A DNA stretch of 64,000 nucleotides from a bacterium (GTDB lineage: Bacteria; UBA6262; WVXT01): contig JBHIBS010000001.1 in NCBI GenBank assembly GCA_046759165.1, forward strand, positions 22,304 through 86,303, in the 5' to 3' direction. The notes beneath the pieces were generated by a model, which worked only from the letters and a program-made list of their open reading frames with translations, was not told the DNA's origin and did no database searches. The translations under genes and the position numbers were made by a program. How positions within the stretch are numbered: the first letter of the stretch is position 1; each line of letters opens with the position of its first letter. Shown here in pieces: positions 1 to 64,000 of this stretch.

Positions 1-138
1 GTGTTTATTTAAAGCAAAGTCACGCAAATTATGTATGCTAATCTTAACAATGTTTTTCTGTTGCGCCCGTTTTAAGATACTTTCCTGAATTATCCCTTCG
101 AACATTCGTGGAAATATAGTTATTACATCGACTTGCAT
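1..138 (-). CDS. trmD: tRNA (guanine-N1)-methyltransferase, 5' part only (runs off window edge; not in ORF track)
   Basis: Manual translation from ATG 138: MQVDVITIFPRMFEGIIQESILKRAQQKNIVKISIHNLRDFALNKH, a typical TrmD N-terminus; follows rimM. Confidence 0.93.
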   Translation of the reverse strand, partial: MQVDVITIFPRMFEGIIQESILKRAQQKNIVKISIHNLRDFALNKH

Positions 139-150
139 CTTTGTCTTCAA

Positions 151-690
151 TTATAGTCCCTCGGGAAAATCGATTATCATTCTTTTCTTATTAATGTTTA
201 TTTCCTTAACCCATTTTCTTAAGGCGGGAAACAGAGTTTCTTTGCTGTCCTCTTTGATTACATAGATATCGTTTGCCCCTGTAGCAAAGATATCCACAAT
301 TTTTCCAAGCCTGCGAAGGCCTATTTTGTCTTCCGTAAAAACTTCCATTCCCATTAAATCTCGAACATAATAGACTCCCCTCTCTAAGGGAAGTCTCTTG
401 CAAGCAACCTTATATTTCTTTATCTGATCTGCCTGACTTATAGTATCATATCCAGCAAATTTCAGGATAATGAATCCCTTCTGTTCTCTCATGCCAACTA
501 TCTGGGCTTCCTTTTTCTCCCCATATGGGCTCACTAAATAGACATTCTTCATAGTTTCTAAAAGACCCCTTCGACCTCTTGCGACGAAGCTTGACAGGGG
601 CAGGTAGGAAATAAGTCTCACTTCACCTTTGCGTCCCTGTATATTAATGATCTCTCCCAAAAAGACTAAGTTTTTATCATTTTCTTCCAT
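151..690 (-). CDS. rimM: 16S rRNA processing protein RimM
   Basis: GxKGEVR N-terminus, YYVRDLMG, PRC-barrel TGANDIYV; rpsP-khpA-rimM-trmD order. Confidence 0.95.
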   Translation of the reverse strand: MEENDKNLVFLGEIINIQGRKGEVRLISYLPLSSFVARGRRGLLETMKNVYLVSPYGEKKEAQIVGMREQKGFIILKFAGYDTISQADQIKKYKVACKRLPLERGVYYVRDLMGMEVFTEDKIGLRRLGKIVDIFATGANDIYVIKEDSKETLFPALRKWVKEININKKRMIIDFPEGL

Positions 691-933
691 TTATTTAATG
701 ACCTCGAGCGTGACTCGATGCCCCGACTTCACTGAGCCAGCATTAAGCAATGTGCGAAGTGCCTTAATAGTCCTTCCCTGTTTACCGATTACTTTACCTA
801 TGTCTTGCTTTGCTGTGGAGAGCTCCAAAATTATATTTTGTTCTCCTTTTACTTCTTTAACTTTGACCTCTTTGGGGTTATCTACTAATTTTTTAACTAT
901 ATAAAGAACCAGTTCTTTCAACTTTTTCTCCAA
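691..933 (-). CDS. khpA: KH-domain RNA-binding protein KhpA
   Basis: LVDNP...DIGKVIGKQGRTIKALRTLL; position between rpsP and rimM. Confidence 0.93.
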   Translation of the reverse strand: MEKKLKELVLYIVKKLVDNPKEVKVKEVKGEQNIILELSTAKQDIGKVIGKQGRTIKALRTLLNAGSVKSGHRVTLEVIK

Positions 934-969
934 AAAATCACATAATAGTGAGTATTTGATGCCTAATAA

Positions 970-1218
970 TTATTCCTTTTCCCTGCGAATTTTCAATAGA
1001 CTCTTTACTGTTGGTGAAAGCAACGCACCCTTCTCTATCCAAGCCCTAATCTTTTCTTGCAAGAAAGTGACCTTCTCCCTGCCCCCCCCGCAGGGGTTGT
1101 AATGTCCAAGAATTTCTAATACTCGTCCATCCCTTCTCTTTCTCGAATCAACTGCCACAATAGTGTAGAAGGGACGCTTGTGTGTCCCGATTCTCTTCAA
1201 TCTAATCATTATTGACAT
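970..1218 (-). CDS. rpsP: 30S ribosomal protein S16
   Basis: IRLKRIG..KRPFY.IVAVDSR..RDGR..E.LGHYNP; start moved to ATG 1218 with GGGAGG RBS. Confidence 0.97.
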   Translation of the reverse strand: MSIMIRLKRIGTHKRPFYTIVAVDSRKRRDGRVLEILGHYNPCGGGREKVTFLQEKIRAWIEKGALLSPTVKSLLKIRREKE

Positions 1219-1271
1219 GTTTCCTCCCTTTGAGATCAGCAACAATAAAATCCCAGTTTTTCTCTCGTCAT

Positions 1272-1952
1272 TTACTTACTGGCGGCTCTCCTCTGAGAGA
1301 GGTCGCACAATTTGCGAAGATTCTCAATTGCTTTCCTGGGATTGGGTGAGCCGAAAATATACTCACCAGCGACCAGAATATTTGCGCCGCTATCTATTGC
1401 GGACTGCGCAGTTTCAAGATTGATTCCACCGTCAACTTGAATATCTACATCGAGTCGACTTTTTAAAATGTAGTCCCGGAGCTGAGCAATCTTGGGTAAG
1501 ACAGAACTAATGAACGTCTGCCCCCCATAGCCCGGCTCTACTGTCATCAACAGGGCCATATCGATTTGATTTAAGTGCTCCAACAAAGACTCAATGGGCG
1601 TCTGGGGATTGAGAGCCACTCCAACTTCCAATCCCTCCTTTTTAATTGCTTTAATTTCCTCTCTAAGATTAATACAAGCTTCTGAGTTAACTGTAATAAT
1701 TTTTGCTCCAGCCTGAGCAAAGACAGATATAAATTTCTCAGGATTCTCTATCATCAGGTGGACGTCGAGTGGAAGTTTGGTTATCCCCTTTATGGAACTG
1801 ACGACCCTAGGTCCAAAGGAAATATTGGGAACGAAGTGACCATCCATAATATCGAGATGTAACATATCAGCTCCCGCTTCTTCTATAAGCGAAATCAACT
1901 CCTTTAAGTTAGTAAAGTCGCAGCTTAGAATAGAAGGAGCAATCCTAATCAC
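1272..1952 (-). CDS. rpe: Ribulose-phosphate 3-epimerase
   Basis: IAPSILS, HLDIMDGHFVPN, DVHLM, VDGGIN motifs. Confidence 0.97.
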   Translation of the reverse strand: MIRIAPSILSCDFTNLKELISLIEEAGADMLHLDIMDGHFVPNISFGPRVVSSIKGITKLPLDVHLMIENPEKFISVFAQAGAKIITVNSEACINLREEIKAIKKEGLEVGVALNPQTPIESLLEHLNQIDMALLMTVEPGYGGQTFISSVLPKIAQLRDYILKSRLDVDIQVDGGINLETAQSAIDSGANILVAGEYIFGSPNPRKAIENLRKLCDLSQRRAASK

Positions 1953-2968
1953 AATTCTATCTCCTCTACCAGAATACTGTTAACAAATATTCTCGCTTTT
2001 GCTTTCCCCAAAACTTGTATGGGCAATGAAATCTTCGTCCCAGGAGAATGCATTTTATGGTACACTTCCCTTTCACCTTGGCCATCCACTACCACAATGA
2101 GAACATCCTTATCTAAAACTCCCTGGGAAACCTCATAATATATCATTGCTTCACGGATTATTTTGTGCACTGCGCTTTTCTTTGCTACAGTTACTTTGAC
2201 TATAGTATCTTCATCGATGATTTCATCCCAGTGAGGTTCTTGTTTTAAAATAGTCCCTTCGGGAACGTTATCATTTACAGTTTCTTTAATTTCACCTAGG
2301 GGTAAATTCATATCTCGCAATATCTTCCGGGCGCTGCGAATATTTTGGCCAAGCAGATTGACCATTAAAGGCACCTCTGCTTCTCTGGCTGGACCAAGAC
2401 TTACTACCAGATTAATCATGCTTCCCCTAGCAACGATCTCTTCAGGTGAAGGATCTTGCGCTATTACAAAGTCTTTTTTTATCTCCTCCGAGTAAATTCC
2501 TGTCTCCTCGCCCAGAACCAATCCTGCCTGACGGAGGAGAATCTTTGCCTCGCGTAGAGACTTCCCTACAAGCTGAGTAACGAAGATAACCTGACCGCCA
2601 GAACTAACGGTAACTTTAATAACTTTTCCTTCCTTCACTACCGACCCTGGCAGCGGCTCCTGGAAAATAATACTGCCATCTGGTATATTCTCATTATATT
2701 GTTCACCAACTTTCTTAATATATAAGTCCTGGTCACTTAAAATCTGGAGAGCCTGCCCCACAGTCTTTCCGGTCAGATCAGGAACCATAACCTCTTTCTT
2801 CTGATGAACAACTACCCCCATCAGTTGGTTGAAGATGAGAATTCCAAATACTATAGAGGCGGAAGTAGCCAGAATGAGCTTAATAAATTTTTTTATCCCC
2901 TGTTGGAGAGAAAAAAAACCAAGTAAGATAACAGAAATTAGAATTAGAATCCCTAATATTACTTTCAT
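1949..2968 (-). CDS. Membrane-anchored PASTA-repeat protein (3 PASTA + C-terminal beta domain), no kinase domain
   Basis: Two N-terminal hydrophobic segments; repeats VPDLTG...I..QEP.PG / LVGKS...VIAQDP / NLLGQ...ILKQEP. Confidence 0.85.
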   Translation of the reverse strand: MKVILGILILISVILLGFFSLQQGIKKFIKLILATSASIVFGILIFNQLMGVVVHQKKEVMVPDLTGKTVGQALQILSDQDLYIKKVGEQYNENIPDGSIIFQEPLPGSVVKEGKVIKVTVSSGGQVIFVTQLVGKSLREAKILLRQAGLVLGEETGIYSEEIKKDFVIAQDPSPEEIVARGSMINLVVSLGPAREAEVPLMVNLLGQNIRSARKILRDMNLPLGEIKETVNDNVPEGTILKQEPHWDEIIDEDTIVKVTVAKKSAVHKIIREAMIYYEVSQGVLDKDVLIVVVDGQGEREVYHKMHSPGTKISLPIQVLGKAKARIFVNSILVEEIEL

Positions 2969-2993
2969 CAGTTGACCTTTAACGATAAGCTCT

Positions 2994-4346
2994 TCACATT
3001 CTTACCATCCGACATGCAAACATGCCATCCATGTGGTGGCGATGAGGATAAATCTTCAAGAAACCATTTTCATCAACAACCTCTTCTTTAGAAACAGGAA
3101 GATAGGGCTTAACTGATTCCAGATGGAATAATGGTCTCTCTTTTAAGAATTTCTCAATAACTTTCTCGCCCTCTTCCGGTTCCAAACTGCAGACTACATA
3201 AACTAAAACACCTTTTGGTTTAACGCATAAAGAGACCTCATCTAAAATTACAGATTGCAACTGCGGCATTTTGACCAGAGTCTCCCGATAATCTCTATTC
3301 CAACGAACCTCCGGCTGACTCTGGATAATTCCCAGACTGGAGCAAGGGACATCCACAAGGCATCGGTCAACTTTTTTAGAATAAACCGAACTGGCCTTAG
3401 ATGCATCCAAAAGCTCCACTTTCACATTGGTTACTCCCAAGCGCATACAGTTTTCTTTAATCATCTCCAATCGAGGTTTACGGATATCTAAAGCAATAAT
3501 TGAACCCCTATTTTTCATAAGTTCTGCCATATGTGTAGTTTTTCCGCCCGGGGCCGCACAAGCGTCCAACACAGTCTCCCCAGGCCTGGGTGCAAGAATA
3601 TAACTGATGAGTTGAGAACTCTCTCCCTGGACAGTAAATAGCCCCTTCCTAAAAGATTCCAATTGAGTCAGAGAGATAAAATCTCTTATTTTCAGTCCCC
3701 TAGGAGCAACTGAGCTCACCTCCACTTTCAAATCTTCATCTTCCAGGGCACGGATAAGATCTTCCCGGGTAGTTTTCAGTGTGTTTGTGCGAATAGAAAG
3801 GGGGGGTGCTTGATTATTGACTTCGCATAACTGAATTGTTTCCTTTTCGCCGAATCGCGACAGCCACCGTGTAATTAACCATTGTGGATGAGAGTACCTT
3901 ATGGAAAGATAGTGGGATAGATTTTTTTGTTGGTCAGGATAGATAATATTTTCTATATTATCACTAACTGCACGTAGTACTGCATTGACCAGTGAAACGA
4001 TACCGCTGTGTTCAAATTCCTTGCTCATCTCCACTGTCTCGTTAATTGCTGCGTAGGCAGGAATCCTATCGAGATACATTAACTGATAAGCTCCCAACCT
4101 CAAAATATTTCTCACATAGGGGGAGAACTCTTCTATCTTTCGCTTTAAGCTATAGGTATTCAATACCCAATCTAAAGTGTTGAGACGGCGAATCACCCCA
4201 TAGATCAATTCGGTAACTAGTGCCCTATCCTCTTTTGATAATTCGTGAGACGAGAGTGCACTATCTAAAGCAACTCTGCTATAGGCATTTTTTGCCTCAA
4301 TCTTGTATAGGACTTCTAAAGCAATTCTCCTAGCTGACAATTTCAT
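2994..4346 (-). CDS. rsmB: 16S rRNA m5C967 methyltransferase (NusB-like + MTase)
   Basis: ARRIALEVL N-terminus, LDACAAPGGKT, DVPCS, YVVCS; start at ATG 4346. Confidence 0.95.
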   Translation of the reverse strand: MKLSARRIALEVLYKIEAKNAYSRVALDSALSSHELSKEDRALVTELIYGVIRRLNTLDWVLNTYSLKRKIEEFSPYVRNILRLGAYQLMYLDRIPAYAAINETVEMSKEFEHSGIVSLVNAVLRAVSDNIENIIYPDQQKNLSHYLSIRYSHPQWLITRWLSRFGEKETIQLCEVNNQAPPLSIRTNTLKTTREDLIRALEDEDLKVEVSSVAPRGLKIRDFISLTQLESFRKGLFTVQGESSQLISYILAPRPGETVLDACAAPGGKTTHMAELMKNRGSIIALDIRKPRLEMIKENCMRLGVTNVKVELLDASKASSVYSKKVDRCLVDVPCSSLGIIQSQPEVRWNRDYRETLVKMPQLQSVILDEVSLCVKPKGVLVYVVCSLEPEEGEKVIEKFLKERPLFHLESVKPYLPVSKEEVVDENGFLKIYPHRHHMDGMFACRMVRM

Positions 4347-5298
4347 TTTTTCCCCACATATCACCAACTGTTAGTCGGGCACCCTGAAGATAATCATAAG
4401 CCCTCTGGATAGGCTTACCTTCTGGCTGAACCCGAGTAACCAGAAGGCCTCCTTCCCCGCAGGCAACTACAAATCCTTCTCCCTTTCTAATTTCCACAAT
4501 CTCTCCTGGCTTAGGAAGATCTCCCTTGTTAGCCTCAACGGGTAGTGGCGTAATCTTGGCTTCCAATATCTTCACTTTCTTTCCACCATTTACTTTAATG
4601 TAAGTTCCGGGCCATGGATTCAGGGCCCGAATTCGATTGAGTATCTTGCCAGATGAGTCATTCCAATTAATTTTGCCATTTCTTTTCTTCAAGAAAGGCG
4701 CATAACTGATGCCAGAGTTATTCTGAGGATGAGCAGAAACTCTACCCTCTCTTATCAAATTGAGTGTCTCTTCCAATAAAATGATCCCTACTTCGCATAA
4801 TTTGTTCAGTAAGCTCAAATAATTGTCATCGGGGTCTATGGAAATCTTTCTCTGTAAAATAATGTCTCCCGCGTCCACTTCTTCTTTCATAAAGATTGAT
4901 GATACTCCTGTATAAGAATCGCCGTTAACAAGCGCCCAGTGCACAGGAGCGGGGCCACGGTACTTGGGAAGCAGAGAAAAATGGATATTCACACAACCCT
5001 TCCTTGGAATACTCAGTACTTCGGACGACAAGACTTTTCCAAAGGCAACAACCACAATTAAATCTGGGTCTAACTCCCTAACACTTTTCACAAAATTGAT
5101 GTCGCCAATCCTCTCAGGTTGAAAGAGAGTAAAGTTTCTCTCCAAAGCAAATTTCTTTACTTCCGAGTATTCCAAACGGTGTCCCCGTCCACTAGGGCGA
5201 TCTCCTTGGGTGACAATGGCTACAATTTCGTCACTCTCCATTATCTTTCTCAAGAACTGGACGGAAAAGTCAGGTGTTCCCATAAAAAAGATACGCAA
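4330..5298 (-). CDS. fmt: Methionyl-tRNA formyltransferase
   Basis: FMGTPDF, NIHFSLLPKYRGPAP, IRALNPWPG; TTG start with AGGAGG RBS. Confidence 0.97.
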   Translation of the reverse strand: MRIFFMGTPDFSVQFLRKIMESDEIVAIVTQGDRPSGRGHRLEYSEVKKFALERNFTLFQPERIGDINFVKSVRELDPDLIVVVAFGKVLSSEVLSIPRKGCVNIHFSLLPKYRGPAPVHWALVNGDSYTGVSSIFMKEEVDAGDIILQRKISIDPDDNYLSLLNKLCEVGIILLEETLNLIREGRVSAHPQNNSGISYAPFLKKRNGKINWNDSSGKILNRIRALNPWPGTYIKVNGGKKVKILEAKITPLPVEANKGDLPKPGEIVEIRKGEGFVVACGEGGLLVTRVQPEGKPIQRAYDYLQGARLTVGDMWGKNEIVS

Positions 5299-5358
5299 CT
5301 TTTCCTCCTAGTCCCAGTTAGGCACTCCCGAGTTTGAGATAGCACGAAGTTACTTTTA

Positions 5359-5387
5359 ATAATACCAGATTTTTTACCTTTATACAA
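5359..5387 (-). promoter_or_regulatory. Putative sigma70 promoter for fmt-rsmB
   Basis: TTGTAT-17 nt-TATTAT with TG extension on minus strand. Confidence 0.5.
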
Positions 5388-5404
5388 ATTTTTTATTCCC
5401 CCTC

Positions 5405-7399
5405 TCAAAGCACACTGAGAGGATCAACGTCGACATTAATCTCTACCCCTTTCCGGCCAAATCCAGGGTAGTGCCTCTGGAAAAATTCACCAATAGACTT
5501 TATATCAGTGGTTTTGATAATAATCTGCCACCGGTATTTTCCTGCAATCTTATTTAGGACGGCCGGGCCAGGTCCCAGTATAGTGCCTTGATTAATCTCT
5601 CTTTTCAATAGAGAATTAATCTTCTCAGATGCTGCTATTACTTTTTCTTCGTCTTTTCCCTTTACCAAAATAATTACTAAGTTAGTAATGGGCGGATAGT
5701 TCAACTCTTTTCGAAATTCTATCTCCCTCTCGTAGAATGTGCGGTAATTATGCTTAAGTGCCATTTTTATGCTATAATGACCGGGATTGTAAGTCTGCAC
5801 GATAACCTCACCACCCTTGGGTCCTCGCCCGCTCCGTCCGGCGACCTGCGTAATTAGAGCGAAGGTTCTCTCTGCAGAGCGGAAATCTGGCAGATTTAAG
5901 GCTGTATCCGCTGAGATTATTCCAACCAGCGTAACATCCGGAAAATCCCACCCTTTGGCCACGAGCTGAGTACCCACCAAAATATCGACCTTTCGCTGGC
6001 GAAACGCATTAAATATTTTCTGTGCAGCGAACCTATAATGCATTGTGTCGATATCCATTCTCATAACTTTTGCTGGGGAAAACATCTTCTTCACTATCTG
6101 TTCTACTTTCTCAGTCCCAGTCCCAAAATAGCGAATTTTTCTACTGCCGCACTTAGGGCAGAATCTTGGCGCTTCATCGTGATGGTTACAATAGTGACAC
6201 TTGACCTTTTTCTCGTCAAAATGGTAGACCATGGAAACGTTACAATTTGGACATTTTAACACAAAGCCACATTCTCGACATAAGATAAAAGTGGAATATC
6301 CTCGCCGATTTAAGAAGAGGATAATCTGTTCACCTCTTTTTAGTCTCTCAGTAATGGCTTCAGAAAGTTTCAGAGAGAGGATGCCTTGATTGTTTCTCTC
6401 TCTCAGTTCTTCACGCATGTCAACTACATCTACTGAAGGAAGAGACTTCTCATATATCCTTTCCGGAAGAGTTAAAAGTCTATATGGTTTTACTCCCGTT
6501 AAGGCCCGATAGAAAGCCTCCAGAGAGGGAGTTGCTGAACCCAGGATCAGAGTTGCTCTCTCAAGCTCAGCTCTCTTCTCTGCTAATTCTCTGGTATGAT
6601 ACAGAGGTCTCTTTTCCTGCTTGTAAGAAGTATCATGTTCCTCATCAATTATTATTAGGCCCAAATTTGGGAAAGGCGCAAAAATTGCTGACCTTGGTCC
6701 AATCATTACATCTATTTTCCCCTGGTAGGCGGATTGCCAAGTTCTATATCTCTCCCCCTGGGAAAGACGACTGTGCCAGAGGCCGATTCGACTGGATCCG
6801 AATCTCTCTTCAAAAATACTCAAGAATTGTGGGGTCAATGATATTTCGGGGACCAAAAATATGGACTGTCTTCCCACCTCCTGAGCTTGAGCTATACCCT
6901 GCAGATAGACCTCTGTCTTGCCACTGTCAGTTACCCCGTGGATAAGAAATACACTAAACTTTTTCTCTTTTATACTATTTTGAATCGGCTTTAGTATTCT
7001 CTTCTGCTGTGGAGATGGTATAAAGGCGGAAAAGACCTTCGGCTCTTGTTCTTTAATCTTTCCCCTTAGTTTTACGGGCCGAAAATTGTGGGGAAGTATT
7101 GTATCCAGAGCCTGTCCGAGAGAACAGACATAATATTTGGATATCCACCTAGCCAGCTCTAATAGATGTGTAGAAATTAACGGCTCTTTATCAACGACTT
7201 CGTCAATCATTTTTAGACCTTTTAGTTCCAACTTTGTTAAGCTATCTACAATATATCCTATCCTTTCTTTGGTTCCAAAAGGTGCCATTACTCTTCTTCC
7301 TACCAGTCTTTCCGACTCGAGTTCAATCGGAAGCGAATAGTGGAAAATTCTATTAAAGGGCATAGGAAAAACAACCGACACGCATCTTTGTATAGCCAT
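5405..7399 (-). CDS. priA: Primosomal protein N' (compact form)
   Basis: GVTDSGKTEVY, LVPEISLT, IIDEEHD, two pairs of CxxC motifs, QVAGRSGR, DVDP end. Confidence 0.97.
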   Translation of the reverse strand: MAIQRCVSVVFPMPFNRIFHYSLPIELESERLVGRRVMAPFGTKERIGYIVDSLTKLELKGLKMIDEVVDKEPLISTHLLELARWISKYYVCSLGQALDTILPHNFRPVKLRGKIKEQEPKVFSAFIPSPQQKRILKPIQNSIKEKKFSVFLIHGVTDSGKTEVYLQGIAQAQEVGRQSIFLVPEISLTPQFLSIFEERFGSSRIGLWHSRLSQGERYRTWQSAYQGKIDVMIGPRSAIFAPFPNLGLIIIDEEHDTSYKQEKRPLYHTRELAEKRAELERATLILGSATPSLEAFYRALTGVKPYRLLTLPERIYEKSLPSVDVVDMREELRERNNQGILSLKLSEAITERLKRGEQIILFLNRRGYSTFILCRECGFVLKCPNCNVSMVYHFDEKKVKCHYCNHHDEAPRFCPKCGSRKIRYFGTGTEKVEQIVKKMFSPAKVMRMDIDTMHYRFAAQKIFNAFRQRKVDILVGTQLVAKGWDFPDVTLVGIISADTALNLPDFRSAERTFALITQVAGRSGRGPKGGEVIVQTYNPGHYSIKMALKHNYRTFYEREIEFRKELNYPPITNLVIILVKGKDEEKVIAASEKINSLLKREINQGTILGPGPAVLNKIAGKYRWQIIIKTTDIKSIGEFFQRHYPGFGRKGVEINVDVDPLSVL

Positions 7400-7423
7400 A
7401 AGTAGGTCTCTCCGCCCTCGATT

Positions 7424-7473
7424 TAAAGGATAGTTTGTAGAGAGCTTTTCTAATTTTAGCCAAAAAACGGAGG
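7424..7473 (+). repeat. Truncated copy of the left end of the 49751-49922 MITE-like element
   Basis: aaaggatagtttgtagagagc...aattttagccaaaaaacggagg resembles aaagatagtttgttaagagc...aattttagccgaaaaacgagg. Confidence 0.6.
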
Positions 7474-7493
7474 TTGAAGCCTGGGGCTACGTA

Positions 7494-7859
7494 TTAAAGC
7501 TTAAACTTTTCAGCCCAATCGCTTATGATTGGACACTTCCAGTAGTTCCCTTTAAGAACTTGAACGATTCCCACAAGAGACAGGAAAAAAAGAACCAAAG
7601 ATCCTCCTGCAAAAATTAGCTGGCCCACAACTGGAATCATATTTACAGCTACAAGAGCGACTTCCAGAAGAAAAATAACGAATCCTTGCTTAGCATGGAA
7701 AATGGCAAACTTGTTAACCTTCCTCGAAAATACCGGAAGCATCCTCAATGTGGAGAAATAGACAATGGGAACCAAACAGAGAATTGACAGGTAAGTTATC
7801 ACTCCAAAAATTTTCCCCTCCATAATTATCCCTTCTTCATTTCTTGGTCCCTCTGCCAC
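7494..7859 (-). CDS. Small membrane protein, DUF4870-like
   Basis: Three hydrophobic helices, FHAKQG and G.YW..PII..WAEK motifs. Confidence 0.7.
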   Translation of the reverse strand: MAEGPRNEEGIIMEGKIFGVITYLSILCLVPIVYFSTLRMLPVFSRKVNKFAIFHAKQGFVIFLLEVALVAVNMIPVVGQLIFAGGSLVLFFLSLVGIVQVLKGNYWKCPIISDWAEKFKL

Positions 7860-8589
7860 AAAAATTACCTCCCATTATCATAGCCTTCTTTATCTTCTTC
7901 ACATCTTCCCACACTTCCCTTTTTCTCGCCGGGTCTCTCAAAAGATATGCTGGATGGTAAGTGGGAATGACCTTTATAGGCTGTCCAAACCCTCCATAAG
8001 GCGGACAAAAATCGTGGAACTTACCACGAAGTTTCCCAATGCCCTCACTTAAGTTTAAAAGCGCCTTGGTAGCCGGTGAACCCAAAGTACAGATGATTTT
8101 GGGCTTGATAATTCCAATCTGTTTAAGCAAGACTGGAAGACACTGAGCTACCTCATCCTGAGTTGGCGGTCGGTCATTACCTCTCATCTCGGGGTGGGTG
8201 GGATCTCTCATTGGATGACATTTCACAATATTGGAAATGTATACTTCTTCTCTGGTCAGCGCAATCGATTCAATTATTTTGGTTAAAAGCTGTCCAGCTT
8301 TCCCCACAAAGGGAATTCCCAACCGATCTTCATCGAAACCGGGCCCCTCACCAACAAACATTAATTGAGCTTTGGAATTCCCGGCTCCGAACACCAAATT
8401 TGTCCTCGTTTTCCCTAATTTACACTTTTGACAATCCTCTACGCTCCTTGCCAAATCATCTAAGGCTTGTGATCCAGCCCTCCTTTCTTCCAGATGTTGC
8501 ACAAACTCTCTCACTCCCCTATCTCTTTCTTGCTCAAGAAACTTCCTAGTTATTGAAATTAACTCAGCAAACTCTTTGCGTCTATTCAA
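7837..8589 (-). CDS. Uracil-DNA glycosylase family 4 (Fe-S)
   Basis: CxxC, FVGEGPG..ED..G.PFVG, NIVKCHP, TYHPAYLLR. Confidence 0.93.
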   Translation of the reverse strand: MNRRKEFAELISITRKFLEQERDRGVREFVQHLEERRAGSQALDDLARSVEDCQKCKLGKTRTNLVFGAGNSKAQLMFVGEGPGFDEDRLGIPFVGKAGQLLTKIIESIALTREEVYISNIVKCHPMRDPTHPEMRGNDRPPTQDEVAQCLPVLLKQIGIIKPKIICTLGSPATKALLNLSEGIGKLRGKFHDFCPPYGGFGQPIKVIPTYHPAYLLRDPARKREVWEDVKKIKKAMIMGGNFCGRGTKK

Positions 8590-8604
8590 TTCTAAGTCCT
8601 AAGC

Positions 8605-9819
8605 TCATTTCATAAATTCTTTTGCTTCCGATAGTATCTTTTCGGCTATCCTTTCCTTTTTCATTTTCCGTAAGAAGATTTTTTTTCCTGACTTTATGAA
8701 AATTTTAACTGTGGCTTCATCTCGGCTCATTACTTGAGGAGCATTAGCTATAATCATATCGAGATTCTTCCCTTTCAGTTTCTCGCGGGCGTTCCTTTCC
8801 AAATCTCTTGTCTCTAAGGCGAACCCAATTAAGAATTTCGCGCCTTTCTGTTTGCCCAATTGACCGAGTATATCGGGGTTCCTTATCAAATTTATACTTT
8901 TCCTTTTCAGGTTGCTTTTAATTTTATCTTTCTCCCTCTCCTCTGGGCGGTAATCGCTGACAGCAGCGGAAGCAATAACCACATCGGAGCGAGGAAAGTG
9001 TTTTACGACTTCCTTTTCCATATCCAGGGCTGACTCTATAAATATGGTCTTCAGTCCTTCTGGTGGTGCAATATTTGTAGGACCGCTAATTAATATTACC
9101 TTTGCCCCTCTCCTTTGGGCTACTTCAGCCAAAATATAGCCCATTTTGCCCGAAGAAGCATTTGATATAAACCTCACTGGGTCCAGGTACTCATGAGTGG
9201 GACCGGCGGTAATGAGAAAAGTCTTACCTACCATATCTTTTTCCCTATCCAAAATATCCTTAACACCCTCTATAATCTCATCATTACTAGCTAACCTTCC
9301 TAAGCCAATCTTTCCTGAGGCGAGCTCCCCGAATCCCGGTCCAATAAATTTGAATCCCTTCTCTTTCAACTTTTCAATGTTGGCTTGTGTGAAACTATTC
9401 TTATACATAGTTTCATGCATTGCTGGTGCTATTAAAGTAGGGGCCTTGGTTGCCAAAACGCTAGCTGTCAGGAGATCGTCAGCAATGCCAGTGGCTAATT
9501 TTGCAATGGTGTTGGCTGTAGCAGGGGCAATCAAAATTAAGTCTGCTCTTTCGGCCAAGGAAATATGCTCGAGTTTCCATTCTTCCCGCAAATCGAAAAG
9601 ATTTAGATAGACTCTATTTCCAGAGAGAGTCTGAAGAGTTAAAGGGGTGACGAAATGAGTAGCTGACCTGGTCATTACCACAAAAACTTCAGCACCCAAC
9701 TCTTTTAGGCAAGAAACTATCCCACAGGCCTTGTAAGCAGCAATACTGCCTGTTATGCCTAGAACGATTTTTCTACCCGAAAAGGGTTTATTTTCCTTCA
9801 GGTTTCTTTTTCTGGACAC
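8605..9819 (-). CDS. coaBC: Phosphopantothenoylcysteine decarboxylase/synthetase
   Basis: LGITGSIAAYK, APATAN, TAGPT.E.LDPVRFISN.SSGKMG, AAVSDY, GFALE; likely GTG start at 9819 after the rpoZ stop. Confidence 0.95.
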   Translation of the reverse strand: MSRKRNLKENKPFSGRKIVLGITGSIAAYKACGIVSCLKELGAEVFVVMTRSATHFVTPLTLQTLSGNRVYLNLFDLREEWKLEHISLAERADLILIAPATANTIAKLATGIADDLLTASVLATKAPTLIAPAMHETMYKNSFTQANIEKLKEKGFKFIGPGFGELASGKIGLGRLASNDEIIEGVKDILDREKDMVGKTFLITAGPTHEYLDPVRFISNASSGKMGYILAEVAQRRGAKVILISGPTNIAPPEGLKTIFIESALDMEKEVVKHFPRSDVVIASAAVSDYRPEEREKDKIKSNLKRKSINLIRNPDILGQLGKQKGAKFLIGFALETRDLERNAREKLKGKNLDMIIANAPQVMSRDEATVKIFIKSGKKIFLRKMKKERIAEKILSEAKEFMK

Positions 9820-9823
9820 TTTC

Positions 9824-10045
9824 CTATTTTGAGGCCTTTCCCTTTGTGGTTCCCCTCCGATTGATATCCTTACTGGCCACTTCGTATAGCGCTTCCACAA
9901 TTCTCTCAGGTGTCATCTTGATTTTTCCGTCTTTCTTCGTTTTCTCTTTTAATAACTTTGAGGTTAAAAGGATCAACTTGTATTTATTAGATACATTATC
10001 GAGCAACAATTTATCGAGTGGAGGTTTAGCTTTGTCTTTTCCCAT
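9824..10045 (-). CDS. rpoZ: RNA polymerase omega subunit
   Basis: PPLDKLL...NKYKLI...ALYEV; gmk-rpoZ-coaBC synteny. Confidence 0.8.
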   Translation of the reverse strand: MGKDKAKPPLDKLLLDNVSNKYKLILLTSKLLKEKTKKDGKIKMTPERIVEALYEVASKDINRRGTTKGKASK

Positions 10046-10093
10046 TCTTTCTAATCCAGCTAAATCCGGAATTTGGCAGATTTAAACATTTCG

Positions 10094-10702
10094 CTACAGA
10101 AGATTCAGTTTCTGTATCTTTTCTTTCGACCTTCTTACTCTATTCTTTTCCGCCACTACAATGCATTTAAGCTGCCTGAAAGCATCTACTAATCGATCAT
10201 TAATCACTAAATAGTCATAACTTCTTAGCCGTCGTATTTCCCACCGAGCATTAGTGAGTCTTTTTTTAATAGTTGCAGCGTTGTTCCTCCTTCGTCCCTT
10301 AAGCCTTCCCGCCAATTCAGAAAACGAGGGAGGTGCAAGGAAGATAAAGACCGCCTCAGGATACTTCTTCTTCAATTTCATCGCACCCCGCACATCTATG
10401 TCCAATATAATGTCTTTCCCTTTAGCCAGATTTCTTTCCACAAAATCCTTAGGCGTACCGTAGTAGTGACCATGAACGAATGCCCACTCTGCAAGCTCAG
10501 CCATTTTGATCTTCTTTTTAAACTCATTCCTTGAGACAAAGAAGTAATCCTTCCCCTCAGCTTCTCCACGCCGCGGATTTCTTGTAGTGACCGAGACCGA
10601 ATAGCAGGCGTTTGGAAGATCGTTAATTAATTTTCTGCAAAGAGTCGATTTACCTGTACCCGAAGGAGCAGATATAATTATGAGTAGTCCAGATTCAACC
10701 AT
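10094..10702 (-). CDS. gmk: Guanylate kinase
   Basis: SAPSGTGKST, TTR.PR.GE.EGKDY, YYGT, DIDVRG. Confidence 0.97.
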   Translation of the reverse strand: MVESGLLIIISAPSGTGKSTLCRKLINDLPNACYSVSVTTRNPRRGEAEGKDYFFVSRNEFKKKIKMAELAEWAFVHGHYYGTPKDFVERNLAKGKDIILDIDVRGAMKLKKKYPEAVFIFLAPPSFSELAGRLKGRRRNNAATIKKRLTNARWEIRRLRSYDYLVINDRLVDAFRQLKCIVVAEKNRVRRSKEKIQKLNLL

Positions 10703-10707
10703 TAGTT

Positions 10708-11022
10708 TTACTTCCGTTTGCTTAATTTATACTGATTCGTTCTAGGAGAAGTCTCTAGCATCTTCTTGTCGGCCTTTTCTCTCTTCTGTTGAAATCTCTC
10801 GCTAATCGTCTCTGGCTGCAATGCGGATAAGATAACGTGGTTACTATCCGTAATGATTACTGAGCGGGTACGCCGGCCACGGGTGGCATCAATCAAGCTA
10901 CCCCTCTCTTTGGCTACTTCTATCAACCTTTTCACGGGCGAAGAATCGGGATTAACTACCGTGATAATTCTCTGGCCAACAACTATGTTACTAAAACCTA
11001 TATTAATCAATCTCACTACCAT
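10708..11022 (-). CDS. remA: DUF370 / RemA-family regulator
   Basis: LINIGF.N.V...RI...[34 protein letters not shown]. Confidence 0.92.
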
Positions 11023-11088
11023 TCTTTCTCCTTTGGGAACGGTTATATTAAAATTAAACCGATATTATAATTAAAGGTGGGCAAGATG

Positions 11089-11832
11089 TCAAATACTAAT
11101 TATTCTTATATTACCCCAGAATCCAAACTGGTCATCCTTAATTATAACTACTCCCTTAATCCCTTCAATACTCTTGGCAAAATTGATTCCTTTGGCAATA
11201 TCTCGACTCTCCTTTATTAAATTCCCCATACCGGTAGCACAGGCATCAGCCAGAGCACTGGAATTAGAAACGGCCACCGCCACATCGGCTCGACCGAAAC
11301 TGAAAGAATGACCCTGAGTTCCACTTGAAGCACAGATCCCAAGGGGAGTATCTGCGGGATGGACTTCAAGACCAACCCGGTTAGAAACCTCATCGGATCC
11401 ACAGTAGATTCCTACCTTGCGGAGTTTAGTAGTTTTTATAAAGACATCACCACCATTCTCAATTAATACATCCGAAATCTCCTCAGACAATTTTCTTCCC
11501 ACCGCACCAGCGATCGCGCCGGCCACTGAGGCAAAAGGGCCTACATTGGCAAGCAGCGCTGCACGGGCCATCTCTTTAATAATTTCTGGAGCATCAGAAT
11601 CTACAGCCACAGGTCGAAAACTCACCTCAAAAATCGGGTAATTCCTTATATAATTCTCAATATCCCGCCGGCATTCTTCTATCAATTTCTCTGTTTTCGC
11701 GATGATACTTTCTAGATTTCCCTTTTTTCTCTTATCCACAGCTACGTATATGTCTGTTTCTTTCTCCTTAATTCTGAAGCTCACTAGGTCTTTGCTTTTG
11801 AACAATTCGCGATATCTTCTTTTCTCTCCCAT
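11089..11832 (-). CDS. UPF0280 / ApbE-superfamily protein
   Basis: VGPFASVAGAIA, ENGGD, SSGT.GHS.SFG.AD, LADA.AT. Confidence 0.88.
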   Translation of the reverse strand: MGEKRRYRELFKSKDLVSFRIKEKETDIYVAVDKRKKGNLESIIAKTEKLIEECRRDIENYIRNYPIFEVSFRPVAVDSDAPEIIKEMARAALLANVGPFASVAGAIAGAVGRKLSEEISDVLIENGGDVFIKTTKLRKVGIYCGSDEVSNRVGLEVHPADTPLGICASSGTQGHSFSFGRADVAVAVSNSSALADACATGMGNLIKESRDIAKGINFAKSIEGIKGVVIIKDDQFGFWGNIRIISI

Positions 11833-12775
11833 TCTGTTCTATCCCTATATCCTTTCTTAATTTGGTAATTACCTTTTTGAATTCCTTGGGGAAGGGGGCA
11901 GTAAATTCCACCCAATCCTTTCTAACAGGATGAACGAATCCCAATCTATATGCATGTAGGAGCTGTTGGCTCACCTCCCAATTCTTTGGAGCGGGCCGCC
12001 CATACTGACCATCTCCCACAACAGGATGTCCGATGTGTGCCAGATGGACCCTTATCTGATGCGTCCTCCCTGTCTTTGGTCTTACCTCCAAAAGTGTAAA
12101 ATCTCCTAAAATTTCACGCACTCTAAAATGGGTAATTGCTTGGCGGCTACTTATCGAGGTCACAGCCATCTTCCTCCGGTCTGTAGTCTTTCTACCCACT
12201 GGCGCCTCGATAGTTCCTTCTGGATTCATAATTTTCCCGAAAACTAAGGCCAGATACACCTTTTCCACTTTCTTATCCTCAAACTGTTTTGCCAAACGGG
12301 ACAAGGAGGTGCTATTCTTGGCAACAACCATAACCCCAGAAGTGTCCTTATCCAAGCGGTGAACAAGCCCCACTCGATTAATATCAGGAAATTTTCCGCT
12401 GGCTAAACTGGGGAAATGGTATAGAAGAGCATTCACCAATGTGCCCGAATAGTTTCCACATGCGGGATGAACTACCATGCCAGCCGGTTTGTTGAGCACA
12501 ATTACAGCTTCATCTTCATAGATGATATTCAGAGGAATTTTTTCAGGAAGGGCCTTGTGAGGCTTGACTGGGAGTAAGTTTATGGTAACTACATCTTTTC
12601 CCTTGACTTTATAATGTCTGGAGACAGTCTTGCCGTTAACTAGTATATCTCCCTCCGCAATCATCTTTTGCAGGGAGCTTCTGGAATGGCCTGGAAAAGA
12701 AAAAGACAAATATAAGTCGAGTCTCTTCCCTTTTTCGCCCTTACGCACAACAAATTCTTTTGTCTCGTTAACCAA
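11768..12775 (-). CDS. rluD: RluA/RluD-family pseudouridine synthase with S4 domain
   Basis: NKPAGMVVHP, VHRLDKDTSG, TGRTHQIRVH. Confidence 0.9.
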   Translation of the reverse strand: MVNETKEFVVRKGEKGKRLDLYLSFSFPGHSRSSLQKMIAEGDILVNGKTVSRHYKVKGKDVVTINLLPVKPHKALPEKIPLNIIYEDEAVIVLNKPAGMVVHPACGNYSGTLVNALLYHFPSLASGKFPDINRVGLVHRLDKDTSGVMVVAKNSTSLSRLAKQFEDKKVEKVYLALVFGKIMNPEGTIEAPVGRKTTDRRKMAVTSISSRQAITHFRVREILGDFTLLEVRPKTGRTHQIRVHLAHIGHPVVGDGQYGRPAPKNWEVSQQLLHAYRLGFVHPVRKDWVEFTAPFPKEFKKVITKLRKDIGIEQNGREKKISRIVQKQRPSELQN

Positions 12776-13217
12776 CGGTTTTCTCCTTACTTGGCCGCTT
12801 CTTTAAAAGAAAAAAAACCATAAGAATGCCGCCAATACAGACACCCGAATCGGCAAGGTTAAATACAGGCCAGATGCGGAAATCTAAAAAATCGATTACA
12901 AATCCGAACCTCAACCTGTCAATAAGATTACCCAAAGCACCACCCAAAACTAACCCTAAACAGAACCTTTCCCTTGGGGACTTGAGAGCCTTTTTTCTTT
13001 CAAAAAAGACAATAAATAGAATAACAATTAAGGAAATAATGATAAAAAGAGAGTGCCCTTGAGGAAAAAGCCCGAAGGCAATGCCAGTATTCTCAACATA
13101 AGTGATGTGGAATACACTCTGTATAACTGGAATTGACTCAGTAAGAGACATCTTTTGTCTGATTAAATACTTAGAGAGTTGGTCCAGAGATAGTAGAATT
13201 AGAGCAATTAAGTACAC
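12768..13217 (-). CDS. lspA: Lipoprotein signal peptidase
   Basis: DQLSK, NTGIAFG, GALGNLIDR, VIDF, FNLAD. Confidence 0.96.
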   Translation of the reverse strand: MYLIALILLSLDQLSKYLIRQKMSLTESIPVIQSVFHITYVENTGIAFGLFPQGHSLFIIISLIVILFIVFFERKKALKSPRERFCLGLVLGGALGNLIDRLRFGFVIDFLDFRIWPVFNLADSGVCIGGILMVFFLLKKRPSKEKTVG

Positions 13218-13250
13218 TAAATCTTTATCCTCCGGTCGGGAGAATTGCTC

Positions 13251-16085
13251 TCACAGATTCCTCACCACTTCTACACATCTTGCACAAAGCTGGGGATGCT
13301 CTCTGTTCCCCCCGACAGCGGGACTCCAGTTCCAGCAGCGCACGCACTTTTTTCCCGGGGCCCTTTTCACCACCATATATAGTCCGGGTATCTCTTCACC
13401 TTTCATCATGGCTTTTGATTTGTCCTTCCCTACCTCGGACGACACTAATGGTACTTCCTCGAAAACCTTCACTTCAGAAACAATGAAAATCTCCTTCCAA
13501 TTTCTCTCATAATTATGGAGGAGGGTGGTCAGCTCCTTTTCCTGGGTATAAAGGTCCACTTCTGCTTCAAGAGAACTCCCGATAATCTTCTCCTTTCGCG
13601 CAATCTCCAGTGCCTTCACAACACTTCTCCTAATGAGCAAAATCTTCTCCCACTTCTTTGCCAATTGTTCGTCCCAATACTTTTTCTCCACCCGAGGAAG
13701 ATTGGTCAAAAAGACACTCGGCTCCTTAATTTCTGGCATCATCTGCCACGCCTCTTCGGCAGTATGTGCCAGAATTGGTGCAGTGAGCTTAATCAAACTT
13801 ACTGCTATCTCATAAAGAACTGTCTGAGCGGACCTTCTGGGAAGAGAATTTCTGCCAAAAGTATAGAGCCTGTCCTTAAGCACATCCAGATAGAACGAGG
13901 AGAGCTCTCTGGTGCAGAAATTGTGGATAGCCGTATAAACCCGATGTAATTCGAAAGATTCGTAACCATCTACCACTTGGGAAATCAATTCCTGCAATCT
14001 ATGGAGCATCCACTGATCGATTTCTGACATATGTTCGTATCTTACCTTTTTTGAAAGATTGAAATCGTTCAAGTTTCCTAAAAGGAAACGGAAAGTGTTT
14101 CTGATCCGTCGATAAGCCTCGACGAGATGACCGAGAATCTCTGAGGAAATGCGCACATCTTCACGGTAGTCTTCCGAAGCAACCCATAGCCTTAAAATCT
14201 CAGCACCATACTTTTCGATAATTTCCTGAGGTGAAATTACATTACCTATCGATTTGGACATTTTTCTGCCTTCACCATCAACAACAAACCCATGAGTTAA
14301 AACACTCTTAAAGGGAGCCGTCTTTCCCAGGGCAACTGCAACAATTAACGAGGTCTGAAACCAACCTCTGTGCTGGTCTGAGCCCTCCAAGTATAAGTCT
14401 GCGGGCCAGGATAGGTTTTCTCGCTCTCTCAGAACAGCTTCATGACTAACTCCGGAATCGAACCAGACATCCAGAATATCTTTCTCTTTAATGAATTCCC
14501 TTTCTTTGCACCTGCGGCACTTTGTACCTCCTGGCAGAATTTCTTCTTCTTTTCTTATATACCAAGCATCGCTTCCCTCTCTCAGAATCAAATCCTGGAC
14601 AGCACCTATGCTCTCTTCAGACATCAGCGGTTCCCCACAATTTTTACAGTAGAAGATGGGAAGTGGAACTCCCCAATACCTTTGGCGGGAAAGACACCAA
14701 TCTGGTCTCCCTTCCACCATCGCCGAGATTCTATTTTCTCCAATTTTGGGAATCCACTTCACCTCTCTTATTGCTTCCAGCATCTTTTCCCTAAGCTTGT
14801 TCTTATGCACATCCAGAAACCACTGTTCTGTAGCCCGGAAAATAATCGGCTTCTTGCAGCGCCAACAATGGGGATAGGTGTGGACAATCTCTTCGGAGTG
14901 CAGAAGGTGAGAGGAATTCCTCAATTTTTCTATAATTAGCATGTTAGAAGAAAAAACTTCCACTCCTGAGAATTGTGGAACTTCCTCGGTAAACCTTCCT
15001 TTATCATCTACAGGAGCTAGAACCGGAAGCTCATATTTCAACCCAATCTGGTAATCTTCCTGTCCGTGGCCTGGAGCAATGTGAACTATCCCGGTCCCTT
15101 CTTCTATGGTCACGAAATTGGCACAGATGCCGACAGAATCCCTTCCCATAAAAGGATGAGAGCAGACAATTCCTTCGAGATCTTTACCTTTCCAAACCTT
15201 CAGAATATTATAATTTTCGATTCCAAATCTTTCCATCAGATTTGATGTTAATTCCTTAGCTACAATTATTACTTCTTCTTTTGAAGAAGGATGCGAAGGA
15301 GATAACTTTACCCATGCATATTCATATTCTGGGTGAAAAGCAAAAGCTACATTGGCGGGTAAAGTCCAGGGAGTTGTTGTCCAGATTACAACGGAAGTAG
15401 GAAGTATAAATTGACTCTCTTTGTCTTTTCCCAACTTCTTGACTGGGAATTTCGCATAGACAGAATGGGAAGTGTGATTGGAATACTCCACTTCGGCTTC
15501 GGCCAGAGCTGTCTGGCAATTTGCACACCAATAGACTGGCTTCTTTCCTCTATAAATATAACCTTGCGCAACAAGACGTTTGAATATCTCGATGATTTTA
15601 CCCTCGTAATCGTAAGACATTGTTAAATAGGGATTTTCCCAGTCACCAAAAATGCCCAATCGCTTGAACTCTTCTTTCTGAATGTGGGCAAACTCTTCCG
15701 CATAAGCCCGCGCTTTCCTCCGGAATTCAACCCTGTCTATCTCTTCTTTCCTAAGACCCAGGCTCTTTAACAGTTGGTATTCGATAGGCAGCCCATGGCA
15801 ATCCCATCCAGGAACGAAAGGAACACTGAACCCTTCCATCAATTTAAATTTAATGACTATATCCTTAAGAATCTTATTCAAGGCATGCCCCATATGGATG
15901 TTTCCATTAGCATAAGGTGGACCATCATGAAGGACATACCTGGGTCCATTCTTATTCTTTTCCTGGATAGCTTCGTACGATCTCATCTCTTCCCATCTTT
16001 TCTGTATCTGCAGTTCGCGTTTTGGCAAATCGGCTTTCATCTGAAACTGAGTAGTGGGAAGGTTTATTGTCTTATTGTATTCCAT
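13251..16085 (-). CDS. ileS: Isoleucyl-tRNA synthetase (bacterial type 1)
   Basis: LHDGPPYANG, HMGH, GWDCHGLPIE, KMSKS, C-terminal CxRCW...LCxRC zinc finger. Confidence 0.98.
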   Translation of the reverse strand: MEYNKTINLPTTQFQMKADLPKRELQIQKRWEEMRSYEAIQEKNKNGPRYVLHDGPPYANGNIHMGHALNKILKDIVIKFKLMEGFSVPFVPGWDCHGLPIEYQLLKSLGLRKEEIDRVEFRRKARAYAEEFAHIQKEEFKRLGIFGDWENPYLTMSYDYEGKIIEIFKRLVAQGYIYRGKKPVYWCANCQTALAEAEVEYSNHTSHSVYAKFPVKKLGKDKESQFILPTSVVIWTTTPWTLPANVAFAFHPEYEYAWVKLSPSHPSSKEEVIIVAKELTSNLMERFGIENYNILKVWKGKDLEGIVCSHPFMGRDSVGICANFVTIEEGTGIVHIAPGHGQEDYQIGLKYELPVLAPVDDKGRFTEEVPQFSGVEVFSSNMLIIEKLRNSSHLLHSEEIVHTYPHCWRCKKPIIFRATEQWFLDVHKNKLREKMLEAIREVKWIPKIGENRISAMVEGRPDWCLSRQRYWGVPLPIFYCKNCGEPLMSEESIGAVQDLILREGSDAWYIRKEEEILPGGTKCRRCKEREFIKEKDILDVWFDSGVSHEAVLRERENLSWPADLYLEGSDQHRGWFQTSLIVAVALGKTAPFKSVLTHGFVVDGEGRKMSKSIGNVISPQEIIEKYGAEILRLWVASEDYREDVRISSEILGHLVEAYRRIRNTFRFLLGNLNDFNLSKKVRYEHMSEIDQWMLHRLQELISQVVDGYESFELHRVYTAIHNFCTRELSSFYLDVLKDRLYTFGRNSLPRRSAQTVLYEIAVSLIKLTAPILAHTAEEAWQMMPEIKEPSVFLTNLPRVEKKYWDEQLAKKWEKILLIRRSVVKALEIARKEKIIGSSLEAEVDLYTQEKELTTLLHNYERNWKEIFIVSEVKVFEEVPLVSSEVGKDKSKAMMKGEEIPGLYMVVKRAPGKKCVRCWNWSPAVGGNREHPQLCARCVEVVRNL

Positions 16086-17133
16086 TTTTCAATCTTCTAG
16101 GGTGAAAAAACCTGACCATTTTCTTTCTATTGGGATGCCTGATAACACTTCTCTCAGTTATAATAGCACTCACTAACTCATGTGGTGTAAGGTCAAAAGC
16201 CGGGTTGAAGACAGCCATATTTTGGGGAGCAATTCTCCTTCCCTGTAATTCCAGAACTTCCTTGGGATCCCTCTCCTCAATCACGATATCGCCACCCTTA
16301 TGAGTCCTCATATCAACAGTGGTGGAAGGAGCCGCAACGTAGAAGGGAACATCGTGATACCTCGCTAAAACAGCTAAAGCATAGGTCCCGATCTTGTTAA
16401 CCACATCGCCATTTGCGGCAATTCGGTCGGCGCCCACAATGACACAACCGACAACGCCCTTCTGCATGAGATGCCCAGCCATATTATCGGTCACCAAAAC
16501 AGATGGGATCTTATCATGAACAAGCTCCCACGCGGTCAGACGGGCTCCCTGCAGTGCCGGACGTGTCTCATCCACAAAAACTTTCTTTATCCTGCCTTTG
16601 CTGTAAGCTGCTCTAATCACCCCCAGGGCTGTTCCATAACCTGCTGTAGCCAGTGAACCTGTATTGCAATGAGTAAGAATATTGGCCGGCTTATTAATTA
16701 ACTTCAGTCCATTTTTGCCAATTTGTTTGTTTAATCTAATGTCCTCTTTTAGCATATTAATGGCTTCCTTTTCAAGAGTATATTTGATCTCTTGTAAAGA
16801 TTTCTTACAGTTCTTTCTGGCTAAGCCAAAGAGCCTCTCAATTGCCCAGAAGAGATTTGCTCCCGTTGGTCGGGTGTGTAAGAATCGATTTGCTATGGCG
16901 TCTAACTTTTTGAAGAACTCATCTCTGCTTCTGGCCTTGATACTTCTTGCACCCAGAGCCAGTCCCATAGCAGAAGCAATGCCAATAGCAGGAGCGCCGC
17001 GGATCGACATCCTTTCAATACAACGGGCAACTTTCTGGTAGTTCTTACACTCAATTACTTCTTCTTTATGAGGGAGCTTAGTCTGATCTAAGATATAGAC
17101 TTTTCCTTCTTTCCACCAGATTGTCTTAACCAT
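16072..17133 (-). CDS. mtnA: S-methyl-5-thioribose-1-phosphate isomerase
   Basis: LDQTKLP, IRGAPAIG, THCNTGSLAT..YGTA, ETRP.LQG.RLT, GADRI..NGD..NKIG. Confidence 0.95.
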   Translation of the reverse strand: MVKTIWWKEGKVYILDQTKLPHKEEVIECKNYQKVARCIERMSIRGAPAIGIASAMGLALGARSIKARSRDEFFKKLDAIANRFLHTRPTGANLFWAIERLFGLARKNCKKSLQEIKYTLEKEAINMLKEDIRLNKQIGKNGLKLINKPANILTHCNTGSLATAGYGTALGVIRAAYSKGRIKKVFVDETRPALQGARLTAWELVHDKIPSVLVTDNMAGHLMQKGVVGCVIVGADRIAANGDVVNKIGTYALAVLARYHDVPFYVAAPSTTVDMRTHKGGDIVIEERDPKEVLELQGRRIAPQNMAVFNPAFDLTPHELVSAIITERSVIRHPNRKKMVRFFHPRRLKNGIQ

Positions 17134-17136
17134 TTT

Positions 17137-17406
17137 CTATTTTATTATGAAAGAACCTACCAGCCAAAAGAGTAGAACAAATATCACCAGAAGTGTGATG
17201 GAAAGGGTAGACTCTTCCTGAATCGGTATAAACTTCCGCGCCTGATTGAGGATGAGCTCCGAAAAGTCCTTAATAATCGGCCCACCCAAAACGGTGCTTA
17301 AATCTTTGCCTTGCCTGGTCAGAATGAACTTGGCTAAGACTACAAGGAACAGGATAATTAACAAACTGTTAATCAGGCAACCGAGGACATTTAGTAGAAA
17401 TTGCAT
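17137..17406 (-). CDS. Small membrane protein, probably divergent YggT family
   Basis: Two hydrophobic helices flanking ...L.QARKFIP; position after yggS-proC; ATG 17406 with GGAGG RBS. Confidence 0.55.
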   Translation of the reverse strand: MQFLLNVLGCLINSLLIILFLVVLAKFILTRQGKDLSTVLGGPIIKDFSELILNQARKFIPIQEESTLSITLLVIFVLLFWLVGSFIIK

Positions 17407-17421
17407 ATCCCCTCCTCTCAA

Positions 17422-18387
17422 TTAACCTGCGCTTAGCCCTTTTGACCTTCTAGCAGCCTCCTTCACGGCTGCAATCAAAATTTTCTGGAATCCTTCTTCC
17501 TCAAGATATTTCAACGCAGCTTCAGTTGTTCCGCCAGGTGATGTCACTTTTGCCCTTAAAACTTGAGGACTTTCCCCTATCTCCATAACCATTCTTGCTG
17601 CACCGAGGACCGTCTGACCAACCAGGTTTCTCGCATCCTCCTCCGACAAACCCATCTCCATTCCCGCCTCAATTAGGGATTCAATGATGTAGAATATATA
17701 CGCTGGACCGCTACCCGACAAGGCAGTTACTGCATCGAGCATCTCTTCAGGAACCTTAACCACAATTCCCACTCCACGCATCATCTGTTCTGCAATCGCC
17801 TCCTCCCCTTCACCTGCATATTTACCTGGGGAGACACCTGAGGCACCTGTCTTGACCAGAGCAGGAGTATTGGGCATCACTCTAACCACTGGAACTTCTC
17901 TGCCAAGAGTCTCCTCTATAAAGCCCGTAGTAATTCCAGCAGCGATGGAGATAATTACTTTATCTCTTGTCACGACATCCTTAATTTCAGAAAGAACCTT
18001 CCCGATTACCTGGGGCTTTACAGCCAAAACAATAACATCGCTCTTCTCCGCTGCTTCTCTGTTGTCCTTGGTAGTGGAGACTCCTTCCCTTTCACTGATA
18101 TGCTCAAGCCGCTTAGGTCTAATATCAGTAGCCAAAACTTTATCCCTACTAATGAGTCCGCTCCTCAGAACTCCGGAGATCAATGCGCTACCCATATTTC
18201 CACACCCAATGAAGGCTACCCTTTTCTCTCTCAATAAATCTCTTTTCTCCTCAGGAACCACACCGGATGAACTTTTCCTCCTTTCTCCTTTACGACGTTC
18301 AACAAAGGGAGGCCTTCCTCCGCCAGGACGGCGTCTTTCTCCCTTTCTCTTCTCTTCTCTCCGGAACTTTTGGCTATTTCGTTTCAT
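17422..18387 (-). CDS. proC: Pyrroline-5-carboxylate reductase with ~50-aa Arg-rich N-terminal extension
   Basis: FIGCGNMG, LAVKPQ, RVMPNTP, SGSGPAY, VTSPGGTT; ATG 18387 preceded by AAGGA. Confidence 0.95.
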   Translation of the reverse strand: MKRNSQKFRREEKRKGERRRPGGGRPPFVERRKGERRKSSSGVVPEEKRDLLREKRVAFIGCGNMGSALISGVLRSGLISRDKVLATDIRPKRLEHISEREGVSTTKDNREAAEKSDVIVLAVKPQVIGKVLSEIKDVVTRDKVIISIAAGITTGFIEETLGREVPVVRVMPNTPALVKTGASGVSPGKYAGEGEEAIAEQMMRGVGIVVKVPEEMLDAVTALSGSGPAYIFYIIESLIEAGMEMGLSEEDARNLVGQTVLGAARMVMEIGESPQVLRAKVTSPGGTTEAALKYLEEEGFQKILIAAVKEAARRSKGLSAG

Positions 18388-18409
18388 AACTTTCCTTCTC
18401 ACATTATTT

Positions 18410-19090
18410 TTATCGCCCAAAGATTGCCGTTCCTATCCGCACCATGTTTGAGCCTTCCTCAATAGCCACTTCAAAGTCATTACTCATACCCATCGAGAGG
18501 TATACCGTTTCCACATTCTTTATATTCTCAGCTCTTACTTCCTCCGTCAGCTCCCTCAGTTTTCTAAAGTAGGGTCTACAATCCTCCGGATTTTCATAAA
18601 GGGGTGCCATGGTCATCAGTCCTTCAACCTTTATGTTGGAAAGTCCACTAACTTCTTTCAGAAAAGTGATTACCTCTTCAGGCCTCAATCCATACTTCGA
18701 TTCTTCGCCCGATACATTCACTTCAATTAATATTTTCTGTATCTTCCCGACTTTTCTGGCCTGCTTGTCAATCTCTTTCGCCAATTTAGCGCTGTCCACG
18801 GAATGGATTAAATCAAAAATTTTGATGGCATCCTTTGCCTTGTTCCTCTGCAAGTGCCCTACCAAGTGCCAGATAACTCTATTGTCTACTTTTGCATATT
18901 TTTCTTTTGCTTCCTGAACTCGGCTCTCACCAATAATATTTGCTCCCGAGGCTATTGCCTCTTCAATCCTATCCACCTCTACTGTTTTGGTCACTGCCAC
19001 CAGAGTTATCTCCTGAGGATCTCGACCGACCAATTGCGACTTCACTCGGATCTTCTCACCAATTTTTTCTAAATTTTCCTTTATCGACAT
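18410..19090 (-). CDS. yggS: PLP homeostasis protein YggS
   Basis: [39 protein letters not shown]...VRIGTAIFG. Confidence 0.97.
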
Positions 19091-19317
19091 ATTTTATCTA
19101 TAATGTACTGCTCTCCAACGCTCCTTGGTTAATTCTGTAACCATTTTCAATTCCATTATGGTCGGCACTTTTGCCATTTGATTTTATTTTTCCTTTATTT
19201 CTTCATTTGAGTAGCAAATTCCAGAACCAAAAAACTCATCAAGATTCGATACTTTTCCTTTTAAACAACAGAAGAACTACATTGTAGAATTGGTCTTTAA
19301 TTTTTGAAAAAACCTGT

Positions 19318-19634
19318 TACCACAGCCGTTCTAGGGTCAAAAGACCTGCGGCCTATTGTTTGCCTCTCGGCAAAAAAAAGTTTTAGACGACTTATGCGTC
19401 TACCTTTAGTCGGGCGAAAGGGAAGTCTAAATCAAGAGTTAATGAAATCCTCGAAGAAACTGCTAGAGAATTTTCTAGAAGGAGAGAAGCTCCCCGGGAA
19501 CTCAAACCGGCTGTCTCTAGAGAGAAACTCGTTGGAATAGTACTTGGCAAATTCTTAATTCTTACTTTAACAGGGATCCGTGCTAAAACCCTTATCGATG
19601 CCCTTCTATCTGCTGAAGTTAAGAGGCTCTTGAT
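19318..19634 (-). pseudogene. Degenerate single-domain PilZ protein
   Basis: One frame reads (I)KSLLTSADRRASIRVLARIPVKV...ETAGLSSRGASLLLE..LAVSSRISLTLDL...LKVDA*VV*...KQ*AAGL. RxxxR and (D>G)xSxxG motifs present; ATC instead of ATG after AGGAG; stops at 19392, 19383, 19353. Confidence 0.72.
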
Positions 19635-19654
19635 TCTCTTCTCCTTTCCAGAAT

Positions 19655-19834
19655 TTAATGGTACTTGCTATTCGATTTTTGCTTCACCCAAGAATCTATT
19701 TCTGACTTGTTGTAACGCCACTGTTTCCCAATTTTCGAGGCAGGAATTTTACCCTGTCTGGTCATTTTGTAAACTGTAACCTTACTCAACCTAAGATAAT
19801 CTGCTACTTCTTTTATAGTCATTAATCTTTGCAT
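19655..19834 (-). CDS. Xis/BldC-like (HTH_17) small DNA-binding protein, 59 aa (not in ORF track)
   Basis: MQRLMTIKEVADYLRLSKVTVYKMTRQGKIPASKIGKQWRYNKSEIDSWVK; GGGGAG RBS. Confidence 0.9.
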   Translation of the reverse strand: MQRLMTIKEVADYLRLSKVTVYKMTRQGKIPASKIGKQWRYNKSEIDSWVKQKSNSKYH

Positions 19835-19868
19835 TATCTCCCCTTTCCATTCTTCTGGTCCTTTATTA

Positions 19869-19888
19869 TATCTTTTGATATCTTTTGA
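19869..19888. promoter_or_regulatory. Perfect tandem 10-bp direct repeat (TATCTTTTGA x2), candidate operator
   Basis: Lies between predicted -10 and RBS of the HTH_17 gene; 10-bp period is one helical turn. Confidence 0.5.
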
Positions 19889-19904
19889 CTTTTCGTAATA
19901 TTTA

Positions 19905-19933
19905 ATGATATATCATACCCAAAAAGAAGTCAA
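19905..19933 (-). promoter_or_regulatory. Putative sigma70 promoter for the HTH_17 gene
   Basis: TTGACT-17 nt-TATCAT; -35 overlaps the pgeF stop codon. Confidence 0.65.
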
Positions 19934-20688
19934 GAAAAATTTAGTTGAATTATTGCCATAAGGCGTCCGGCGGAGTCTTTATCTCGGCGATAAGAAAAGA
20001 AATTCTTATCTTCATAAGTACAAATGGGAGTTATTTCTATATTTTCCGGGAGAACCCCCGCTCGCTGCAACTGGTAAGAATTTGCCTTAGCCAAATCGAT
20101 GGACCAAGATTTTTCGTAGGAGGCTTGAGCCTTTGCTTGAAGGGATTCGGAAATTACCGAGGCTAAAACTTGTATTCCAAAGGACTCAAAGCACTCGGTG
20201 AAAGCTTTTGCTACTGGGTACCAAGAGACTCTATAACATTCTTTGCAAATATGCGGTCCAATGGCTACAAGAAGATTTTCTGCTTTTACTCCGAAAACCT
20301 CCGACATCATCTCCACTGCTTTGGCGGAAATATTGGCAACTGTGCTTCGCCAACCCCCGTGCAGGAGACCCACTATTTTCCTTTGCGGGTCGAAAAGGAA
20401 TATGGGTGGGCAATCTGCAACAAATATGGCAAGAGGAACATTGGGTAGGTCAGTAATAAGTCCGTCTGTAATTGGAATTTCTCTGCCCAAATCTTTCTCT
20501 CTAACTATAGCGATGCTATTCTTGTGTACTTGATCTCCAGTAGTGATTCGAGAATACGGTATGTTCAATCGGTAGGCTATCTGTCTTCTCTTTTCCGGGA
20601 ATTTTGAATTGCCTGCATTGCGAGTTGTAATGCCAGCCAAAACGGGAAACCTGGAATTAAAGGAGATGGGAAGAAAGAAGTCTTCCAT
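19930..20688 (-). CDS. pgeF: PgeF/YfiH family (purine nucleoside phosphorylase-like, peptidoglycan editing factor)
   Basis: QVH, DGLIT, ADC.PIFL, HGGWRS, IGP.I...CY.V, CT....FFSYRR. Confidence 0.92.
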   Translation of the reverse strand: MEDFFLPISFNSRFPVLAGITTRNAGNSKFPEKRRQIAYRLNIPYSRITTGDQVHKNSIAIVREKDLGREIPITDGLITDLPNVPLAIFVADCPPIFLFDPQRKIVGLLHGGWRSTVANISAKAVEMMSEVFGVKAENLLVAIGPHICKECYRVSWYPVAKAFTECFESFGIQVLASVISESLQAKAQASYEKSWSIDLAKANSYQLQRAGVLPENIEITPICTYEDKNFFSYRRDKDSAGRLMAIIQLNFS

Positions 20689-20711
20689 TTAGCCATTAAA
20701 ATATGCACCCT

Positions 20712-20735
20712 GCACGATTTGAAATTGTACCTACA
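20712..20735 (-). repeat. GTAG-type REP hairpin
   Basis: TGTAG-GTACAATTTCAAATCGTGC. Confidence 0.55.
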
Positions 20736-20738
20736 AAT

Positions 20739-20804
20739 GTCACTGCCAGCGACCGAAAAGAGCGTGGTTCTGACTAGTCGAGACCTCACTTCGTTCGCAA
20801 TGAC
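20739..20804. repeat. GTCAtTGCGAG...CGCAATGAC palindromic element
   Basis: Ends gtcactgccagcg / ttcgcaatgac; related to 44630-44761, 49591 and 59299-59371. Confidence 0.6.
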
Positions 20805-20813
20805 AGTGCATAA

Positions 20814-21896
20814 TCAACCTTTCGCACCACTTCCCGAATCTATCCCACGAATATATAATAGAAGCTCTTCGGGATTACTGGCAGAAGCTAAGGCATCTTC
20901 CAGCTTAACCAGTCCCTTACTATACAATTTCTGTAATGCCTGATTGAAAGTTTGCATTCCGTAATAATCGCCCTTTTCCATACTGCCAAGAATTTCTCCC
21001 ATCTTATTTTCTTCTATCAATTTCTTGACCAGCGCAGTAACAACCAGAACTTCCACTGCGGGTACTCTGCCCTTCCCATCAGCTTTGGGCAGAAGCCTCT
21101 GGGAAATCACTGCCTTCAAGGTATCAGCCAATTGCAGGCGAACTTGATTCTGTTGGTAAGGGGGAAAGAGGTCTACAATACGGGTTACGGTTTGAATTGC
21201 GTCGATCGTATGGACCGTGGATAATACAAGACTTCCCAGCTGGGCTGCAGTCAATGCTGCAGCCATTGTGGCTAAATCTCTCATTTCACCTACTAGGATT
21301 ACATTGGGATCCTGGCGGACAATATGTTTTAAGGCTGCAGGATAATCGAGTGTATCTTCACCTAACTCCCTTTGACTTACAATGCTCTTCTTATCTCGAT
21401 GAAGAAATTCAATAGGATCTTCGATTGTTATAGTATGAACCGAACGGGTGGAATTAATGTAGTCGACAATTGCAGCCAGCGTTGTAGATTTGCCACAGCC
21501 GGTCGGCCCTGTGACCAATACAAGTCCCCGCTCATTCTCTGAAATCTTCTTTAATACAGGGGGCAAATTTAACTCTTCAAAATCAGGGACTTCAAAAGGT
21601 ACAGGGCGAAATACGACGTGGATAGTTCCTCTCTGGAGGAAAACATTGATCCTAAAACGGGCCAATCCCTCTATTGCATAAGACAGGTCGCACTCGTGAT
21701 TTTCCTTGAAAATCTGTTTCTGCTTCTCATTTAAAACGGATAGGCCAATCCGCTCAGTATCCCGGGAACTAAGCACAGGATATGAACTCCGCACGAGTCG
21801 TCCATCAATTCGAAAAATCGGCGGACTTCCGGCACGGAGATGCAAGTCCGAAACCTTCTTATCAACCATTTCGCGTAAAAGGTCAACAATTTCCAT
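20814..21896 (-). CDS. pilT: Type IV pilus retraction ATPase PilT/PilU family
   Basis: SDLHL, GPTGCGKST, TIEDPIE, RQDPNVILVGEMRD, STVHT, GMQTFNQ. Confidence 0.88.
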   Translation of the reverse strand: MEIVDLLREMVDKKVSDLHLRAGSPPIFRIDGRLVRSSYPVLSSRDTERIGLSVLNEKQKQIFKENHECDLSYAIEGLARFRINVFLQRGTIHVVFRPVPFEVPDFEELNLPPVLKKISENERGLVLVTGPTGCGKSTTLAAIVDYINSTRSVHTITIEDPIEFLHRDKKSIVSQRELGEDTLDYPAALKHIVRQDPNVILVGEMRDLATMAAALTAAQLGSLVLSTVHTIDAIQTVTRIVDLFPPYQQNQVRLQLADTLKAVISQRLLPKADGKGRVPAVEVLVVTALVKKLIEENKMGEILGSMEKGDYYGMQTFNQALQKLYSKGLVKLEDALASASNPEELLLYIRGIDSGSGAKG

Positions 21897-21920
21897 CTCA
21901 GCTCCCAAAAATCATCAGAG

Positions 21921-23024
21921 TTACCGGTACCCCTTCCTTCTCCGAATAAAAGTGGGCACTCGCAGGTTCTCCTTCAGATAGCCCGGCTCTCTCAGTGACT
22001 CCTTCTTGTATTCCCATAAATCCCCTGCCAACTCTTCTTGTCTGAGTTTCTCTCCGAGAGAAGTTCGAGGTGGAGGAAAACCAGTAGCAATTACAGTAAT
22101 TTTCACCTCATCTTTGAGGATCTCATCGAATGCTTGGCCAAAAAAGACATTTGCTGCAGAGGAAGAAGCATTGTGAATTAAGTCCATTGCCTCCTTAATT
22201 TCAAACATCGTAATATCTCTATTTCCGGTGATATTGACCAAAATACCTTTGGCGCCTGCAATAGAAACATCTTCTAACAAAGGGCAATTTATAGCTGCCT
22301 TAGCCGCCTTAATTGCTCTATCTTTCCCGCGTCCCCGTCCCATTCCCATTAACGCCTCTCCGGCACCAACCATAATCGTTTTCACATCAGCAAAATCAAC
22401 ATTAATCATTCCATGTGATGTAATAATCTCTGAGATACTCTGTACTGCCTGACGCAGAACATCGTCAGCCACTTTAAAGGCATCCAGAGCCGGGGTAGTT
22501 TCATCAATAATGGCAAACAGTCTCTGGTTCGGGATAACGATCAAAGTATCGACCTTTTTCTTCATTATTTTCAATCCTTCCTCAGCCTGCTTAAAGCGAA
22601 TGGGCCCTTCAAACATAAATGGCTTAGTAACCACTCCTACGGTCAGAGCCCCCAAATCTTTAGCTATCTCTGCGACAACTGGCGCGCCTCCTGTGCCGGT
22701 CCCCCCTCCCATACCCACGGTGATAAATACCATATCAGCACCTGCAAGGGTTTCCCTAATTGCATCCCGGTCTTCCTCGGCAGCCTGGCGACCTTTCTCA
22801 GGATCCCCTCCCACTCCCAAACCCTTGGTAAGATTGGCTCCCAATTGTAAGCGATATCCAGCCAGAGAATCACGAAGAGCTTGGGCATCGGTGTTTGCTG
22901 CAATAAACTCCACACCTTTTATCCCGGAGACAACCATGCGCTTGATTGCATTGCCTCCTCCGCCACCAATGCCTATAACTTTTATATTTGCAGTAAGGTC
23001 GACGTCCTGCTTGAACTTTAACAT
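21921..23024 (-). CDS. ftsZ: Cell division protein FtsZ
   Basis: [34 protein letters not shown]-terminal VPTFIRR. Confidence 0.99.
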
Positions 23025-23102
23025 CCCACCTCCAATAAATCAGGGATAATCACGGATTAGAAGCCGCTAATTCAAACGAACATTCGTGCCCATTCGACTT
23101 TC

Positions 23103-24332
23103 TTAAAAGACCTCTTCGAGCCAGTGTTTTATCTTGCGGAAGACAGAGGGTCTCTTTCTTCCTGTGAATCTCCTCTCATAAATAGGAAATTCATCTTTTT
23201 GGGCATATTTAATCAAGCCAATGGCTGTAGCATAGACTGGACTACAGATAACCTCTGAAAGTCCCTCCACCTTCTGGGGCACACCCAATCTCATAGGCAG
23301 GTCCAAAATCTCTTCAGTAATCTCTTTAACCCCTGATAGCAAAGCGCCGCCTCCTGTTAGAATCCCTCCAGCAGGTATTAAATTCTCCCTGCCTATTTTT
23401 GCCATCTCTTCGCGGACAAAAGTAAAGATTTCCTCTATCCGCGGCTGGATAATCTCGCAGAGTTTACTGGTCAGGATTGTCTGTCGGGATTTACCATCCA
23501 TACTCAAGATATTTATTTCCACATTATCGGAAATCATCTTCATTTGGGTACAGCCAAATTCCTTCTTAATCCTTTCTGCTTCTGAGAGAGGGACATGAAG
23601 ACAGTGAGCTATATCTTTTGTAATCACGTCACTTCCAATTGGAAGTGCTCTGGTGGCTTTGAGACCTCCTTCAACGAAGATGGCTAAATCCACAGTCTGT
23701 CCACCGAAATCGATAAGCACACATCCCAAATCTTTCTCCTCAGGGGTAACTACAGTTTCTGCTGCAGCTAATACGCTCAAGACTATGTTCTCTACTTCCA
23801 AGCCATTTCTATTAATACATTTGATAAGGTTGTTTATTGTGGTGGAGACTCCTGTTACAATGTGGACATGGACTCCCAGGTGACTGCCTTCCATTCCTAC
23901 GGGATCCATTACTCCCCTCTGACCATCAACCACGAAGCCCTGAGCGAGGGTATGGATGATTTCCCGCTCGGGAGATAACCGAATGGCCCGGGCTGAATCG
24001 ATGACTCTTAATATATCCTCTTCAGCGATCTCTTTATCAGAACGAGAAATCATAATTGCTCCCTGATGATTGAAACTTTCGATATGACCACCGTCAATTC
24101 CTACGTAAACCGCTTTAATGGAAGTATTTGCCATTCCTTCTGCTTCATCTATAACTTGACCTATGGCGCGGGTGGTCTCCTCAATGTTAACCACTACACC
24201 GTTCCGTAAACCACGACAGGGTATCCTAGCTGATCCTATTATTTCCACTTCTGGTTTCTGGGTAACTTTACCTACAAGAGCACAAACATTGCTTGAGCCT
24301 ACATCAAGACCAATAATTATTTTCTGTTTCAT
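23103..24332 (-). CDS. ftsA: Cell division protein FtsA
   Basis: GLDVGSS, G...GVVVNI, LIDFGG.T, LTGGGALL, YATAIGL, C-terminal amphipathic WLEEVF. Confidence 0.97.
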   Translation of the reverse strand: MKQKIIIGLDVGSSNVCALVGKVTQKPEVEIIGSARIPCRGLRNGVVVNIEETTRAIGQVIDEAEGMANTSIKAVYVGIDGGHIESFNHQGAIMISRSDKEIAEEDILRVIDSARAIRLSPEREIIHTLAQGFVVDGQRGVMDPVGMEGSHLGVHVHIVTGVSTTINNLIKCINRNGLEVENIVLSVLAAAETVVTPEEKDLGCVLIDFGGQTVDLAIFVEGGLKATRALPIGSDVITKDIAHCLHVPLSEAERIKKEFGCTQMKMISDNVEINILSMDGKSRQTILTSKLCEIIQPRIEEIFTFVREEMAKIGRENLIPAGGILTGGGALLSGVKEITEEILDLPMRLGVPQKVEGLSEVICSPVYATAIGLIKYAQKDEFPIYERRFTGRKRPSVFRKIKHWLEEVF

Positions 24333-24406
24333 TGTTTCAATGACCTTTTATTTTGCATCAATAGGTTTCTTTACAACCTCTCAAAGTCCGCGCTACAAAA
24401 TACGTC

Positions 24407-25168
24407 TTAACCTACAATTATTTCTCCTTTCCCATCTCTTAGAAGTCGCAAGTCGATATAGTTAAAAGTTTTACTATTCTTTAGCAAATCCTTGAGGACT
24501 AAATTTAAATAAGTCAACTTCTTCTCCACTTCGGTTTCTGTCTCTTTTCCCACAGGACCCCAGATAAGTGAGGCATGGTCAATTTTCAGTTTAATTTTTC
24601 TTGGATTGTTACCATCTATGTATGAAATTTTCTTATAAAACCGAAAGTCAACTACCATAACCTTAGCTAAGAAATTCACGACCTCTTTCCTGACGAGGGA
24701 ATCTTTAGCTCCCAAAATTTTCGGTATCTTTCTTGCCTTCCCAAAAAACGTTATTCCCGTTTTGTCTATTAGCTTCACCTTATTAGAATGGACATTCTCT
24801 TCCCCCCCAAGCTGCGCAATGGGAACCCTCTCAGTAATTTTTAGGACTATCTTGTCAGGAAAATCGCGATGAATATCTATGTCCTTAATCTGCTCTAAAC
24901 TTCTTAACTCTTTTCTTGCCTGTCTTAATTTAACTTTGAATATATTCTCTCCTTTCTTTATGTCGAGTACCGAGAGAATATCTTTTCTATTAATATCGTG
25001 ATTCCCTTCTATTCTTACCTCTTCTATTTTAAAATATGCAGAATGAATGAGGAAGTTGTAAATTTCATATCCTGAAAAAAGAAGCGTAACCAATAACAGA
25101 GTGAATTTCAAAACTCCAAAAAATCGTCTTCTCCATAAAATTCTTTTCCGCCACCTTCTGACTCTCAA
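24407..25168 (-). CDS. ftsQ: Cell division protein FtsQ/DivIB
   Basis: Basic N-terminus + TM + POTRA (IEGN...FPDK.V..ITER) + YIDLR; between ddl and ftsA. Confidence 0.9.
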   Translation of the reverse strand: MRVRRWRKRILWRRRFFGVLKFTLLLVTLLFSGYEIYNFLIHSAYFKIEEVRIEGNHDINRKDILSVLDIKKGENIFKVKLRQARKELRSLEQIKDIDIHRDFPDKIVLKITERVPIAQLGGEENVHSNKVKLIDKTGITFFGKARKIPKILGAKDSLVRKEVVNFLAKVMVVDFRFYKKISYIDGNNPRKIKLKIDHASLIWGPVGKETETEVEKKLTYLNLVLKDLLKNSKTFNYIDLRLLRDGKGEIIVG

Positions 25169-25181
25169 TGCTCATCAACCC

Positions 25182-26120
25182 TCAATCTAAGGCATAGGAT
25201 AGAATTTCAACCACCAGTTGCTTAAAATCTATCCCTGCTACAGCTGCAGCTTCTGGCAGGAGACTAGTCTCAGTCATCCCGGGAATTGTGTTAACTTCTA
25301 AGAGATAAATTTTGCCTTCTCCATCCATTACCATATCTACACGAGTTGCGCCTCTACAACCCAAGGCAGAGTGAGCAGAAAGAGCCAGAGATTGGGCCAA
25401 CTCGTACTGCTCCCGTTGTAATTTAGCGGGCACAATGTGCTTCGACATTCCCGGTTCATACTTTGCCTGATAGTCATAAAATGCCGTCTTTGATACAATC
25501 TCTATTACGGGAAGAGGTTCATCTCCCAGAATTCCTACTGTAATTTCTCTTCCTTCAATGTATTCTTCAATTAATATCTTATTTCCATATCCAAAGGCAA
25601 GATTTATGGCACTATCCAGACCACTTCGCTCTCGAACTACAGTCACTCCAATAGTTGAACCTTCCCTGGCTGGCTTGACAACTACGGGGTAGTCCAGCTC
25701 TTTCAGTATATTACCAGCAGTTTTCATTCTTTTCTCAAGGACCTTGTATTTTGCCATGGGCAGGTTATGATAACTGAAGACCTCTTTGGTATAAACTTTA
25801 TCCAAGGCCAGCGCACTGGCCAATACCCCAGAGCCTGTATAAGGAATACCCATTATCTCGAGAAGCCCTTGAATTGTTCCGTCTTCCCCGAGCTTCCCGT
25901 GGAGAGCAATGAAAGCCAAGTCTATCCTCTCTTTTGCCAGCCTTAAGGCTATCTCTCTATCCACATCGAGCTTCGATACATTTAACCCAAGGAAGACTAA
26001 CGCTTTGTAAACAGCATCTCCTGTCCTAAGAGACACTTCCCTTTCTTGAGAACTTCCTCCACAAAGTACTCCTATCTTCTTCACCCTTAACTTACCGAGT
26101 ATCTCTTTCATCCATTTCAC
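25182..26120 (-). CDS. ddl: D-alanine--D-alanine ligase
   Basis: GG.S.EREVS, LHG..GEDG.IQG, FYDY.AKY, EVNTIPG. Confidence 0.97.
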   Translation of the reverse strand: MKWMKEILGKLRVKKIGVLCGGSSQEREVSLRTGDAVYKALVFLGLNVSKLDVDREIALRLAKERIDLAFIALHGKLGEDGTIQGLLEIMGIPYTGSGVLASALALDKVYTKEVFSYHNLPMAKYKVLEKRMKTAGNILKELDYPVVVKPAREGSTIGVTVVRERSGLDSAINLAFGYGNKILIEEYIEGREITVGILGDEPLPVIEIVSKTAFYDYQAKYEPGMSKHIVPAKLQREQYELAQSLALSAHSALGCRGATRVDMVMDGEGKIYLLEVNTIPGMTETSLLPEAAAVAGIDFKQLVVEILSYALD

Positions 26121-27018
26121 CCACCACTCTCAATTCCAATTCAAGATCTATATCGAATTTTTCCTTAATAGTTTCCCGAATTTTTTCGATTAAATTGTAC
26201 GCATCTTTAGCTTTTGCCCTGCCGCAGTTAATGATGAAATTTGCATGTTTTTTTGATACTTCAGCATCTCCAAATCTGGCTCCCTTTAGCCCTGCGGTTT
26301 CAATTAATTTTCCCGCCTCGCAATTTTCCGGATTCCTGAAAACGCAACCAGCATTAAGGGCAGAAATAGGTTGATTCCTTTTTCTCTCCTTAAGACTTTC
26401 TTTGATTTTATTTATAATATCACTTTTCTTGCCGTTTTTCAACCCTAGTTTCACCTCCAAAATTATGGCTTTATGGGGTAACTCACAATGCCTGTAAGAG
26501 AAACTTGTTTCTTCTCTCTTTAAAGTTTTCACCTTTCCATCACTGAAAATTTTTATCTCTCTCATAACATCGCCAACGGAACCCATTCTGGTGCCTGCAT
26601 TACTAACAATTGCGCCACCGAGACTTCCTGGAATTCCTGAGGCGAATTCTAAACCAGCCAAGCCTCTCTTAGCCAATTTTTCAACTAGTTTATTCAATTT
26701 CACTCCGGCGCCGGCTGTTACCTCTTGACCTTTTATGAAAAACTTCTCAAACTCGCCTTTCAATTGAATTACCAAACCACCGAATCCCTCATCTGAAAAG
26801 AGCACATTGGTGCCCTCTCCTAAAATAAAGAAATCCAAGTTCTCTTTCCGGGAAAATTCAATTATATTAGTAAGCTCTTCAATGTTTCTCAATTCCAGAA
26901 AATAGCCCGCAGGACCGCCTATGCTGAGAGAAGTATGCCTGGAAAGGGGTTCGTCAACTCTCACTTTATTTACTACTCGTTTTTGCAATTCATTTAATAT
27001 ATCCATCGAACCCAACAC
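26092..27018 (-). CDS. murB: UDP-N-acetylenolpyruvoylglucosamine reductase
   Basis: IGGPA, G.GTN.L, GIPGS.GGA...NAG, F.YR, AGCVF.NP, KHANF. Confidence 0.96.
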   Translation of the reverse strand: MLGSMDILNELQKRVVNKVRVDEPLSRHTSLSIGGPAGYFLELRNIEELTNIIEFSRKENLDFFILGEGTNVLFSDEGFGGLVIQLKGEFEKFFIKGQEVTAGAGVKLNKLVEKLAKRGLAGLEFASGIPGSLGGAIVSNAGTRMGSVGDVMREIKIFSDGKVKTLKREETSFSYRHCELPHKAIILEVKLGLKNGKKSDIINKIKESLKERKRNQPISALNAGCVFRNPENCEAGKLIETAGLKGARFGDAEVSKKHANFIINCGRAKAKDAYNLIEKIRETIKEKFDIDLELELRVVGEMDERDTR

Positions 27019-29196
27019 CTAGGTCCTCTCACGATTTTCTTCCCAGATGGGTAGGAAGATAGTAAACTTGGTTCCTTTCTCTACTTCGCTCTCTACATTT
27101 ATTTCCCCATTGTGGTCTCTTATTATACGATAAGCCATTGACAATCCCACTCCTGTTCCTTTGGAGCCCTTGGTGGTAAAGAAGAGGTCGAACAGTTTAT
27201 CTAGGTTCTCTTTAGAAATTCCGCAACCATTATCTGCTATTGTTATCTCGACCTTTTCCGGATTATCTTTTCCAGCACTTGCTGAAATGGTGAGTTCTCC
27301 TTTCTTACCAGCCATCGCCTCGCAGGCATTTATAATCATATTCAAAAAGACCTGTTCCAGCTGGACACCAATCCCTTTTATCTTGGCCAAATCTTGGGGA
27401 ATATCTTTACTTACATTAATACCTCCCCGAGAAATTTGATACTGTGCTAAGCCCAGGGCATCTTCCATTACAGAATTCAAGTCTGTCGGCAGAAAGTCCC
27501 TATCAGAAGGTTTAGCATAGCCCCTTATCCTCTGGATGAGCTTAGCCGCCCTGTGAGCAGTCTCCACCATCTTCTCCTGTCTGTCCCTTATGGTTTGCAG
27601 GATTTCTTTCTCCCTTTCAGTCAGATTTGCTTGACTGAAATCTTCCTTTATGTCACGGATGCACAACTCAGCGCCCATACTGACAATGGCTAAAGGGTTA
27701 TCTATCTGATGGGCAAAGCCAGCAGCCAACTCCCCAACGGAAGAGAGCCTAGCCGCCTGAATCATTGTCGCTTGAGACTCTTTAAGTTCCTGATAGAATT
27801 GAGCATTCTCAATCGCTAAAGCAGCCTGCCCGGCTAAAATCTTAAACATGTCTAAATCGTCAGGCGTATAAATCTCTTTGGAGCGCTTTGTACCCAACAC
27901 TAAAAAGGCAGTCAGCTCTTCACCGATGAAAGCAGGCAATAATAGAGATGCCCCCATACTTCTCAATTGTGTTTCCACTTCTCCCAGGTGTTCTCGCTCG
28001 CTGGTCTGAAAATGGCTGATAACTTCCTCTTTCAAAATAGGTCCTCTATCTCTACTTCTGGATAGTATCTGAATTAAAGGAGCATCTTTAGATAGAGAAT
28101 CTCCGACCTGTTTTCTTCTCTCTTTGCCATAGCGAATCTCCCGCACATATTGATTGGTTCTCTTATCCCATAGATAAATGCGGGCATGACTGATTCCGAT
28201 TTCCTTCGTCACATCACGAATGATTAAAACCAAAAGGCTCCTTAGATCTTTGGTCAAAGTCATTTGCTTTGCCAAGTTTATTAAGTTTTGTTGGTATATC
28301 CTTTGCTTCTTTAAAAGGATTCTATTAGCTCTCTCCTGGAAGTAATGACTTATGGTAGGAGCAACAAAAGCGAGTAATTCACACCCAGCCACACCAGCTG
28401 GCACAAGCCACCAATAAGTACCAAAGTACCGATATAAAAAAGGCCGATGAAGAACAAGAAGTAACGGTGGAATTCCTAAAAAGATAGAGTAAACGGTTGT
28501 AAATATCGCCGTCTTAGTGACCGCCGCGGTAATATCCATCAGCCGCGTCGTAATGATTGCATAAGTTATTATAATAGGATATAAGAAAACTAAATAATGA
28601 CCAAATGGAAATATCGGGATATTATAAATCAATGGATAGTTGGTCGCTCCTCCACCGAATCCAATAATAGAAGCTAACAAGATATATCTTATCTGGTTAC
28701 GCTTGTACCCAGAGACCTCTTTATACTTTGTGAGCATAATATAAATAGAATAGACAACGCACGAAGAGAATGTTAAAAGGAAGAAGTGGTACACGACACC
28801 AGGTTGCGGATAATACCTAAAGGAAAGCTTAGGGACTATGTCTTTAATAAAGAAAGGAGTCAAATTAAAACTTAGAAGGACTAGACCGATTAAGTAAACG
28901 CATTTAATTAATCTTTTCCGTTTCTCTCGGAGATCCAAAAACGAATGAACAAAATCGAGAAAAAATACAGGAATCAAAGTAGCACCAGAATAAAGAACTC
29001 GTGTCCAAAATAGAGCTTTCCCCTTGTCAATCGAGAGCAACAACATAAAATAGGCAAATCCCCAAATAAATATGCTCATGCTTAACAAGCACCATATTTT
29101 GTTTGTAAATTGTTTTCTATTCTTAAAATATACGAATAATCCAAGAATTAAACCGATTATTGCGGTTATTAAACATGATAGTGCAAAGTACATCAA
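27019..29196 (-). CDS. Multi-TM (HisKA_7TM-like) + GAF sensor histidine kinase
   Basis: Several N-terminal TM helices; GAF (LG.KRS...Y...D...LA.QAA.AIENA); H-box AHQIDNPL; N, G1, F, G2 boxes (NACEAM, DNGCGI, FFTTK, GTGVGL). Confidence 0.93.
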   Translation of the reverse strand: MMYFALSCLITAIIGLILGLFVYFKNRKQFTNKIWCLLSMSIFIWGFAYFMLLLSIDKGKALFWTRVLYSGATLIPVFFLDFVHSFLDLREKRKRLIKCVYLIGLVLLSFNLTPFFIKDIVPKLSFRYYPQPGVVYHFFLLTFSSCVVYSIYIMLTKYKEVSGYKRNQIRYILLASIIGFGGGATNYPLIYNIPIFPFGHYLVFLYPIIITYAIITTRLMDITAAVTKTAIFTTVYSIFLGIPPLLLVLHRPFLYRYFGTYWWLVPAGVAGCELLAFVAPTISHYFQERANRILLKKQRIYQQNLINLAKQMTLTKDLRSLLVLIIRDVTKEIGISHARIYLWDKRTNQYVREIRYGKERRKQVGDSLSKDAPLIQILSRSRDRGPILKEEVISHFQTSEREHLGEVETQLRSMGASLLLPAFIGEELTAFLVLGTKRSKEIYTPDDLDMFKILAGQAALAIENAQFYQELKESQATMIQAARLSSVGELAAGFAHQIDNPLAIVSMGAELCIRDIKEDFSQANLTEREKEILQTIRDRQEKMVETAHRAAKLIQRIRGYAKPSDRDFLPTDLNSVMEDALGLAQYQISRGGINVSKDIPQDLAKIKGIGVQLEQVFLNMIINACEAMAGKKGELTISASAGKDNPEKVEITIADNGCGISKENLDKLFDLFFTTKGSKGTGVGLSMAYRIIRDHNGEINVESEVEKGTKFTIFLPIWEENRERT

Positions 29197-29198
29197 TT

Positions 29199-30341
29199 TT
29201 ATACCACCGATAATTTCACACTCAGATAATTTACGACGTGTTTTAGGGAGGGAGGACAGCCCTCTAAGTGCTCTACATTATTCTTTTTACACCATTCTTG
29301 TGCACAATCTCCTATGCCTATGCATTTACCCATTCGCGAGACGTCCAATCCATGGCAGTTTCCAAATACTACATCTGTTCTGAATAAATGTGACCTCGTA
29401 AAGAGGGAGAAACTGGGAATAAATTTTCTTTTTATTTCTTTGCCTGCTCTATCAAGGTTGATGATGCACCTCGAACATGCACTAGTCGGCCAAATGTATA
29501 GTTTTTTTCCCTTTAGAATAAACCTTGTAGCCGGGACGAATTTGACCATTCTGTCTTCATTCTCTCTGATTTTACTCTCCTGGACAAATTTTCCAGCCCC
29601 AATATTTTCTGCTATACAAATATGTTTTACACGTGAATAGTCTAGTCCTATCATCGCCGCCGCAAACGAATCAATCTCAACCATATCGTCACCACAGAAG
29701 ACCAGATTTGCTGTTCTATCCTTACCATGATGTGGTCCATTTTCTTCCATTCCTGTAATGCCTTCTATCATATTTAGGGTTGGCTTAATAATTTCTCCTA
29801 GATACGCAATATATCTATCCAAATCCAGCTTGTGCATCTGGAGCTTATTAACCGACGGTAACACCCCCATTTGGTTTTTCAGGGATAGTGTTACTCCTGT
29901 TTCCATATGCGTCTTAAGCTTCGCTAGGTTAATGTAGCTGTCGACTTCAGTCAAAATTTCAGGTATCATAAAGGTTATTTGCTTACATTTTACCTTCCTC
30001 CTTTTGGCCTTGTCTAAATTTAAAAGGGTTACTCCTCTAAGAGAGGCGAATTGTTGAAAATTAGAAAGTTTAAGGATTCGTTCGAAAGGATAAGGCTGTT
30101 CAGGAGTTCCTATGAGAGAAGTATGTCCAATTATAACTTTACAGTTTCTTCCTAACAAAAAGGCAAGCAGTTCTTTCATAAAATTCGCATCGGTATTTTC
30201 ACTTTTATAAATTGGGACTCTACCTCCCAAGTTTGGCTTGATAAAAATCTTGCCCCTAGGTTTGAACCCCATCTTATTGAAAAGGCTTTCAACATGACTT
30301 CTCAGATCTCCTCCGCCATACTTTTCTAAGAGGACAGCCAT
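29199..30341 (-). CDS. DUF362-family protein with Cys-rich C-terminal domain
   Basis: IKPN, NLAKLKTH...VTLSLKN.MG, GP..G; C-terminal CxxC, GDC, GCPP. Confidence 0.8.
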   Translation of the reverse strand: MAVLLEKYGGGDLRSHVESLFNKMGFKPRGKIFIKPNLGGRVPIYKSENTDANFMKELLAFLLGRNCKVIIGHTSLIGTPEQPYPFERILKLSNFQQFASLRGVTLLNLDKAKRRKVKCKQITFMIPEILTEVDSYINLAKLKTHMETGVTLSLKNQMGVLPSVNKLQMHKLDLDRYIAYLGEIIKPTLNMIEGITGMEENGPHHGKDRTANLVFCGDDMVEIDSFAAAMIGLDYSRVKHICIAENIGAGKFVQESKIRENEDRMVKFVPATRFILKGKKLYIWPTSACSRCIINLDRAGKEIKRKFIPSFSLFTRSHLFRTDVVFGNCHGLDVSRMGKCIGIGDCAQEWCKKNNVEHLEGCPPSLKHVVNYLSVKLSVV

Positions 30342-30576
30342 TTTTCGGAACCTTCTTTTTCCTCTCCCCTGTCTGGATAGTTAAGACAAGATTGTTTTAT
30401 TCATTAGAAATACTCTTCCGCGACTCTCTTGCTTAGCGGCCTTCTTAGCTTTTTTGGATTGACAATATTGAGTTTCCGCATACGCCCAAATATACTGGTT
30501 CTAATTTATAGGCGATAACATACCTTCGGGGTCATGTTTTTCAACCCGGTTTTAGCTTTTTCTACCCCAATTCTAA

Positions 30577-31464
30577 CTATGTAGAAAAAGTCTTGGGTAT
30601 TTGCGATAGGTTCGATATTTTGTCCATGACCTCATCTGCCATTTTTTGCAATGTATTTTTACTGGTCTTTTTGCCGAAGTACTTATTTAGAAAAATCTGC
30701 TCACCTATGCGGACTTTACACCTGCGAGAAAGACGGGGAAAAGGCACATCTCTCGGGAATACATCAAATGTCCCTGTAATGCCCACAGGGATTATTGGGA
30801 CCCTTGCTACTATTCCAAGTTTTACAAATCCTAGTTTCCCTCTCTGAATTTTTCCATTTATAGATCTACTTCCTTCCGGGAATATTACTACCACTTTATT
30901 TTGCTGCAAAATCTTCACTACTTCTCTAAAATATTTTACTCCAGGTTCTTCTCTGTCCAAGTAAATCCTCTCGTTATATCTCATAAACCATCTTAAAATC
31001 GACACTCGATGTAATTCCCGTGCTGCCAAAAAATATAATCTTCTTCTTATTACAGCAGATATAATAAAGAAATCAAGATAACTAGCGTGATTTGCCACAA
31101 TGATAGCACTATCTAATTTCGGCACACTCTCTATACCTTCTACTTCCCGTATCCAAAAAAGATAAAGAATTGCCCTTACTATTGGCTTTGTTAACAGATA
31201 AAAGACTCTTACGAGTAGTGGAGTTCTACGGTCAAATGCCCTGCGTTCGGATTTTGATCTCCTGTCGAGGAAATCGATCTCTATTTTTTTGACCCTTCGT
31301 TCCTTACGTCTACGTTCCCTTTGTTTACGGCTGTTCATGTATACATTTTGCTTCTGATAAGGGTCTTCAATCAACCTATGTTTAATTTTATAACTTGCAA
31401 AATTACCCAGCATCTCGTCATCTTTAGTATACATTTTGCCAAGAATGTGCCAGATTTTGCCCAT
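30577..31464 (-). CDS. plsC: 1-acyl-glycerol-3-phosphate acyltransferase (PlsC family) with [D/E]RR-repeat N-terminal extension; start uncertain (31464 or 31338)
   Basis: NHASYLD, IFPEGSRS, PIIPVGI. Confidence 0.85.
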   Translation of the reverse strand: MGKIWHILGKMYTKDDEMLGNFASYKIKHRLIEDPYQKQNVYMNSRKQRERRRKERRVKKIEIDFLDRRSKSERRAFDRRTPLLVRVFYLLTKPIVRAILYLFWIREVEGIESVPKLDSAIIVANHASYLDFFIISAVIRRRLYFLAARELHRVSILRWFMRYNERIYLDREEPGVKYFREVVKILQQNKVVVIFPEGSRSINGKIQRGKLGFVKLGIVARVPIIPVGITGTFDVFPRDVPFPRLSRRCKVRIGEQIFLNKYFGKKTSKNTLQKMADEVMDKISNLSQIPKTFST

Positions 31465-31621
31465 TGACTCTTTTTCAGACTCCTTGGTCGGCGACCATCC
31501 CGCTCGGGCAAAGTTAATTGCAGGTTGTCCCCACGTTCTTTTTGGATATCTGAGAATTCATCTGTGGATTCTGTCAATGAAGCCTCCCTTTTCGGAAGGA
31601 CTCCAATTTTGAGCTGCCAGC

Positions 31622-32989
31622 CTAAATTTTCGTCAAAATTTCTTCCCCGATTTTATAGACGTCGCCGGCTCCTAATGTGAGAAGCAGATCCTGGGGGCGT
31701 ACCCTTTTGACGACCTCCTCAATTAGAGCTTCTCGGTTTGAAACCAAAGTAACAGTTCCTCTCTTCTCGGCAGGGAAGGATTCCAGGATTAAGGATGAAG
31801 AGATTCCTGGAATGGGCTTCTCTCCCGCAGAATAGATATCTGTGAGCCAAATTTGGCTGACACTTTCAAAGGAGGGTCCAAATTTTTCTGCTAGGTCTCT
31901 CGTGCGCGTATACCGATGCGGCTGGAAGATAACTAACAGCCTCCTTTCTGGCCAGATCGATTTGATCGTCTCCAGAGTTACTCTTATTTCTGTGGGATGG
32001 TGTCCATAGTCGTCTATAAACACTATATCGTTCTTTCTGGCCTTAATCTCCAGCCTTCGACTAACGCCAGTAAAATCAACAAAAGCCTTTCGAATCTTTT
32101 CAAATTCTATTCCCAGTTCAATACCGACCGCAGCTGCGCCTAGAGAGTTGATGACGTTATAAGCTCCAGGAAGGTGCAGTTTGAGCCTGCCCAGATTTCT
32201 TCCAGAAAAGCAGAGGTCAAATTCAGTGTCCATTCCTTCATACACTATATTTTCCGCATAAAAATCAAGGGTTTTCCCTCTCCCATAAGTATAATATTTT
32301 CTCGTTATTTGAGGAATAATTGACTTGATATTCAGATCCTCACCGCAAAGGATAATAGACCCATAAAAAGGAACTTTATTTACGAACTGTATAAAAGCAC
32401 TTTTGATATTATCCAAGGTTTTATAGTAATCAAGATGGTCATCGTCTATATTTGTGAGAAGGGCGATAGTGGGAGTAAGTTTGAGAAAAGAGCCGTCGCT
32501 CTCATCTGCTTCAGCCACTATGAACTCCCCCTTACCCAATTTAGCAGAAGAGCCAATATTTTTTAAACGCCCGCCAATTACTACTGTGGGATCCAATCCA
32601 CCCTCCGCCAGAACCATGGCTACAAGTGAAGTGGTCATTGTTTTTCCATGGGTACCAGCAATTGTCAGAGCATACTTCAACCTCATCAACTCGGCAAGCA
32701 TCTCAGCTCGAGGAATAACTGGAATTTTAAGTTTCTTTGCTTGAACCACTTCCGGATTATCAAGGAGTACCGCGCTGGAAGTAACCACCACGTGGGCATC
32801 TCCCACCTGTTTAGGTCTATGACCGATAAATATTTCACCGCCCAGGGATGCCAACCTCTGTGTCACCTCTGTCTGCCTGAGGTCCGACCCACTAACTTTA
32901 TAGCCCAAATTTATCAGGACTTCAGCAATTCCGCTCATCCCCGAACCACCTATTCCCACCAAATGTATGTGTTGAATCTTCTTTAACAT
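31622..32989 (-). CDS. murC: UDP-N-acetylmuramate--L-alanine ligase
   Basis: HLVGIGGSGMSG, GTHGKT, EADESD, DDYGHHPTE, FQPHRYTR. Confidence 0.98.
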   Translation of the reverse strand: MLKKIQHIHLVGIGGSGMSGIAEVLINLGYKVSGSDLRQTEVTQRLASLGGEIFIGHRPKQVGDAHVVVTSSAVLLDNPEVVQAKKLKIPVIPRAEMLAELMRLKYALTIAGTHGKTMTTSLVAMVLAEGGLDPTVVIGGRLKNIGSSAKLGKGEFIVAEADESDGSFLKLTPTIALLTNIDDDHLDYYKTLDNIKSAFIQFVNKVPFYGSIILCGEDLNIKSIIPQITRKYYTYGRGKTLDFYAENIVYEGMDTEFDLCFSGRNLGRLKLHLPGAYNVINSLGAAAVGIELGIEFEKIRKAFVDFTGVSRRLEIKARKNDIVFIDDYGHHPTEIRVTLETIKSIWPERRLLVIFQPHRYTRTRDLAEKFGPSFESVSQIWLTDIYSAGEKPIPGISSSLILESFPAEKRGTVTLVSNREALIEEVVKRVRPQDLLLTLGAGDVYKIGEEILTKI

Positions 32990-33014
32990 TCTGGTTTAGC
33001 CTTTCGACAAGCCC

Positions 33015-34094
33015 CTACATTGCTTCAATTAAATCGGCCATCCTGGTGGCTGCATCGTCAATAGACAGTCTTCTTGTATTATCGGCCATGCCCCTCAACT
33101 CTGCCTGGTCATCAATCAAGTGGATGATGATATCAGCTAGTATCTCACCCGTTAACTGATCGTCCTCAATGAGTAGACAAGCCCCTCTCTTTGATAGAAA
33201 CTCAGCATTCGTCTTCTGGTGACCAGCAGTTGCATAAGGATAGGGAATAAGAATGCTGGGTAACCCTTTTGCTATGATTTCAGCGACAGTACTTGCGCCA
33301 GAGCGGGAAATTACCAGATCACAACAGCTATAGGCATATTCCATATGGAGAAGATAAGGAAGAACACATGACGAGTAATCTCTTTTCTCGTATTCTTCTC
33401 TTATTTCCGAAAATTGCTCAATGCCCACAATGTGTATAATTTGAATCTTCTTCCTCAGCGGGGTCAAAAAATTTAATGCCTTTACTGTTGCCAGGTTTAT
33501 GCTATGGGCGCCTTGACTCCCTCCAAAAACCAGGAGGTTCTTCTTGCCCTCCACCAGATTCAACTTTCTTACCCCCTCGCTTCTTGCACAACTTAAGATG
33601 GATTTGCGAACAGGGTTTCCCGTAAGAAATGTCTTCTTAGAGGGAAAATATCTTTCGGTCTCTTTAAAACTGACCGTTATTATATTGACTATCTTGGCTA
33701 AAATTCTATTGGTCAGTCCAGGAAGAACATTTTGCTCGTGAATCGCACAAGTTATTCTAGAGATTTTAGCTGCCAGAACTACTGGGAAGGCTAAATATCC
33801 CCCCATTCCCACAACTATATCTGGTCTGAAACATCGGAAGATCTGTATAGACTGGAAGAACCCTTGAATAAATTTTCCAAGAAAGCGGATAACTTTCAGT
33901 GAAAATCCCCTTACCAAACCTTCTCCCACAATTTGGAAGAATGAGAATCCACTTTCTTGTGCTATTCTCTCGCCAATCCCTCTCTTTTTTCCCACCAGAA
34001 TAACTTCATTATTGCGTTTTCTCAACTTTTCTCCCAGTGCCAGACCTGGGTAAATGTGTCCACCCGTCCCTCCCAGAACAATCAAAATACGCAT
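33015..34094 (-). CDS. murG: Lipid II GlcNAc transferase MurG
   Basis: GGTGGH, GGY, HEQN..PG..N, GNPVR, GGSQGA, HQ..NA. Confidence 0.97.
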   Translation of the reverse strand: MRILIVLGGTGGHIYPGLALGEKLRKRNNEVILVGKKRGIGERIAQESGFSFFQIVGEGLVRGFSLKVIRFLGKFIQGFFQSIQIFRCFRPDIVVGMGGYLAFPVVLAAKISRITCAIHEQNVLPGLTNRILAKIVNIITVSFKETERYFPSKKTFLTGNPVRKSILSCARSEGVRKLNLVEGKKNLLVFGGSQGAHSINLATVKALNFLTPLRKKIQIIHIVGIEQFSEIREEYEKRDYSSCVLPYLLHMEYAYSCCDLVISRSGASTVAEIIAKGLPSILIPYPYATAGHQKTNAEFLSKRGACLLIEDDQLTGEILADIIIHLIDDQAELRGMADNTRRLSIDDAATRMADLIEAM

Positions 34095-34165
34095 AACACC
34101 CCTCTGTGAACAAGAATCCTCGAAGTTATCCCCTTCGGGGGTTCACACCAAGATTCCTTTATAAT

Positions 34166-34223
34166 GCAGATCTTCACTCTTCAGCTACATTCATTTACGG
34201 GTTCGATGCATCGAACCCCTACA
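34166..34223 (-). repeat. Composite REP (unit A TGTAGGGGTTCGATGCATCGAACCC + unit B TGTAGCTGAAGAG..TCTGC)
   Basis: Same arrangement and similar spacer as 37915-37972 and 49658-49715. Confidence 0.75.
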
Positions 34224-34240
34224 TCCACTAGTTCCAGTTA

Positions 34241-35407
34241 CTATGTCTGTCTGGAAATATTGAGAAGTATTCCCACTCCCAGCAGCGAGAAGACCAGAGA
34301 AGACCCTCCATATGAGAGAAAAGGTAAGGTGATCCCTTTAGTTGGCAGACAAGCAGTAACTATACTGATATTTAAAACAGCCTGGAAGGTGATTAAAAAA
34401 GTAATTCCGGCAGCCAGTAAATTTCCGAATTGATTGGGTGCTCTTGTAGCTATACGTAGTCCCCTCCAGGCAACAAGAACGAATAGGAATACTATCAAGC
34501 TGGCACCCAAAAATCCGAGCTCTTCTCCAATTATCGGAAAAATAAAGTCCGAATAAGGCTCGGGTAGAAAGAACAATTTGGCCCTAGAAGCGCCCAAGCC
34601 TTTCCCAAAAAGACCTCCTGAGCCTAGAGCAAGAAGAGCCTGAACGGCCTGGTAGCCTATCCTCTGGGCATCAGCCCATGGATTGAGGAAGGTTAGAATT
34701 CGCTCTCGGCGATATCCTACATGAAAAATTGCGAAATATAAAAGTGGTAGACTTAAGAGGACAAGCGAGAGAAGATGCGAAAGCCTAACTCCTCCCATAA
34801 AGAGCATTACTAATATAACCAGTGCCAGGATAACAGCAGTCCCCAGATCTGGCTCGGCATAAACAAGTGTCAGAAACATTGCTGTTACTACTAGAATTGG
34901 CAAAAGCCCTTTTTTGAAATTCTGGAGTTTGCTTCCTTTCCGGTCTAAAGCATCCGCCACATAGAGAATCAAACAAAATTTTGCCATCTCGGAAGGTTGA
35001 AAGCTCACCATTCCAAACTTAAGCCAGCGCTTGATTTCTCCTGACTCTACTAGCAAAACTAAAAAGAGGAGGCCCAATGAGAAAACCATAAGCGGTCGGG
35101 AAAACTTCTGCAACTTGTTATAATCAACCCTTGCTAAAGCAAGCATTAAGAATGTGCCCATTACCGTCCAGATAAACTGCTTGGTTAGAAACAGATAACT
35201 CGTGTCGAACTTTTTATGAGATACAATTGCGCTGGCACTGAAAACCATAACCACACCTGTGAAAACCAAGAATAGAACAACCAAGAGTAGAAGAATATCG
35301 CAGCGATGATACTCTGGTGCATATAGGCCTTTCTTTCGCTTGTATCTCGGGCTTCTAAATCCTCTGACAAATCTTCTTTTTTGAGTTCTCAGATCTCTCT
35401 TACCCAT
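34241..35407 (-). CDS. ftsW: SEDS protein FtsW
   Basis: MVFSAS, RW....SFQPSE..K, EPDLG, GYQ, LPE..SDFIF..IGEELG, GITLPF.SYGGSS. Confidence 0.96.
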   Translation of the reverse strand: MGKRDLRTQKRRFVRGFRSPRYKRKKGLYAPEYHRCDILLLLVVLFLVFTGVVMVFSASAIVSHKKFDTSYLFLTKQFIWTVMGTFLMLALARVDYNKLQKFSRPLMVFSLGLLFLVLLVESGEIKRWLKFGMVSFQPSEMAKFCLILYVADALDRKGSKLQNFKKGLLPILVVTAMFLTLVYAEPDLGTAVILALVILVMLFMGGVRLSHLLSLVLLSLPLLYFAIFHVGYRRERILTFLNPWADAQRIGYQAVQALLALGSGGLFGKGLGASRAKLFFLPEPYSDFIFPIIGEELGFLGASLIVFLFVLVAWRGLRIATRAPNQFGNLLAAGITFLITFQAVLNISIVTACLPTKGITLPFLSYGGSSLVFSLLGVGILLNISRQT

Positions 35408-36807
35408 GTCTTGAAATCTTTTCCTCTTTCCTCAAAGTCGGAATACATATCGAAACTGGAACAGGCTGGAGAAAGGAGAATCGAGCTACCCGGCTGGCTT
35501 AAACCATAGGACAACTCTACTGCTTCCTTCATCCCATCTACCCTGTAAATGGTAGCCGAACCGATTAACTCCCTCTCTATTCTGGGAGCAGCTTGACCCA
35601 GCAAAACAAGGGCAGCGACTTTCTCTCTAACCAAATTCGTTAATGGTCTATAAGGCGCGCCTTTATCATAGCCTCCCATGATGAGTATAATCGGGGCCTG
35701 AAATGTTTCCAGCGCCCTCTGACAAGCATCAACATTTGTCGCCTTAGAATCGTTAATAAATCTCCTCCCATCGATTTCGCGAACCATTTCCAGACGATGT
35801 TCTATTCCTGGGAACGCCTCAATTGCTCTTCTGAGCTTATTTCTCAATATACCAAATATATTTCCCACTGCAATGGCCGCCAGAGCATTCTCTAAATTAT
35901 GGGGACCAGGGAGCCTTACATCTTCAACTGAAAGTCCATCTCTATCAGAAGGAACTTTCGCCGTCGAGTCTAAATTGGAAATTATTCTCCCTCCCTTAAC
36001 AAAAACTCCTTTTCGCAAGGCTCTCTTACTACTGAAGAAAATAACTCGGGACTTCGCTTTCCGCCCTAGAATTCTACATCTCCTATCGTCTCCATTTAGA
36101 ATACAGAAGTCCTTCTCTGTCTGTTTCTTAAGAATATTAGCCTTAGCCTGGGTGTACCTGCCCATTGTCTTGTGCCTATCCATGTGGTCAGGAGTTATGT
36201 TCAAGATCACTGCCACATAGGGATGGAAAGACTTCACATTCTCTAACTGGAAACTGCTAATTTCGAGGACCAAAACAGTCCTCTTCGTAATCCGACCCAC
36301 CACACTGGATAGAGGCGTGCCAATATTGCCTGCAACCATTACGTTTCTTCTTCTGTCACTCTTTAACACTGCCCCAATTAACTCGCAAGTTGTGGTTTTT
36401 CCGTTGGTTCCTGTAACAGCCACGACAGGAGGAAATGGCAAAGTTTTCCAGTCGAGCTCACCACAGGCAATATTAAATGCCACCTCTACTTCACTCACCA
36501 CAGGGATTTTCAGCTCCCTTGCCTTCTCCACCAGGGGATTTTCCTGGGGGACGCCAGGACTTATGACTACCAAGTCGCATTCAGGAACTAAATTCTTTAG
36601 TCTGACTAAATCCTGGCGACCTGGAACAATCCTTACCCCTTTTTTAAGTTTTTTTATGTTACCTGTTAATTCCCTTTTACTCTTTTCATCGGTTACTGTC
36701 ACTCTGGCGCCCCGAGTGGTCAATAGATTAGCTACCGCCAAGCCACTTCGGGCCAAACCTATAACTAATACTTTCCTCCCTTGGTAATAATTTTCTGTCA
36801 GTGTCAT
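35389..36807 (-). CDS. murD: UDP-MurNAc-L-Ala--D-glutamate ligase
   Basis: GLARSG, SPGVP, GTNGKTT, EISSFQLE, NDSKATN, LLSPACSSFD. Confidence 0.97.
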   Translation of the reverse strand: MTLTENYYQGRKVLVIGLARSGLAVANLLTTRGARVTVTDEKSKRELTGNIKKLKKGVRIVPGRQDLVRLKNLVPECDLVVISPGVPQENPLVEKARELKIPVVSEVEVAFNIACGELDWKTLPFPPVVAVTGTNGKTTTCELIGAVLKSDRRRNVMVAGNIGTPLSSVVGRITKRTVLVLEISSFQLENVKSFHPYVAVILNITPDHMDRHKTMGRYTQAKANILKKQTEKDFCILNGDDRRCRILGRKAKSRVIFFSSKRALRKGVFVKGGRIISNLDSTAKVPSDRDGLSVEDVRLPGPHNLENALAAIAVGNIFGILRNKLRRAIEAFPGIEHRLEMVREIDGRRFINDSKATNVDACQRALETFQAPIILIMGGYDKGAPYRPLTNLVREKVAALVLLGQAAPRIERELIGSATIYRVDGMKEAVELSYGLSQPGSSILLSPACSSFDMYSDFEERGKDFKTWVREI

Positions 36808-37889
36808 CTAAGTTTTAACGCACTTAAAGCTATTAAGGCCAAAATAATCCCCACAATCCAGAACCTGATTACTACTTTTGGCTCGGACCAACCAATCAAT
36901 TCAAAGTGGTGATGCAAAGGTGCCATTTTCAAGACTCTCTTACCTCGGAGCTTAAAAGAAGCAACTTGCAGAATCACTGATAGCGCTTCGACCACAAAAA
37001 TTCCTCCGACAATGACCAAGAGAAGTTCTTGTTTAATGATCAGGGCAACGATACCAATTGTTCCCCCTAAAAAGAGGGAACCAGTGTCACCCATGAAGAT
37101 CTCTGCTGGATAGCTGTTGAACCACAAGAATCCCAGACCCGCCCCTGCCATTGAACCCAGAAAGATGGAAAGCTCCCCAGCACCAGGAACCGGAACAATG
37201 CGCAGATAACTGCTAAAATTAGCGTGGCCTGCCAAGTATGCCATCAAAGCATAGGTCATTGCAGCAATGAGGATTGAACCTACTGCCAACCCATCCAAAC
37301 CATCAGTTAAATTGACTGCATTGGAGGAACCAACCACGAGTAGAATAGCAAAAAGCGCGTAAAGCCACCCAAGATTAATGAAGAAATCTTTCAAGTATGG
37401 TATATTGAGCTGGGTTACGTATCCGGGACTGACTGGATAGTGATAAAGATGAATTACAATAATTATAGCCAAAATTGATTGCCCGAAGAGTTTATACCTT
37501 GCTATAAGTCCCCGACTTCGCTTTTTTATCAATTTTAGATAGTCGTCAAGGAAACCCAATAGTCCCAACCAGAGAGTGGAGAGAAGAATAATTATGGTGA
37601 AGCGATTATCGAGACGAGCCCAGAGAAAGGTCGAAACAGTAAGGCTAATTAGAATGATTAATCCACCCATTGTGGGGGTTCCTGCTTTCTTCATATGGCT
37701 GGGCGGGCCATCTTCCCGTATCTGTTGACCTATATGCAATTGTTTCAATTTCTTTATTAACAGAGGTGCAAGGAATAAACTCAAAACCAAAGAGGTAAAT
37801 ATAGCAGCCCCAGCACGAAAAGTTATGTATTTGAAAAGATTGAAAGGGAAGAAGTACACATGTAGAGGATATAAGAGATGATAGAACAT
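36804..37889 (-). CDS. mraY: Phospho-MurNAc-pentapeptide transferase
   Basis: GTPTMGG, DDY.K, NAVNLTDGLDGLA, FMGDTGS, MAPLHHHFE. Confidence 0.98.
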   Translation of the reverse strand: MFYHLLYPLHVYFFPFNLFKYITFRAGAAIFTSLVLSLFLAPLLIKKLKQLHIGQQIREDGPPSHMKKAGTPTMGGLIILISLTVSTFLWARLDNRFTIIILLSTLWLGLLGFLDDYLKLIKKRSRGLIARYKLFGQSILAIIIVIHLYHYPVSPGYVTQLNIPYLKDFFINLGWLYALFAILLVVGSSNAVNLTDGLDGLAVGSILIAAMTYALMAYLAGHANFSSYLRIVPVPGAGELSIFLGSMAGAGLGFLWFNSYPAEIFMGDTGSLFLGGTIGIVALIIKQELLLVIVGGIFVVEALSVILQVASFKLRGKRVLKMAPLHHHFELIGWSEPKVVIRFWIVGIILALIALSALKLR

Positions 37890-37914
37890 TTACTCTCCAG
37901 ATAACGACCTCAAA

Positions 37915-37972
37915 GCAGACTTTCGCTCTGCCACTACATACATTTACGGGTGCAATCAATCCAACCCCTACA
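37915..37972 (-). repeat. Composite REP (units A+B)
   Basis: TGTAGGGGTTGGATTGATTGCACCC-GTAAATGTA-TGTAGTGGCAGAGCGAAAGTCTGC. Confidence 0.72.
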
Positions 37973-37988
37973 GGAAGTATGTAGTTTC

Positions 37989-39413
37989 TTAGCAGAGTTT
38001 TGCTCTGCCGCTACATTCTTTCCTATAACAGCAAAGTGTAAGGTATTTCGTAACTTCCTCTAATCCCATCTTGCGAGACCCTTTAATCAGCACTGCATCC
38101 TTTGCCTTCAGCAATTCCTTCAGTTTCCTAGAGGCAAATTTCTTATCCTTAAAAGAGAATATATTGCTCCTTTCCATTCCCCACTCACGAGCACCCCGAG
38201 CGATAAATCGGGCATCCTCTCCTATCGTGATTAAGCTATAGATTGGGCTGGTAGCCACTATCTTGCCAATCTCCTGATGAAATTTTCGACTCATCGTGCC
38301 CAATTCCAACATATCGCCCAAAACGACTATTTTCCGCTGGGAGGGAAAAGAGGAAATAAGTTCGCTTAATGCAGCTTTTACAGAAGTGGGATTAGCATTA
38401 TAAGCGTCGTTAATGATTGTGACCTTACCATATTTCAACTTTTCCATCCTCAGCTTGGGAAATTTGAATTCCCTAAGCACATCAGCCATCAAGGGAAGGG
38501 AGATGTCAAACTCTTTAGCAACGCTTATGGCAGCCAATGCATTATAAATGTTGTAACGTCCTAAACAGTATAAATCAAATTCCTTTCTATCTCTCCCCAC
38601 GTGGACGGTGAAAGAAAGTTTTTCCTTCCCCCAGGACCTACTTCCCACAACATCACTCGCCCGCACATCAGCCTGCCGGTTTGTTCCAAAAGTAATTATT
38701 TCCCGTTTTATCCTTTTAAACTGGTTCCTCAAATGGAAATCATCAATATTTAACACGACTTTCCCTTGCGGAGGCAGAAGTTGAACAAGTTCCATTTTAC
38801 CAGAAAGCACATTAGAAATGCAACGGAAAAATTGGAGGTGGGTGGGACCGATGTTGGTAATTACCCCAATTTGTGGTAGGGAAATCTCCGCCAATCTCTT
38901 AATCTCCCCGGCGTGGTTGGCTCCCATTTCCACAACCAGAAACTCCGCCTCAGGAAAAATCCCGAAAAGGGTCAAGGGAAGACCAACTATATTGTTGTAG
39001 TTACCAGTAGTGGCTATCACTTTATACTTCGATAAGAGGAGCGCCTTCAACATATCCTTCGTTGTCGTCTTACCATTGCTGCCAGTTACTCCCACAACCA
39101 CAGGATTGAACTTCTGACGATAAAACTTGGCCAATTCTTGCAGGGCAGTCAAGGTATGGGCTACTCTTATAATCGCTATTCTAGTAGCCAGTCTTTTCTT
39201 CCTAGAAACAACCACCGCCTTTGCACCCTTTTCTATCGCCTCCTCGAGAAAATCGTGGCCATCGAACCTTTCTCCTTTCAGCGCAAAGAAGATTTCTCCC
39301 TTCTTTATAGTGCGACTGTCAATGGAGACACCTGAAATTTCTCCTCGCTGACTTCCACAAATTAATTCACCCCGGACGGCTCTTATTACCTCCCTTATAG
39401 TAAGTCTTTCCAT
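37989..39413 (-). CDS. murF: UDP-MurNAc-tripeptide--D-Ala-D-Ala ligase
   Basis: DSR, GSNGKTTTK, EMG, NDAYNANP.S, LGDMLELG, KGSR. Confidence 0.96.
   Translation of the reverse strand: MERLTIREVIRAVRGELICGSQRGEISGVSIDSRTIKKGEIFFALKGERFDGHDFLEEAIEKGAKAVVVSRKKRLATRIAIIRVAHTLTALQELAKFYRQKFNPVVVGVTGSNGKTTTKDMLKALLLSKYKVIATTGNYNNIVGLPLTLFGIFPEAEFLVVEMGANHAGEIKRLAEISLPQIGVITNIGPTHLQFFRCISNVLSGKMELVQLLPPQGKVVLNIDDFHLRNQFKRIKREIITFGTNRQADVRASDVVGSRSWGKEKLSFTVHVGRDRKEFDLYCLGRYNIYNALAAISVAKEFDISLPLMADVLREFKFPKLRMEKLKYGKVTIINDAYNANPTSVKAALSELISSFPSQRKIVVLGDMLELGTMSRKFHQEIGKIVATSPIYSLITIGEDARFIARGAREWGMERSNIFSFKDKKFASRKLKELLKAKDAVLIKGSRKMGLEEVTKYLTLCCYRKECSGRAKLC
37992..38015 (-). repeat. REP unit B encoding the MurF C-terminal residues
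   Basis: TGTAGCGGCAGAGCAAAACTCTGC = CSGRAKLC, followed directly by TAA. Confidence 0.7.
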
Positions 39414-39414
39414 A

Positions 39415-40932
39415 CTATTCCTTGTTAAATTTCATTTCTTCCAAAAGAATCTTCCTGGCAACTTCACGGTCATCGAAGTGAACTCTTCTGTCCTTAAAGA
39501 TCTGGTAGTCCTCATGTCCTTTCCCGGCAATTACGACCAAATCGCCCTTTTCCCCCATGGACAATGCCTTCTCGATCGCTTGAAACCTATCGATGATAGT
39601 CTGATAATTACTCTTCCCTTTCCTCTTTATTCCTACTTCAATGTCGAGAGCTATCCGCTCAGGATCTTCACTCCGGGGATTATCCGACGTGACAATGACA
39701 TAATCACTAAGATCAATGGCTACCTCACCCATCAGAGGTCTCTTCCCCCGATCCCGATCACCCCCGCAACCAAAAACAGTAATGATTCGCCTGGGCTTTA
39801 ACTCCCCGCAGGCGTCCAAAAGCCTCCTCAAAGCTTCATCGGTATGAGCATAATCGACTATCACTGCAAATGGCTGCCCACAATCAATTCTCTGGAACCT
39901 TCCAGGAATGGAAGAGACTTTTTCCAATCCACGCTTAATAATGCCCAAACTTATGCCTTGACCTAGGGCAATAGTACTTGCAGCTAAAGCGTTATATACA
40001 TTATATTTTCCAGTTAGAGGTAAAACAATCTTCACTTCCCCTGTTGGGGACACGAGAGTAAAGGTAGTCTTATCCAGATTCAATTTTATGCTCTTTGCTA
40101 CAACCTCGGCCTTCTTTTCAATACCATAGGTGATTATCTTTGCCTCTGTCGATTGGATAATTTTCTCTGTTGAGGAGTCGTCTAGATTCAAAACCGCTAG
40201 TTTCTCCCTTTCTTTCCGAGCATTCTTTCCCAGAATGGAGAACAGTTTAATCTTTGCTCTCAAATACTCCTCCATACTCTTATGAAAATCGAGATGTTCG
40301 CGACTCAAGTTAGTAAATAGAGCACTATCGAACTCACATCCTTCCACTCTATCTAAACTCAAGGCATGGGAAGAGACTTCTATAACTACTGTAGTGAATT
40401 CTTCATTTACCAACTTTCGCAGTATTTGCTGCAGGTCGGAGGATTGGGGAGTGGTAATCGGGGCAGGGAATATTTTCTCTCCAAGTCGATAAGCAATCGT
40501 ACCCAGGACTCCCACTTTTGCTCCATTCTCTTTGAAGATGGCCTCGGTGAGATAACTGACTGTCGTTTTACCGTTGGTACCAGTTATCCCGATTATGTTT
40601 AATTTATCGGAAGGATAATTATAGAAGAAGGTGGCAAACTTTGCCAGAGCTAAGCGGGGATTCTCGACCACAATTTGAGTAGCGGAGCCTCCCCACCTGG
40701 AGGGTTTTGCCAATCCTTCTATTCTTTTAGAAGAAACAATTACTGAAGCCCCTGCTTCCAGAGCCTGTGGGATATAAGAATTCCCATCCTCTCTATAACC
40801 AGAAATAGCCACAAAGATGTAGCCTGGTTTAACTTGGCGGGAATCGTAGGTTATCCCTTCTATAGAAAGTTCTGCTGAGCCGTGTACTTCTTTAGCACCT
40901 ATCGGCGGTAATAGGTCGTTTAGCCGGACCAT
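39415..40932 (-). CDS. murE: UDP-MurNAc-dipeptide--meso-DAP ligase
   Basis: GTNGKTT, EVSSH, DYAHT, GCGGDRD, DNPR (DAP-type), GKGHE. Confidence 0.97.
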   Translation of the reverse strand: MVRLNDLLPPIGAKEVHGSAELSIEGITYDSRQVKPGYIFVAISGYREDGNSYIPQALEAGASVIVSSKRIEGLAKPSRWGGSATQIVVENPRLALAKFATFFYNYPSDKLNIIGITGTNGKTTVSYLTEAIFKENGAKVGVLGTIAYRLGEKIFPAPITTPQSSDLQQILRKLVNEEFTTVVIEVSSHALSLDRVEGCEFDSALFTNLSREHLDFHKSMEEYLRAKIKLFSILGKNARKEREKLAVLNLDDSSTEKIIQSTEAKIITYGIEKKAEVVAKSIKLNLDKTTFTLVSPTGEVKIVLPLTGKYNVYNALAASTIALGQGISLGIIKRGLEKVSSIPGRFQRIDCGQPFAVIVDYAHTDEALRRLLDACGELKPRRIITVFGCGGDRDRGKRPLMGEVAIDLSDYVIVTSDNPRSEDPERIALDIEVGIKRKGKSNYQTIIDRFQAIEKALSMGEKGDLVVIAGKGHEDYQIFKDRRVHFDDREVARKILLEEMKFNKE

Positions 40933-41071
40933 TCCTATAACCTGTATATGAGATCTTGCCTAAGCAAAGATATTCCTCCCTTTCGCGAGGAATCCAGCGC
41001 AAAGCCTGGAGTCTTCCCCTAGAGCGGGGACCAATATAAGTTGCCTTCTCGGGCGGATTCCTACATATTAT

Positions 41072-42769
41072 CTACGATTCAGGCGGGACACCGAGATGGT
41101 GCATAATTCTCAATCCAACTCGTGCGAATACCGGAGCAGCCACGCTTCCTCCCCAGTAAAATCCTTGTGGCTCATCCAGTAGGACCAAGATAGTGATCCT
41201 CGGTCGGTCTGCTGGGAGATAACCAACGAATGAGGCAATGTAGTTTGTTTTAGAATACTTACCAGTGGCTGGGTCGAATTTTTGAGCGGTTCCCGTCTTA
41301 CCAGCTACCCTATACCCTACAATTTCTGCTTCTTTCCCCGTGCCATTTTCTACAATTCCGCACAAAATATCGGTTAAAGTTTGCGCTGTCTTAGAAGAAA
41401 TCACCCGCCTAACCGGGCAGGGGTGGAATTCTGTCACCACTTTTCCCTTAGAATCGATGATTCTGTTAGCAATCATGGGTTCCATCAACACTCCTCCATT
41501 GGCCAAACATGAAAAGGCAGAAATAAGCTGGATGGCAGTTACTCCTACGCCCTGCCCGAAAGAGAGGCGGCTGAGAGATATTTCTGACCAATCTTTTGGT
41601 TTCTTCAAAATTCCCGGCGTCTCACCCGGCAACCTAATTCCCGTGTAGTTGCCAAAACCGAAATCCCTTACGTACTGGTACAACCTATTTTTCCCCAACA
41701 GCTGCCCCGCTTTAACCATTCCAATATTGGACGATTTTTCAAGAACCTGAACAAAAGTAAGCCAGCCCTCACCTTCGTGGTCTCGAACAGGAAACCCGTT
41801 GAGCACGTAAACTCCGTTCTCACAATAGAATAGATCTTCCAATGTGACGAGGTTCTCCTCCAATAATGCTACCGCCACTATTGGTTTAAAAGTAGATCCT
41901 GGTTCAAAAATATTAGAGATAGCAGGAATCTTTAAGTACTTATATTTTTCCGGGAAAGATTTATTTCCATTGAAAGATGGGAAGCTAGCCAAGGCTAAGA
42001 TTTCCCCGGTTTGAGGATCTTGAACAATGATTGTGGCGAGTTTGGCTTTAGTTTCTTCATAAGCTTTCCTCAACTCCACTTCAGCAATGTACTGGATTAC
42101 TCTGTCGATTGTGGTGACTACACCGTATCCACTTACCTCCGATGGATAAGCAGTGCCAGCAGCGATTACTTCCCGACCAAAGCCATCTTTTGTCCCGATA
42201 GTTTTCTTGTTTTTCCCTCTTAGAATTGTGTCAAAGGAATTCTCAATTCCGGACAGACCTTGATTATCCAGACCGGCTAAACCGATTACTTGGCTAGCTA
42301 ACTCATTTTCAGGATAGAATCTTTTGCCTTCGCTCATAAACTCGATCCCTTTAAGATGCAAGTTTTTAATCTTTTCCGCAATTTCCGTATCCACTTTGCG
42401 TCTCAGCCAGACGAAAGAATTTGAAGTCTCCAATTTTCTGCAAATCGCTTTCTCGCTTAAATCGAGCAAAGGCGCTAACTTTCTAGCTGTCTCTTCCGGA
42501 TTCGAGATGGAAGACGGAATTGCATAGACCGAACTAACTTCAAATTCTATTGCGAGTTCCTTCCCATTGCGGTCATAAATTGTGCCCCTTTTGAACTCAT
42601 ATTGTCTGACCAAGATAGATTGCTTATCCGCCATCCTCTTGTACCGATGATGGCTAATAATCTGGATATAATACAACCTAATTTCCAATACGATAAGAGT
42701 AAGAATTACTACCAGAATAGAAGTGATAATGCGAGTTTTTCGAGGCACCTTTTGAATCCTCACGGGCAA
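41072..42769 (-). CDS. ftsI: Class B penicillin-binding protein FtsI
   Basis: RG.I.DRNG, EPGSTFK (SxxK), SSN, KTGTAQ. Confidence 0.95.
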   Translation of the reverse strand: MPVRIQKVPRKTRIITSILVVILTLIVLEIRLYYIQIISHHRYKRMADKQSILVRQYEFKRGTIYDRNGKELAIEFEVSSVYAIPSSISNPEETARKLAPLLDLSEKAICRKLETSNSFVWLRRKVDTEIAEKIKNLHLKGIEFMSEGKRFYPENELASQVIGLAGLDNQGLSGIENSFDTILRGKNKKTIGTKDGFGREVIAAGTAYPSEVSGYGVVTTIDRVIQYIAEVELRKAYEETKAKLATIIVQDPQTGEILALASFPSFNGNKSFPEKYKYLKIPAISNIFEPGSTFKPIVAVALLEENLVTLEDLFYCENGVYVLNGFPVRDHEGEGWLTFVQVLEKSSNIGMVKAGQLLGKNRLYQYVRDFGFGNYTGIRLPGETPGILKKPKDWSEISLSRLSFGQGVGVTAIQLISAFSCLANGGVLMEPMIANRIIDSKGKVVTEFHPCPVRRVISSKTAQTLTDILCGIVENGTGKEAEIVGYRVAGKTGTAQKFDPATGKYSKTNYIASFVGYLPADRPRITILVLLDEPQGFYWGGSVAAPVFARVGLRIMHHLGVPPES

Positions 42770-42800
42770 TGAAAAAAGCTCTATTCGATGAAATTCTATC

Positions 42801-43094
42801 CTATTTAAGATTTACCTTTAGAAAGAGAGTATTTTCATGCTGAGAAGAGACCATTCCCTTCTCTTCTCGAGCAATCCTATTAATATTTGCGAGATTAGTA
42901 TAGCAATATAACTTTGCCTTTAGATGGCGATTTTCGTTTTCCAACAAGATGAGCTCTTTTTTCAATTCGTTAATCTGATAACTAACCGTGATTACTTCTG
43001 CACATTCCCAAACATAACATAGGAAAATCAAGAGACCACCAATAAAAAACAGAGGGTAATATTTTCCAAGCTTCTCTTTCTCCTTTTTTCCCAT
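42801..43094 (-). CDS. ftsL: Cell division protein FtsL
   Basis: TM + coiled coil + I..IARE..GM; position between rsmH and ftsI. Confidence 0.75.
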   Translation of the reverse strand: MGKKEKEKLGKYYPLFFIGGLLIFLCYVWECAEVITVSYQINELKKELILLENENRHLKAKLYCYTNLANINRIAREEKGMVSSQHENTLFLKVNLK

Positions 43095-44020
43095 TAGCAC
43101 ATTTCCCCTACCCGCAATTTTGCGCTTCTGGAATGAGGATTCATTTGAAGTTCCCTTCTAGATGGAGTAACTGGCTTGGGAAAAACTGTCTTCAAGCCTT
43201 GCCTTCTATATTCCCGAAAAAAGTTCTTAACAATCCTATCCTCGAGAGAATGGTAAGAAATGATACAAATTCTACCGCCCTTTTTTAGAAACCCTACGGC
43301 TTGAGGAAGTGTCTTTTCCAAAGCCATTAACTCACCATTTACTGCTATTCGTAATGCCTGGAAACTCCTGGTCGCCACGTGAATCTTTCTGGGCCAAGCT
43401 GAACGAGGAACTGCTCTCTTAATGAGTTCGACTAATTGAAAGGTAGTCTCCAATGGTCTCTTTTGTCGGAATTCAACCACTGCCCTCGCAATCCGCCTGG
43501 CCCAGTGTTCCTCTCCATAATTAGATAGAATCTCTGCAAGTTCGTCGAAAGATAGAGTGTTCAGGAGGTATCCTGCAGGCAATTTCGTCTTTTCTGACAT
43601 CCGCATATCTAACGGTCCGTCCCTTTGAAAGCTAAAACCTCTCTTAGCATCTTGCAGTTGCAGGTTCGACAAACCCAAGTCAAATAGAATCCCGTCTACT
43701 TCTTTAATTTTCAATGACTCGAGGATAGTTCCAATTTCAGAAAAGTTTCTCTCAAAAGTGAGCAGGTTTTCTCTATATTTCTTAAGATTTTCCTTTGCCC
43801 TTCTTATCGCCTCTGCATCCTGATCAATTCCGATCAGGAATCCACCTGGCAGGATCGCTTCCAGTATCCTTTGAGCGTGACCACCTTCGCCCAGAGTAGA
43901 ATCTATGTAGACTTTTCCTTTTAGACAATTAAGATTATCTACTACCTCGTCAACTAAGACTGGAATGTGTCTTGACTCTTCCACTTTGTGTTGGAGGGGG
44001 GTGTCAGATTCCAAGGTCAA
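43094..44020 (-). CDS. rsmH: 16S rRNA m4C1402 methyltransferase
   Basis: HIPVL, D.TLG.GGH, DLG.S..Q, RGFSF..DGPLDMRM, FQALRI.VN.EL, SYHSLEDR, RSAKLR. Confidence 0.97.
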   Translation of the reverse strand: MTLESDTPLQHKVEESRHIPVLVDEVVDNLNCLKGKVYIDSTLGEGGHAQRILEAILPGGFLIGIDQDAEAIRRAKENLKKYRENLLTFERNFSEIGTILESLKIKEVDGILFDLGLSNLQLQDAKRGFSFQRDGPLDMRMSEKTKLPAGYLLNTLSFDELAEILSNYGEEHWARRIARAVVEFRQKRPLETTFQLVELIKRAVPRSAWPRKIHVATRSFQALRIAVNGELMALEKTLPQAVGFLKKGGRICIISYHSLEDRIVKNFFREYRRQGLKTVFPKPVTPSRRELQMNPHSRSAKLRVGEMC

Positions 44021-44432
44021 CCAATTTCTCAGCTACCTCAACAAATTTCTTTTCAGCCTCCTTCTGGTAGCGCTGCCAGTTGCTTTTTGACCAAATCTCG
44101 ATGCGATCCAACACCCCCACTACTATTGTCTCTTTTCTTATGTTCGCATAGTTGCATAGGTTCTTGGGAATAAGTATCCTACCTTGATCATCCAGATCAC
44201 ATTCACTTGCTCCAGAAAGGAAAGTGCGCAAAAACCTACGGGCGTCAGCTTTAGTTAGAGGAAGGGCTTTAAACCTTTCTGTAATTTTTTTCCAATTATC
44301 GGAAGTGTAAACAAATAGACAACCCTCCAACCCAGAAGTGATAACAAACCTTCTTACGTTTTGACGAAGCCTGGCAGGAATGAAGAGTCGGTTCTTTCCA
44401 TCTAAAGAATGGTGATATTGTCCGATCAGCAT
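44004..44432 (-). CDS. mraZ: Transcriptional regulator MraZ
   Basis: G.Y.HSLD.K.RL.IPA, D.QGRILIP, IEIW. Confidence 0.96.
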   Translation of the reverse strand: MLIGQYHHSLDGKNRLFIPARLRQNVRRFVITSGLEGCLFVYTSDNWKKITERFKALPLTKADARRFLRTFLSGASECDLDDQGRILIPKNLCNYANIRKETIVVGVLDRIEIWSKSNWQRYQKEAEKKFVEVAEKLVDLGI

Positions 44433-44437
44433 CGGTT

Positions 44438-44463
44438 CACCACCTTACACCACTTTTCCCCAC
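44438..44463 (-). promoter_or_regulatory. MraZ binding repeats
   Basis: GTGGGG-AAAA-GTGGTG-TAAG-GTGGTG: three GTGG repeats at 10-bp period just upstream of mraZ. Confidence 0.85.
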
Positions 44464-44473
44464 TGCGTATCAG

Positions 44474-44502
44474 ATTATATCGCAACTCTGTTATTTTGTC
44501 AA
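44474..44502 (-). promoter_or_regulatory. Consensus sigma70 promoter of the dcw operon
   Basis: TTGACA-17 nt-TATAAT, with T-rich upstream tract. Confidence 0.9.
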
Positions 44503-44583
44503 GCAAAAAATCAAAAAAAATCGAATTTGCCCCAGGATAAAATAAATACATAGACGGAAACTGAAGTGCCAGAGCCGCCGCGG

Positions 44584-44811
44584 ACGGACGACCTTCACGG
44601 TCGCCCAACCCACTCTGCTTTATCATCATGTCATAGCGAGCGACTGAAAGGAGGGTGACAATCCGACCCGAATCGGTCATTGCGAGGGTGAAGCCCGTGG
44701 TCCAGATGAATGGGGACTTCCCTTTGCCTTTCATTTCATTCAGCGACAAGGTCGCAATGACAGCGCCTTACCCTACAAAAAGGGAGTGTGGGGGTTCGAT
44801 TCATCGAACCC
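44584..44811. repeat. Cluster of nested palindromic/REP elements
   Basis: ggacgaccttcacggtcgccc hairpin; gtcatagcgag...gtcattgcgag...gtcgcaatgac (44630-44761); gggttcgattcatcgaaccc (44792-44811). Confidence 0.7.
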
Positions 44812-44865
44812 GCCGACCAAAGATGGCACCATAAACGGTGCCCGACCAGGGATGGTCTTATCAAA

Positions 44866-44914
44866 TAAAAAAATCCCGGGAGATAAATTGGTTATCTTCC
44901 CGGGAAATTTTTTT
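44866..44914 (-). terminator. Intrinsic terminator (possibly bidirectional)
   Basis: TCCCGGGAAGATAA-CCAAT-TTATCTCCCGGGA stem followed by T7; A/T tracts on both sides. Confidence 0.8.
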
Positions 44915-44918
44915 AATT

Positions 44919-45173
44919 TTAACTTTCCCGTGCCCTACTCTTCGCCCACCTTTCCTCAATAGTTCGACGAAAGCGCGGTGCATACACTATTTCCCAAGTG
45001 GTCTCTTTCCCAGGAAACATCTTTAATGCCGAGCACCGAATGGACTCGACTATTTGTTCAGCTTCTCTTCGCGAAAGGCGCTCCTGACGAAGGACAGCCA
45101 GACCTAAGTTCACCATCATCTTCAGATAGCGAATTTTTCTATTCTCCTCCTCCACCGAACCATTCTTTTCCAT
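44919..45173 (-). CDS. Hypothetical small helical protein
   Basis: 84 aa ORF co-oriented with neighbours, followed by a terminator; ..FPGKE.T.E..Y.PRF.R.I.E. Confidence 0.7.
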   Translation of the reverse strand: MEKNGSVEEENRKIRYLKMMVNLGLAVLRQERLSRREAEQIVESIRCSALKMFPGKETTWEIVYAPRFRRTIEERWAKSRARES

Positions 45174-45207
45174 CTTTACCCATCCTGAATCTGCATTATG
45201 AATTATG

Positions 45208-46257
45208 CTACTCGACCAATTCTAATCTTGGATTGGGACTATATTGACGCCCTACCTTGGCACAAAGCTTACCCTCTACCGTCACCACATCAGCAGTGAA
45301 GTCTATCTTCTCTCTAAAAAGGGCAGAACCTACTCCTACTGCATCAAATGGCACACCAAGCTTGACGAAATGCCTTATTCTTTCTTCATCAAATCCGCTG
45401 GAAATAACGATCTTCACGTTACCAAACCCTGCCTCATCAAAGCATTTCCTCGCCTTCCAGCAGAGTTCAGGGGAAACACCATAAGAATTCTTCCCTCTGT
45501 CCTTAACCGACTTATCTCGGATGTCGCTGGCTGTGTCGAACCTTACTCCCCACAGCCTCTTGCCAAGAACTTTAGCAACTTCTAAAGAAGTCCTTATGCA
45601 ATCGTTTTCGAAATCTACCAGAACTATCCTGGGAACATCTTTAGCCATATACTTATCAAATGTTTTTGCTGCTGTAACAGTATCTCCTCCATAGGTAGCT
45701 ATAAGTCCGTGAGGAATAGTTCCTATCCCTCTTCCTCCCCATAATGAACCCTGAGCATCAGTGGAGACATTTATAGCACCCGAAATAAAAGCAGCATACC
45801 CGTCTGTTTCCTGCACCCTGTAATGGTCAAATCTTGCGGAAAAGAAGAGGACTGGTCTTCCAGCCGCAGCATCTACCACTTTCCTTACAGCAGTGGCTAC
45901 CGCAGTCCCTCTTGCCAGCACCCCTAAATATACAGTTTCCAGGTGAGCAAAGGTACTGTATTCCCCCTCAATAGTCATCACGGTCTCTAAAACTTTAATT
46001 CTGTCTCCATCGTGAAGTGCTCTTATAGTTAAATTCTCTGGATTGACAGCGCATAATCTCAAGATAGCAATAGCCTCATCCATTCCGCAGAGAACAGCCT
46101 CTTTGCGACAGAATACCTGCATAAGCACTCGAGTGTGGCGATGGTCTCTCTCCAGAACTTCCTTGGTGCGCACAAAATACTTATCACTATACCAGCCGTT
46201 TCTTATTTTCTCAACTGAGATATTAAAATTTTTGGGATCAAGCCTTTGCGCTACCAT
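45208..46257 (-). CDS. Nicotinate/quinolinate phosphoribosyltransferase family (NAPRTase-like)
   Basis: YSDKYF, GTIPH, LVDFEND, GVRFDT, SSGF, GVGS. Confidence 0.85.
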   Translation of the reverse strand: MVAQRLDPKNFNISVEKIRNGWYSDKYFVRTKEVLERDHRHTRVLMQVFCRKEAVLCGMDEAIAILRLCAVNPENLTIRALHDGDRIKVLETVMTIEGEYSTFAHLETVYLGVLARGTAVATAVRKVVDAAAGRPVLFFSARFDHYRVQETDGYAAFISGAINVSTDAQGSLWGGRGIGTIPHGLIATYGGDTVTAAKTFDKYMAKDVPRIVLVDFENDCIRTSLEVAKVLGKRLWGVRFDTASDIRDKSVKDRGKNSYGVSPELCWKARKCFDEAGFGNVKIVISSGFDEERIRHFVKLGVPFDAVGVGSALFREKIDFTADVVTVEGKLCAKVGRQYSPNPRLELVE

Positions 46258-46362
46258 CTCTTCCCTCCGAAAATCTAAACTATTTGTGTGCGAAAACCCT
46301 GGTGTCCCCGATGAAATCGGAGGACTCCAGATGATGAACTTAGATATTCGTATTTTGATTAT

Positions 46363-46386
46363 GCACAGATTAAATCTGTGCCTACA
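46363..46386 (-). repeat. GTAG-type REP hairpin
   Basis: TGTAG-GCACAGATT-T-AATCTGTGC perfect palindrome. Confidence 0.7.
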
Positions 46387-46429
46387 ATGGCATTATCTTT
46401 TATAATTCATAACTCATAATTACGTAGTG

Positions 46430-48085
46430 TCATCTGGTGTATTTCTGCTGCTCTTTTGGCACGTACCATTTGATGAAGTTATAGCCAATCCCTGCAGGAG
46501 CCACTTCAATACCATGGAACCTCTTATGAACTACCGGGAGGGCATCGGCCACATATAAGAAAGTATAGGGTTGCTCCTCAGCTAGAACGGCATGAATCTT
46601 ATGATAGATTTCTCTTCTTCTCTCCATCTCGAATGTACGCCGTCCTTCCACTAAGAGGCGATCGACTTCCGAGTTGCTATAGGAAATGAAATTATACTGC
46701 CCCTCCTTGACCTGGGATGAGTGCCAAATAGCGTACTGATCTGGATCTCGGGAGAGGCTCCAGCCAAGAATTACCGCATCAAAATTCTTCTTGTCAATAT
46801 ACTGATGAATGAAAGCAGCCCATTCCAAAATACGAATCTTTACTTGGATGCCGACGTCTCTAAGATTGAACTGGATAATGGTGGCACAAAGCTGACGCAT
46901 CTTGTTTCCCTGATTGGTCATGAGGGTAAAACTGAATGGTCTACCGTCCTTATCTAAAATTCCATCCCCATCTCTATCTTGCCAGCCGCAATTATAGAGC
47001 AATTTCTTAGCTTTTTCGGGATTGTGCTCGTAAACAGGAATAGCTTTATTATAAGCCCACGAAGTTGGAGGAAAGGGGCCTGTCGAGATTTGACCCAAGC
47101 CCAGTAGAACCCCATCTATAATTTCCTGTCTGTTTATAGCAAAAGTTATTGCCCGACGAACTCTCTTATCCTTAAACAGGGGGTTTTTCAAGTTATAACC
47201 GAGATAAGTGTAGCCAAAACTGGGATAGCGAAATTTGTTAAAGTTGTCGAGAAAATCCTTGCTTATGGCCTCTTTTTGGAATTGGTCTGGAGTTAGTCCC
47301 ATTGTATCTATTGTCCCCTTCCTCAGTTCTAAAAACTGTACCGCCTGGTCTGGCACAATCCTATAGATTATATGATTGATATACGGTCTCCCTTCAAAAT
47401 AGTCATCATTCGCTTCTAAGAGTATCCGCTCATCTGTCTTCCACTCCACAAATTTATAAGGGCCTGTTCCAATAGGGTGGCGGTTTGCAGGATGGCTATT
47501 AAAGTCTCCTTTCTCAAAAATATGCTTGGGAATAATTCCCATACCCCAACTTTCCAATCCAGGAGAGAAAGGCTCCTTATATATTATCTTCACGGTGTAA
47601 GGGTCAACAATTTCAAACCTGTCAATCATAAGGTAATCCGAGGCATAAGGCGTCTTTGTATTGGGATCGACTAATTTCTCATAAGTAAATTTAACATCAT
47701 CACTAGTGAAAGGTTCTCCATCATGCCACTTCACATTTTTGCGGAGATGGAAGGTAATTACCAGCCCGTCTTCTGATATATCCCATGATTCTGCCAGGTC
47801 TCCTACCATGTTGAGGTTTTTGTCATACTTAACTAAACCATTATAGACATAACCATTTATATCACCGGAAGCGCTGTCACTGGCAAGAATAGGATTCAAA
47901 TAACTGGCATCTCCAATAGATGCCTCGATGATTGTATCTCCATAGGCTGGTTGGGGAGGATGTTGTTCACTGATAAGTATTCTATCCGGTCGTCTAGGGG
48001 AGGGTCTTTTTGCAAAATGGATGGGTAACCCAATAAGAGCAACTGCTCCCGCTACTAGCACAACAATTGTAATGACCTTTCTCAT
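46430..48085 (-). CDS. ABC-type oligopeptide-binding protein (SBP family 5), no adjacent permeases
   Basis: LAESW...DG...TF.LR..VKWHDG.PFTS.DV.FT, GTGPY, VR.AI..AI.R. Confidence 0.92.
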   Translation of the reverse strand: MRKVITIVVLVAGAVALIGLPIHFAKRPSPRRPDRILISEQHPPQPAYGDTIIEASIGDASYLNPILASDSASGDINGYVYNGLVKYDKNLNMVGDLAESWDISEDGLVITFHLRKNVKWHDGEPFTSDDVKFTYEKLVDPNTKTPYASDYLMIDRFEIVDPYTVKIIYKEPFSPGLESWGMGIIPKHIFEKGDFNSHPANRHPIGTGPYKFVEWKTDERILLEANDDYFEGRPYINHIIYRIVPDQAVQFLELRKGTIDTMGLTPDQFQKEAISKDFLDNFNKFRYPSFGYTYLGYNLKNPLFKDKRVRRAITFAINRQEIIDGVLLGLGQISTGPFPPTSWAYNKAIPVYEHNPEKAKKLLYNCGWQDRDGDGILDKDGRPFSFTLMTNQGNKMRQLCATIIQFNLRDVGIQVKIRILEWAAFIHQYIDKKNFDAVILGWSLSRDPDQYAIWHSSQVKEGQYNFISYSNSEVDRLLVEGRRTFEMERRREIYHKIHAVLAEEQPYTFLYVADALPVVHKRFHGIEVAPAGIGYNFIKWYVPKEQQKYTR

Positions 48086-48097
48086 TTCTTCTCTTCA

Positions 48098-48811
48098 CTA
48101 TTCTGGATGTCCTACCGGGATAATGTAAAGTGGCATATTATCTTTTGGTAGATGCAGTGCTTTTTGCACAGCAGTGTCGCTAAATGCGCCAATAGGCACC
48201 GAACCCAAACCCAGACAGACTGCCTGAAGGTGAATATTCTGCGCTATATGGCCTGCCTCTATCTGAGCATACCTGATACCCCTCTCTCCATATTTCAAAC
48301 ATATTCTATCATATACGCAAGCAATTACAAAATCGACTGCTGCCCGGCCGATTACCCCCTGCCATAATGCAGCGCGGGAAAGAGAAGAGCGTAGGTTTTT
48401 GTCCCACATCTCTTCCAAACTATGGCTTGAAGGAAAATAGTGGAAGACCCCATTGGGAGAAACGAGATAGATTTCCATTGGATAGAGAGCCCCTGCAGAG
48501 GGAACAGTCTTGGAAGCACCTGTCACCGAATCGGCATCCCTTTGCCCATACGCAGCCCAGAGGAGCTGAGAAATCTCATCTAAAGACAATTCTTTCTCAC
48601 TGAAGCTCCTAACCGAATGCCTCTTTGCTATCGCCTCCTCGAGGCTCATTTTGCCAGTTGTCTTAGGTCGGGGTAACTTAATATTTTCCTCCTTCACTTT
48701 CCCTTTACCTCCTTTGAGAACTGAGGAGTCTACCCGTTCTACGAACATTCCGAAAATGGGAAGAAATAGAAAAGAAAAAATAAGGTATATCCTGAAGAGA
48801 ACTCTTCTCAT
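48098..48811 (-). CDS. SagB/ThcOx-like nitroreductase-fold protein with N-terminal hydrophobic segment
   Basis: LP.P......LE.AI..R.S.R.F, PSAGALYP.E.Y, EAGH.AQN..LQA..LGLG. Confidence 0.85.
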   Translation of the reverse strand: MRRVLFRIYLIFSFLFLPIFGMFVERVDSSVLKGGKGKVKEENIKLPRPKTTGKMSLEEAIAKRHSVRSFSEKELSLDEISQLLWAAYGQRDADSVTGASKTVPSAGALYPMEIYLVSPNGVFHYFPSSHSLEEMWDKNLRSSLSRAALWQGVIGRAAVDFVIACVYDRICLKYGERGIRYAQIEAGHIAQNIHLQAVCLGLGSVPIGAFSDTAVQKALHLPKDNMPLYIIPVGHPE

Positions 48812-48831
48812 CTATCTCCTAAAGTAGTAGA

Positions 48832-49188
48832 TTATTCTGTACGTTTGGCTATCTCTTTTTCAATAATTTGAATTGCTTTTTCCGCTTTTTCCCTCTCGTC
48901 AGCTACCAGAATAACTACATCGCCCTCCTTAACCCCGAAAGCCTCCTCGATGTTCCTTTTGTCTTGCTTGTTGAGACCATATTTCGGCAGTTCATCGGTA
49001 GAGATAAATCCTTTAACCCCAGTTTCTACCGCAACTTTCTTTGCCATACTATCTGTGAGTTTCTGGTCTTCAATAAGAACCCCGGCAAACCCTTCGGCCT
49101 TTATTCCCACAACGACTCCTCCTGAATCTAAGACTGCTCTTATTACATGTGAATTAGTTTCACTGACCAAATCGGTTATCTCCTTCAT
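48832..49188 (-). CDS. Stand-alone GAD domain protein resembling the GatE insertion domain
   Basis: ITDLV..T.S.VIR.....GGVV......GFAG.L...GV.G...TDELP.YG.......I...FG....D.VILVAD..EKA.KA; AGGAGG RBS. Confidence 0.72.
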   Translation of the reverse strand: MKEITDLVSETNSHVIRAVLDSGGVVVGIKAEGFAGVLIEDQKLTDSMAKKVAVETGVKGFISTDELPKYGLNKQDKRNIEEAFGVKEGDVVILVADEREKAEKAIQIIEKEIAKRTE

Positions 49189-49318
49189 CCTCTCTCACCT
49201 CCTTGTGGTACAAGATGTGCACTTTTCATTGCGGAAAATCTTAAATTCAAAAACGTCTCGAGATAGAACCTGCACCTATATATCTAAATGTGGATGAACC
49301 AATTTTTTCAAACAGATT

Positions 49319-49549
49319 CTAAAGCGCGGTAGAAATCAGTGTTTCCGTAGCCGAAACTCCATCGACTGCCCTAATTTTCTTAATCACCAATGAAGTCAGG
49401 GCATTTAAATCGCGAGCCTCGACAGTGGCTACAAGGTCCCACCGACCAAAGACAGCCTGAACTTTTTTGACGCCTTCTACATTTCTGATTTTAGCGAGAA
49501 CCGATTCCTCCTTTCCTGCATCCAACCTGAGTAGAACTAATCCTAACAT
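49319..49549 (-). CDS. Stand-alone Lrp/AsnC ligand-binding (RAM) domain protein
   Basis: 76 aa; L....GKE..V...I....GV......FG.WD.V...E......L......KIR...GV..T.TLI. Confidence 0.85.
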   Translation of the reverse strand: MLGLVLLRLDAGKEESVLAKIRNVEGVKKVQAVFGRWDLVATVEARDLNALTSLVIKKIRAVDGVSATETLISTAL

Positions 49550-49657
49550 TAACCATCACCCCCTGTTTACCACCCTAGGAGCAAAGCGCTGTCATTGCGA
49601 GTCGCGATTCAAAATCGTGATTTCAGTCGCCTGCAGTAACATAATTATATAGCAGAA

Positions 49658-49742
49658 GAAGAGCTTCGCCCTGCCACTACATTCAATCACTGATTTGAAG
49701 AATCAAACCCCTACATTGAGGCAAAGCTCACTCTCCCCCTAC
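49658..49742 (-). repeat. Composite REP array (B-like + A + B)
   Basis: GTAGGGGGAGAGTGAGCTTTGC, TGTAGGGGTTTGATTCTTCAAATC, TGTAGTGGCAGGGCGAAGCTCTTC. Confidence 0.65.
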
Positions 49743-49750
49743 TAATATTG

Positions 49751-49922
49751 AAAGATAGTTTGTTAAGAGCATCTGGAATTTTAGCCGAAAAACGAGGACG
49801 GCTCTTTCTCTTCTAAGAAAAAATTTGTTCGATCCCAATCCTTGCGGGAGTTTATTCTTTCGCCAGCAGAGTCCGAAGTTTTTTAGGTTTAGAAATTCCC
49901 CAGCGATGAACAGACTATCTTT
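49751..49922. mobile_element. MITE-like element (172 bp) with terminal inverted repeats
   Basis: aaagatagtttgtt ... aacagactatcttt (13/14 match), internal imperfect IR; partial copy at 7424-7473. Confidence 0.65.
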
Positions 49923-49937
49923 TAATTAGCATCCACT

Positions 49938-50960
49938 CTACGATTTCGTTTCTCGTAAAAGTTCTGCCATTACCTCCGAGGAGAGTGGCTCGATATAGAA
50001 ACCAGAACTCCAAGCGAAACCCTCAACCTTCACAATATGGGGAAGTATTTCTAAATGCCAGTGGTAATCCTTATGTATTGTCCTCCAGTAACCTGCCTTT
50101 GGCCGCATGTAAGGTATGGAATGGATCATATAGTTGAGCGGTGGATCATCCAGCAGTTTACAAATCTTGCTTAAAGTCACCTTGATGATAGCTGCAAAAT
50201 CGAAAAGTGTATTATCCTCTTCCTGAGTAAAAGTTGCATTATGGATTTTTGGGAGTATCCAGGTTTCAAAAGGAAGACGTGGAGCAAATGGCACATAGGA
50301 GATGAAAGATTTGTTCTCCTCAACTATTCTCAGACCCGAATCCAACTCCTCTCTAACCACATCACAGAAAACACAACGGTCCTTCTCTTCGTAGTAACTT
50401 TTGGCATTTTCCAATTCGTCTTTTACGCTCTGGGGAGTAAGGGGCAGGGCAACCAACTGGGAGTGAGTGTGTCCCAATCGGAAGGGAGAACTTGGTCTTT
50501 GATTCTTGAAAACTATAGCGTATCTGAAACGCTTATCGCCTTTCAAATCGATAATTCTTCTCTGATAAACCATAAGGGCTTTCTTTATCTGTTCAGCAGG
50601 CAAATCGCTTAAGTTCTTAATGTGTTCAGGACTTTCGATTATTAACTCGTGTGCTCCCACGTTATTCATCGCATCATATACGCCCACACCACGTCTCTCC
50701 AGCCCCTTCTCTACTTCAAGTGCCTTCTCTTTGCTGGGAAAGACTCTCACACTCCAACCCGGTTCATCCGGTAGAGTACCAGGTTTTCTCAAAGCATAGA
50801 TTTCTTTAGGTGTCTCCTTCTCATTTCCCGGGCAGAAAGGACAAGGCCTCTCTTTGACCCTTACTCGGGGCTCCAAAGATTCGAAAAATTCCTCTTTTTC
50901 CTTAGTGTTTGTAATGATCCAGCATCCTGAAATTATATCTTTTCTCAATTCAGCGCACAT
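49938..50960 (-). CDS. GalT-like HIT-superfamily nucleotidyltransferase, divergent (copy 1)
   Basis: ELRKD..SG.W, CPFC, GAHE.IIE, HTHSQ, CVFCD, ETWILP..H, YHWH.EI. Confidence 0.85.
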   Translation of the reverse strand: MCAELRKDIISGCWIITNTKEKEEFFESLEPRVRVKERPCPFCPGNEKETPKEIYALRKPGTLPDEPGWSVRVFPSKEKALEVEKGLERRGVGVYDAMNNVGAHELIIESPEHIKNLSDLPAEQIKKALMVYQRRIIDLKGDKRFRYAIVFKNQRPSSPFRLGHTHSQLVALPLTPQSVKDELENAKSYYEEKDRCVFCDVVREELDSGLRIVEENKSFISYVPFAPRLPFETWILPKIHNATFTQEEDNTLFDFAAIIKVTLSKICKLLDDPPLNYMIHSIPYMRPKAGYWRTIHKDYHWHLEILPHIVKVEGFAWSSGFYIEPLSSEVMAELLRETKS

Positions 50961-52735
50961 CTTTTTCTCTCTAAAGTCTTAATTAGTTCTTTGTACGAAA
51001 GAGTGTTCAATAGATCTCTTCTTTCAAGCCAGCCTCTCCGAGCAACTGCAACTCCCAAGTAGAGATTCTCTATCTGATTCAGGGTGTGAGCATCTGTTCC
51101 GATTCCGATAAGGATACCCAGCTCTTTTGCCTTCCTGCAATAGATATCATATAGATCAAGCCTTTCGGGATAGGCATTGATCTCTAAGAAAGTCTGTGTT
51201 TTCTTAGCAGTCTTTAAAACCTTCTCCATATTTAGTGCATACGGTTCCCTCTTCCCCAACAGCCGGCCTTGCGGATGGGCAATCATATGGATATATCTGT
51301 TCTCCATTGCAGAAATTATCCTTTCCGTTAGCTGCTCCTCCGACTGTTTGAATCCGGTGTGAATGGCAGCAATAACCAGATCGAGTTGAGATAGGAGCTT
51401 ATCGTCATAATCTAAGGATCCATCCGAGAAGATATCGACTTCCATACCGCAGAGAACTTTAAAGTACTTGCTTTTCTTATTAAATTTTTTTGTCTCTTCG
51501 ATCTTCTCGTAGACTACATCGGGGGCAAGACCTCCCGCAACTTTTAGTGATTGGGAATGGTCACAAATTCCCACCCACTCCAGCCCTATGCCTTTTGCCT
51601 TTTCTGCAATTTCTGAGAGTTTGCTTGCCCCATCGCTATAACGGGAATGAACGTGCAGGTCACCCCTTATATCCTTCCCTTTAATAAGTCGAGGAATCCT
51701 ACTTCCTAAAGCCAACTCAATTTCTCCCGAGGCCTCTCTTATCTCTGCTGGAATATACTGAAGTCCCAATTTCTTATAGACCTCTTCCTCGGTCCTACCG
51801 GCAACCCTTGTTTCTCTCACCGATGCTGCCGCACCAGCTCCCTTCCCCCGACTGGACACTCCACCCGACCTCTTTCCTAACTTAAAGAGACCATATTCGT
51901 TTATCTTATACCCCTTTTTTCGAGCCAATTCGCGAAGAGCAATATTATGGTCTTTAGAACCAGTAAAATACATCAAGGCAGCTCCATAAGATTCTGGCTT
52001 AATCACCCTTAGATCAACCTGTATGTCCTCCTCGAGAATTACGCTCGATTTCGTCTCCCCCTGAGCCAGTATTTCCTTCACCTGAGGAAGACTCACAAAC
52101 TTTCTCATTACTACATCAGACTTCTTTGCCGTACATAAAATATCTATATCTTTGATGGTCTCCTTTTTTCTCCGAATGCTACCAGCCAGATCTATATCTT
52201 TAATGCCAGGACACTTTTTCAATTCCTCTATGACTGGCCTTGCCAAAAATAGTGCTGAGGACAGAAGAATCCTCTCGCCGCCTTTTCTCATCATTTGAAT
52301 GCCTCGTAGGATATTCTCCTGGGCCTTCTCACCCAAACGGCGAAGCTCGCTCAAACGGTGCTCTTTAGCCGCTTTTTCAAGTTGGGCAAGGCTCTTTATT
52401 CCTAACTCATCATATAGAGTTTTTGCTGTTTTGGGCCCTATCCCTGGAACAGAGAGCATTTCTAGAACTCCTTCAGGAAAACCCTTTTTTAAATCGTCAA
52501 AATATTTTAATTTACCTGTTTCCAAATATTCCTTAATCTTCTTTGCTATCCCCTCTCCTATACCAGGAATGGTTTCCAGCCTATCTTGATTTAGAAATTT
52601 TTCAATCGGGGCAGTGAGACTAGCAATATTTTGAGCTGCTTTCTCATAGGACCGTACTCTGAAAGGGTTCTCCCCTTTCAATTCTAAGAGCTGTCCGATT
52701 TCCTGGAGCAATTTGACCACTTCTCTATTTTTCAT
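50945..52735 (-). CDS. polX: DNA polymerase X with PHP domain
   Basis: GENPFR..SY, HhH motifs, AGSIRR..ETI.DID, VDLR, YFTGSK.HN, NEYG; PHP DLHVHS..SDG, DHS, GTDAH. Confidence 0.97.
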   Translation of the reverse strand: MKNREVVKLLQEIGQLLELKGENPFRVRSYEKAAQNIASLTAPIEKFLNQDRLETIPGIGEGIAKKIKEYLETGKLKYFDDLKKGFPEGVLEMLSVPGIGPKTAKTLYDELGIKSLAQLEKAAKEHRLSELRRLGEKAQENILRGIQMMRKGGERILLSSALFLARPVIEELKKCPGIKDIDLAGSIRRKKETIKDIDILCTAKKSDVVMRKFVSLPQVKEILAQGETKSSVILEEDIQVDLRVIKPESYGAALMYFTGSKDHNIALRELARKKGYKINEYGLFKLGKRSGGVSSRGKGAGAAASVRETRVAGRTEEEVYKKLGLQYIPAEIREASGEIELALGSRIPRLIKGKDIRGDLHVHSRYSDGASKLSEIAEKAKGIGLEWVGICDHSQSLKVAGGLAPDVVYEKIEETKKFNKKSKYFKVLCGMEVDIFSDGSLDYDDKLLSQLDLVIAAIHTGFKQSEEQLTERIISAMENRYIHMIAHPQGRLLGKREPYALNMEKVLKTAKKTQTFLEINAYPERLDLYDIYCRKAKELGILIGIGTDAHTLNQIENLYLGVAVARRGWLERRDLLNTLSYKELIKTLERKRCALN

Positions 52736-52742
52736 TTCCCAT

Positions 52743-53777
52743 TTACTCCCCTTCCACCTCCCTCAAGAACCTCGCCGCTGCCTCTGGAACGGGTGGATTA
52801 ATATAGAAATCGCCGCCCCACTCGAAGCCCCTAGCGGGCATAGCATGGGGCAGAATCTCAATGTGCCAGTGGTAGTCCTCTTTAATAGTTAACCAGAATC
52901 CTGCCTCAGGAACCATGAAGGGAGCAGTATGAAGAACAAAATTCAAAGGAGGATCTTTCAATAACTTGACGGTTTTCATAATAGTCGATTTCAATTCTCC
53001 TGCCAACTCCCAGAGATCCTCTTCAGACACATTTGTAAAATCGCATTCGTGCTTTCTGGGAAGAATTTGGGTTTCAAATGGAAAGCGGGAGGCAAAAGGA
53101 GCCAAAATGATAAATTTATCTCCAGCACTAACGATCCTCTCACGAGAATATAATTCTTGTTTAGTTATGTCACAGAAGATACACCTTTCTTTCTCTTCAT
53201 AGTAACTTTTAGCTGAAGATAATTCGTCCTTAATGCTTTTGGGAATCACGGGCAGAGCGATTATCTGGGAATGGACATGTAGCATAGAAATCTCTTTACT
53301 ATAACCCTGATTACGGAAGACGAGACCATATTTCAGAAGGGAATTCTTTTTCAACTCCCTCAACCTCATCTGATAAACCAGGAGAACTTTCTGTACCTGC
53401 TCAAGGGGAAGGGCCGAAATATGTGTTATGTGAAGAGGAGATTCAATTACAATCTCATGGGCCCCGTATCCATTCATCGTATCAAAAAAGAAGAAGTCAC
53501 CCACCCCTTTCCTTTCCAGCTCCTCATTGAGCCCCACCACTCCAAATCTACTGGGAATTACACGCACCTTCCATCCTGGAGTATCGGGCTTACTCTCCTC
53601 CTTACGGAGAGCAAAGAGTTCTGGCGGAGTTTCCAGTTCTCTCCCTTCGCAAAAAGGACAGTCTCCCTCCCTCTCTTCTTTGCGGACAGTGATGAAACCA
53701 AATGGTGTGTCCACATCCTTCCTCGTAGCAGTAATCATCCATCTTCCAGAGATGGGATCTTTCCTCAGTTTTGACAT
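52743..53777 (-). CDS. GalT-like HIT-superfamily nucleotidyltransferase, divergent (copy 2)
   Basis: LRKDPISGRW, CPFC, GAHE..IE, HVHSQ, CIFCD, YHWH.EI, GFEWG..FYINP..PE.AA..LR. Confidence 0.87.
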   Translation of the reverse strand: MSKLRKDPISGRWMITATRKDVDTPFGFITVRKEEREGDCPFCEGRELETPPELFALRKEESKPDTPGWKVRVIPSRFGVVGLNEELERKGVGDFFFFDTMNGYGAHEIVIESPLHITHISALPLEQVQKVLLVYQMRLRELKKNSLLKYGLVFRNQGYSKEISMLHVHSQIIALPVIPKSIKDELSSAKSYYEEKERCIFCDITKQELYSRERIVSAGDKFIILAPFASRFPFETQILPRKHECDFTNVSEEDLWELAGELKSTIMKTVKLLKDPPLNFVLHTAPFMVPEAGFWLTIKEDYHWHIEILPHAMPARGFEWGGDFYINPPVPEAAARFLREVEGE

Positions 53778-53809
53778 ACTTTCCTCCCTCTTGTAAATCA
53801 GCCTGTGCT
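53778..53809 (-). repeat. Duplicated 5' leader/RBS (copy before galT-like 2)
   Basis: AGCACAGGCTGATTTACAAGAGGGAGGAAAGT-ATG. Confidence 0.75.
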
Positions 53810-53818
53810 ATTTGTTCT

Positions 53819-54622
53819 CTACTTCACGATAATGCCTGCGTATCCCACAACCGCGGAGTAATCCCCTGAGGCTTCTGCACTGGTATTGTACAATACCAGT
53901 TCACTCTTCTTTGCTCCCAGCTCTTTACAGGCAAAAATCATTGTAGCCGTTGGTGCTGGGCCGCACATCGAAATATCTTTCTCTATTACTGTTTTCAGTA
54001 AACCTTCTGGATCGAGTTTTAAGATTTTATCAATTGCCAACTTGTCTTTTCTTTCAGCATCTTTTTGGGACTCATAATGGGTCATATCCGACGAAGCAAC
54101 AATTAGACAAGGAGCTTTGGATTCAACTACCTTGGCTATCGCCTTACCCAATTCTCTACAGCTGGAGACTCGATTGTCTCGCATACAGATGGGGACGATG
54201 GTGAAACCAGCCTTGAAATACTGAATAAATGGGAGCTGGACCTCCAGCGAGTGCTCGTGTAGATGAGCCTCTTCATCCTGCCGGGCTAAATCACCAGCTT
54301 CTGAGAGTAACTCTTTTGCCAAGGAAGAATTTATTTCTACTCTGCCATTTGGCATTTCCCACTCGCCGTCTGCCATTATAGCAACCTCTGCACCAATACC
54401 AGTATGGTTGGGCCCAATAATGATGATAGTATCGGGTAAGTTAATCTTAGAATAGACTGCTCCAGCCACTTTTCCTGAATAGAAATAACCTGCGTGGGGA
54501 ACCACTATTCCCAAAACGTCCTCTCTCTCAATATCTCTCCTGAGATATTTCTCAACCTGTTCTCTTAGTGCTTCTGGGTCTCTCATATAGAACCTACCTG
54601 CTTGCGCTGGTTTTCTGATCAT
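53819..54622 (-). CDS. AmmeMemoRadiSam protein B / MEMO1 family
   Basis: R.PA.AG.FY, PHAGY.YSG, GPNH, EHS.EVQLPF, ASSD.THY, SMCG, VVGY. Confidence 0.93.
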   Translation of the reverse strand: MIRKPAQAGRFYMRDPEALREQVEKYLRRDIEREDVLGIVVPHAGYFYSGKVAGAVYSKINLPDTIIIIGPNHTGIGAEVAIMADGEWEMPNGRVEINSSLAKELLSEAGDLARQDEEAHLHEHSLEVQLPFIQYFKAGFTIVPICMRDNRVSSCRELGKAIAKVVESKAPCLIVASSDMTHYESQKDAERKDKLAIDKILKLDPEGLLKTVIEKDISMCGPAPTATMIFACKELGAKKSELVLYNTSAEASGDYSAVVGYAGIIVK

Positions 54623-54653
54623 ACTTTCCCCCTTATGTGAATCAGCCTGTGCT
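54623..54653 (-). repeat. Duplicated 5' leader/RBS (copy before MEMO gene)
   Basis: AGCACAGGCTGATTCACATAAGGGGGAAAGT-ATG. Confidence 0.75.
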
Positions 54654-54658
54654 CAATA

Positions 54659-54790
54659 GGGGAAACCTCACTTCCCCCGGGGCACTCACCATCTCGCGCC
54701 CGCGCCTTTCCCTTTCTTCGTTCGGTCGTCGCTCCTTATTCGTCGCGACCGGCGCCCCTGATTGCGTTCGCTTCGCTCACTGTCACCATT
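54659..54790. repeat. GC-rich multi-hairpin intergenic element
   Basis: Minus strand: GAGCGAAGCGAACG, GGGGC...GCCCC enclosing GGTCG..CGACC, then GGGGAA..TTCCCC. Confidence 0.5.
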
Positions 54791-54813
54791 TCCACAGAAG
54801 ATTATATTTTTAG

Positions 54814-55548
54814 CTAGTCTATTATGTTCCCTTTTTGGGACTTACTAGTCAAAGCTTGCACTGTCTCTAAATGTGCCAACCTTAAAGGTTCGGGAATCTT
54901 TTCCCTCCTGCAACAAGTCAGGATAATATCCAATGCCTGATCCAGGGCGATCCTGTACCCCTGAGAAACGAATACGGGCTTGACATTTCTCTTAGTGCGG
55001 AGAGCCACCCCTATCAGCTCTCCCCTCTCGTCTTTCAAAAAAGTATGAGCTCCTTTCAAATTTACAGGCTCCTCGTAATGGCCGTATAGAATTGATTTGC
55101 CACAGCCAATTGTGGCGAGCCCCAGCAAAAGACCCATGTGACTGGCCAGACCAAACCTCACAGGATGCGCAATTCCCTGACCATCGAAAATGACTATATC
55201 AGGAGATCTTTCCAATCTTTTTAAGGCAGCTATTAGAACAGGACCCTCGCGAAAGGTGAGCAACCCGGGAAGGTAAGGAAATATTCTCTCAGAGGCTTGC
55301 ATAACTCCCCTTTTTTCCACCAGTTCCAGCTCAGGGAAAGTAAGCAAAACTACACTACCATAAACCTTTCTCCTTTTCTCATCATAGCCAACGTCACAAC
55401 CGGCGATAAAGCGTATTTGACTTATGGACCTAAATGGACTTCTTAATACAACTTTATCTCTTAACTTCTGCTGGATTTTTCTGGCCTTCTCAGGAGATAC
55501 TTGCCAGGAATGAAGACTCTTAACTTTCATCTGTTTTAAATTTAGCAA
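54814..55548 (-). CDS. nfi: Endonuclease V
   Basis: AGCDV.Y, FPYLPGLL.FRE, DGQG.AHP..FGLASH, P.FVS.G, PEPLR.AH. Confidence 0.95.
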   Translation of the reverse strand: MLNLKQMKVKSLHSWQVSPEKARKIQQKLRDKVVLRSPFRSISQIRFIAGCDVGYDEKRRKVYGSVVLLTFPELELVEKRGVMQASERIFPYLPGLLTFREGPVLIAALKRLERSPDIVIFDGQGIAHPVRFGLASHMGLLLGLATIGCGKSILYGHYEEPVNLKGAHTFLKDERGELIGVALRTKRNVKPVFVSQGYRIALDQALDIILTCCRREKIPEPLRLAHLETVQALTSKSQKGNIID

Positions 55549-55576
55549 ATTTTATCCCTGCATTGCAAATAAAAAT

Positions 55577-56488
55577 TTATTGCCAAAAGTCCTGTCTCCA
55601 GCCTCTTTCCAGCCCCAATTCATCCGCCATCTTCAACACTGCATCATATTCTCTTTTAGAGATCCTTCTTGATAGTTCTGGAAATTCAAAAGCTAGGTGG
55701 GCAGGGTGGTACTGAGCCATAATGCTCATATAAGTATTTTTGGAAATATTCTTGGCAATGAACTCTAAGACGCTTCGAGAACCAGCTATGTCTTCCGGCA
55801 TAACTAAGTGGCGAATAAGGAGTCCCCACTTCGCAATCCCGTCTCTATCCATTTTCAGGTCACCTACTTGACGATGCATTTCCAGAAGCGCCTTCCTATT
55901 GACTTCAAAATAGTCGGCTGCCCTGGAGTATGTCCGGGCACTTTCGGGATTAGAATACTTGGCATCAGGCATATAAATATCCACTATACCCTCCAGAAGT
56001 TCGAGAGTCTCCACGGAATCGTACCCTCCCGAGTTGTATACAAGAGGAATCTTTAAGCCCTCTCTTACTGCAAGGTCTAAGGCCTCAACGATTTGGGGAA
56101 CAAAATGCGTAGGGGTAACAAAATTTATGTTGTGTGCTCCGAGCTTTTGTAACTTTACCATCATTGTAGCCAGCTCGGAAATCTCCACTTCCTGGCCGTT
56201 TCCCAGCTGGCTGATAGGATAATTCTGGCAGAAACAACAGCGAAGGTTACACTGAGTAAAGAAGATGGTGCCCGAACCACGATAACCCGAAATTGGCGGC
56301 TCTTCACCGAAATGGAGGTTATAACTAGAAACAACTACTCTTGTGCCCGCTCCGCAAAAACCTTTCTCATCTTGCACCCGATTTACCAGGCATTTCCTGG
56401 GACAGAGGTGACACCTCTCAAGTAATTTATTAAGCTCTTCCTTTCTCTTTTTTAAGATACCTCTCTCATAAAGTTCAACGTAACTCAT
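55577..56488 (-). CDS. PflX-like radical SAM protein
   Basis: C.LCPR.C...R.....GFC, H.GEE..ISG..GSGTIFF..CNL.C.FCQN, NIN.VTP, Y.PD.KY, IRHLV.P. Confidence 0.9.
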   Translation of the reverse strand: MSYVELYERGILKKRKEELNKLLERCHLCPRKCLVNRVQDEKGFCGAGTRVVVSSYNLHFGEEPPISGYRGSGTIFFTQCNLRCCFCQNYPISQLGNGQEVEISELATMMVKLQKLGAHNINFVTPTHFVPQIVEALDLAVREGLKIPLVYNSGGYDSVETLELLEGIVDIYMPDAKYSNPESARTYSRAADYFEVNRKALLEMHRQVGDLKMDRDGIAKWGLLIRHLVMPEDIAGSRSVLEFIAKNISKNTYMSIMAQYHPAHLAFEFPELSRRISKREYDAVLKMADELGLERGWRQDFWQ

Positions 56489-56951
56489 CCGATTCTGTCT
56501 TTTCCATTTCCAACTTTTTTCTTATTTCTTTCTCAATTTCGAGTTCGATTTCTGGCTCCTTCTCCTCTCTTATTCCTTGTTCCCCCCTTCCCTCCACTTC
56601 GGATAAGAGTTTATGGGTCTCCTTACCAAGAGTGTCCATTTCAATTCCATAACTTTTGGCAATCTCTTCCCAGCTCATTCCTTCTTCCCTCAGGATACTA
56701 ATCTCATCGGGTCTCTTACCTGTGGCAGTCGCCACAATCAGAAGCTTAATAACCTCTTCTGTCCCATAACCTCTCCCTTCCAAACCCAGAACGATGCTCT
56801 CTTCAATGTGAAACTGACGAGCAATTCTCTCCTGAACCGTCTTTGGTTCTGGAGGGGGTTTTCTTCCCCATCCACTAAGGGAAGTAGGAAAAAGTATAGC
56901 TGTCAGAAAAATCCACAAAAAAAGAATCAATTTGAGCTCTTCTTTTTTCAT
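56475..56951 (-). CDS. Hypothetical exported protein
   Basis: Signal-peptide-like N-terminus, GMSWEEIAKSYGI motif, acidic tail; overlaps start of the radical SAM gene. Confidence 0.7.
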   Translation of the reverse strand: MKKEELKLILFLWIFLTAILFPTSLSGWGRKPPPEPKTVQERIARQFHIEESIVLGLEGRGYGTEEVIKLLIVATATGKRPDEISILREEGMSWEEIAKSYGIEMDTLGKETHKLLSEVEGRGEQGIREEKEPEIELEIEKEIRKKLEMEKTESDELR

Positions 56952-57038
56952 ATATCCTCCTGACTATATCGTTTCCTATCGAGCAGCATCTATGGCCCTA
57001 TCCTTTGGTCAGGCCTTCTTCAAGGCTCGGATAATTCT

Positions 57039-57845
57039 CTATTTCTGGCACCTCGGGCAAAAATTAGTTCCCCTGCCAGCAAGTTTAATAAACTTCAATT
57101 GGGTCTTACATTTAACACAGGGCTCACCTCTCCGCCCATAGACTCGGAGGCGAGAATGGAAACTGCCTCTTCTTCCTTCTGCATCAACATAACTACTTAA
57201 GGATGATCCCCTGTAATCTATAGCTTCCCATAAGACCTTCTTTATTTCAGAAAATAGTGACCTCACCTCATCCGGCTTCAGCCGGTGAGCTTGCCTTTCT
57301 GGATGAATTCCTGCCTTGAACAGCGCCTCTTGAGCATAAACATTTCCTATGCCAGCCAAGAACTCCTGAGCCATCAATAGAGCTTTGATCTTAGCTTTCT
57401 TTTTACTTAACATTTCACCAAAAACTTTGAGCGTAAAATTCTCCTCCAGAGGCTCCATCCCAATCTTGGCAATGCCTGGAGCTTTCTCCCAGTTTTCTAC
57501 CAATCTGATTTCTCCTAGATGCCTCCTGTCATTAAGGTTCAAATGTTTGCCATCTGACAGGAGAAAGGATACCCTGTTCTTTGCATCCCTCTTTCCGTAA
57601 ATCAGTTGCCCGGCCATTCTGAGATGTACTACTATCTTCTTCCCGGAGGATAATACTAAAATTAAGTACTTGCCTCGACGAATAACGTCTTTAAAAATTT
57701 TCCCTTCTACTTCTTCCTTAAATCCCTTCGGGGAAGGTTCTTTCACCATCTTAGCTGTGTTTATTTCCACTCTTTTCACTTTCTTTCCCAAAATTCTTTT
57801 TTCCAGCCCTCTTCTTATTGTTTCTACTTCTGGCAATTCAGGCAT
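57039..57845 (-). CDS. mutM: Formamidopyrimidine-DNA glycosylase
   Basis: MPELPEVE, RRGKY, HLRM.G, GIGN.Y..E, C-terminal zinc finger GRGT.FCP.CQ. Confidence 0.97.
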   Translation of the reverse strand: MPELPEVETIRRGLEKRILGKKVKRVEINTAKMVKEPSPKGFKEEVEGKIFKDVIRRGKYLILVLSSGKKIVVHLRMAGQLIYGKRDAKNRVSFLLSDGKHLNLNDRRHLGEIRLVENWEKAPGIAKIGMEPLEENFTLKVFGEMLSKKKAKIKALLMAQEFLAGIGNVYAQEALFKAGIHPERQAHRLKPDEVRSLFSEIKKVLWEAIDYRGSSLSSYVDAEGRRGSFHSRLRVYGRRGEPCVKCKTQLKFIKLAGRGTNFCPRCQK

Positions 57846-57862
57846 TTCTGTCCTCATAAGGT

Positions 57863-58807
57863 TCATTTTTTTTCTAATTTTTCCTTCTGGACTTCCAGAT
57901 GTTTGCCATAGTATTTAGAGAATCTATGAGTGCCTTCTCCTTTAGCAACAAAGAACATCAAATCGGTCTCGGCTGGATACAAGGCCGCCTTAATAGAGGC
58001 CAGACCAGGATTGCAAATAGGCCCCGGTGGTAGACCAAAATGGTTATAAGTATTATAAGGAGAGTCGACTTTCAAATCTTCGTAGGTCAACTTCTCCTTA
58101 TGATCTCCCAGCGCGTATTGAACCGTAGCACAAGATTCTAAATACCACCGCTTCCTTAACCGATTATGGAAAACGGCAGAAATTAGCGGCCTCTCTTCAT
58201 TCCTGACAGCCTCTTTCTCGATTATGGAAGCCAAGATTACTGTATCGCTTTTTGTGAACTTAAACTTCTTCCCTCTATCTTCCATCTCTTTTGTAAACAC
58301 CTCATTGAATTGGTCGACCATCATACCAATAATTTCTTCTTCTGAAGTATCATAATCAACAAAATATGTTTCCGGAAAAAGATAGCCCTCCAGTCTCCTC
58401 TGTTCAACAATCTGTAAAAACCTATCTTTTCTTCCCAATCCCTTCTGCTCAATTAACTGGGCAATCTGAGGGGCAGTAAATCCCTCCGGAACGGTCAACT
58501 TTACTATCTTGCTTTTTCCTGAAACGAGTTTGTCGATAATTCGCCAAGTCCCTTTTTTTGAATCTATTTCGTAGACTCCCGCTTTAATTCTTCTATGCAC
58601 CCCTTTTAGTCTAAGAAGAAACAGAAAGTAACTCTTACTGGGAATTAAACCTTCCCTCTCAAGTAATTCCGCTACTCCTCTAGCAGTCATTCTCTGTTCT
58701 ATTATTACCAAGGAAGTTTTAGAGGGGCGATGGGACGAAATGAAGAGCACTAAAATTCCCAAAATCAGCAAGCACAGGGTTACAACGCCTATTCTTACTA
58801 TTCTCAT
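57863..58807 (-). CDS. mltG: Endolytic murein transglycosylase
   Basis: T.PEG, LEGYLFPETY, LASIIEKE, VF.NRL, SPYNTY...GLPPGPI.NPG. Confidence 0.95.
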   Translation of the reverse strand: MRIVRIGVVTLCLLILGILVLFISSHRPSKTSLVIIEQRMTARGVAELLEREGLIPSKSYFLFLLRLKGVHRRIKAGVYEIDSKKGTWRIIDKLVSGKSKIVKLTVPEGFTAPQIAQLIEQKGLGRKDRFLQIVEQRRLEGYLFPETYFVDYDTSEEEIIGMMVDQFNEVFTKEMEDRGKKFKFTKSDTVILASIIEKEAVRNEERPLISAVFHNRLRKRWYLESCATVQYALGDHKEKLTYEDLKVDSPYNTYNHFGLPPGPICNPGLASIKAALYPAETDLMFFVAKGEGTHRFSKYYGKHLEVQKEKLEKK

Positions 58808-59250
58808 TTATTACTCTCTCGACTTTTCTCTTTTTGACCCCATCCAATACTGTCCAAATAGTTTTGCAAAATTATACAGGCAGAGACTTTGTCCAAACTA
58901 TCCTTCCGTTTTTTCCTTGATAACCTTGCCTGTCGAAGCACCTTCTCTGCACTAACAGTTGTTAACCTTTCATCCCAGGTTACTATGGGTACCCTTATCA
59001 CCTTTTCCAGAACTTTCACAAAAGCCAAAACCTCTTTCCCCTTACCGCCCAATGAACCGTTCATATTTCTAGGTAAACCAATAACAATCTTCTCAATCTT
59101 ATTCTGGCCGACAATTGCTTTTATGTCCCCAAGCCAACTACGAGTTCCATTTCTCTTTAAAACTTTCAGACTCCGAGCAACCATATTTGAAGGGTCACTC
59201 AGTGCCACCCCAATTCTTTTCTCTCCATAATCGATCCCTAAAATTTTCAT
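58804..59250 (-). CDS. ruvX: YqgF/RuvX pre-16S rRNA nuclease
   Basis: LGIDYG.KRIGVA.SD, GLP, DERLTT, D..SA..IL. Confidence 0.95.
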   Translation of the reverse strand: MKILGIDYGEKRIGVALSDPSNMVARSLKVLKRNGTRSWLGDIKAIVGQNKIEKIVIGLPRNMNGSLGGKGKEVLAFVKVLEKVIRVPIVTWDERLTTVSAEKVLRQARLSRKKRKDSLDKVSACIILQNYLDSIGWGQKEKSRESNK

Positions 59251-59298
59251 AACTGTTCCTCAGGTCATGCCTCAGATCATTGGGTAAAATTCTAAATT

Positions 59299-59417
59299 GA
59301 CCCGAATGGTCCCGATTAAAATCGGGGCTTGCCCTGTCCCTTCATTTCATTCAGAGGCAGGGTCGCAATGAGAGGGCGATTTAAAATCCTACCTGTAGGC
59401 ACAAATTCAATTTGCCC
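59299..59417. repeat. Palindromic element plus adjacent GTAG REP
   Basis: gacccgaat.ggtc...ttcatttcattcag...gtcgcaatga shared with 44665-44761; TGTAGGCACAAATTCAATTTGCCC at 59394. Confidence 0.65.
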
Positions 59418-59459
59418 ATAATCAAAATCCGTTGTGAGCAAAACCAAGTCCCGGAGCAT

Positions 59460-59644
59460 ATAATCTACGGCTCTTATCCAATTCTTTGAGGATATCTTCT
59501 TTAGACAATTTAGTTAAATATTGATGCTATATGTATGGTTATCTACATCGTATCCTTCCTTCCACATCCGTTTCACTAACGATGGATACTTCTCCGCCAT
59601 TCTTTCCACTACAAAAAAGTAGTCTTAACATCTTCTTTCTTCAT
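59460..59644 (-). pseudogene. Polysaccharide deacetylase (NodB domain) internal fragment
   Basis: With two frameshifts reads KKEDVKTTF/VVERMAEKYPSLVKRMWKEGYDVDNHTYS/HQYLTKLSKEDILKEL (ATFF and NHTYSH motifs). Confidence 0.75.
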
Positions 59645-59667
59645 TAATTTATTTTTCAAATTCTTGA

Positions 59668-60228
59668 TTATCCTTTCAGGTTTACTTCTTCTATTATGCT
59701 GTAAGTGGGACCTCTGGAACTTAGCTGGCTCTCCATAACCAGCACCTTGTCCACAGAAAATTCGCCCACATCACTACTTTCCATTTCCTCGATTTTCTTA
59801 ACCAATTTCTCCTTTCCCCTCGGAGACCTCACCCTGCCAATCGTCAAATGGACAGAAAACTCTCTCTTCTCTTTGGCAAATCCCAAATAGGAAAGATTTT
59901 CTTCAATGTTCTTATTTAAATTTTTCAGTTCCTCCTTCCCTTCACTTACCCCAATCCAGACTACCCGTGGAGATTTAAGGTTGGGAAAGCTACCTAACTC
60001 AGAAAGGTGAACCCTGAAATTGGAAATCCTTGTCACTGCAAGTCTTGTCTTTTCAATCACTGCCGGGAGTTTGTCCTCATTTACCTCACCCAGAAATTTT
60101 AGAGTAATGTGGAGATTTTCAGGCTCAACCCATTTGACATCCGGATCTCCTTTCCTGAACTCCCCCTGAATTTGAGCAATCCTTTCCCTCACTTCACTGG
60201 ATATTCCCACAGCAATAAAAGTTCTCAT
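59668..60228 (-). CDS. thpR: RNA 2',3'-cyclic phosphodiesterase (2H family)
   Basis: MRTFIA, HITL.FLG, PRVVW.G, HLTIGR, S.L...GP.Y. Confidence 0.93.
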   Translation of the reverse strand: MRTFIAVGISSEVRERIAQIQGEFRKGDPDVKWVEPENLHITLKFLGEVNEDKLPAVIEKTRLAVTRISNFRVHLSELGSFPNLKSPRVVWIGVSEGKEELKNLNKNIEENLSYLGFAKEKREFSVHLTIGRVRSPRGKEKLVKKIEEMESSDVGEFSVDKVLVMESQLSSRGPTYSIIEEVNLKG

Positions 60229-60282
60229 CCCCTTTACTCCAAGATATTCCCTTCAGGACGTTCGCCACCGTTAAATACTGAC

Positions 60283-60306
60283 GCAGAACTTCACTCTGCC
60301 GCTACA
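60283..60306 (-). repeat. REP unit B in the thpR leader
   Basis: TGTAGCGGCAGAGTGAAGTTCTGC. Confidence 0.7.
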
Positions 60307-60330
60307 TTAATAACCGACTAACAATTTTAA

Positions 60331-60359
60331 ATTGTAACAGCATTCTTCCTAAAAAGCAA
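60331..60359 (-). promoter_or_regulatory. Putative sigma70 promoter for thpR
   Basis: TTGCTT-17 nt-TACAAT with TG extension. Confidence 0.5.
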
Positions 60360-60377
60360 TAAGTTTTTCTGTGAAAG

Positions 60378-60607
60378 ATGGAAAACAGAAAGGTATATGG
60401 CGCCCCTTGAATAAGATTTTCACGTATTAAGCAAGGGGGTTAACCAGGAAAGCTCTTGCCAGATACTTAGGGCTTGCTACATCTTACCTTGTCAGATATG
60501 AACAAAATGAAATTAAAAATCCTAGTGTTTGGACTATAAAGAGAATTGCTAAGTTTTGAAAGGTGAGATCAACAGAATTGTTGGACGAAAAGGATTTATC
60601 TAAATAG
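60378..60607 (+). pseudogene. XRE/Cro-family HTH regulator remnant
   Basis: MENRKVYGAP*IRFSRIKQG/LTRKALARYLGLATSYLVRYEQNEIKNPSVWTIKRIAKF*KVRSTELL; two TGA stops and one frameshift. Confidence 0.7.
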
Positions 60608-60687
60608 CCTTCTACTGATATCCTTTGCCCACTAGTAACTTTAAGAAGTAAAATAAAAATGCGGGTTTGAATCTTCTAACTTTGCCT

Positions 60688-61503
60688 TTAATAAGCATAT
60701 AGTTTACCATAAGGACGATGGCTAACTGGAATTAGTTTACTAAATTTTTTCTTTAATATAAAGTCATAATTCAAACTGAATTCTTGGCAGTATTCTAGTA
60801 GATATTTTCTCAAAATATTATCGTCTTGACTCATCCATCTACCCATCCCTATTTCTTTTCCTAATCGATACTTTTCAATCTCTTCCCGAATATAGATAAT
60901 TCCACCATGCATCCCAGTCCCGACATAATTCCCAACAACAGGTTCTTTCTTGTGTTTGAGTCCAAGAAGTATTAGAATTCCACCAGCCATATATTCACCT
61001 AAAAAATCGCGAGCAGACCCTCCAACGATAAGAACAGGTAATAAATGCTTGTAGGCTTTCATATGTATTCCTACTCGATATCCCACATTTCCCTTAATAT
61101 AAAGCTTCCCGCCTCGCATGGCGTAACCTAAGACATCTCCAGCATGACCATGAATTATAATTTTACCTTCGTTCATTGTGTTAGCGATAGCATCCTGTCC
61201 ATTACCATAAACTGTAATCTCAGGACCATTCATAAACGAACCTAAGTCGTTACCTGGTGTCCCTTTGATAGTAATTTTTACCTTTGCTTTAAGTCCAGAA
61301 GCGATGTATCTCTGACCATTGACATTAGTTAAAGTAATCTCCTCATCATTGTGGTTTATTGCTTGCCGAATTTTTTCGTTCAAATCTTTATGGCCTAAAA
61401 CTTTGCAATCTATCTTCACCCCGTTAGAAACAGTAGAATGTACTATCCGTGAAATATTGCAATCACGATATTCGTTACTCTTAAAATTTCTAACGGGGTT
61501 CAT
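60688..61503 (-). CDS. Glutamate synthase domain-3 (GXGXG) stand-alone subunit
   Basis: NGQRYIA.G, G.PGNDLG.FM.G, repeated G....GY.M.GG / FLGEYMAGG / GTGMHGG; ends RPYGKLYAY. Confidence 0.9.
   Translation of the reverse strand: MNPVRNFKSNEYRDCNISRIVHSTVSNGVKIDCKVLGHKDLNEKIRQAINHNDEEITLTNVNGQRYIASGLKAKVKITIKGTPGNDLGSFMNGPEITVYGNGQDAIANTMNEGKIIIHGHAGDVLGYAMRGGKLYIKGNVGYRVGIHMKAYKHLLPVLIVGGSARDFLGEYMAGGILILLGLKHKKEPVVGNYVGTGMHGGIIYIREEIEKYRLGKEIGMGRWMSQDDNILRKYLLEYCQEFSLNYDFILKKKFSKLIPVSHRPYGKLYAY
61419..61498. mobile_element. 80-bp MITE with 12-bp perfect TIRs and 4-bp target duplication, in frame at the start of the GXGXG gene
   Basis: ccccgttagaaa...tttctaacgggg flanked by ttca at 61415-61418 and 61499-61502. 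Confidence 0.85.
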
Positions 61504-62814
61504 CTACACCTCTAAGGGCGAAATTTCTTTAGCACGAAATTCTTTGGGTACATAAATATAGCCAAAAGTTTCTTCTAAAATTTCGTTTTTGAAATTGGTT
61601 ACATCAAGCTGATCTTTGATTAGACCGGTAATAATCCCTGCCCGCTCTATATCATTAATCAAAATAGAACCGTTAATCTTTCCTTTCTGAATAACAATCC
61701 TTTTGTAAGTTTTCTTTTCTGGTTCAAATTTCACTAAGATTTCATACATATCTTCTTTAACTGCACTGATCCCAGCAGTAATTATTGGTAAATTGAATAC
61801 CTCGATAGAATTAAGGACCAGGCCGCCTTGATATGCGACCATTTCGCCAGCCATATTAGCTCCAGCTATTTCTCCCTGTTCGTAAGCTAACGGCCAGATA
61901 GGAATTGGTCTGTTTTGTCTGTAAAGAAAATCGTATGCTTCAGCAACATCGCCAGCAGCGTAGATATTCTCAATATTGGTTTGCACAAACTCATTAACCA
62001 AAATTCCTTTATTTATTCTAATTTCAGTTTCTCTCGCTAAATCTAAATTTGGAATGACACCAATTGCTACAACGACTAAATCGGCCTTTATTCTTTTGTC
62101 CTGTCTGTCAGCATGAACGGCACTTTTGAGAATAACCCCTTCAACCTTCTTATTTATTCCTGCTATTTTCTCTGCTGTACTTCGAGTAATTAACTCAACT
62201 TTATTCTCTTTCAAATGTCGATGGACAATGGAAGCCCCTTCTTTATCCAGAACAGTGGAGAGAACTCGGTCAGCTAATTCAATAATTGTCACTTTTAATC
62301 CTGCATTTGATAAACTTTCAGCGGCTTTCAAGCCAATCATTCCACCACCAATAACTACTGCTTTTTTAGCTTTCTTTATTGCCTTTGCTAAACGGTTAAC
62401 TTCGTCCCATGTAGTGAAAGTAAAAACATTGTCTTTATCCACCCCTTTAATTGCGGGGACTATTGGTTTTCCTCCACAGGCTATTAAGAGTTTCGTGTAA
62501 GAAATCTTCTTTTTGTTTGCTAAAACTATACTTTTCTCTTTGGGCAGGACCTTTGTGACTTCCTGTCCTAAAATCAATTCAACGTTATTTTCCTGATAGA
62601 ATTGCTTCTCCCGATAGTACATCTTCTCCAGTTTTACTTTACCCTCTAAGAAGTAAGACATGAGAGGTCGAGAATAAGTGAGATAAGGTTCCTTGCTAAT
62701 CACAGTGAGTGGAGAAATTTTATCCCTTTCCCTGATTGCCTCAATAGCAGCAATCCCTGCCACTGAATTACCAATAATTACATATTTTTCCTTTTTACCT
62801 CTGCACTTATTCAT
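61504..62814 (-). CDS. FAD/NAD(P)H-dependent oxidoreductase (NADH oxidase / NirB-like)
   Basis: VIIGN..AG, YSRP, VVIGGG.IG, T....IYAAGD. Confidence 0.9.
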   Translation of the reverse strand: MNKCRGKKEKYVIIGNSVAGIAAIEAIRERDKISPLTVISKEPYLTYSRPLMSYFLEGKVKLEKMYYREKQFYQENNVELILGQEVTKVLPKEKSIVLANKKKISYTKLLIACGGKPIVPAIKGVDKDNVFTFTTWDEVNRLAKAIKKAKKAVVIGGGMIGLKAAESLSNAGLKVTIIELADRVLSTVLDKEGASIVHRHLKENKVELITRSTAEKIAGINKKVEGVILKSAVHADRQDKRIKADLVVVAIGVIPNLDLARETEIRINKGILVNEFVQTNIENIYAAGDVAEAYDFLYRQNRPIPIWPLAYEQGEIAGANMAGEMVAYQGGLVLNSIEVFNLPIITAGISAVKEDMYEILVKFEPEKKTYKRIVIQKGKINGSILINDIERAGIITGLIKDQLDVTNFKNEILEETFGYIYVPKEFRAKEISPLEV

Positions 62815-63241
62815 ATATCAATGCCTCATTCGGACATTTGTCTACACAGACTGGAACATCTTCATCAGGACAAAGGTCACATTTGGTAGCCACTTTCTTT
62901 TCTCTGATATCTCTTAAGATAACCCCAAAGGGACAGACCATTATACACATCCAGCAACCCACACATTTATCTTGGTCGCATCTTATTATCCCAGTTTCTT
63001 TCTCTCGTCGCATTGCTCCGGTTAAACAAGCCTTAACACAAGGAGCATCTTCGCAATGGCGACACTGAAGGGCAAAAGAAAGCGGACCTCTCTGCTCAAC
63101 TATCAAACGAGGTAAAGCCCTGGGGAACTCTTCCTTATAAGCTTTGATGATTTTCTTTGATTTAGAATGGGCTACCAAACAGTGAATCTCACATAAACGG
63201 CAGCCCATACAATACTCTTCTTTCACATAGATTTTTTTCAT
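62807..63241 (-). CDS. 4Fe-4S multicluster electron-transfer protein (DmsB/CooF-like)
   Basis: CMGCRLCE..C, CRHC....C...C, CVGCWMC...CP, CDLC......C...CP. Confidence 0.92.
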   Translation of the reverse strand: MKKIYVKEEYCMGCRLCEIHCLVAHSKSKKIIKAYKEEFPRALPRLIVEQRGPLSFALQCRHCEDAPCVKACLTGAMRREKETGIIRCDQDKCVGCWMCIMVCPFGVILRDIREKKVATKCDLCPDEDVPVCVDKCPNEALIYE

Positions 63242-63999
63242 AATGATTCTCCTGCTGGTTTTACTTCCAGTAATCTGAGCTCGGTCTCGGTGAGACCAAC
63301 TCCACGCAATCTTAAACGGTTGCCCCTTAAGGATTCGATAGCATTTATTCCCATACCACCAAGCATTTCTTTAATCTCTAAACCCCATGCTTGAATTAAA
63401 TTAACTAATCTTTCAGTAGCGATATGAGGATTAATCCTTTTCATAACATAAGGGTCCTGAGTAGCAATGCCCCAATTGCATTTTCCAGTATAGCATTTCT
63501 GACACATATGACATCCACAGGCAATGAGAGCAGAAGTAGCGATATAGACTGCATCTGCACCTAAAGCAATCGCTTTAACTACATCAGCCGAATTTCTGAT
63601 ACCACCACCAACAACAATCGAGGCGCGATGTCGTACGCCTTCTTGTCGCAGACGGCTGTCCACAGCAGCTAACGCTAATTCAATAGGGATACCTACGTTG
63701 TCCCTTATCCTCGTTGGCGCGGCACCAGTACCTCCCCGAACGCCATCCAGAGCTATAATATCCGCACCGGCACGAACCATCCCGGAGGCAATTGCCGCAG
63801 AGTTATGAACAGCAGCAATTTTAACTATAACCGGCTTAGTATAACAAGTTGCTTCTTTCAATGCATAAATCAATTGACTCAAATCCTCAATCGAATAGAT
63901 ATCGTGATGTGGGGCTGGAGAAAGAGCATCAGTTCCTTCTGGGATCATTCTTGTTTCTGAGATTTGCTGAGTGACTTTCTCTCCTGGAAGATGCCCGCC
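63238..63999 (-). CDS. Glutamate synthase FMN-binding subunit (GltB2 type), 5' end beyond window
   Basis: GGHLPGEKV, SPAPHHDIYSIEDL, DG..GGTGA, GGIR, C..C..C....C..GIATQ. Confidence 0.93.
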   Translation of the reverse strand, partial: GGHLPGEKVTQQISETRMIPEGTDALSPAPHHDIYSIEDLSQLIYALKEATCYTKPVIVKIAAVHNSAAIASGMVRAGADIIALDGVRGGTGAAPTRIRDNVGIPIELALAAVDSRLRQEGVRHRASIVVGGGIRNSADVVKAIALGADAVYIATSALIACGCHMCQKCYTGKCNWGIATQDPYVMKRINPHIATERLVNLIQAWGLEIKEMLGGMGINAIESLRGNRLRLRGVGLTETELRLLEVKPAGESL

Positions 64000-64000
64000 A

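Follow-up and report, generated by a model that had tools for sequence, protein, structure and literature searches.

An arginine-rich, putative ligand-binding tail with a Cle-like register on the pyrroline-5-carboxylate reductase of one bacterial family

The pyrroline-5-carboxylate reductase (ProC) encoded in the window, by which we mean the whole 64,000-nucleotide stretch of DNA analysed here, begins with an arginine-rich N-terminal extension that, judging from its substitution pattern, is translated and under selection. Comparison of genomes and metagenomes indicates that this tail is a gain of ProC in one bacterial family and that it is limited to ProC. It is best filed, on the present analysis, as an arginine-rich, disordered, putative ligand-binding tail with a Cle-like register. 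An earlier sequence-only reading of the same DNA had proposed that the extension may couple proline synthesis directly to c-di-GMP; this interpretation is partly supported, and binding of c-di-GMP is tentatively proposed.

Results

The housekeeping ProC carries a 55-residue N-terminal extension

The gene and its surroundings comprise the following features.

17422..18387, minus strand: proC, pyrroline-5-carboxylate reductase, 321 aa (PF03807 and PF14748)
18223..18387, minus strand: N-terminal extension of ProC, residues 1-55, net charge +13, predicted disordered
18259..18261, minus strand: GTG codon in frame (V43), perhaps an ancestral start or a second one, 15 nt past AGGAGG (18277-18282)
18393..18397, minus strand: Shine-Dalgarno sequence AAGGA, 5 nt ahead of the ATG at 18387
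18410..19090, minus strand: yggS, PLP-binding protein, immediately 5' of proC (PF01168, E 3.8e-26)

The proC reading frame runs from the ATG at 18387-18385 to the stop codon at 17422-17424, and a gap of 22 nt separates this ATG from the yggS stop codon (18412-18410). Both domains that identify a ProC were found in the product by comparison with Pfam, namely the NADP-binding Rossmann domain (PF03807, residues 56-151, E 2.2e-23) and the P5CR dimerisation domain (PF14748, residues 214-317, E 4.9e-39), and the body of the protein was modelled by AF2 with a pLDDT mostly above 90. It is the single ProC match in its own genome (92% complete), in which proB and proA were both found, and the tailed ProC is therefore the housekeeping enzyme.

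Because position 1 of the PF03807 profile falls at residue 56, the extension comprises 55 residues. The sequence-only reading had described about 50 extra residues, so that the extension itself stands, although it is slightly longer than stated; the peptide that it quoted, the ATG at 18387 and the ribosome-binding site (AAGGA, 5 nt upstream) are all exact. The extension contains 22 Arg and Lys residues against nine Asp and Glu, and the RKGERR hexapeptide occurs twice (R14-R19 and R32-R37), as had been reported. In the AF2 model, built from a 41-row alignment, residues 1-45 have a pLDDT below 50, and the extension is predicted to be intrinsically disordered. It had also been argued that ProC normally begins near the GxGxMG motif, and this agrees with the relatives outside the family, whose ProC proteins start 5-10 residues ahead of GxGNM.

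A conserved core is under coding-type selection

To describe conservation, 53 tags were aligned, 51 of them truly distinct (L036 and L050 duplicate P0001 and P0002, with the reading begun at a codon further upstream). The most conserved part and its two charged units are as follows.

18274..18342, minus strand: conserved core G16-K38, GERRRPGGGRPPFVERRKGERRK, indel-free in 53/53 tags
18328..18339, minus strand: E17-R18-R19-R20, counterpart of Cle D154-R155-R156-R157, with per-column counts taken over 53 tags
18283..18297, minus strand: R31-R32-K33-G34-E35, counterpart of Cle (R/K)168-R169-x-x-D172, lying 11 residues past R19

Twelve core residues are invariant (G16, R19, G22, G24, R25, P26, P27, F28, V29, E30, R32 and R37) and six have one exception each (E17, R18, R20, G23, R36 and K38); P21, R31, G34 and E35 are variable. 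Position 17 is Glu in 52 tags and Asp in one; R18 and R20 are kept in 52 of 53 and R19 in all. R31 is found in 43 tags and replaced by His, Leu or Cys in ten, and E35 is found in 42 and replaced by Lys in 11, never by Asp. The metagenome variant L044 reads EMRH in place of ERRR.

The other eight genomes of the family (f1) align to ProC residues 1-321, or 6-321 in one case. The position of the proC ATG is identical in all nine family genomes and is preceded in all nine by a purine-rich, Shine-Dalgarno-like stretch, which is weak in one or two. Across these nine, 25 of the 56 columns of the extension alignment are invariant and all indels are in frame; no stop codon lies within the extension in any of the 53 tags. 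Nei-Gojobori dN/dS is 0.13 in the core G16-K38 and 0.15 in the enzyme body, which have a similar synonymous divergence (pS of 0.315 and 0.362, respectively); the head (0.32) and the linker (0.26) have higher dN/dS values. Among 23 distinct DNA versions of the core, variable sites at codon positions 1, 2 and 3 number 5, 6 and 21.

An mRNA element in place of a protein element was considered and rejected: for 17 orthologous leaders with their 5' coding regions, the RNAalifold consensus of 272 columns has an energy of -11.8 kcal/mol, to which covariation contributes a term of -0.8, and double changes were present in 2 of 27 pairs; the core is also no different from the enzyme body in synonymous divergence, as the similar pS values attest. 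Given the coding-type substitution pattern and the weak consensus RNA fold, the constraint acts on the peptide and not on the RNA.

The tail could instead be non-functional, the true start being residue 43 behind AGGAGG and everything upstream a leftover of a purine-rich leader. Residue 43 is indeed encoded by a start codon in 47 of 53 tags (ATG in 45, GTG in two) with AGGAGG upstream, and the R/K/E/G composition of the tail is that encoded by purine-rich leader DNA, from which the tail may well have originated. However, the spacing from AGGAGG to this codon is 15 nt, and residues 1-42 are under coding-type selection (dN/dS 0.13-0.32, with the codon-position bias given above), with no stops and only in-frame indels. 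The remaining six tags have Thr, Ile or Ala at residue 43, which is thus not an obligatory start, and we regard a non-functional leftover as very improbable. Translation from a downstream start alone was likewise rejected on the dN/dS, the codon-position bias and the six tags with a non-start residue 43, in keeping with the start at 18387 assumed by the sequence-only reading. The residue-43 codon may be an ancestral start, or a second one giving a short isoform.

The tail is found on ProC of one family

In a word-index search scored on residues 1-58, all 43 matches were ProC proteins of 320-324 aa, save one truncated copy of 234 aa, and every one of the 21 metagenome loci recovered by the tail profile was likewise ProC. 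When 1.84 billion representatives were searched in full with an HMMER profile, two matches were obtained, both tail fragments. The first is a frameshifted ProC start; the second (P0045, 54 aa, on a 1,175-bp contig) has a DRRR...PFVERRKGERRK / DRRRAGASRVPFVERRKGERRKS core after a different N-terminus. Among the 12 genomes of the phylum, the tail is present in 9/9 members of the family and in 0/3 of the others: ProC of G011 begins MADTLGVIGCGNMG and has no tail, proC of G009 is cut by the contig end at residue 61, and no ProC match was obtained in G010. Only ProC was matched when the tail was used as query across the nine family and 12 phylum genomes.

Searches for relatives of the tail elsewhere returned no matches among all PDB chains and no Pfam family, in both cases with a tail profile at E up to 10, and no usable match in the ESM Atlas. 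Within this genome, the pattern P.F[ILV].R[RK][RK] occurs in the ProC tail and at the FtsZ C-terminus only. The conserved C-terminal peptide of FtsZ has the form P-x-F/Y-hydrophobic-basic at the extreme C-terminus and binds receptors of the FtsA/SepF type. The tail was considered as a mimic of this peptide, but the Phe is not kept in FtsZ of the relatives, and the ProC motif is internal, N-terminal and has Arg before Pro; no SepF was detected in the genome, which is 92% complete.

The core has the spacing of the Cle c-di-GMP-binding peptide

In the accessible text of PMC7382256, the NMR-based motif of the CleD peptide (CSP) is given as DRR-x11-(R/K)RxxD. The alanine scan described there makes R169A non-binding, Y163A and G165A weaker by 25-fold and 43-fold, and D154A and D172A weaker by about 10-fold; free (apo) CSP1 is reported to be unfolded, and binding by CSP4 to be weakened by single-residue loop deletions (PMC7382256). 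The accessible text of PMC5677366 defines the Cle arginine-rich region by a tandem [Y/F]xGP[D/E][R/K]R unit, with [D/E] allowed at the acid position, and describes a few cases in which such a region adjoins a domain other than CheY, an adenylosuccinate synthetase domain among them (PMC5677366).

The ProC core reads E17RR-x11-R31R32xxE35, which is the exact CSP spacing with Glu for Asp, so that the likeness to the Cle arginine-rich regions is closer than the sequence-only reading had claimed. The acid-Arg-Arg unit (D154 R155 R156) is present with Glu standing for Asp, the 11-residue spacer is found in all 53 tags, and, at the place of the second unit, (R/K)-R-x-x-D, R32 is found in 53, R31 in 43 and Glu instead of the Asp in 42. 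Of the five residues that bond the ligand, four have counterparts present in 52-53 of the 53 tags. A relaxed form of the Cle motif, its D-to-E relaxation having been picked after the sequence was seen, matches once in the 739,054 residues of the genome's ORFs of at least 100 aa, and this match is the ProC tail. The expectation is about 0.23 matches for any one spacing; over 17 spacings, nine were observed. The motif arose in 1,096 of 200,000 composition-preserving shuffles of the tail (0.55%).

Parts of each sequence have no equivalent in the other. The stacking Tyr163 (+9 from the first acid) and Gly165 (+11) of Cle are without a match in the ProC tail, which has Pro26 and Phe28 there; the [Y/F]xGP unit, and any GP, is missing, F-V-E-R-R being the sole resemblance. 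Conversely, the invariant GGGRPPFV and R36R37K38 of ProC have no counterpart role in the Cle model. Sequence homology of the tail to known arginine-rich regions was not detectable in the profile searches of PDB chains and of the 1.84 billion representatives, and the likeness would therefore be convergent.

Both peptides are short, terminal, arginine-rich, adjoin a folded domain and are disordered, by prediction in the case of ProC. They share acid-Arg-Arg and an 11-residue spacer, followed in the same register by basic-Arg-x-x-acid in those ProC tags that keep R31 and E35. Each also has an aromatic side chain within the spacer and a further one some 9-10 residues upstream (W8 in ProC, kept in 44 of 53 tags). 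They differ in that ProC has Glu for Asp and a Lys as the last acid in a fifth of tags, and in that its tail is N-terminal on a metabolic enzyme, whereas Cle peptides are C-terminal to a receiver domain. The ProC tail also comes from a distant uncultured phylum.

The tail had further been compared with the c-di-GMP site of PilZ domains, in which an N-terminal RxxxR loop is combined with (D/N)xSxxG on a six-stranded barrel. The switch loop and the ProC tail share RRxxxR (R31-R32-K-G-E-R36), but the tail has neither the (D/N)xSxxG motif nor a barrel, and the comparison does not hold. As a PilZ domain proper the tail was rejected: the region is predicted to be disordered and no Pfam match to PilZ was obtained at E up to 10. 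RxxxR by itself carries almost no information.

Titles and abstract openings retrieved by a literature search on ProC and c-di-GMP contained no link between the two, and those retrieved for an N-terminal extension of pyrroline-5-carboxylate reductase contained nothing relevant. In the literature on arginine-rich motifs and c-di-GMP, only the Cle work was relevant (PMC7382256, PMC5677366).

The tail also resembles the viral arginine-rich RNA-binding motifs in composition, disorder and restriction to one lineage. Arginine-rich motifs that fold on a specific RNA are found in phage N and BIV Tat, and the ProC tail might similarly be an RNA- or nucleic-acid-binding arm that folds on a specific RNA and brings ProC to ribosomes, mRNA or the nucleoid. 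A net charge of +13 in 55 residues, the Gly/Pro turns and the predicted disorder are consistent with such an arm, and the strict positional conservation would suit a target that is specific and not generic. There is no obvious RNA partner, however: the proC leader and 5' coding region have no conserved structure, ProC is not known to have an RNA role, and the link to a PilZ neighbour (see below) would be unaccounted for. Unlike the viral motifs, the tail has an indel-free, invariant 23-residue core with invariant acids, and it sits on an enzyme of amino-acid biosynthesis. We consider an RNA-binding arm unlikely, though credible.

A PilZ gene and a PlsC-like acyltransferase share a short unit with the tail

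The genome itself contains five GGDEF, five HD_5/HD-GYP-type, one PilZ and no EAL matches, bearing out the expectation of c-di-GMP turnover genes. GGDEF was found in 12/12 phylum genomes, in the tailless relatives equally, and these genes therefore permit, and do not support, a role of c-di-GMP. Two further features in the window concern this question.

19279..19667, minus strand: wrecked PilZ receptor gene, seen as stop-to-stop frames, 0.9-1.3 kb 5' of proC
31219..31338, minus strand: arginine-rich tag, a homologue of the PilZ tail, at the N-terminus of a PlsC-like acyltransferase (gene 30577-31464)

In relatives, the gene 5' of yggS-proC encodes an intact PilZ protein of 190-200 aa (PF07238, E 3e-10 and 2.9e-11) that has the canonical RRxxxR and DxSxxG motifs and, at its C-terminus, [DE]RR repeats followed by a hydrophobic helix. 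In seven of eight relatives such an intact gene is found on the contig of proC, 0.7-2.1 kb upstream, and a search with the PilZ tail located the PilZ gene in 8/8 other family genomes and in 0/3 outside the family. The same query recovered the wreck in this genome (19279-19404, one TAA, E 0.0012). The PilZ gene is apparently also wrecked in the nearest relative, L050, and the core of the ProC tail is intact there. The persistence of the ProC tail in this genome despite the dead neighbouring PilZ gene is an observation that counts against Cle-type binding. The insertion HTH-PilZ-yggS and the ProC tail are both present in family f1 and both missing in G011 (pilT-pgeF-proC), a co-occurrence that amounts to one evolutionary event and not to a statistic.

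The tag of the PlsC-like acyltransferase is a homologue of the PilZ tail, as attested by BLASTP at E 2e-6, the match having 44% identity across 52 aa and reaching the hydrophobic helix; the PilZ-tail query also found it in the genome at E 1.1e-6. The tag is kept in 5/5 orthologues. At E up to 1e-20 the PlsC-like gene has two matches in the other 11 phylum genomes, one in the other eight family genomes and one in G011, and both are without an N-terminal tag. A tagged PlsC-like gene was accordingly rejected as a family trait, most family genomes being without it. The sequence-only reading had placed both a PilZ remnant and a tagged PlsC within about 1 kb; this is correct for the remnant, but the PlsC-like tag lies 13 kb away.

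That reading had also suggested a portable tag on housekeeping enzymes. A unit, ERR[KR]xERR, is common to the ProC tail, the PilZ tail and the PlsC-like tag, and exact IERRKGERR occurs in some PilZ tails, but the ProC tail has no detectable homology to the other two. The idea of one portable homologous tag was rejected: tail queries match ProC only, and hhalign of the ProC tail against the PilZ tail gave a probability of 2%, with ERRKGERR on ERRRSERR alone aligned. The tails are alike in belonging to the same lineage, in being arginine-rich and probably disordered and, for PilZ, in sharing a locus with ProC. When the Cle register was searched in the PilZ tails, the form with an aromatic residue, [DE]RR-x6-[YF]-x4-[RK]Rxx[DEN], was found in 12 of 20 distinct tails, with the Tyr kept, and the strict-acid form in five of 20. 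A stretch of 40 residues that holds six [DE]RR units would be expected to produce some of this fit by chance. It is conceivable, though in our view doubtful, that [DE]RR-repeat stretches are convergent, Cle-like, self-sufficient c-di-GMP modules of this uncultured phylum on ProC, on the membrane-anchored PilZ receptor and on the PlsC-like acyltransferase, by which c-di-GMP would have a direct effect on the synthesis of proline and the acylation of lipids with no need of a classical receptor domain.

The same evidence could be read in terms of a protein partner. The ProC tail would then dock onto another protein, most obviously the PilZ receptor, which would make any effect of c-di-GMP indirect, or onto a hub protein to which the PilZ tail and the PlsC-like tag would bind as well. 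The invariant GRPPFVE has the look of a short linear motif for docking, the HTH-PilZ-yggS insertion accompanies the tail, and three proteins have the ERR[KR]xERR unit. Nevertheless, the tail core has stayed intact both here and in L050 where the PilZ gene is wrecked, or apparently so, and the co-occurrence represents a single event. Docking strikes us as rather unlikely.

Alternatively, the positively charged tail might hold ProC by electrostatic attraction to polyphosphate or to the membrane, whose inner face is anionic, and so gather the enzyme at a surface. Besides the strong charge itself, this would fit the PilZ tail and the PlsC-like tag, which are juxtamembrane in that each adjoins a hydrophobic helix. 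In ProC, by contrast, no hydrophobic segment follows the tail, and an indel-free, invariant core with nine acidic residues in the tail, of which three are invariant or almost so, is not what electrostatics alone would call for. We hold a tether to be improbable.

Discussion

Direct binding of c-di-GMP by the ProC tail is the leading mechanism to emerge from this analysis, and we advance it tentatively, as a possibility. Cle arginine-rich regions such as CSP bind two molecules of c-di-GMP for each peptide, with a Kd in the sub-micromolar to micromolar range. In the manner of CSP, the tail would be a clamp that folds on binding around an intercalated c-di-GMP dimer and is made up of ERRR, the PGGG turn and RPPFVERR. 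E17, R18 and R19 would form one arm and R31, R32 and E35 the other, with the invariant PGGGRPPFV turn between them and F28 as the stacking aromatic residue. The motif precedes the GCGNMG loop, which binds NADPH, by about 18 residues, and ligand-induced folding might alter the activity, assembly or location of ProC; proline synthesis would thereby be tied to the c-di-GMP level. We infer the ligand, the folding upon binding and the effect on the enzyme alike. An invariant Glu amid an arginine-rich stretch would fit guanine recognition better than plain electrostatics, and the invariant acids taken together with the pseudo-repeat and the PilZ neighbourhood would favour a guanine-nucleotide ligand in the same comparison.

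The known receptors of c-di-GMP are mostly folded domains. To our knowledge, the Cle peptide is the only self-contained linear c-di-GMP motif described, and it has so far been almost confined to CheY-like proteins of alphaproteobacteria. Should binding fail, the ProC tail would remain a clean case of a housekeeping enzyme that has newly acquired a disordered extension under strong selection. If the prediction is true, the tail would be a second such motif, of independent origin and on a core enzyme of amino-acid biosynthesis; such motifs would be a general and easily gained wiring of metabolism to c-di-GMP, and the pattern described here would serve in the search for further hidden effectors. 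Proline is an osmoprotectant, and for this family the tail would then constitute a direct link between c-di-GMP and proline.

Gain of the ProC tail and its neighbours

The genes around proC are ordered ftsA-ftsZ-pilT-pgeF-HTH-(PilZ)-yggS-proC-yggT-mtnA-ileS.
16072-17133, 17137-17421 and 13251-16085, minus strand: genes of the proC neighbourhood
L019, 1232-3786 (sister family): pilT-pgeF-proC-DUF167

At the sister-family locus (L019, from genome G011), HTH, PilZ, yggS and the ProC tail, the Arg-rich N-terminal extension of ProC, are all absent. The window's family gained the HTH-PilZ-yggS block and the ProC tail at one and the same place. Compared with the Gram-positive ylm division cluster, the gene order is similar, with proC occupying the position expected for sepF; no match to SepF was found in this genome (92% complete).

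Sequence relationships of the ProC tail

18283-18312, minus strand: ProC core segment RPPFVERRKG
21924-21965, minus strand: FtsZ C-terminal peptide
18259-18282, minus strand: AGGAGG and in-frame GTG within the ProC tail

Six of the ten residues of the core segment are common to this genome's FtsZ C-terminal peptide. The two, 3.6 kb apart, are the sole matches in the genome to P.F[ILV].R[RK][RK], and the FtsZ of relatives lacks the Phe. The sole indication of the ProC-tail core beyond the family was P0045, a 54-aa protein fragment from another organism (1,175-bp contig), in which DRRRAGASRVPFVERRKGERRKS is preceded by an unrelated 25-residue N-terminus.

Inside the ProC tail, an in-frame GTG lies 15 nt downstream of AGGAGG; 45 of 53 relatives have ATG at this position. 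Translation of a purine-rich leader may be the origin of the R/K/E/G-rich tail, and a short ProC isoform may still be produced from the internal start.

Arg-rich tails of the PilZ receptor and a PlsC-like acyltransferase

31159-31338, minus strand: Arg-rich N-terminal tag and first hydrophobic helix, PlsC-like acyltransferase
19279-19667, minus strand: dead PilZ gene copy
L007 (a relative's locus), 191-778, plus strand, plus orthologues: PilZ receptor gene adjoining yggS-proC

The PlsC-like tag and first helix are homologous to the C-terminal tail of the PilZ protein (BLASTP E 2e-6); most family genomes lack the tagged gene. The module apparently shifted between a C-terminal and an N-terminal position. 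In relatives, the tail of the PilZ receptor contains [DE]RR six times, and a hydrophobic helix then closes the protein. Measured against the published c-di-GMP-binding CleD peptide (DRR-x11-(R/K)RxxD), 12 of 20 distinct PilZ tails match its register and have its Tyr too (ERR-x6-[YF]-x4-[RK]R-xx-[DEN]). The C-terminal tail could provide the PilZ protein with a second c-di-GMP site.

Follow-up and report, generated by a model that had tools for sequence, protein, structure and literature searches.

Two GalT-like genes flank polX in the window, the 64,000-nucleotide stretch of bacterial DNA analysed here. From their motifs and gene context, we propose that they represent a divergent subfamily that acts on a nucleotide-linked, non-sugar substrate and is tied to Memo and radical SAM genes, a reading to which we give a probability of about 0.5. 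Cooperation with PolX would be possible but secondary, and the originally predicted de-adenylylation of DNA ends by the pair is weakly supported.

Organisation of the locus

The three ORFs lie on the minus strand at the coordinates originally given. Copy 2 (galT2-type, 344 aa, 52743..53777) is a class I GalT/HIT protein from the At5g18200 branch whose acceptor site is altered. Copy 1 (galT1-type, 340 aa, 49938..50960) is predicted to have the same fold, with an acceptor site and hexose pocket that are more strongly remodelled. Between them, polX (50945..52735) encodes a full-length, 596-aa DNA polymerase/3'-5' exonuclease with a Pol-beta-like core and a PHP domain, which matched NCBIfam NF006375 (551.4 bits, cut-off 426) and the Pfam models HHH_8, DNA_pol_B_thumb and PHP. 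The 7-nt gap between copy 2 and polX (52736-52742) and the 16-nt overlap between polX and copy 1 (50945-50960), which covers the polX stop, are both as originally described.

Upstream of copy 2 on the same strand are genes for a Memo-family protein of the AmmeMemoRadiSam system protein B type (53819..54622; TIGR04336 315.9 bits, cut-off 26; Pfam Memo 247.8 bits), Endonuclease V (EndoV, 54814..55548; Pfam Endonuclease_5 221 bits) and an activase-like radical SAM enzyme (55577..56488; Pfam Radical_SAM 40.4 bits). Downstream of copy 1, also on the minus strand, a stand-alone Lrp/AsnC ligand-binding (RAM) domain protein of 76 aa (49319..49549; Pfam AsnC_trans_reg 54.5 bits) is encoded between copy 1 and the gene for a stand-alone GAD-domain protein of 118 aa (48832..49188; Pfam GAD 40.6 bits).

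Family membership and active-site residues

Their best matches place copies 1 and 2 among the class I GalT/HIT proteins, in the branch of the ADP-glucose phosphorylase At5g18200 (PDB 1Z84). They are 49% identical to each other and 22-25% identical to E. coli GalT. Copy 2 and copy 1 matched 1Z84 over the full length (E 3.7e-63 and 4.3e-57, respectively), as they did 2H39; they also matched 6K5Z (7.5e-31 and 4.7e-27) and 1HXP (1.2e-13 and 8.9e-16). The Pfam GalT N- and C-terminal domains gave weak matches in both copies, and both missed the cut-offs of the TIGR00209 galT model (89.5 and 86.3 bits, cut-off 102.1) and of NF008724 (101.6 and 91.1 bits, cut-off 448). A Pfam scan with E-values up to 0.01 returned only GalT-type and DUF4921/DUF4931 models for these two proteins. 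In the tree, they are sister subtypes of one rare clade of 16 rows (support 99), with support of 95 for the galT1-type and 85 for the galT2-type, and the clade may constitute a new subfamily within the ADP-glucose-phosphorylase-like branch.

All motif strings quoted in the original prediction were found in the ORFs: HVHSQ (copy 2) and HTHSQ (copy 1), CPFC with CIFC/CVFC, TRKDVD/TKEKEE, PSRFG/PSKEK, SKEISML/SSPFRLG and GFA. Alignment with E. coli GalT, whose numbering is used throughout, and with the genome's own canonical third copy bore out the motif losses. HVHSQ and HTHSQ align to E. coli H164-P-H166-G-Q168, and both copies keep C52, C55, H115, H164, H166 and Q168. The Zn ligands C52, C55, H115 and H164 are present in both copies and all their orthologues; together with H166 they are retained in 16/17 galT1-type and 14/14 galT2-type rows. 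In G430 and in copy 2 of G011, H stands in place of Q168.

Relative to E. coli GalT, copy 2 carries the changes R28K, R31T, N77S and G159E (K28, T31, S77, Y156, E159, S161, H164, H166, Q168) and keeps GFE. More positions have changed in copy 1, with R28E, R31E, P32F, N77S, G155R, G159P and S161R (E28, E31, F32, S77, R155, P159, R161, H164, H166, Q168); here GFE has become GFA, so that Glu317 is replaced. R28/R31 are lost in all 17 galT1-type rows and both arginines in 13 of the 14 galT2-type rows, and S161R occurs in 15 of the 17 galT1-type rows. A few members deviate from the residue pattern of the clade, namely P0009 (Y where the nucleophile stands), G430 (N77/F155/Y161/H168), P0038 and P0083. 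The residue states are not due to chance or sequencing error, as they recur in orthologues of the same family and in a class-level relative.

Copies 1 and 2 are under purifying selection, with dN/dS values of 0.065-0.144 for copy 1 and 0.057-0.12 for copy 2; those of polX were 0.063-0.149, and the GalT-like copies resemble both copy 3 and polX in this respect. Since the nucleophilic His, the Zn ligands and the Gln are kept and selection is purifying, both are catalytically plausible HIT/GalT enzymes. The residue set that contacts hexose-1-phosphate (R28, R31, G159, S161 and the Y316-E317 segment) is not conserved in either copy. According to PMC5081055, R28, R31, G159 and S161 of GalT touch the Glc-1-P part of the substrate, and the active site is built from two chains: in the human enzyme, Gln188 is on one chain, and Arg48 (E. 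coli R28) and the Tyr339-Glu340 segment are on the other. More generally, where the motif losses of two paralogues complement each other, heterodimers with a single site are predicted.

Gene neighbourhood of the clade

Across lineages, the most constant neighbours of the clade are the Memo protein and the radical SAM enzyme, together with the stand-alone GAD-domain protein, as judged from clade members other than P0004, P0009, P0038 and P0083. None of these neighbours figures in the original prediction. The order radical SAM-Memo-GalT...GAD, with orthologous flanks, is common to the window, G194 and G281. Memo is the most constant upstream neighbour (f1, G194 and 8/8 genomes of the G281 lineage), and the radical SAM enzyme is 57-60% identical to its counterparts in G194 and G281. 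A GAD gene lies downstream of the clade in G011, G194, G281 and G429, a count to which the other genomes of the G281 lineage, with flanks too short to show the gene, do not contribute; the GAD orthologues of G011, G194 and G281 are 42-61% identical. No Memo gene was seen upstream within the 10.4-kb contig of G011, where the upstream genes are instead Rnf and MoeA. The G194 block includes, upstream, an AMMECR1 fused to a second Memo.

In PMC2034487, the AMMECR1/radical-SAM/dioxygenase neighbourhood is predicted to have a role in an uncharacterised RNA base modification. In the literature searched, we found no GalT/HIT member of an AMMECR1/radical SAM/Memo neighbourhood.

Proposed mechanism

Judging from the conserved residues, the family mechanism is most likely still at work. 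The Zn-braced HxHxQ histidine would attack the alpha-phosphate of a nucleoside-diphosphate-X compound, a covalent His-NMP intermediate would form, and the NMP would then be passed to an acceptor. As the residues that hold hexose-1-phosphate have been swapped in conserved, subtype-specific ways, the leaving group or acceptor is probably not hexose-1-phosphate. The clade's home would be the radical SAM - Memo - GalT - ... - GAD neighbourhood, and in some lineages polX would have been inserted later, immediately behind the galT2-type gene. Where the subtypes co-occur, homodimers and a copy 1:copy 2 heterodimer are both conceivable. As part of this explanation, and at the same even odds, the ordinary ADP-glucose-related job would be left to copy 3 beside glgA.

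If the proposal is right, the well-known fold of a sugar-nucleotide enzyme has, on at least one occasion, been turned to a substrate that is not a sugar, with its catalytic core kept and its acceptor pocket rebuilt. It would also matter for the Memo and radical SAM genes to which the clade is linked and whose association with AMMECR1, found from bacteria to humans, is uncharacterised. A HIT enzyme with a testable covalent intermediate would offer a practical way into the Memo/radical-SAM/AMMECR1 system.

Relation to sugar metabolism

A different view is that the copies are still sugar-nucleotide enzymes, such as NDP-sugar phosphorylases or transferases, perhaps for another sugar or nucleotide, and that the position of polX is neutral and lineage-specific. 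Changed sugar-nucleotide specificity is the simpler reading, which counts against our explanation, because the family as a whole has ties to alpha-glucan metabolism. Adjacency and fusion connect its members with glgA, GH57 and glycolysis genes: 22/80 and 24/80 loci have glgA within 5-6 kb, and fusions to GlgA and GH57 occur. PolX linkage is limited to two or three related blocks and the genome is compact, with nearly all genes of the region on one strand (between 43 and 60 kb, every listed ORF of at least 100 aa with a family match is on the minus strand); both points favour a neutral position.

Motif variation points the same way. The motif losses turned out to be largely not special to the PolX link: tandem pairs without PolX, which adjoin gap-pgk-tpiA, also show RxxRP loss, N77S and S161R/K. 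Motif-variant paralogue pairs without PolX occupy 13/80 and 6/80 loci, and the residue set is non-canonical in 64 of the 136 family representatives.

The replaced residues are nonetheless the sugar-phosphate binders, among them the hexose-pocket Glu of the PolX-linked copy 1, and no sugar-metabolism gene is part of the conserved block in any lineage (window, G194, G281). Neutral order is also hard to reconcile with a galT2-type gene that is still no more than 20 nt from polX although the proteins of the window and G194 are only 51-55% identical, since neutral gene order has usually decayed at this level. We regard this view as rather unlikely.

The third, canonical paralogue (copy 3) adjoins glgA on contig C8, away from the window, and copies of its type adjoin glgA also in G011, G194, G281, G425, G427 and G430. 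All eight glgA-linked copies are canonical (RxxRP, N77-K78, G155..G159.S161; one with T161), a residue set that is not found in copies 1 and 2, and no glgA was found at the loci of these two. The tie of the canonical copies to glgA suggests that glycogen synthase has a partner that has been little studied. The predicted absence of galactose and glycogen genes from the window stands for those checked (galK, glgA and glgC). In the genome, which is 92% complete, no TIGR00131 (galactokinase) match was found; seven weak glgC-like matches were found, none on the window's contig. Of the original claim, the departure from hexose-1-phosphate is supported by the lost hexose-1-phosphate residues and by the search of the genome for a Leloir kinase, which found none, and the DNA-end role is weakened by the narrow PolX link.

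Linkage to PolX

The predicted conservation of the polX linkage holds within the family and in three lineages, and narrows beyond them. The galT-polX-galT order is conserved in all eight other species of the family, counting one with the copies on two contigs and one cut at a contig end, and was also found in one class-level relative and on two contigs from metagenomes. The galT2-type gene is directly followed by polX in three lineages (f1, G011 and G194); the two genes are 7 nt apart in the window and 20 nt apart in G194, and overlap by 4 nt in G011. Genomes of f2 have neither polX nor the clade. Among the 20 closest outside PolX genes, just one lies next to a GalT gene, and PolX-linked GalT loci number 2/80 in genomes and 2/80 in metagenomes, all four from the same family. 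The lineages that share the block may have exchanged it, and so are not independent witnesses.

In all eight genomes of the G281 lineage, the galT1-type is present and polX is missing from the locus; in G281, the one genome of the lineage searched genome-wide, no polX was found at all. The galT1-type of this lineage has GFE, as opposed to GFA/GFS in the PolX-linked copy 1. Each subtype was also found without the other, which, together with the PolX-free genomes, argues against an obligate heterodimer and a need for PolX.

Two nucleic-acid readings bear on these data. In the broader one, the clade is a new class of HIT nucleotidyl-transferases that act on nucleic acid, not sugar: the galT2-type enzyme would take off or pass on a nucleotidyl group, either at the end of a DNA or RNA or at a modified nucleotide that the Memo/radical-SAM(/AMMECR1) genes make or repair, and, where polX follows it, would hand the cleaned end to PolX. 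We consider this improbable; if true, it would be the first bacterial equivalent of the de-adenylylation of ends by aprataxin, and would for the first time give biochemistry a hold on the uncharacterised Memo/AMMECR1/radical-SAM system.

In the narrower one, which we hold to be slightly more doubtful still, the pair, alone or as a heterodimer, strips 5'-AMP from abortive ligation products or nucleotidylated DNA/RNA ends for gap filling by PolX, as an analogue of aprataxin. The tight spacing in three lineages, the overlap of copy 1 with the polX stop, the f2 genomes and the hexose pocket, which is most degraded in the PolX-linked copy 1, would all fit, as would the His-NMP chemistry shared with aprataxin and the EndoV and Fpg genes near the block. 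EndoV and Fpg are, however, outside the conserved block when the G011, G194 and G281 loci are compared: in the window, EndoV sits between the radical SAM and Memo genes, whereas in G194 and G281 radical SAM is followed directly by Memo. The PolX-free G281 lineage and the 19 of 20 outside PolX genes without a GalT neighbour also speak against it. No PolX fusion was found among 150 representatives or 13 long relatives, nor any aprataxin-type domain, zinc finger (Pfam scan, E up to 0.01) or basic charge shift in copies 1 and 2. A DNA-repair role is only one possibility, because the steadier neighbours are the Memo and radical SAM genes; the narrow PolX link does provide a concrete hypothesis for nucleotidylated ends in bacteria without aprataxin.

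Least probable is that the copies are Apa1/Apa2-like phosphorylases of dinucleoside polyphosphates (Ap4A-type) or other nucleotides, which would tune a nucleotide signal or clear away a damaged nucleotide. In favour, Ap4A phosphorylases are grouped in the same GalT branch of the HIT superfamily; the site for the acceptor phosphate has been remodelled, not deleted, and in the galT1-type has gained Arg155 and Arg161; and the G281 block contains a YjeF_N gene (presumably an NAD(P)HX epimerase domain). Against it, copies 1 and 2 match no Ap4A phosphorylase Pfam model, only copy 3 does so at a sub-threshold 22.4 bits, and among solved structures At5g18200 and class I GalTs, not Apa2, are nearest to the copies.

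Comparison with known systems

Aprataxin is a DNA 5'-deadenylase that works via a covalent His-AMP intermediate. It shares the HIT superfamily with copies 1 and 2 and belongs to another branch; copies 1 and 2 are tied to DNA only by polX adjacency, with no DNA-binding element identified in them. Apa1/Apa2 share the HIT-superfamily branch and the HxHxQ motif, but are monomeric with an auxiliary domain.

With E. coli and human GalT (EC 2.7.7.12), the copies share C52, C55, H115, H164, the nucleophile H166 and Q168; they differ in R28, R31, N77 and G159, replaced in both, and in S161 and Glu317, replaced in copy 1. The best solved full-length relative is At5g18200 (1Z84, 2H39), an ADP-glucose phosphorylase of the class I GalT-type fold; it is a homodimer whose active sites lie between the two subunits. 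Its HxHxQ, CxxC Zn motif and second CxxC align with those of copies 1 and 2. Where At5g18200 shows ARAKRP, ENLYPA and GASAGASMSHSHSQ, the copies are missing both Arg residues, the Asn and the GxS loop, and unlike copy 3, which is of the At5g18200-like type, they are not beside glgA.

The AmmeMemoRadiSam system differs in that the window's radical SAM enzyme is below the model cut-off (TIGR04337, 19.4 bits against 220) and AMMECR1 is on another contig, its sole PF01871 match in the genome being a 505-aa frame on contig C30. The likeness lies in a TIGR04336-type Memo directly upstream of copy 2 and a radical SAM enzyme in the same block.

A PolX gene between two divergent GalT-like genes

The minus strand carries, in this order, copy 2 (galT2-type; 344 aa, 52743-53777), polX (596 aa, 50945-52735) and copy 1 (galT1-type; 340 aa, 49938-50960). 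The ORF list bears out the coordinates of the original prediction, with its 7-nt gap between copy 2 and polX and its 16-nt overlap between polX and copy 1, and every motif string that it quoted was found in the sequence. The polX gene is complete: its product scores 551.4 bits with NCBIfam NF006375 (cut-off 426), matches the Pfam HHH_8, thumb and PHP domains, and contains the strings GS.RR...D.D, VDLR and HVH...DG, which we take to be the polymerase and PHP metal-site motifs. Between copies 1 and 2, identity is 49%. Each is a weak match to the two Pfam GalT domains, N-terminal and C-terminal, and scores under both NCBIfam galT cut-offs.

Upstream, on the same strand as the block, are Pfam-supported genes for the repair or processing of nucleic acids, endonuclease V (54814-55548) and Fpg/MutM (57039-57866). 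They are joined by a 148-aa ORF (58804-59250) that is presumably RuvX/YqgF-like and by an ORF of 186 aa (59668-60228), which carries two H.T motifs and which we assume from its appearance to be a 2H phosphoesterase. None of the four is conserved beside the clade of copies 1 and 2 in G011 (same class, different family), G194 or G281.

The genome itself (1.89 Mb in 165 contigs, 92% complete) encodes a third paralogue, copy 3, which is 44-46% identical to copies 1 and 2. It lies on contig C8 between dnaE and glgA (Glyco_transf_5 glycogen/starch synthase), directly upstream of the latter (L034:7807-10309). Residues were compared by alignment with E. coli GalT from the annotated K-12 record, whose numbering is used here. 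C52, C55, H115, H164, H166 and Q168 are present in all three copies, and copy 3 also retains R28, R31, P32, N77, G155, G159, S161 and the GFE motif. Copy 2 has K28, T31, S77, Y156 and E159 with S161 and GFE retained, and copy 1 has E28, E31, F32, S77, R155, P159 and R161, with GFA instead of GFE; the GFE glutamate is E. coli Glu317 in one alignment and one position off in another. As described in PMC5081055, Arg28, Arg31, Gly159 and Ser161 of E. coli GalT touch the Glc-1-P part of UDP-glucose, and human GALT Arg48 (E. coli Arg28) is on the chain opposite Gln188. The residues replaced in copies 1 and 2 would thus be those that hold the hexose-phosphate half, several of them working across the dimer interface; these roles are drawn from GalT and not from the ligand contacts of the plant relative At5g18200.

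The same positions are altered in all orthologues from the window's own family and nearly the same in G011. Pairwise dN/dS within the family was 0.065-0.144 for copy 1 and 0.057-0.12 for copy 2 (10 pairs each), 0.052-0.123 for copy 3 (6 pairs) and 0.063-0.149 for polX (3 pairs). Together, the low ratios and shared alterations point to selection for a changed function and not to decay. That copies 1 and 2 are pseudogenes was ruled out by their dN/dS of 0.057-0.144 and by subtype signatures kept across lineages.

The copy-3 type adjoins GlgA, or is fused to GlgA or GH57, in many phyla (L016, L018, L020, L022, L036, L264-L267). No glgC scored above the model cut-off in the window's genome (best 93.7 bits against 424.9). 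Running in reverse, the copy-3 type of enzyme may supply or recycle ADP-glucose for glycogen synthase.

Distribution of the gene order

Both copies were found in all eight other species of the family among 40 relatives, with polX between them wherever contigs allow; one genome has the copies on separate contigs, and in another the contig ends inside copy 1. In G011 the order is copy 2, polX (4-nt overlap), copy 1 and then a GAD gene, and the upstream genes differ from those of the window. Neither polX nor the clade of copies 1 and 2 was found in the two genomes of another family of the same order, one of which (G009) is 98% complete. Among the relatives compared, the window genome's class comprises three families; beyond those, the shared rank is the domain. 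The public records closest to the window (L047, L048) are labelled 'Clostridia bacterium', a label that may not reflect placement.

All adjacency counts that follow are lower bounds. Among the best 80 of 595 confirmed loci in the genome collection, polX was adjacent in two, both members of the window's family at 88-90% identity, while glgA lay within 6 kb in 22 and directly adjacent tandem GalT pairs occurred in 13. The best 80 of 593 metagenomic loci gave a similar picture: polX adjacent in two, again family members, glgA nearby in 24, and six tandem pairs. Across 401 genomes, PolX matches were found in 217 (E <=1e-20) and the clade profile detected GalT-family genes in 244 (E <=1e-15). A by-eye cross-match of the matches listed (~150 each) showed polX and a GalT gene adjacent in one genome outside the home lineage, G194, and both on one contig at least 30 kb apart in four. 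Among the matches listed, a GalT-like gene lay within the 5-kb flanks of one of the 20 closest outside PolX genes (G194 again), and six of 12 high-scoring outside GalT loci had glgA adjacent, G281 having Memo and GAD instead.

Two subtypes within one clade

A FastTree phylogeny of 183 rows grouped copies 1 and 2 in one clade of 12 rows (support 99), which excludes the glgA-linked copies and both members of the tandem pairs described below. A quick IQ-TREE run on 48 rows, with SH-aLRT support only and E. coli as a long-branched outgroup, recovered a 16-row clade (99) composed of a galT1-type (8 rows, 95) and a galT2-type (8 rows, 85), with every glgA-linked copy outside it. The metagenomic clade members P0004, P0009, P0038 and P0083 are singletons in a cluster look-up. 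Besides its galT2-type gene, G194 has one copy linked to glgA and another that is very divergent, but none of the galT1-type. One galT1-type gene each was found in all seven genomes of the G281 family and in G430. The proposal that the two copies form a heterodimer is weakened in its obligate form, as G194 lacks the galT1-type and the G281 lineage the galT2-type.

A shared Memo, radical SAM and GAD neighbourhood

The window block consists of genes for radical SAM, EndoV, Memo, copy 2, PolX, copy 1, an AsnC-type protein, GAD, nitroreductase and SBP_bac_5. The G194 block, tightly packed on a single strand, encodes a Memo-AMMECR1 fusion, radical SAM, Memo, galT2-type, PolX, GAD, MFS and SBP_bac_5, and the G281 block radical SAM, Memo, galT1-type, MarC, YjeF_N and GAD. 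Orthologues in the three are 57-60% (radical SAM), 45-52% (Memo) and 42-61% (GAD) identical. What the clade has in common is Memo and radical SAM upstream and GAD downstream; the genes for EndoV, MarC, YjeF_N and the AsnC-type protein have been inserted in particular lineages. Within the block, polX is found solely directly after a galT2-type gene. No PolX above the family cut-off was found in G281 (98% complete), nor any in the 1.5-kb flanks of the eight galT1-type genes of its family and G430, all eight of which have Memo directly upstream. The copy-3 type adjoins glgA in all four of these genomes with that locus fetched.

In the product of the downstream gene, 118-169 aa long, the GAD domain stands alone (window 48832-49188; L035:4541-4897; L207:5641-5997; L227:4639-5148). 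Elsewhere this domain is known from insertions within GatE and AspRS. Between the GAD gene and copy 1, the window has a stand-alone Lrp/AsnC ligand-binding (RAM) domain protein of 76 aa (49319-49549). The Memo-AMMECR1 fusion of G194 (L207:10647-12158) lies just upstream of its radical SAM-Memo-GalT block. Of the AmmeMemoRadiSam models, the window Memo fits B, and the window's radical SAM gene stays below the cut-off of its own. The AMMECR1 match of the window's genome is found on a different contig (C30:6179-6679), in a frame of 505 aa, a length that would fit a Memo-AMMECR1 fusion.

No family member was found in the 25 closest relatives of G194 at E <=1e-60, and the PolX of G194 is 54-56% identical to that of the window, compared with 43-44% for its relatives G025 and G345. 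This suggests transfer of the block from lineage to lineage, in which case the PolX-bearing lineages are not independent. Such a transfer fits a selected unit.

Motif loss and tandem pairs elsewhere in the family

Among 1.84 billion representatives, copy 1 had 6030 matches at E <=0.001, and none was a full-length representative with over 50% identity. Fusion partners in the best 150 were GlgA (P0033), GH57 (P0076, P0131) and a second GalT module (P0001, P0007). With two GalT-like modules per polypeptide, P0001 (599 aa) and P0007 (871 aa) amount to covalent pseudo-dimers of a normally dimeric fold. Thirteen longer relatives were fused to a GlgA-type synthase (6), GH57 (5) or a methyltransferase (1), or had no extra named domain (1); a domain search detected no PolX fusion in the 13, where a blank is weak evidence. 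Motifs were surveyed in 136 representatives of 280-400 aa, 14 being left out by length. Of these, 72 carried the canonical residues, namely both Arg, N77, H166 and either S or T at position 161; 29 had neither Arg (two of these through N-terminal gaps alone), and the nucleophile His was missing from 17. Motif loss is thus common in this GalT family.

In Omnitrophota and Planctomycetota, PolX-free tandem pairs show complementary losses. The upstream member keeps RRP and has N77S, mostly R or K at S161, and H166R in nine of 11 rows. RxxRP is gone from the downstream member, where KGP, NGP or similar stands instead and N77, K78, G155, G159, S161, H166 and Q168 are kept. Such pairs were seen at L049, L050, L051, L055, L056, L061, L068, L073, L078, L092 and L097 (~5995-8085 in most), as well as L130, L131, L134, L143, L145 and L189. 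Because GalT residue roles cross subunits, the pairs are predicted to form heterodimers with a single complete active site. Their neighbours belong to central metabolism, not repair: across 18 loci these were GAPDH (downstream, 15), fmt (14), priA (12), pgk (9), tpiA (9) and secG (8), in the block priA-def-fmt-[pair]-gap-pgk-tpiA-secG. By its own account, the original prediction would be refuted if such motif losses proved common in galT homologues unlinked to repair genes, and this is largely what the pairs show. A derivation of copies 1 and 2 from these pairs was ruled out, as the trees set the two copies in a clade of their own, which holds neither pair member.

Candidate functions and comparison with known systems

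Balaji and Aravind describe a persistent neighbourhood of AMMECR1, radical SAM and a ring-opening dioxygenase, with AMMECR1-dioxygenase fusions, and propose that it serves an uncharacterised RNA base modification (PMC2034487). In our own reading, their dioxygenase is probably the Memo family, the window Memo having a weak Pfam LigB match (21 bits, under the cut-off). From this comparison and the shared denominator of the clade, we give a probability of about 0.5 to copies 1 and 2 being nucleotidyl-transferring HIT enzymes with an altered, probably non-hexose substrate, tied to the Memo/radical-SAM/GAD neighbourhood.

A changed sugar-nucleotide specificity, to which the placement of polX would be neutral, is rather unlikely; the rarity of polX beside family members agrees with it, and the predicted loss of the hexose-phosphate contacts does not favour it. 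The original prediction, that the copies de-adenylylate DNA ends together with PolX, appears improbable. In its favour, PolX-linked galT1-type proteins are without the GFE glutamate and PolX-free ones have it. On the other side, clade members occur without PolX. Bulk charge is uninformative here: median pI is 6.0-7.0 in all groups, and no basic shift hinting at DNA binding was seen. A complex prediction for PolX and copy 2 scored 0.00 (mark 0.32; alignments of five rows each, without controls) and carries no weight on binding in either direction. An Ap4A-type phosphorylase is a very slim prospect.

Our literature searches found no paper joining PolX with galactose-1-phosphate uridylyltransferase, nothing relevant on aprataxin or adenylated DNA in bacteria with PolX, and nothing relevant on galT, glgA, ADP-glucose and HIT together. 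Nor was a GalT/HIT member of the Memo/AMMECR1 neighbourhood found, a result that concerns main texts; further members may be listed in the supplementary material to PMC2034487.

As putative nucleotidyl-transferring HIT enzymes, copies 1 and 2 have their best solved relatives in 1Z84/2H39 (full length; E 3.7e-63 for copy 2 and 4.3e-57 for copy 1), followed for both by the archaeal GalT 6K5Z, with the GalT structures of E. coli and human after it. A 2026 preprint describes 1Z84 as the Arabidopsis ADP-glucose phosphorylase At5g18200, a HIT enzyme of the class I GalT type that forms homodimers, its active sites lying between the subunits and its Zn held by the first histidine of the motif. It is this enzyme that copies 1 and 2 resemble over their full length.
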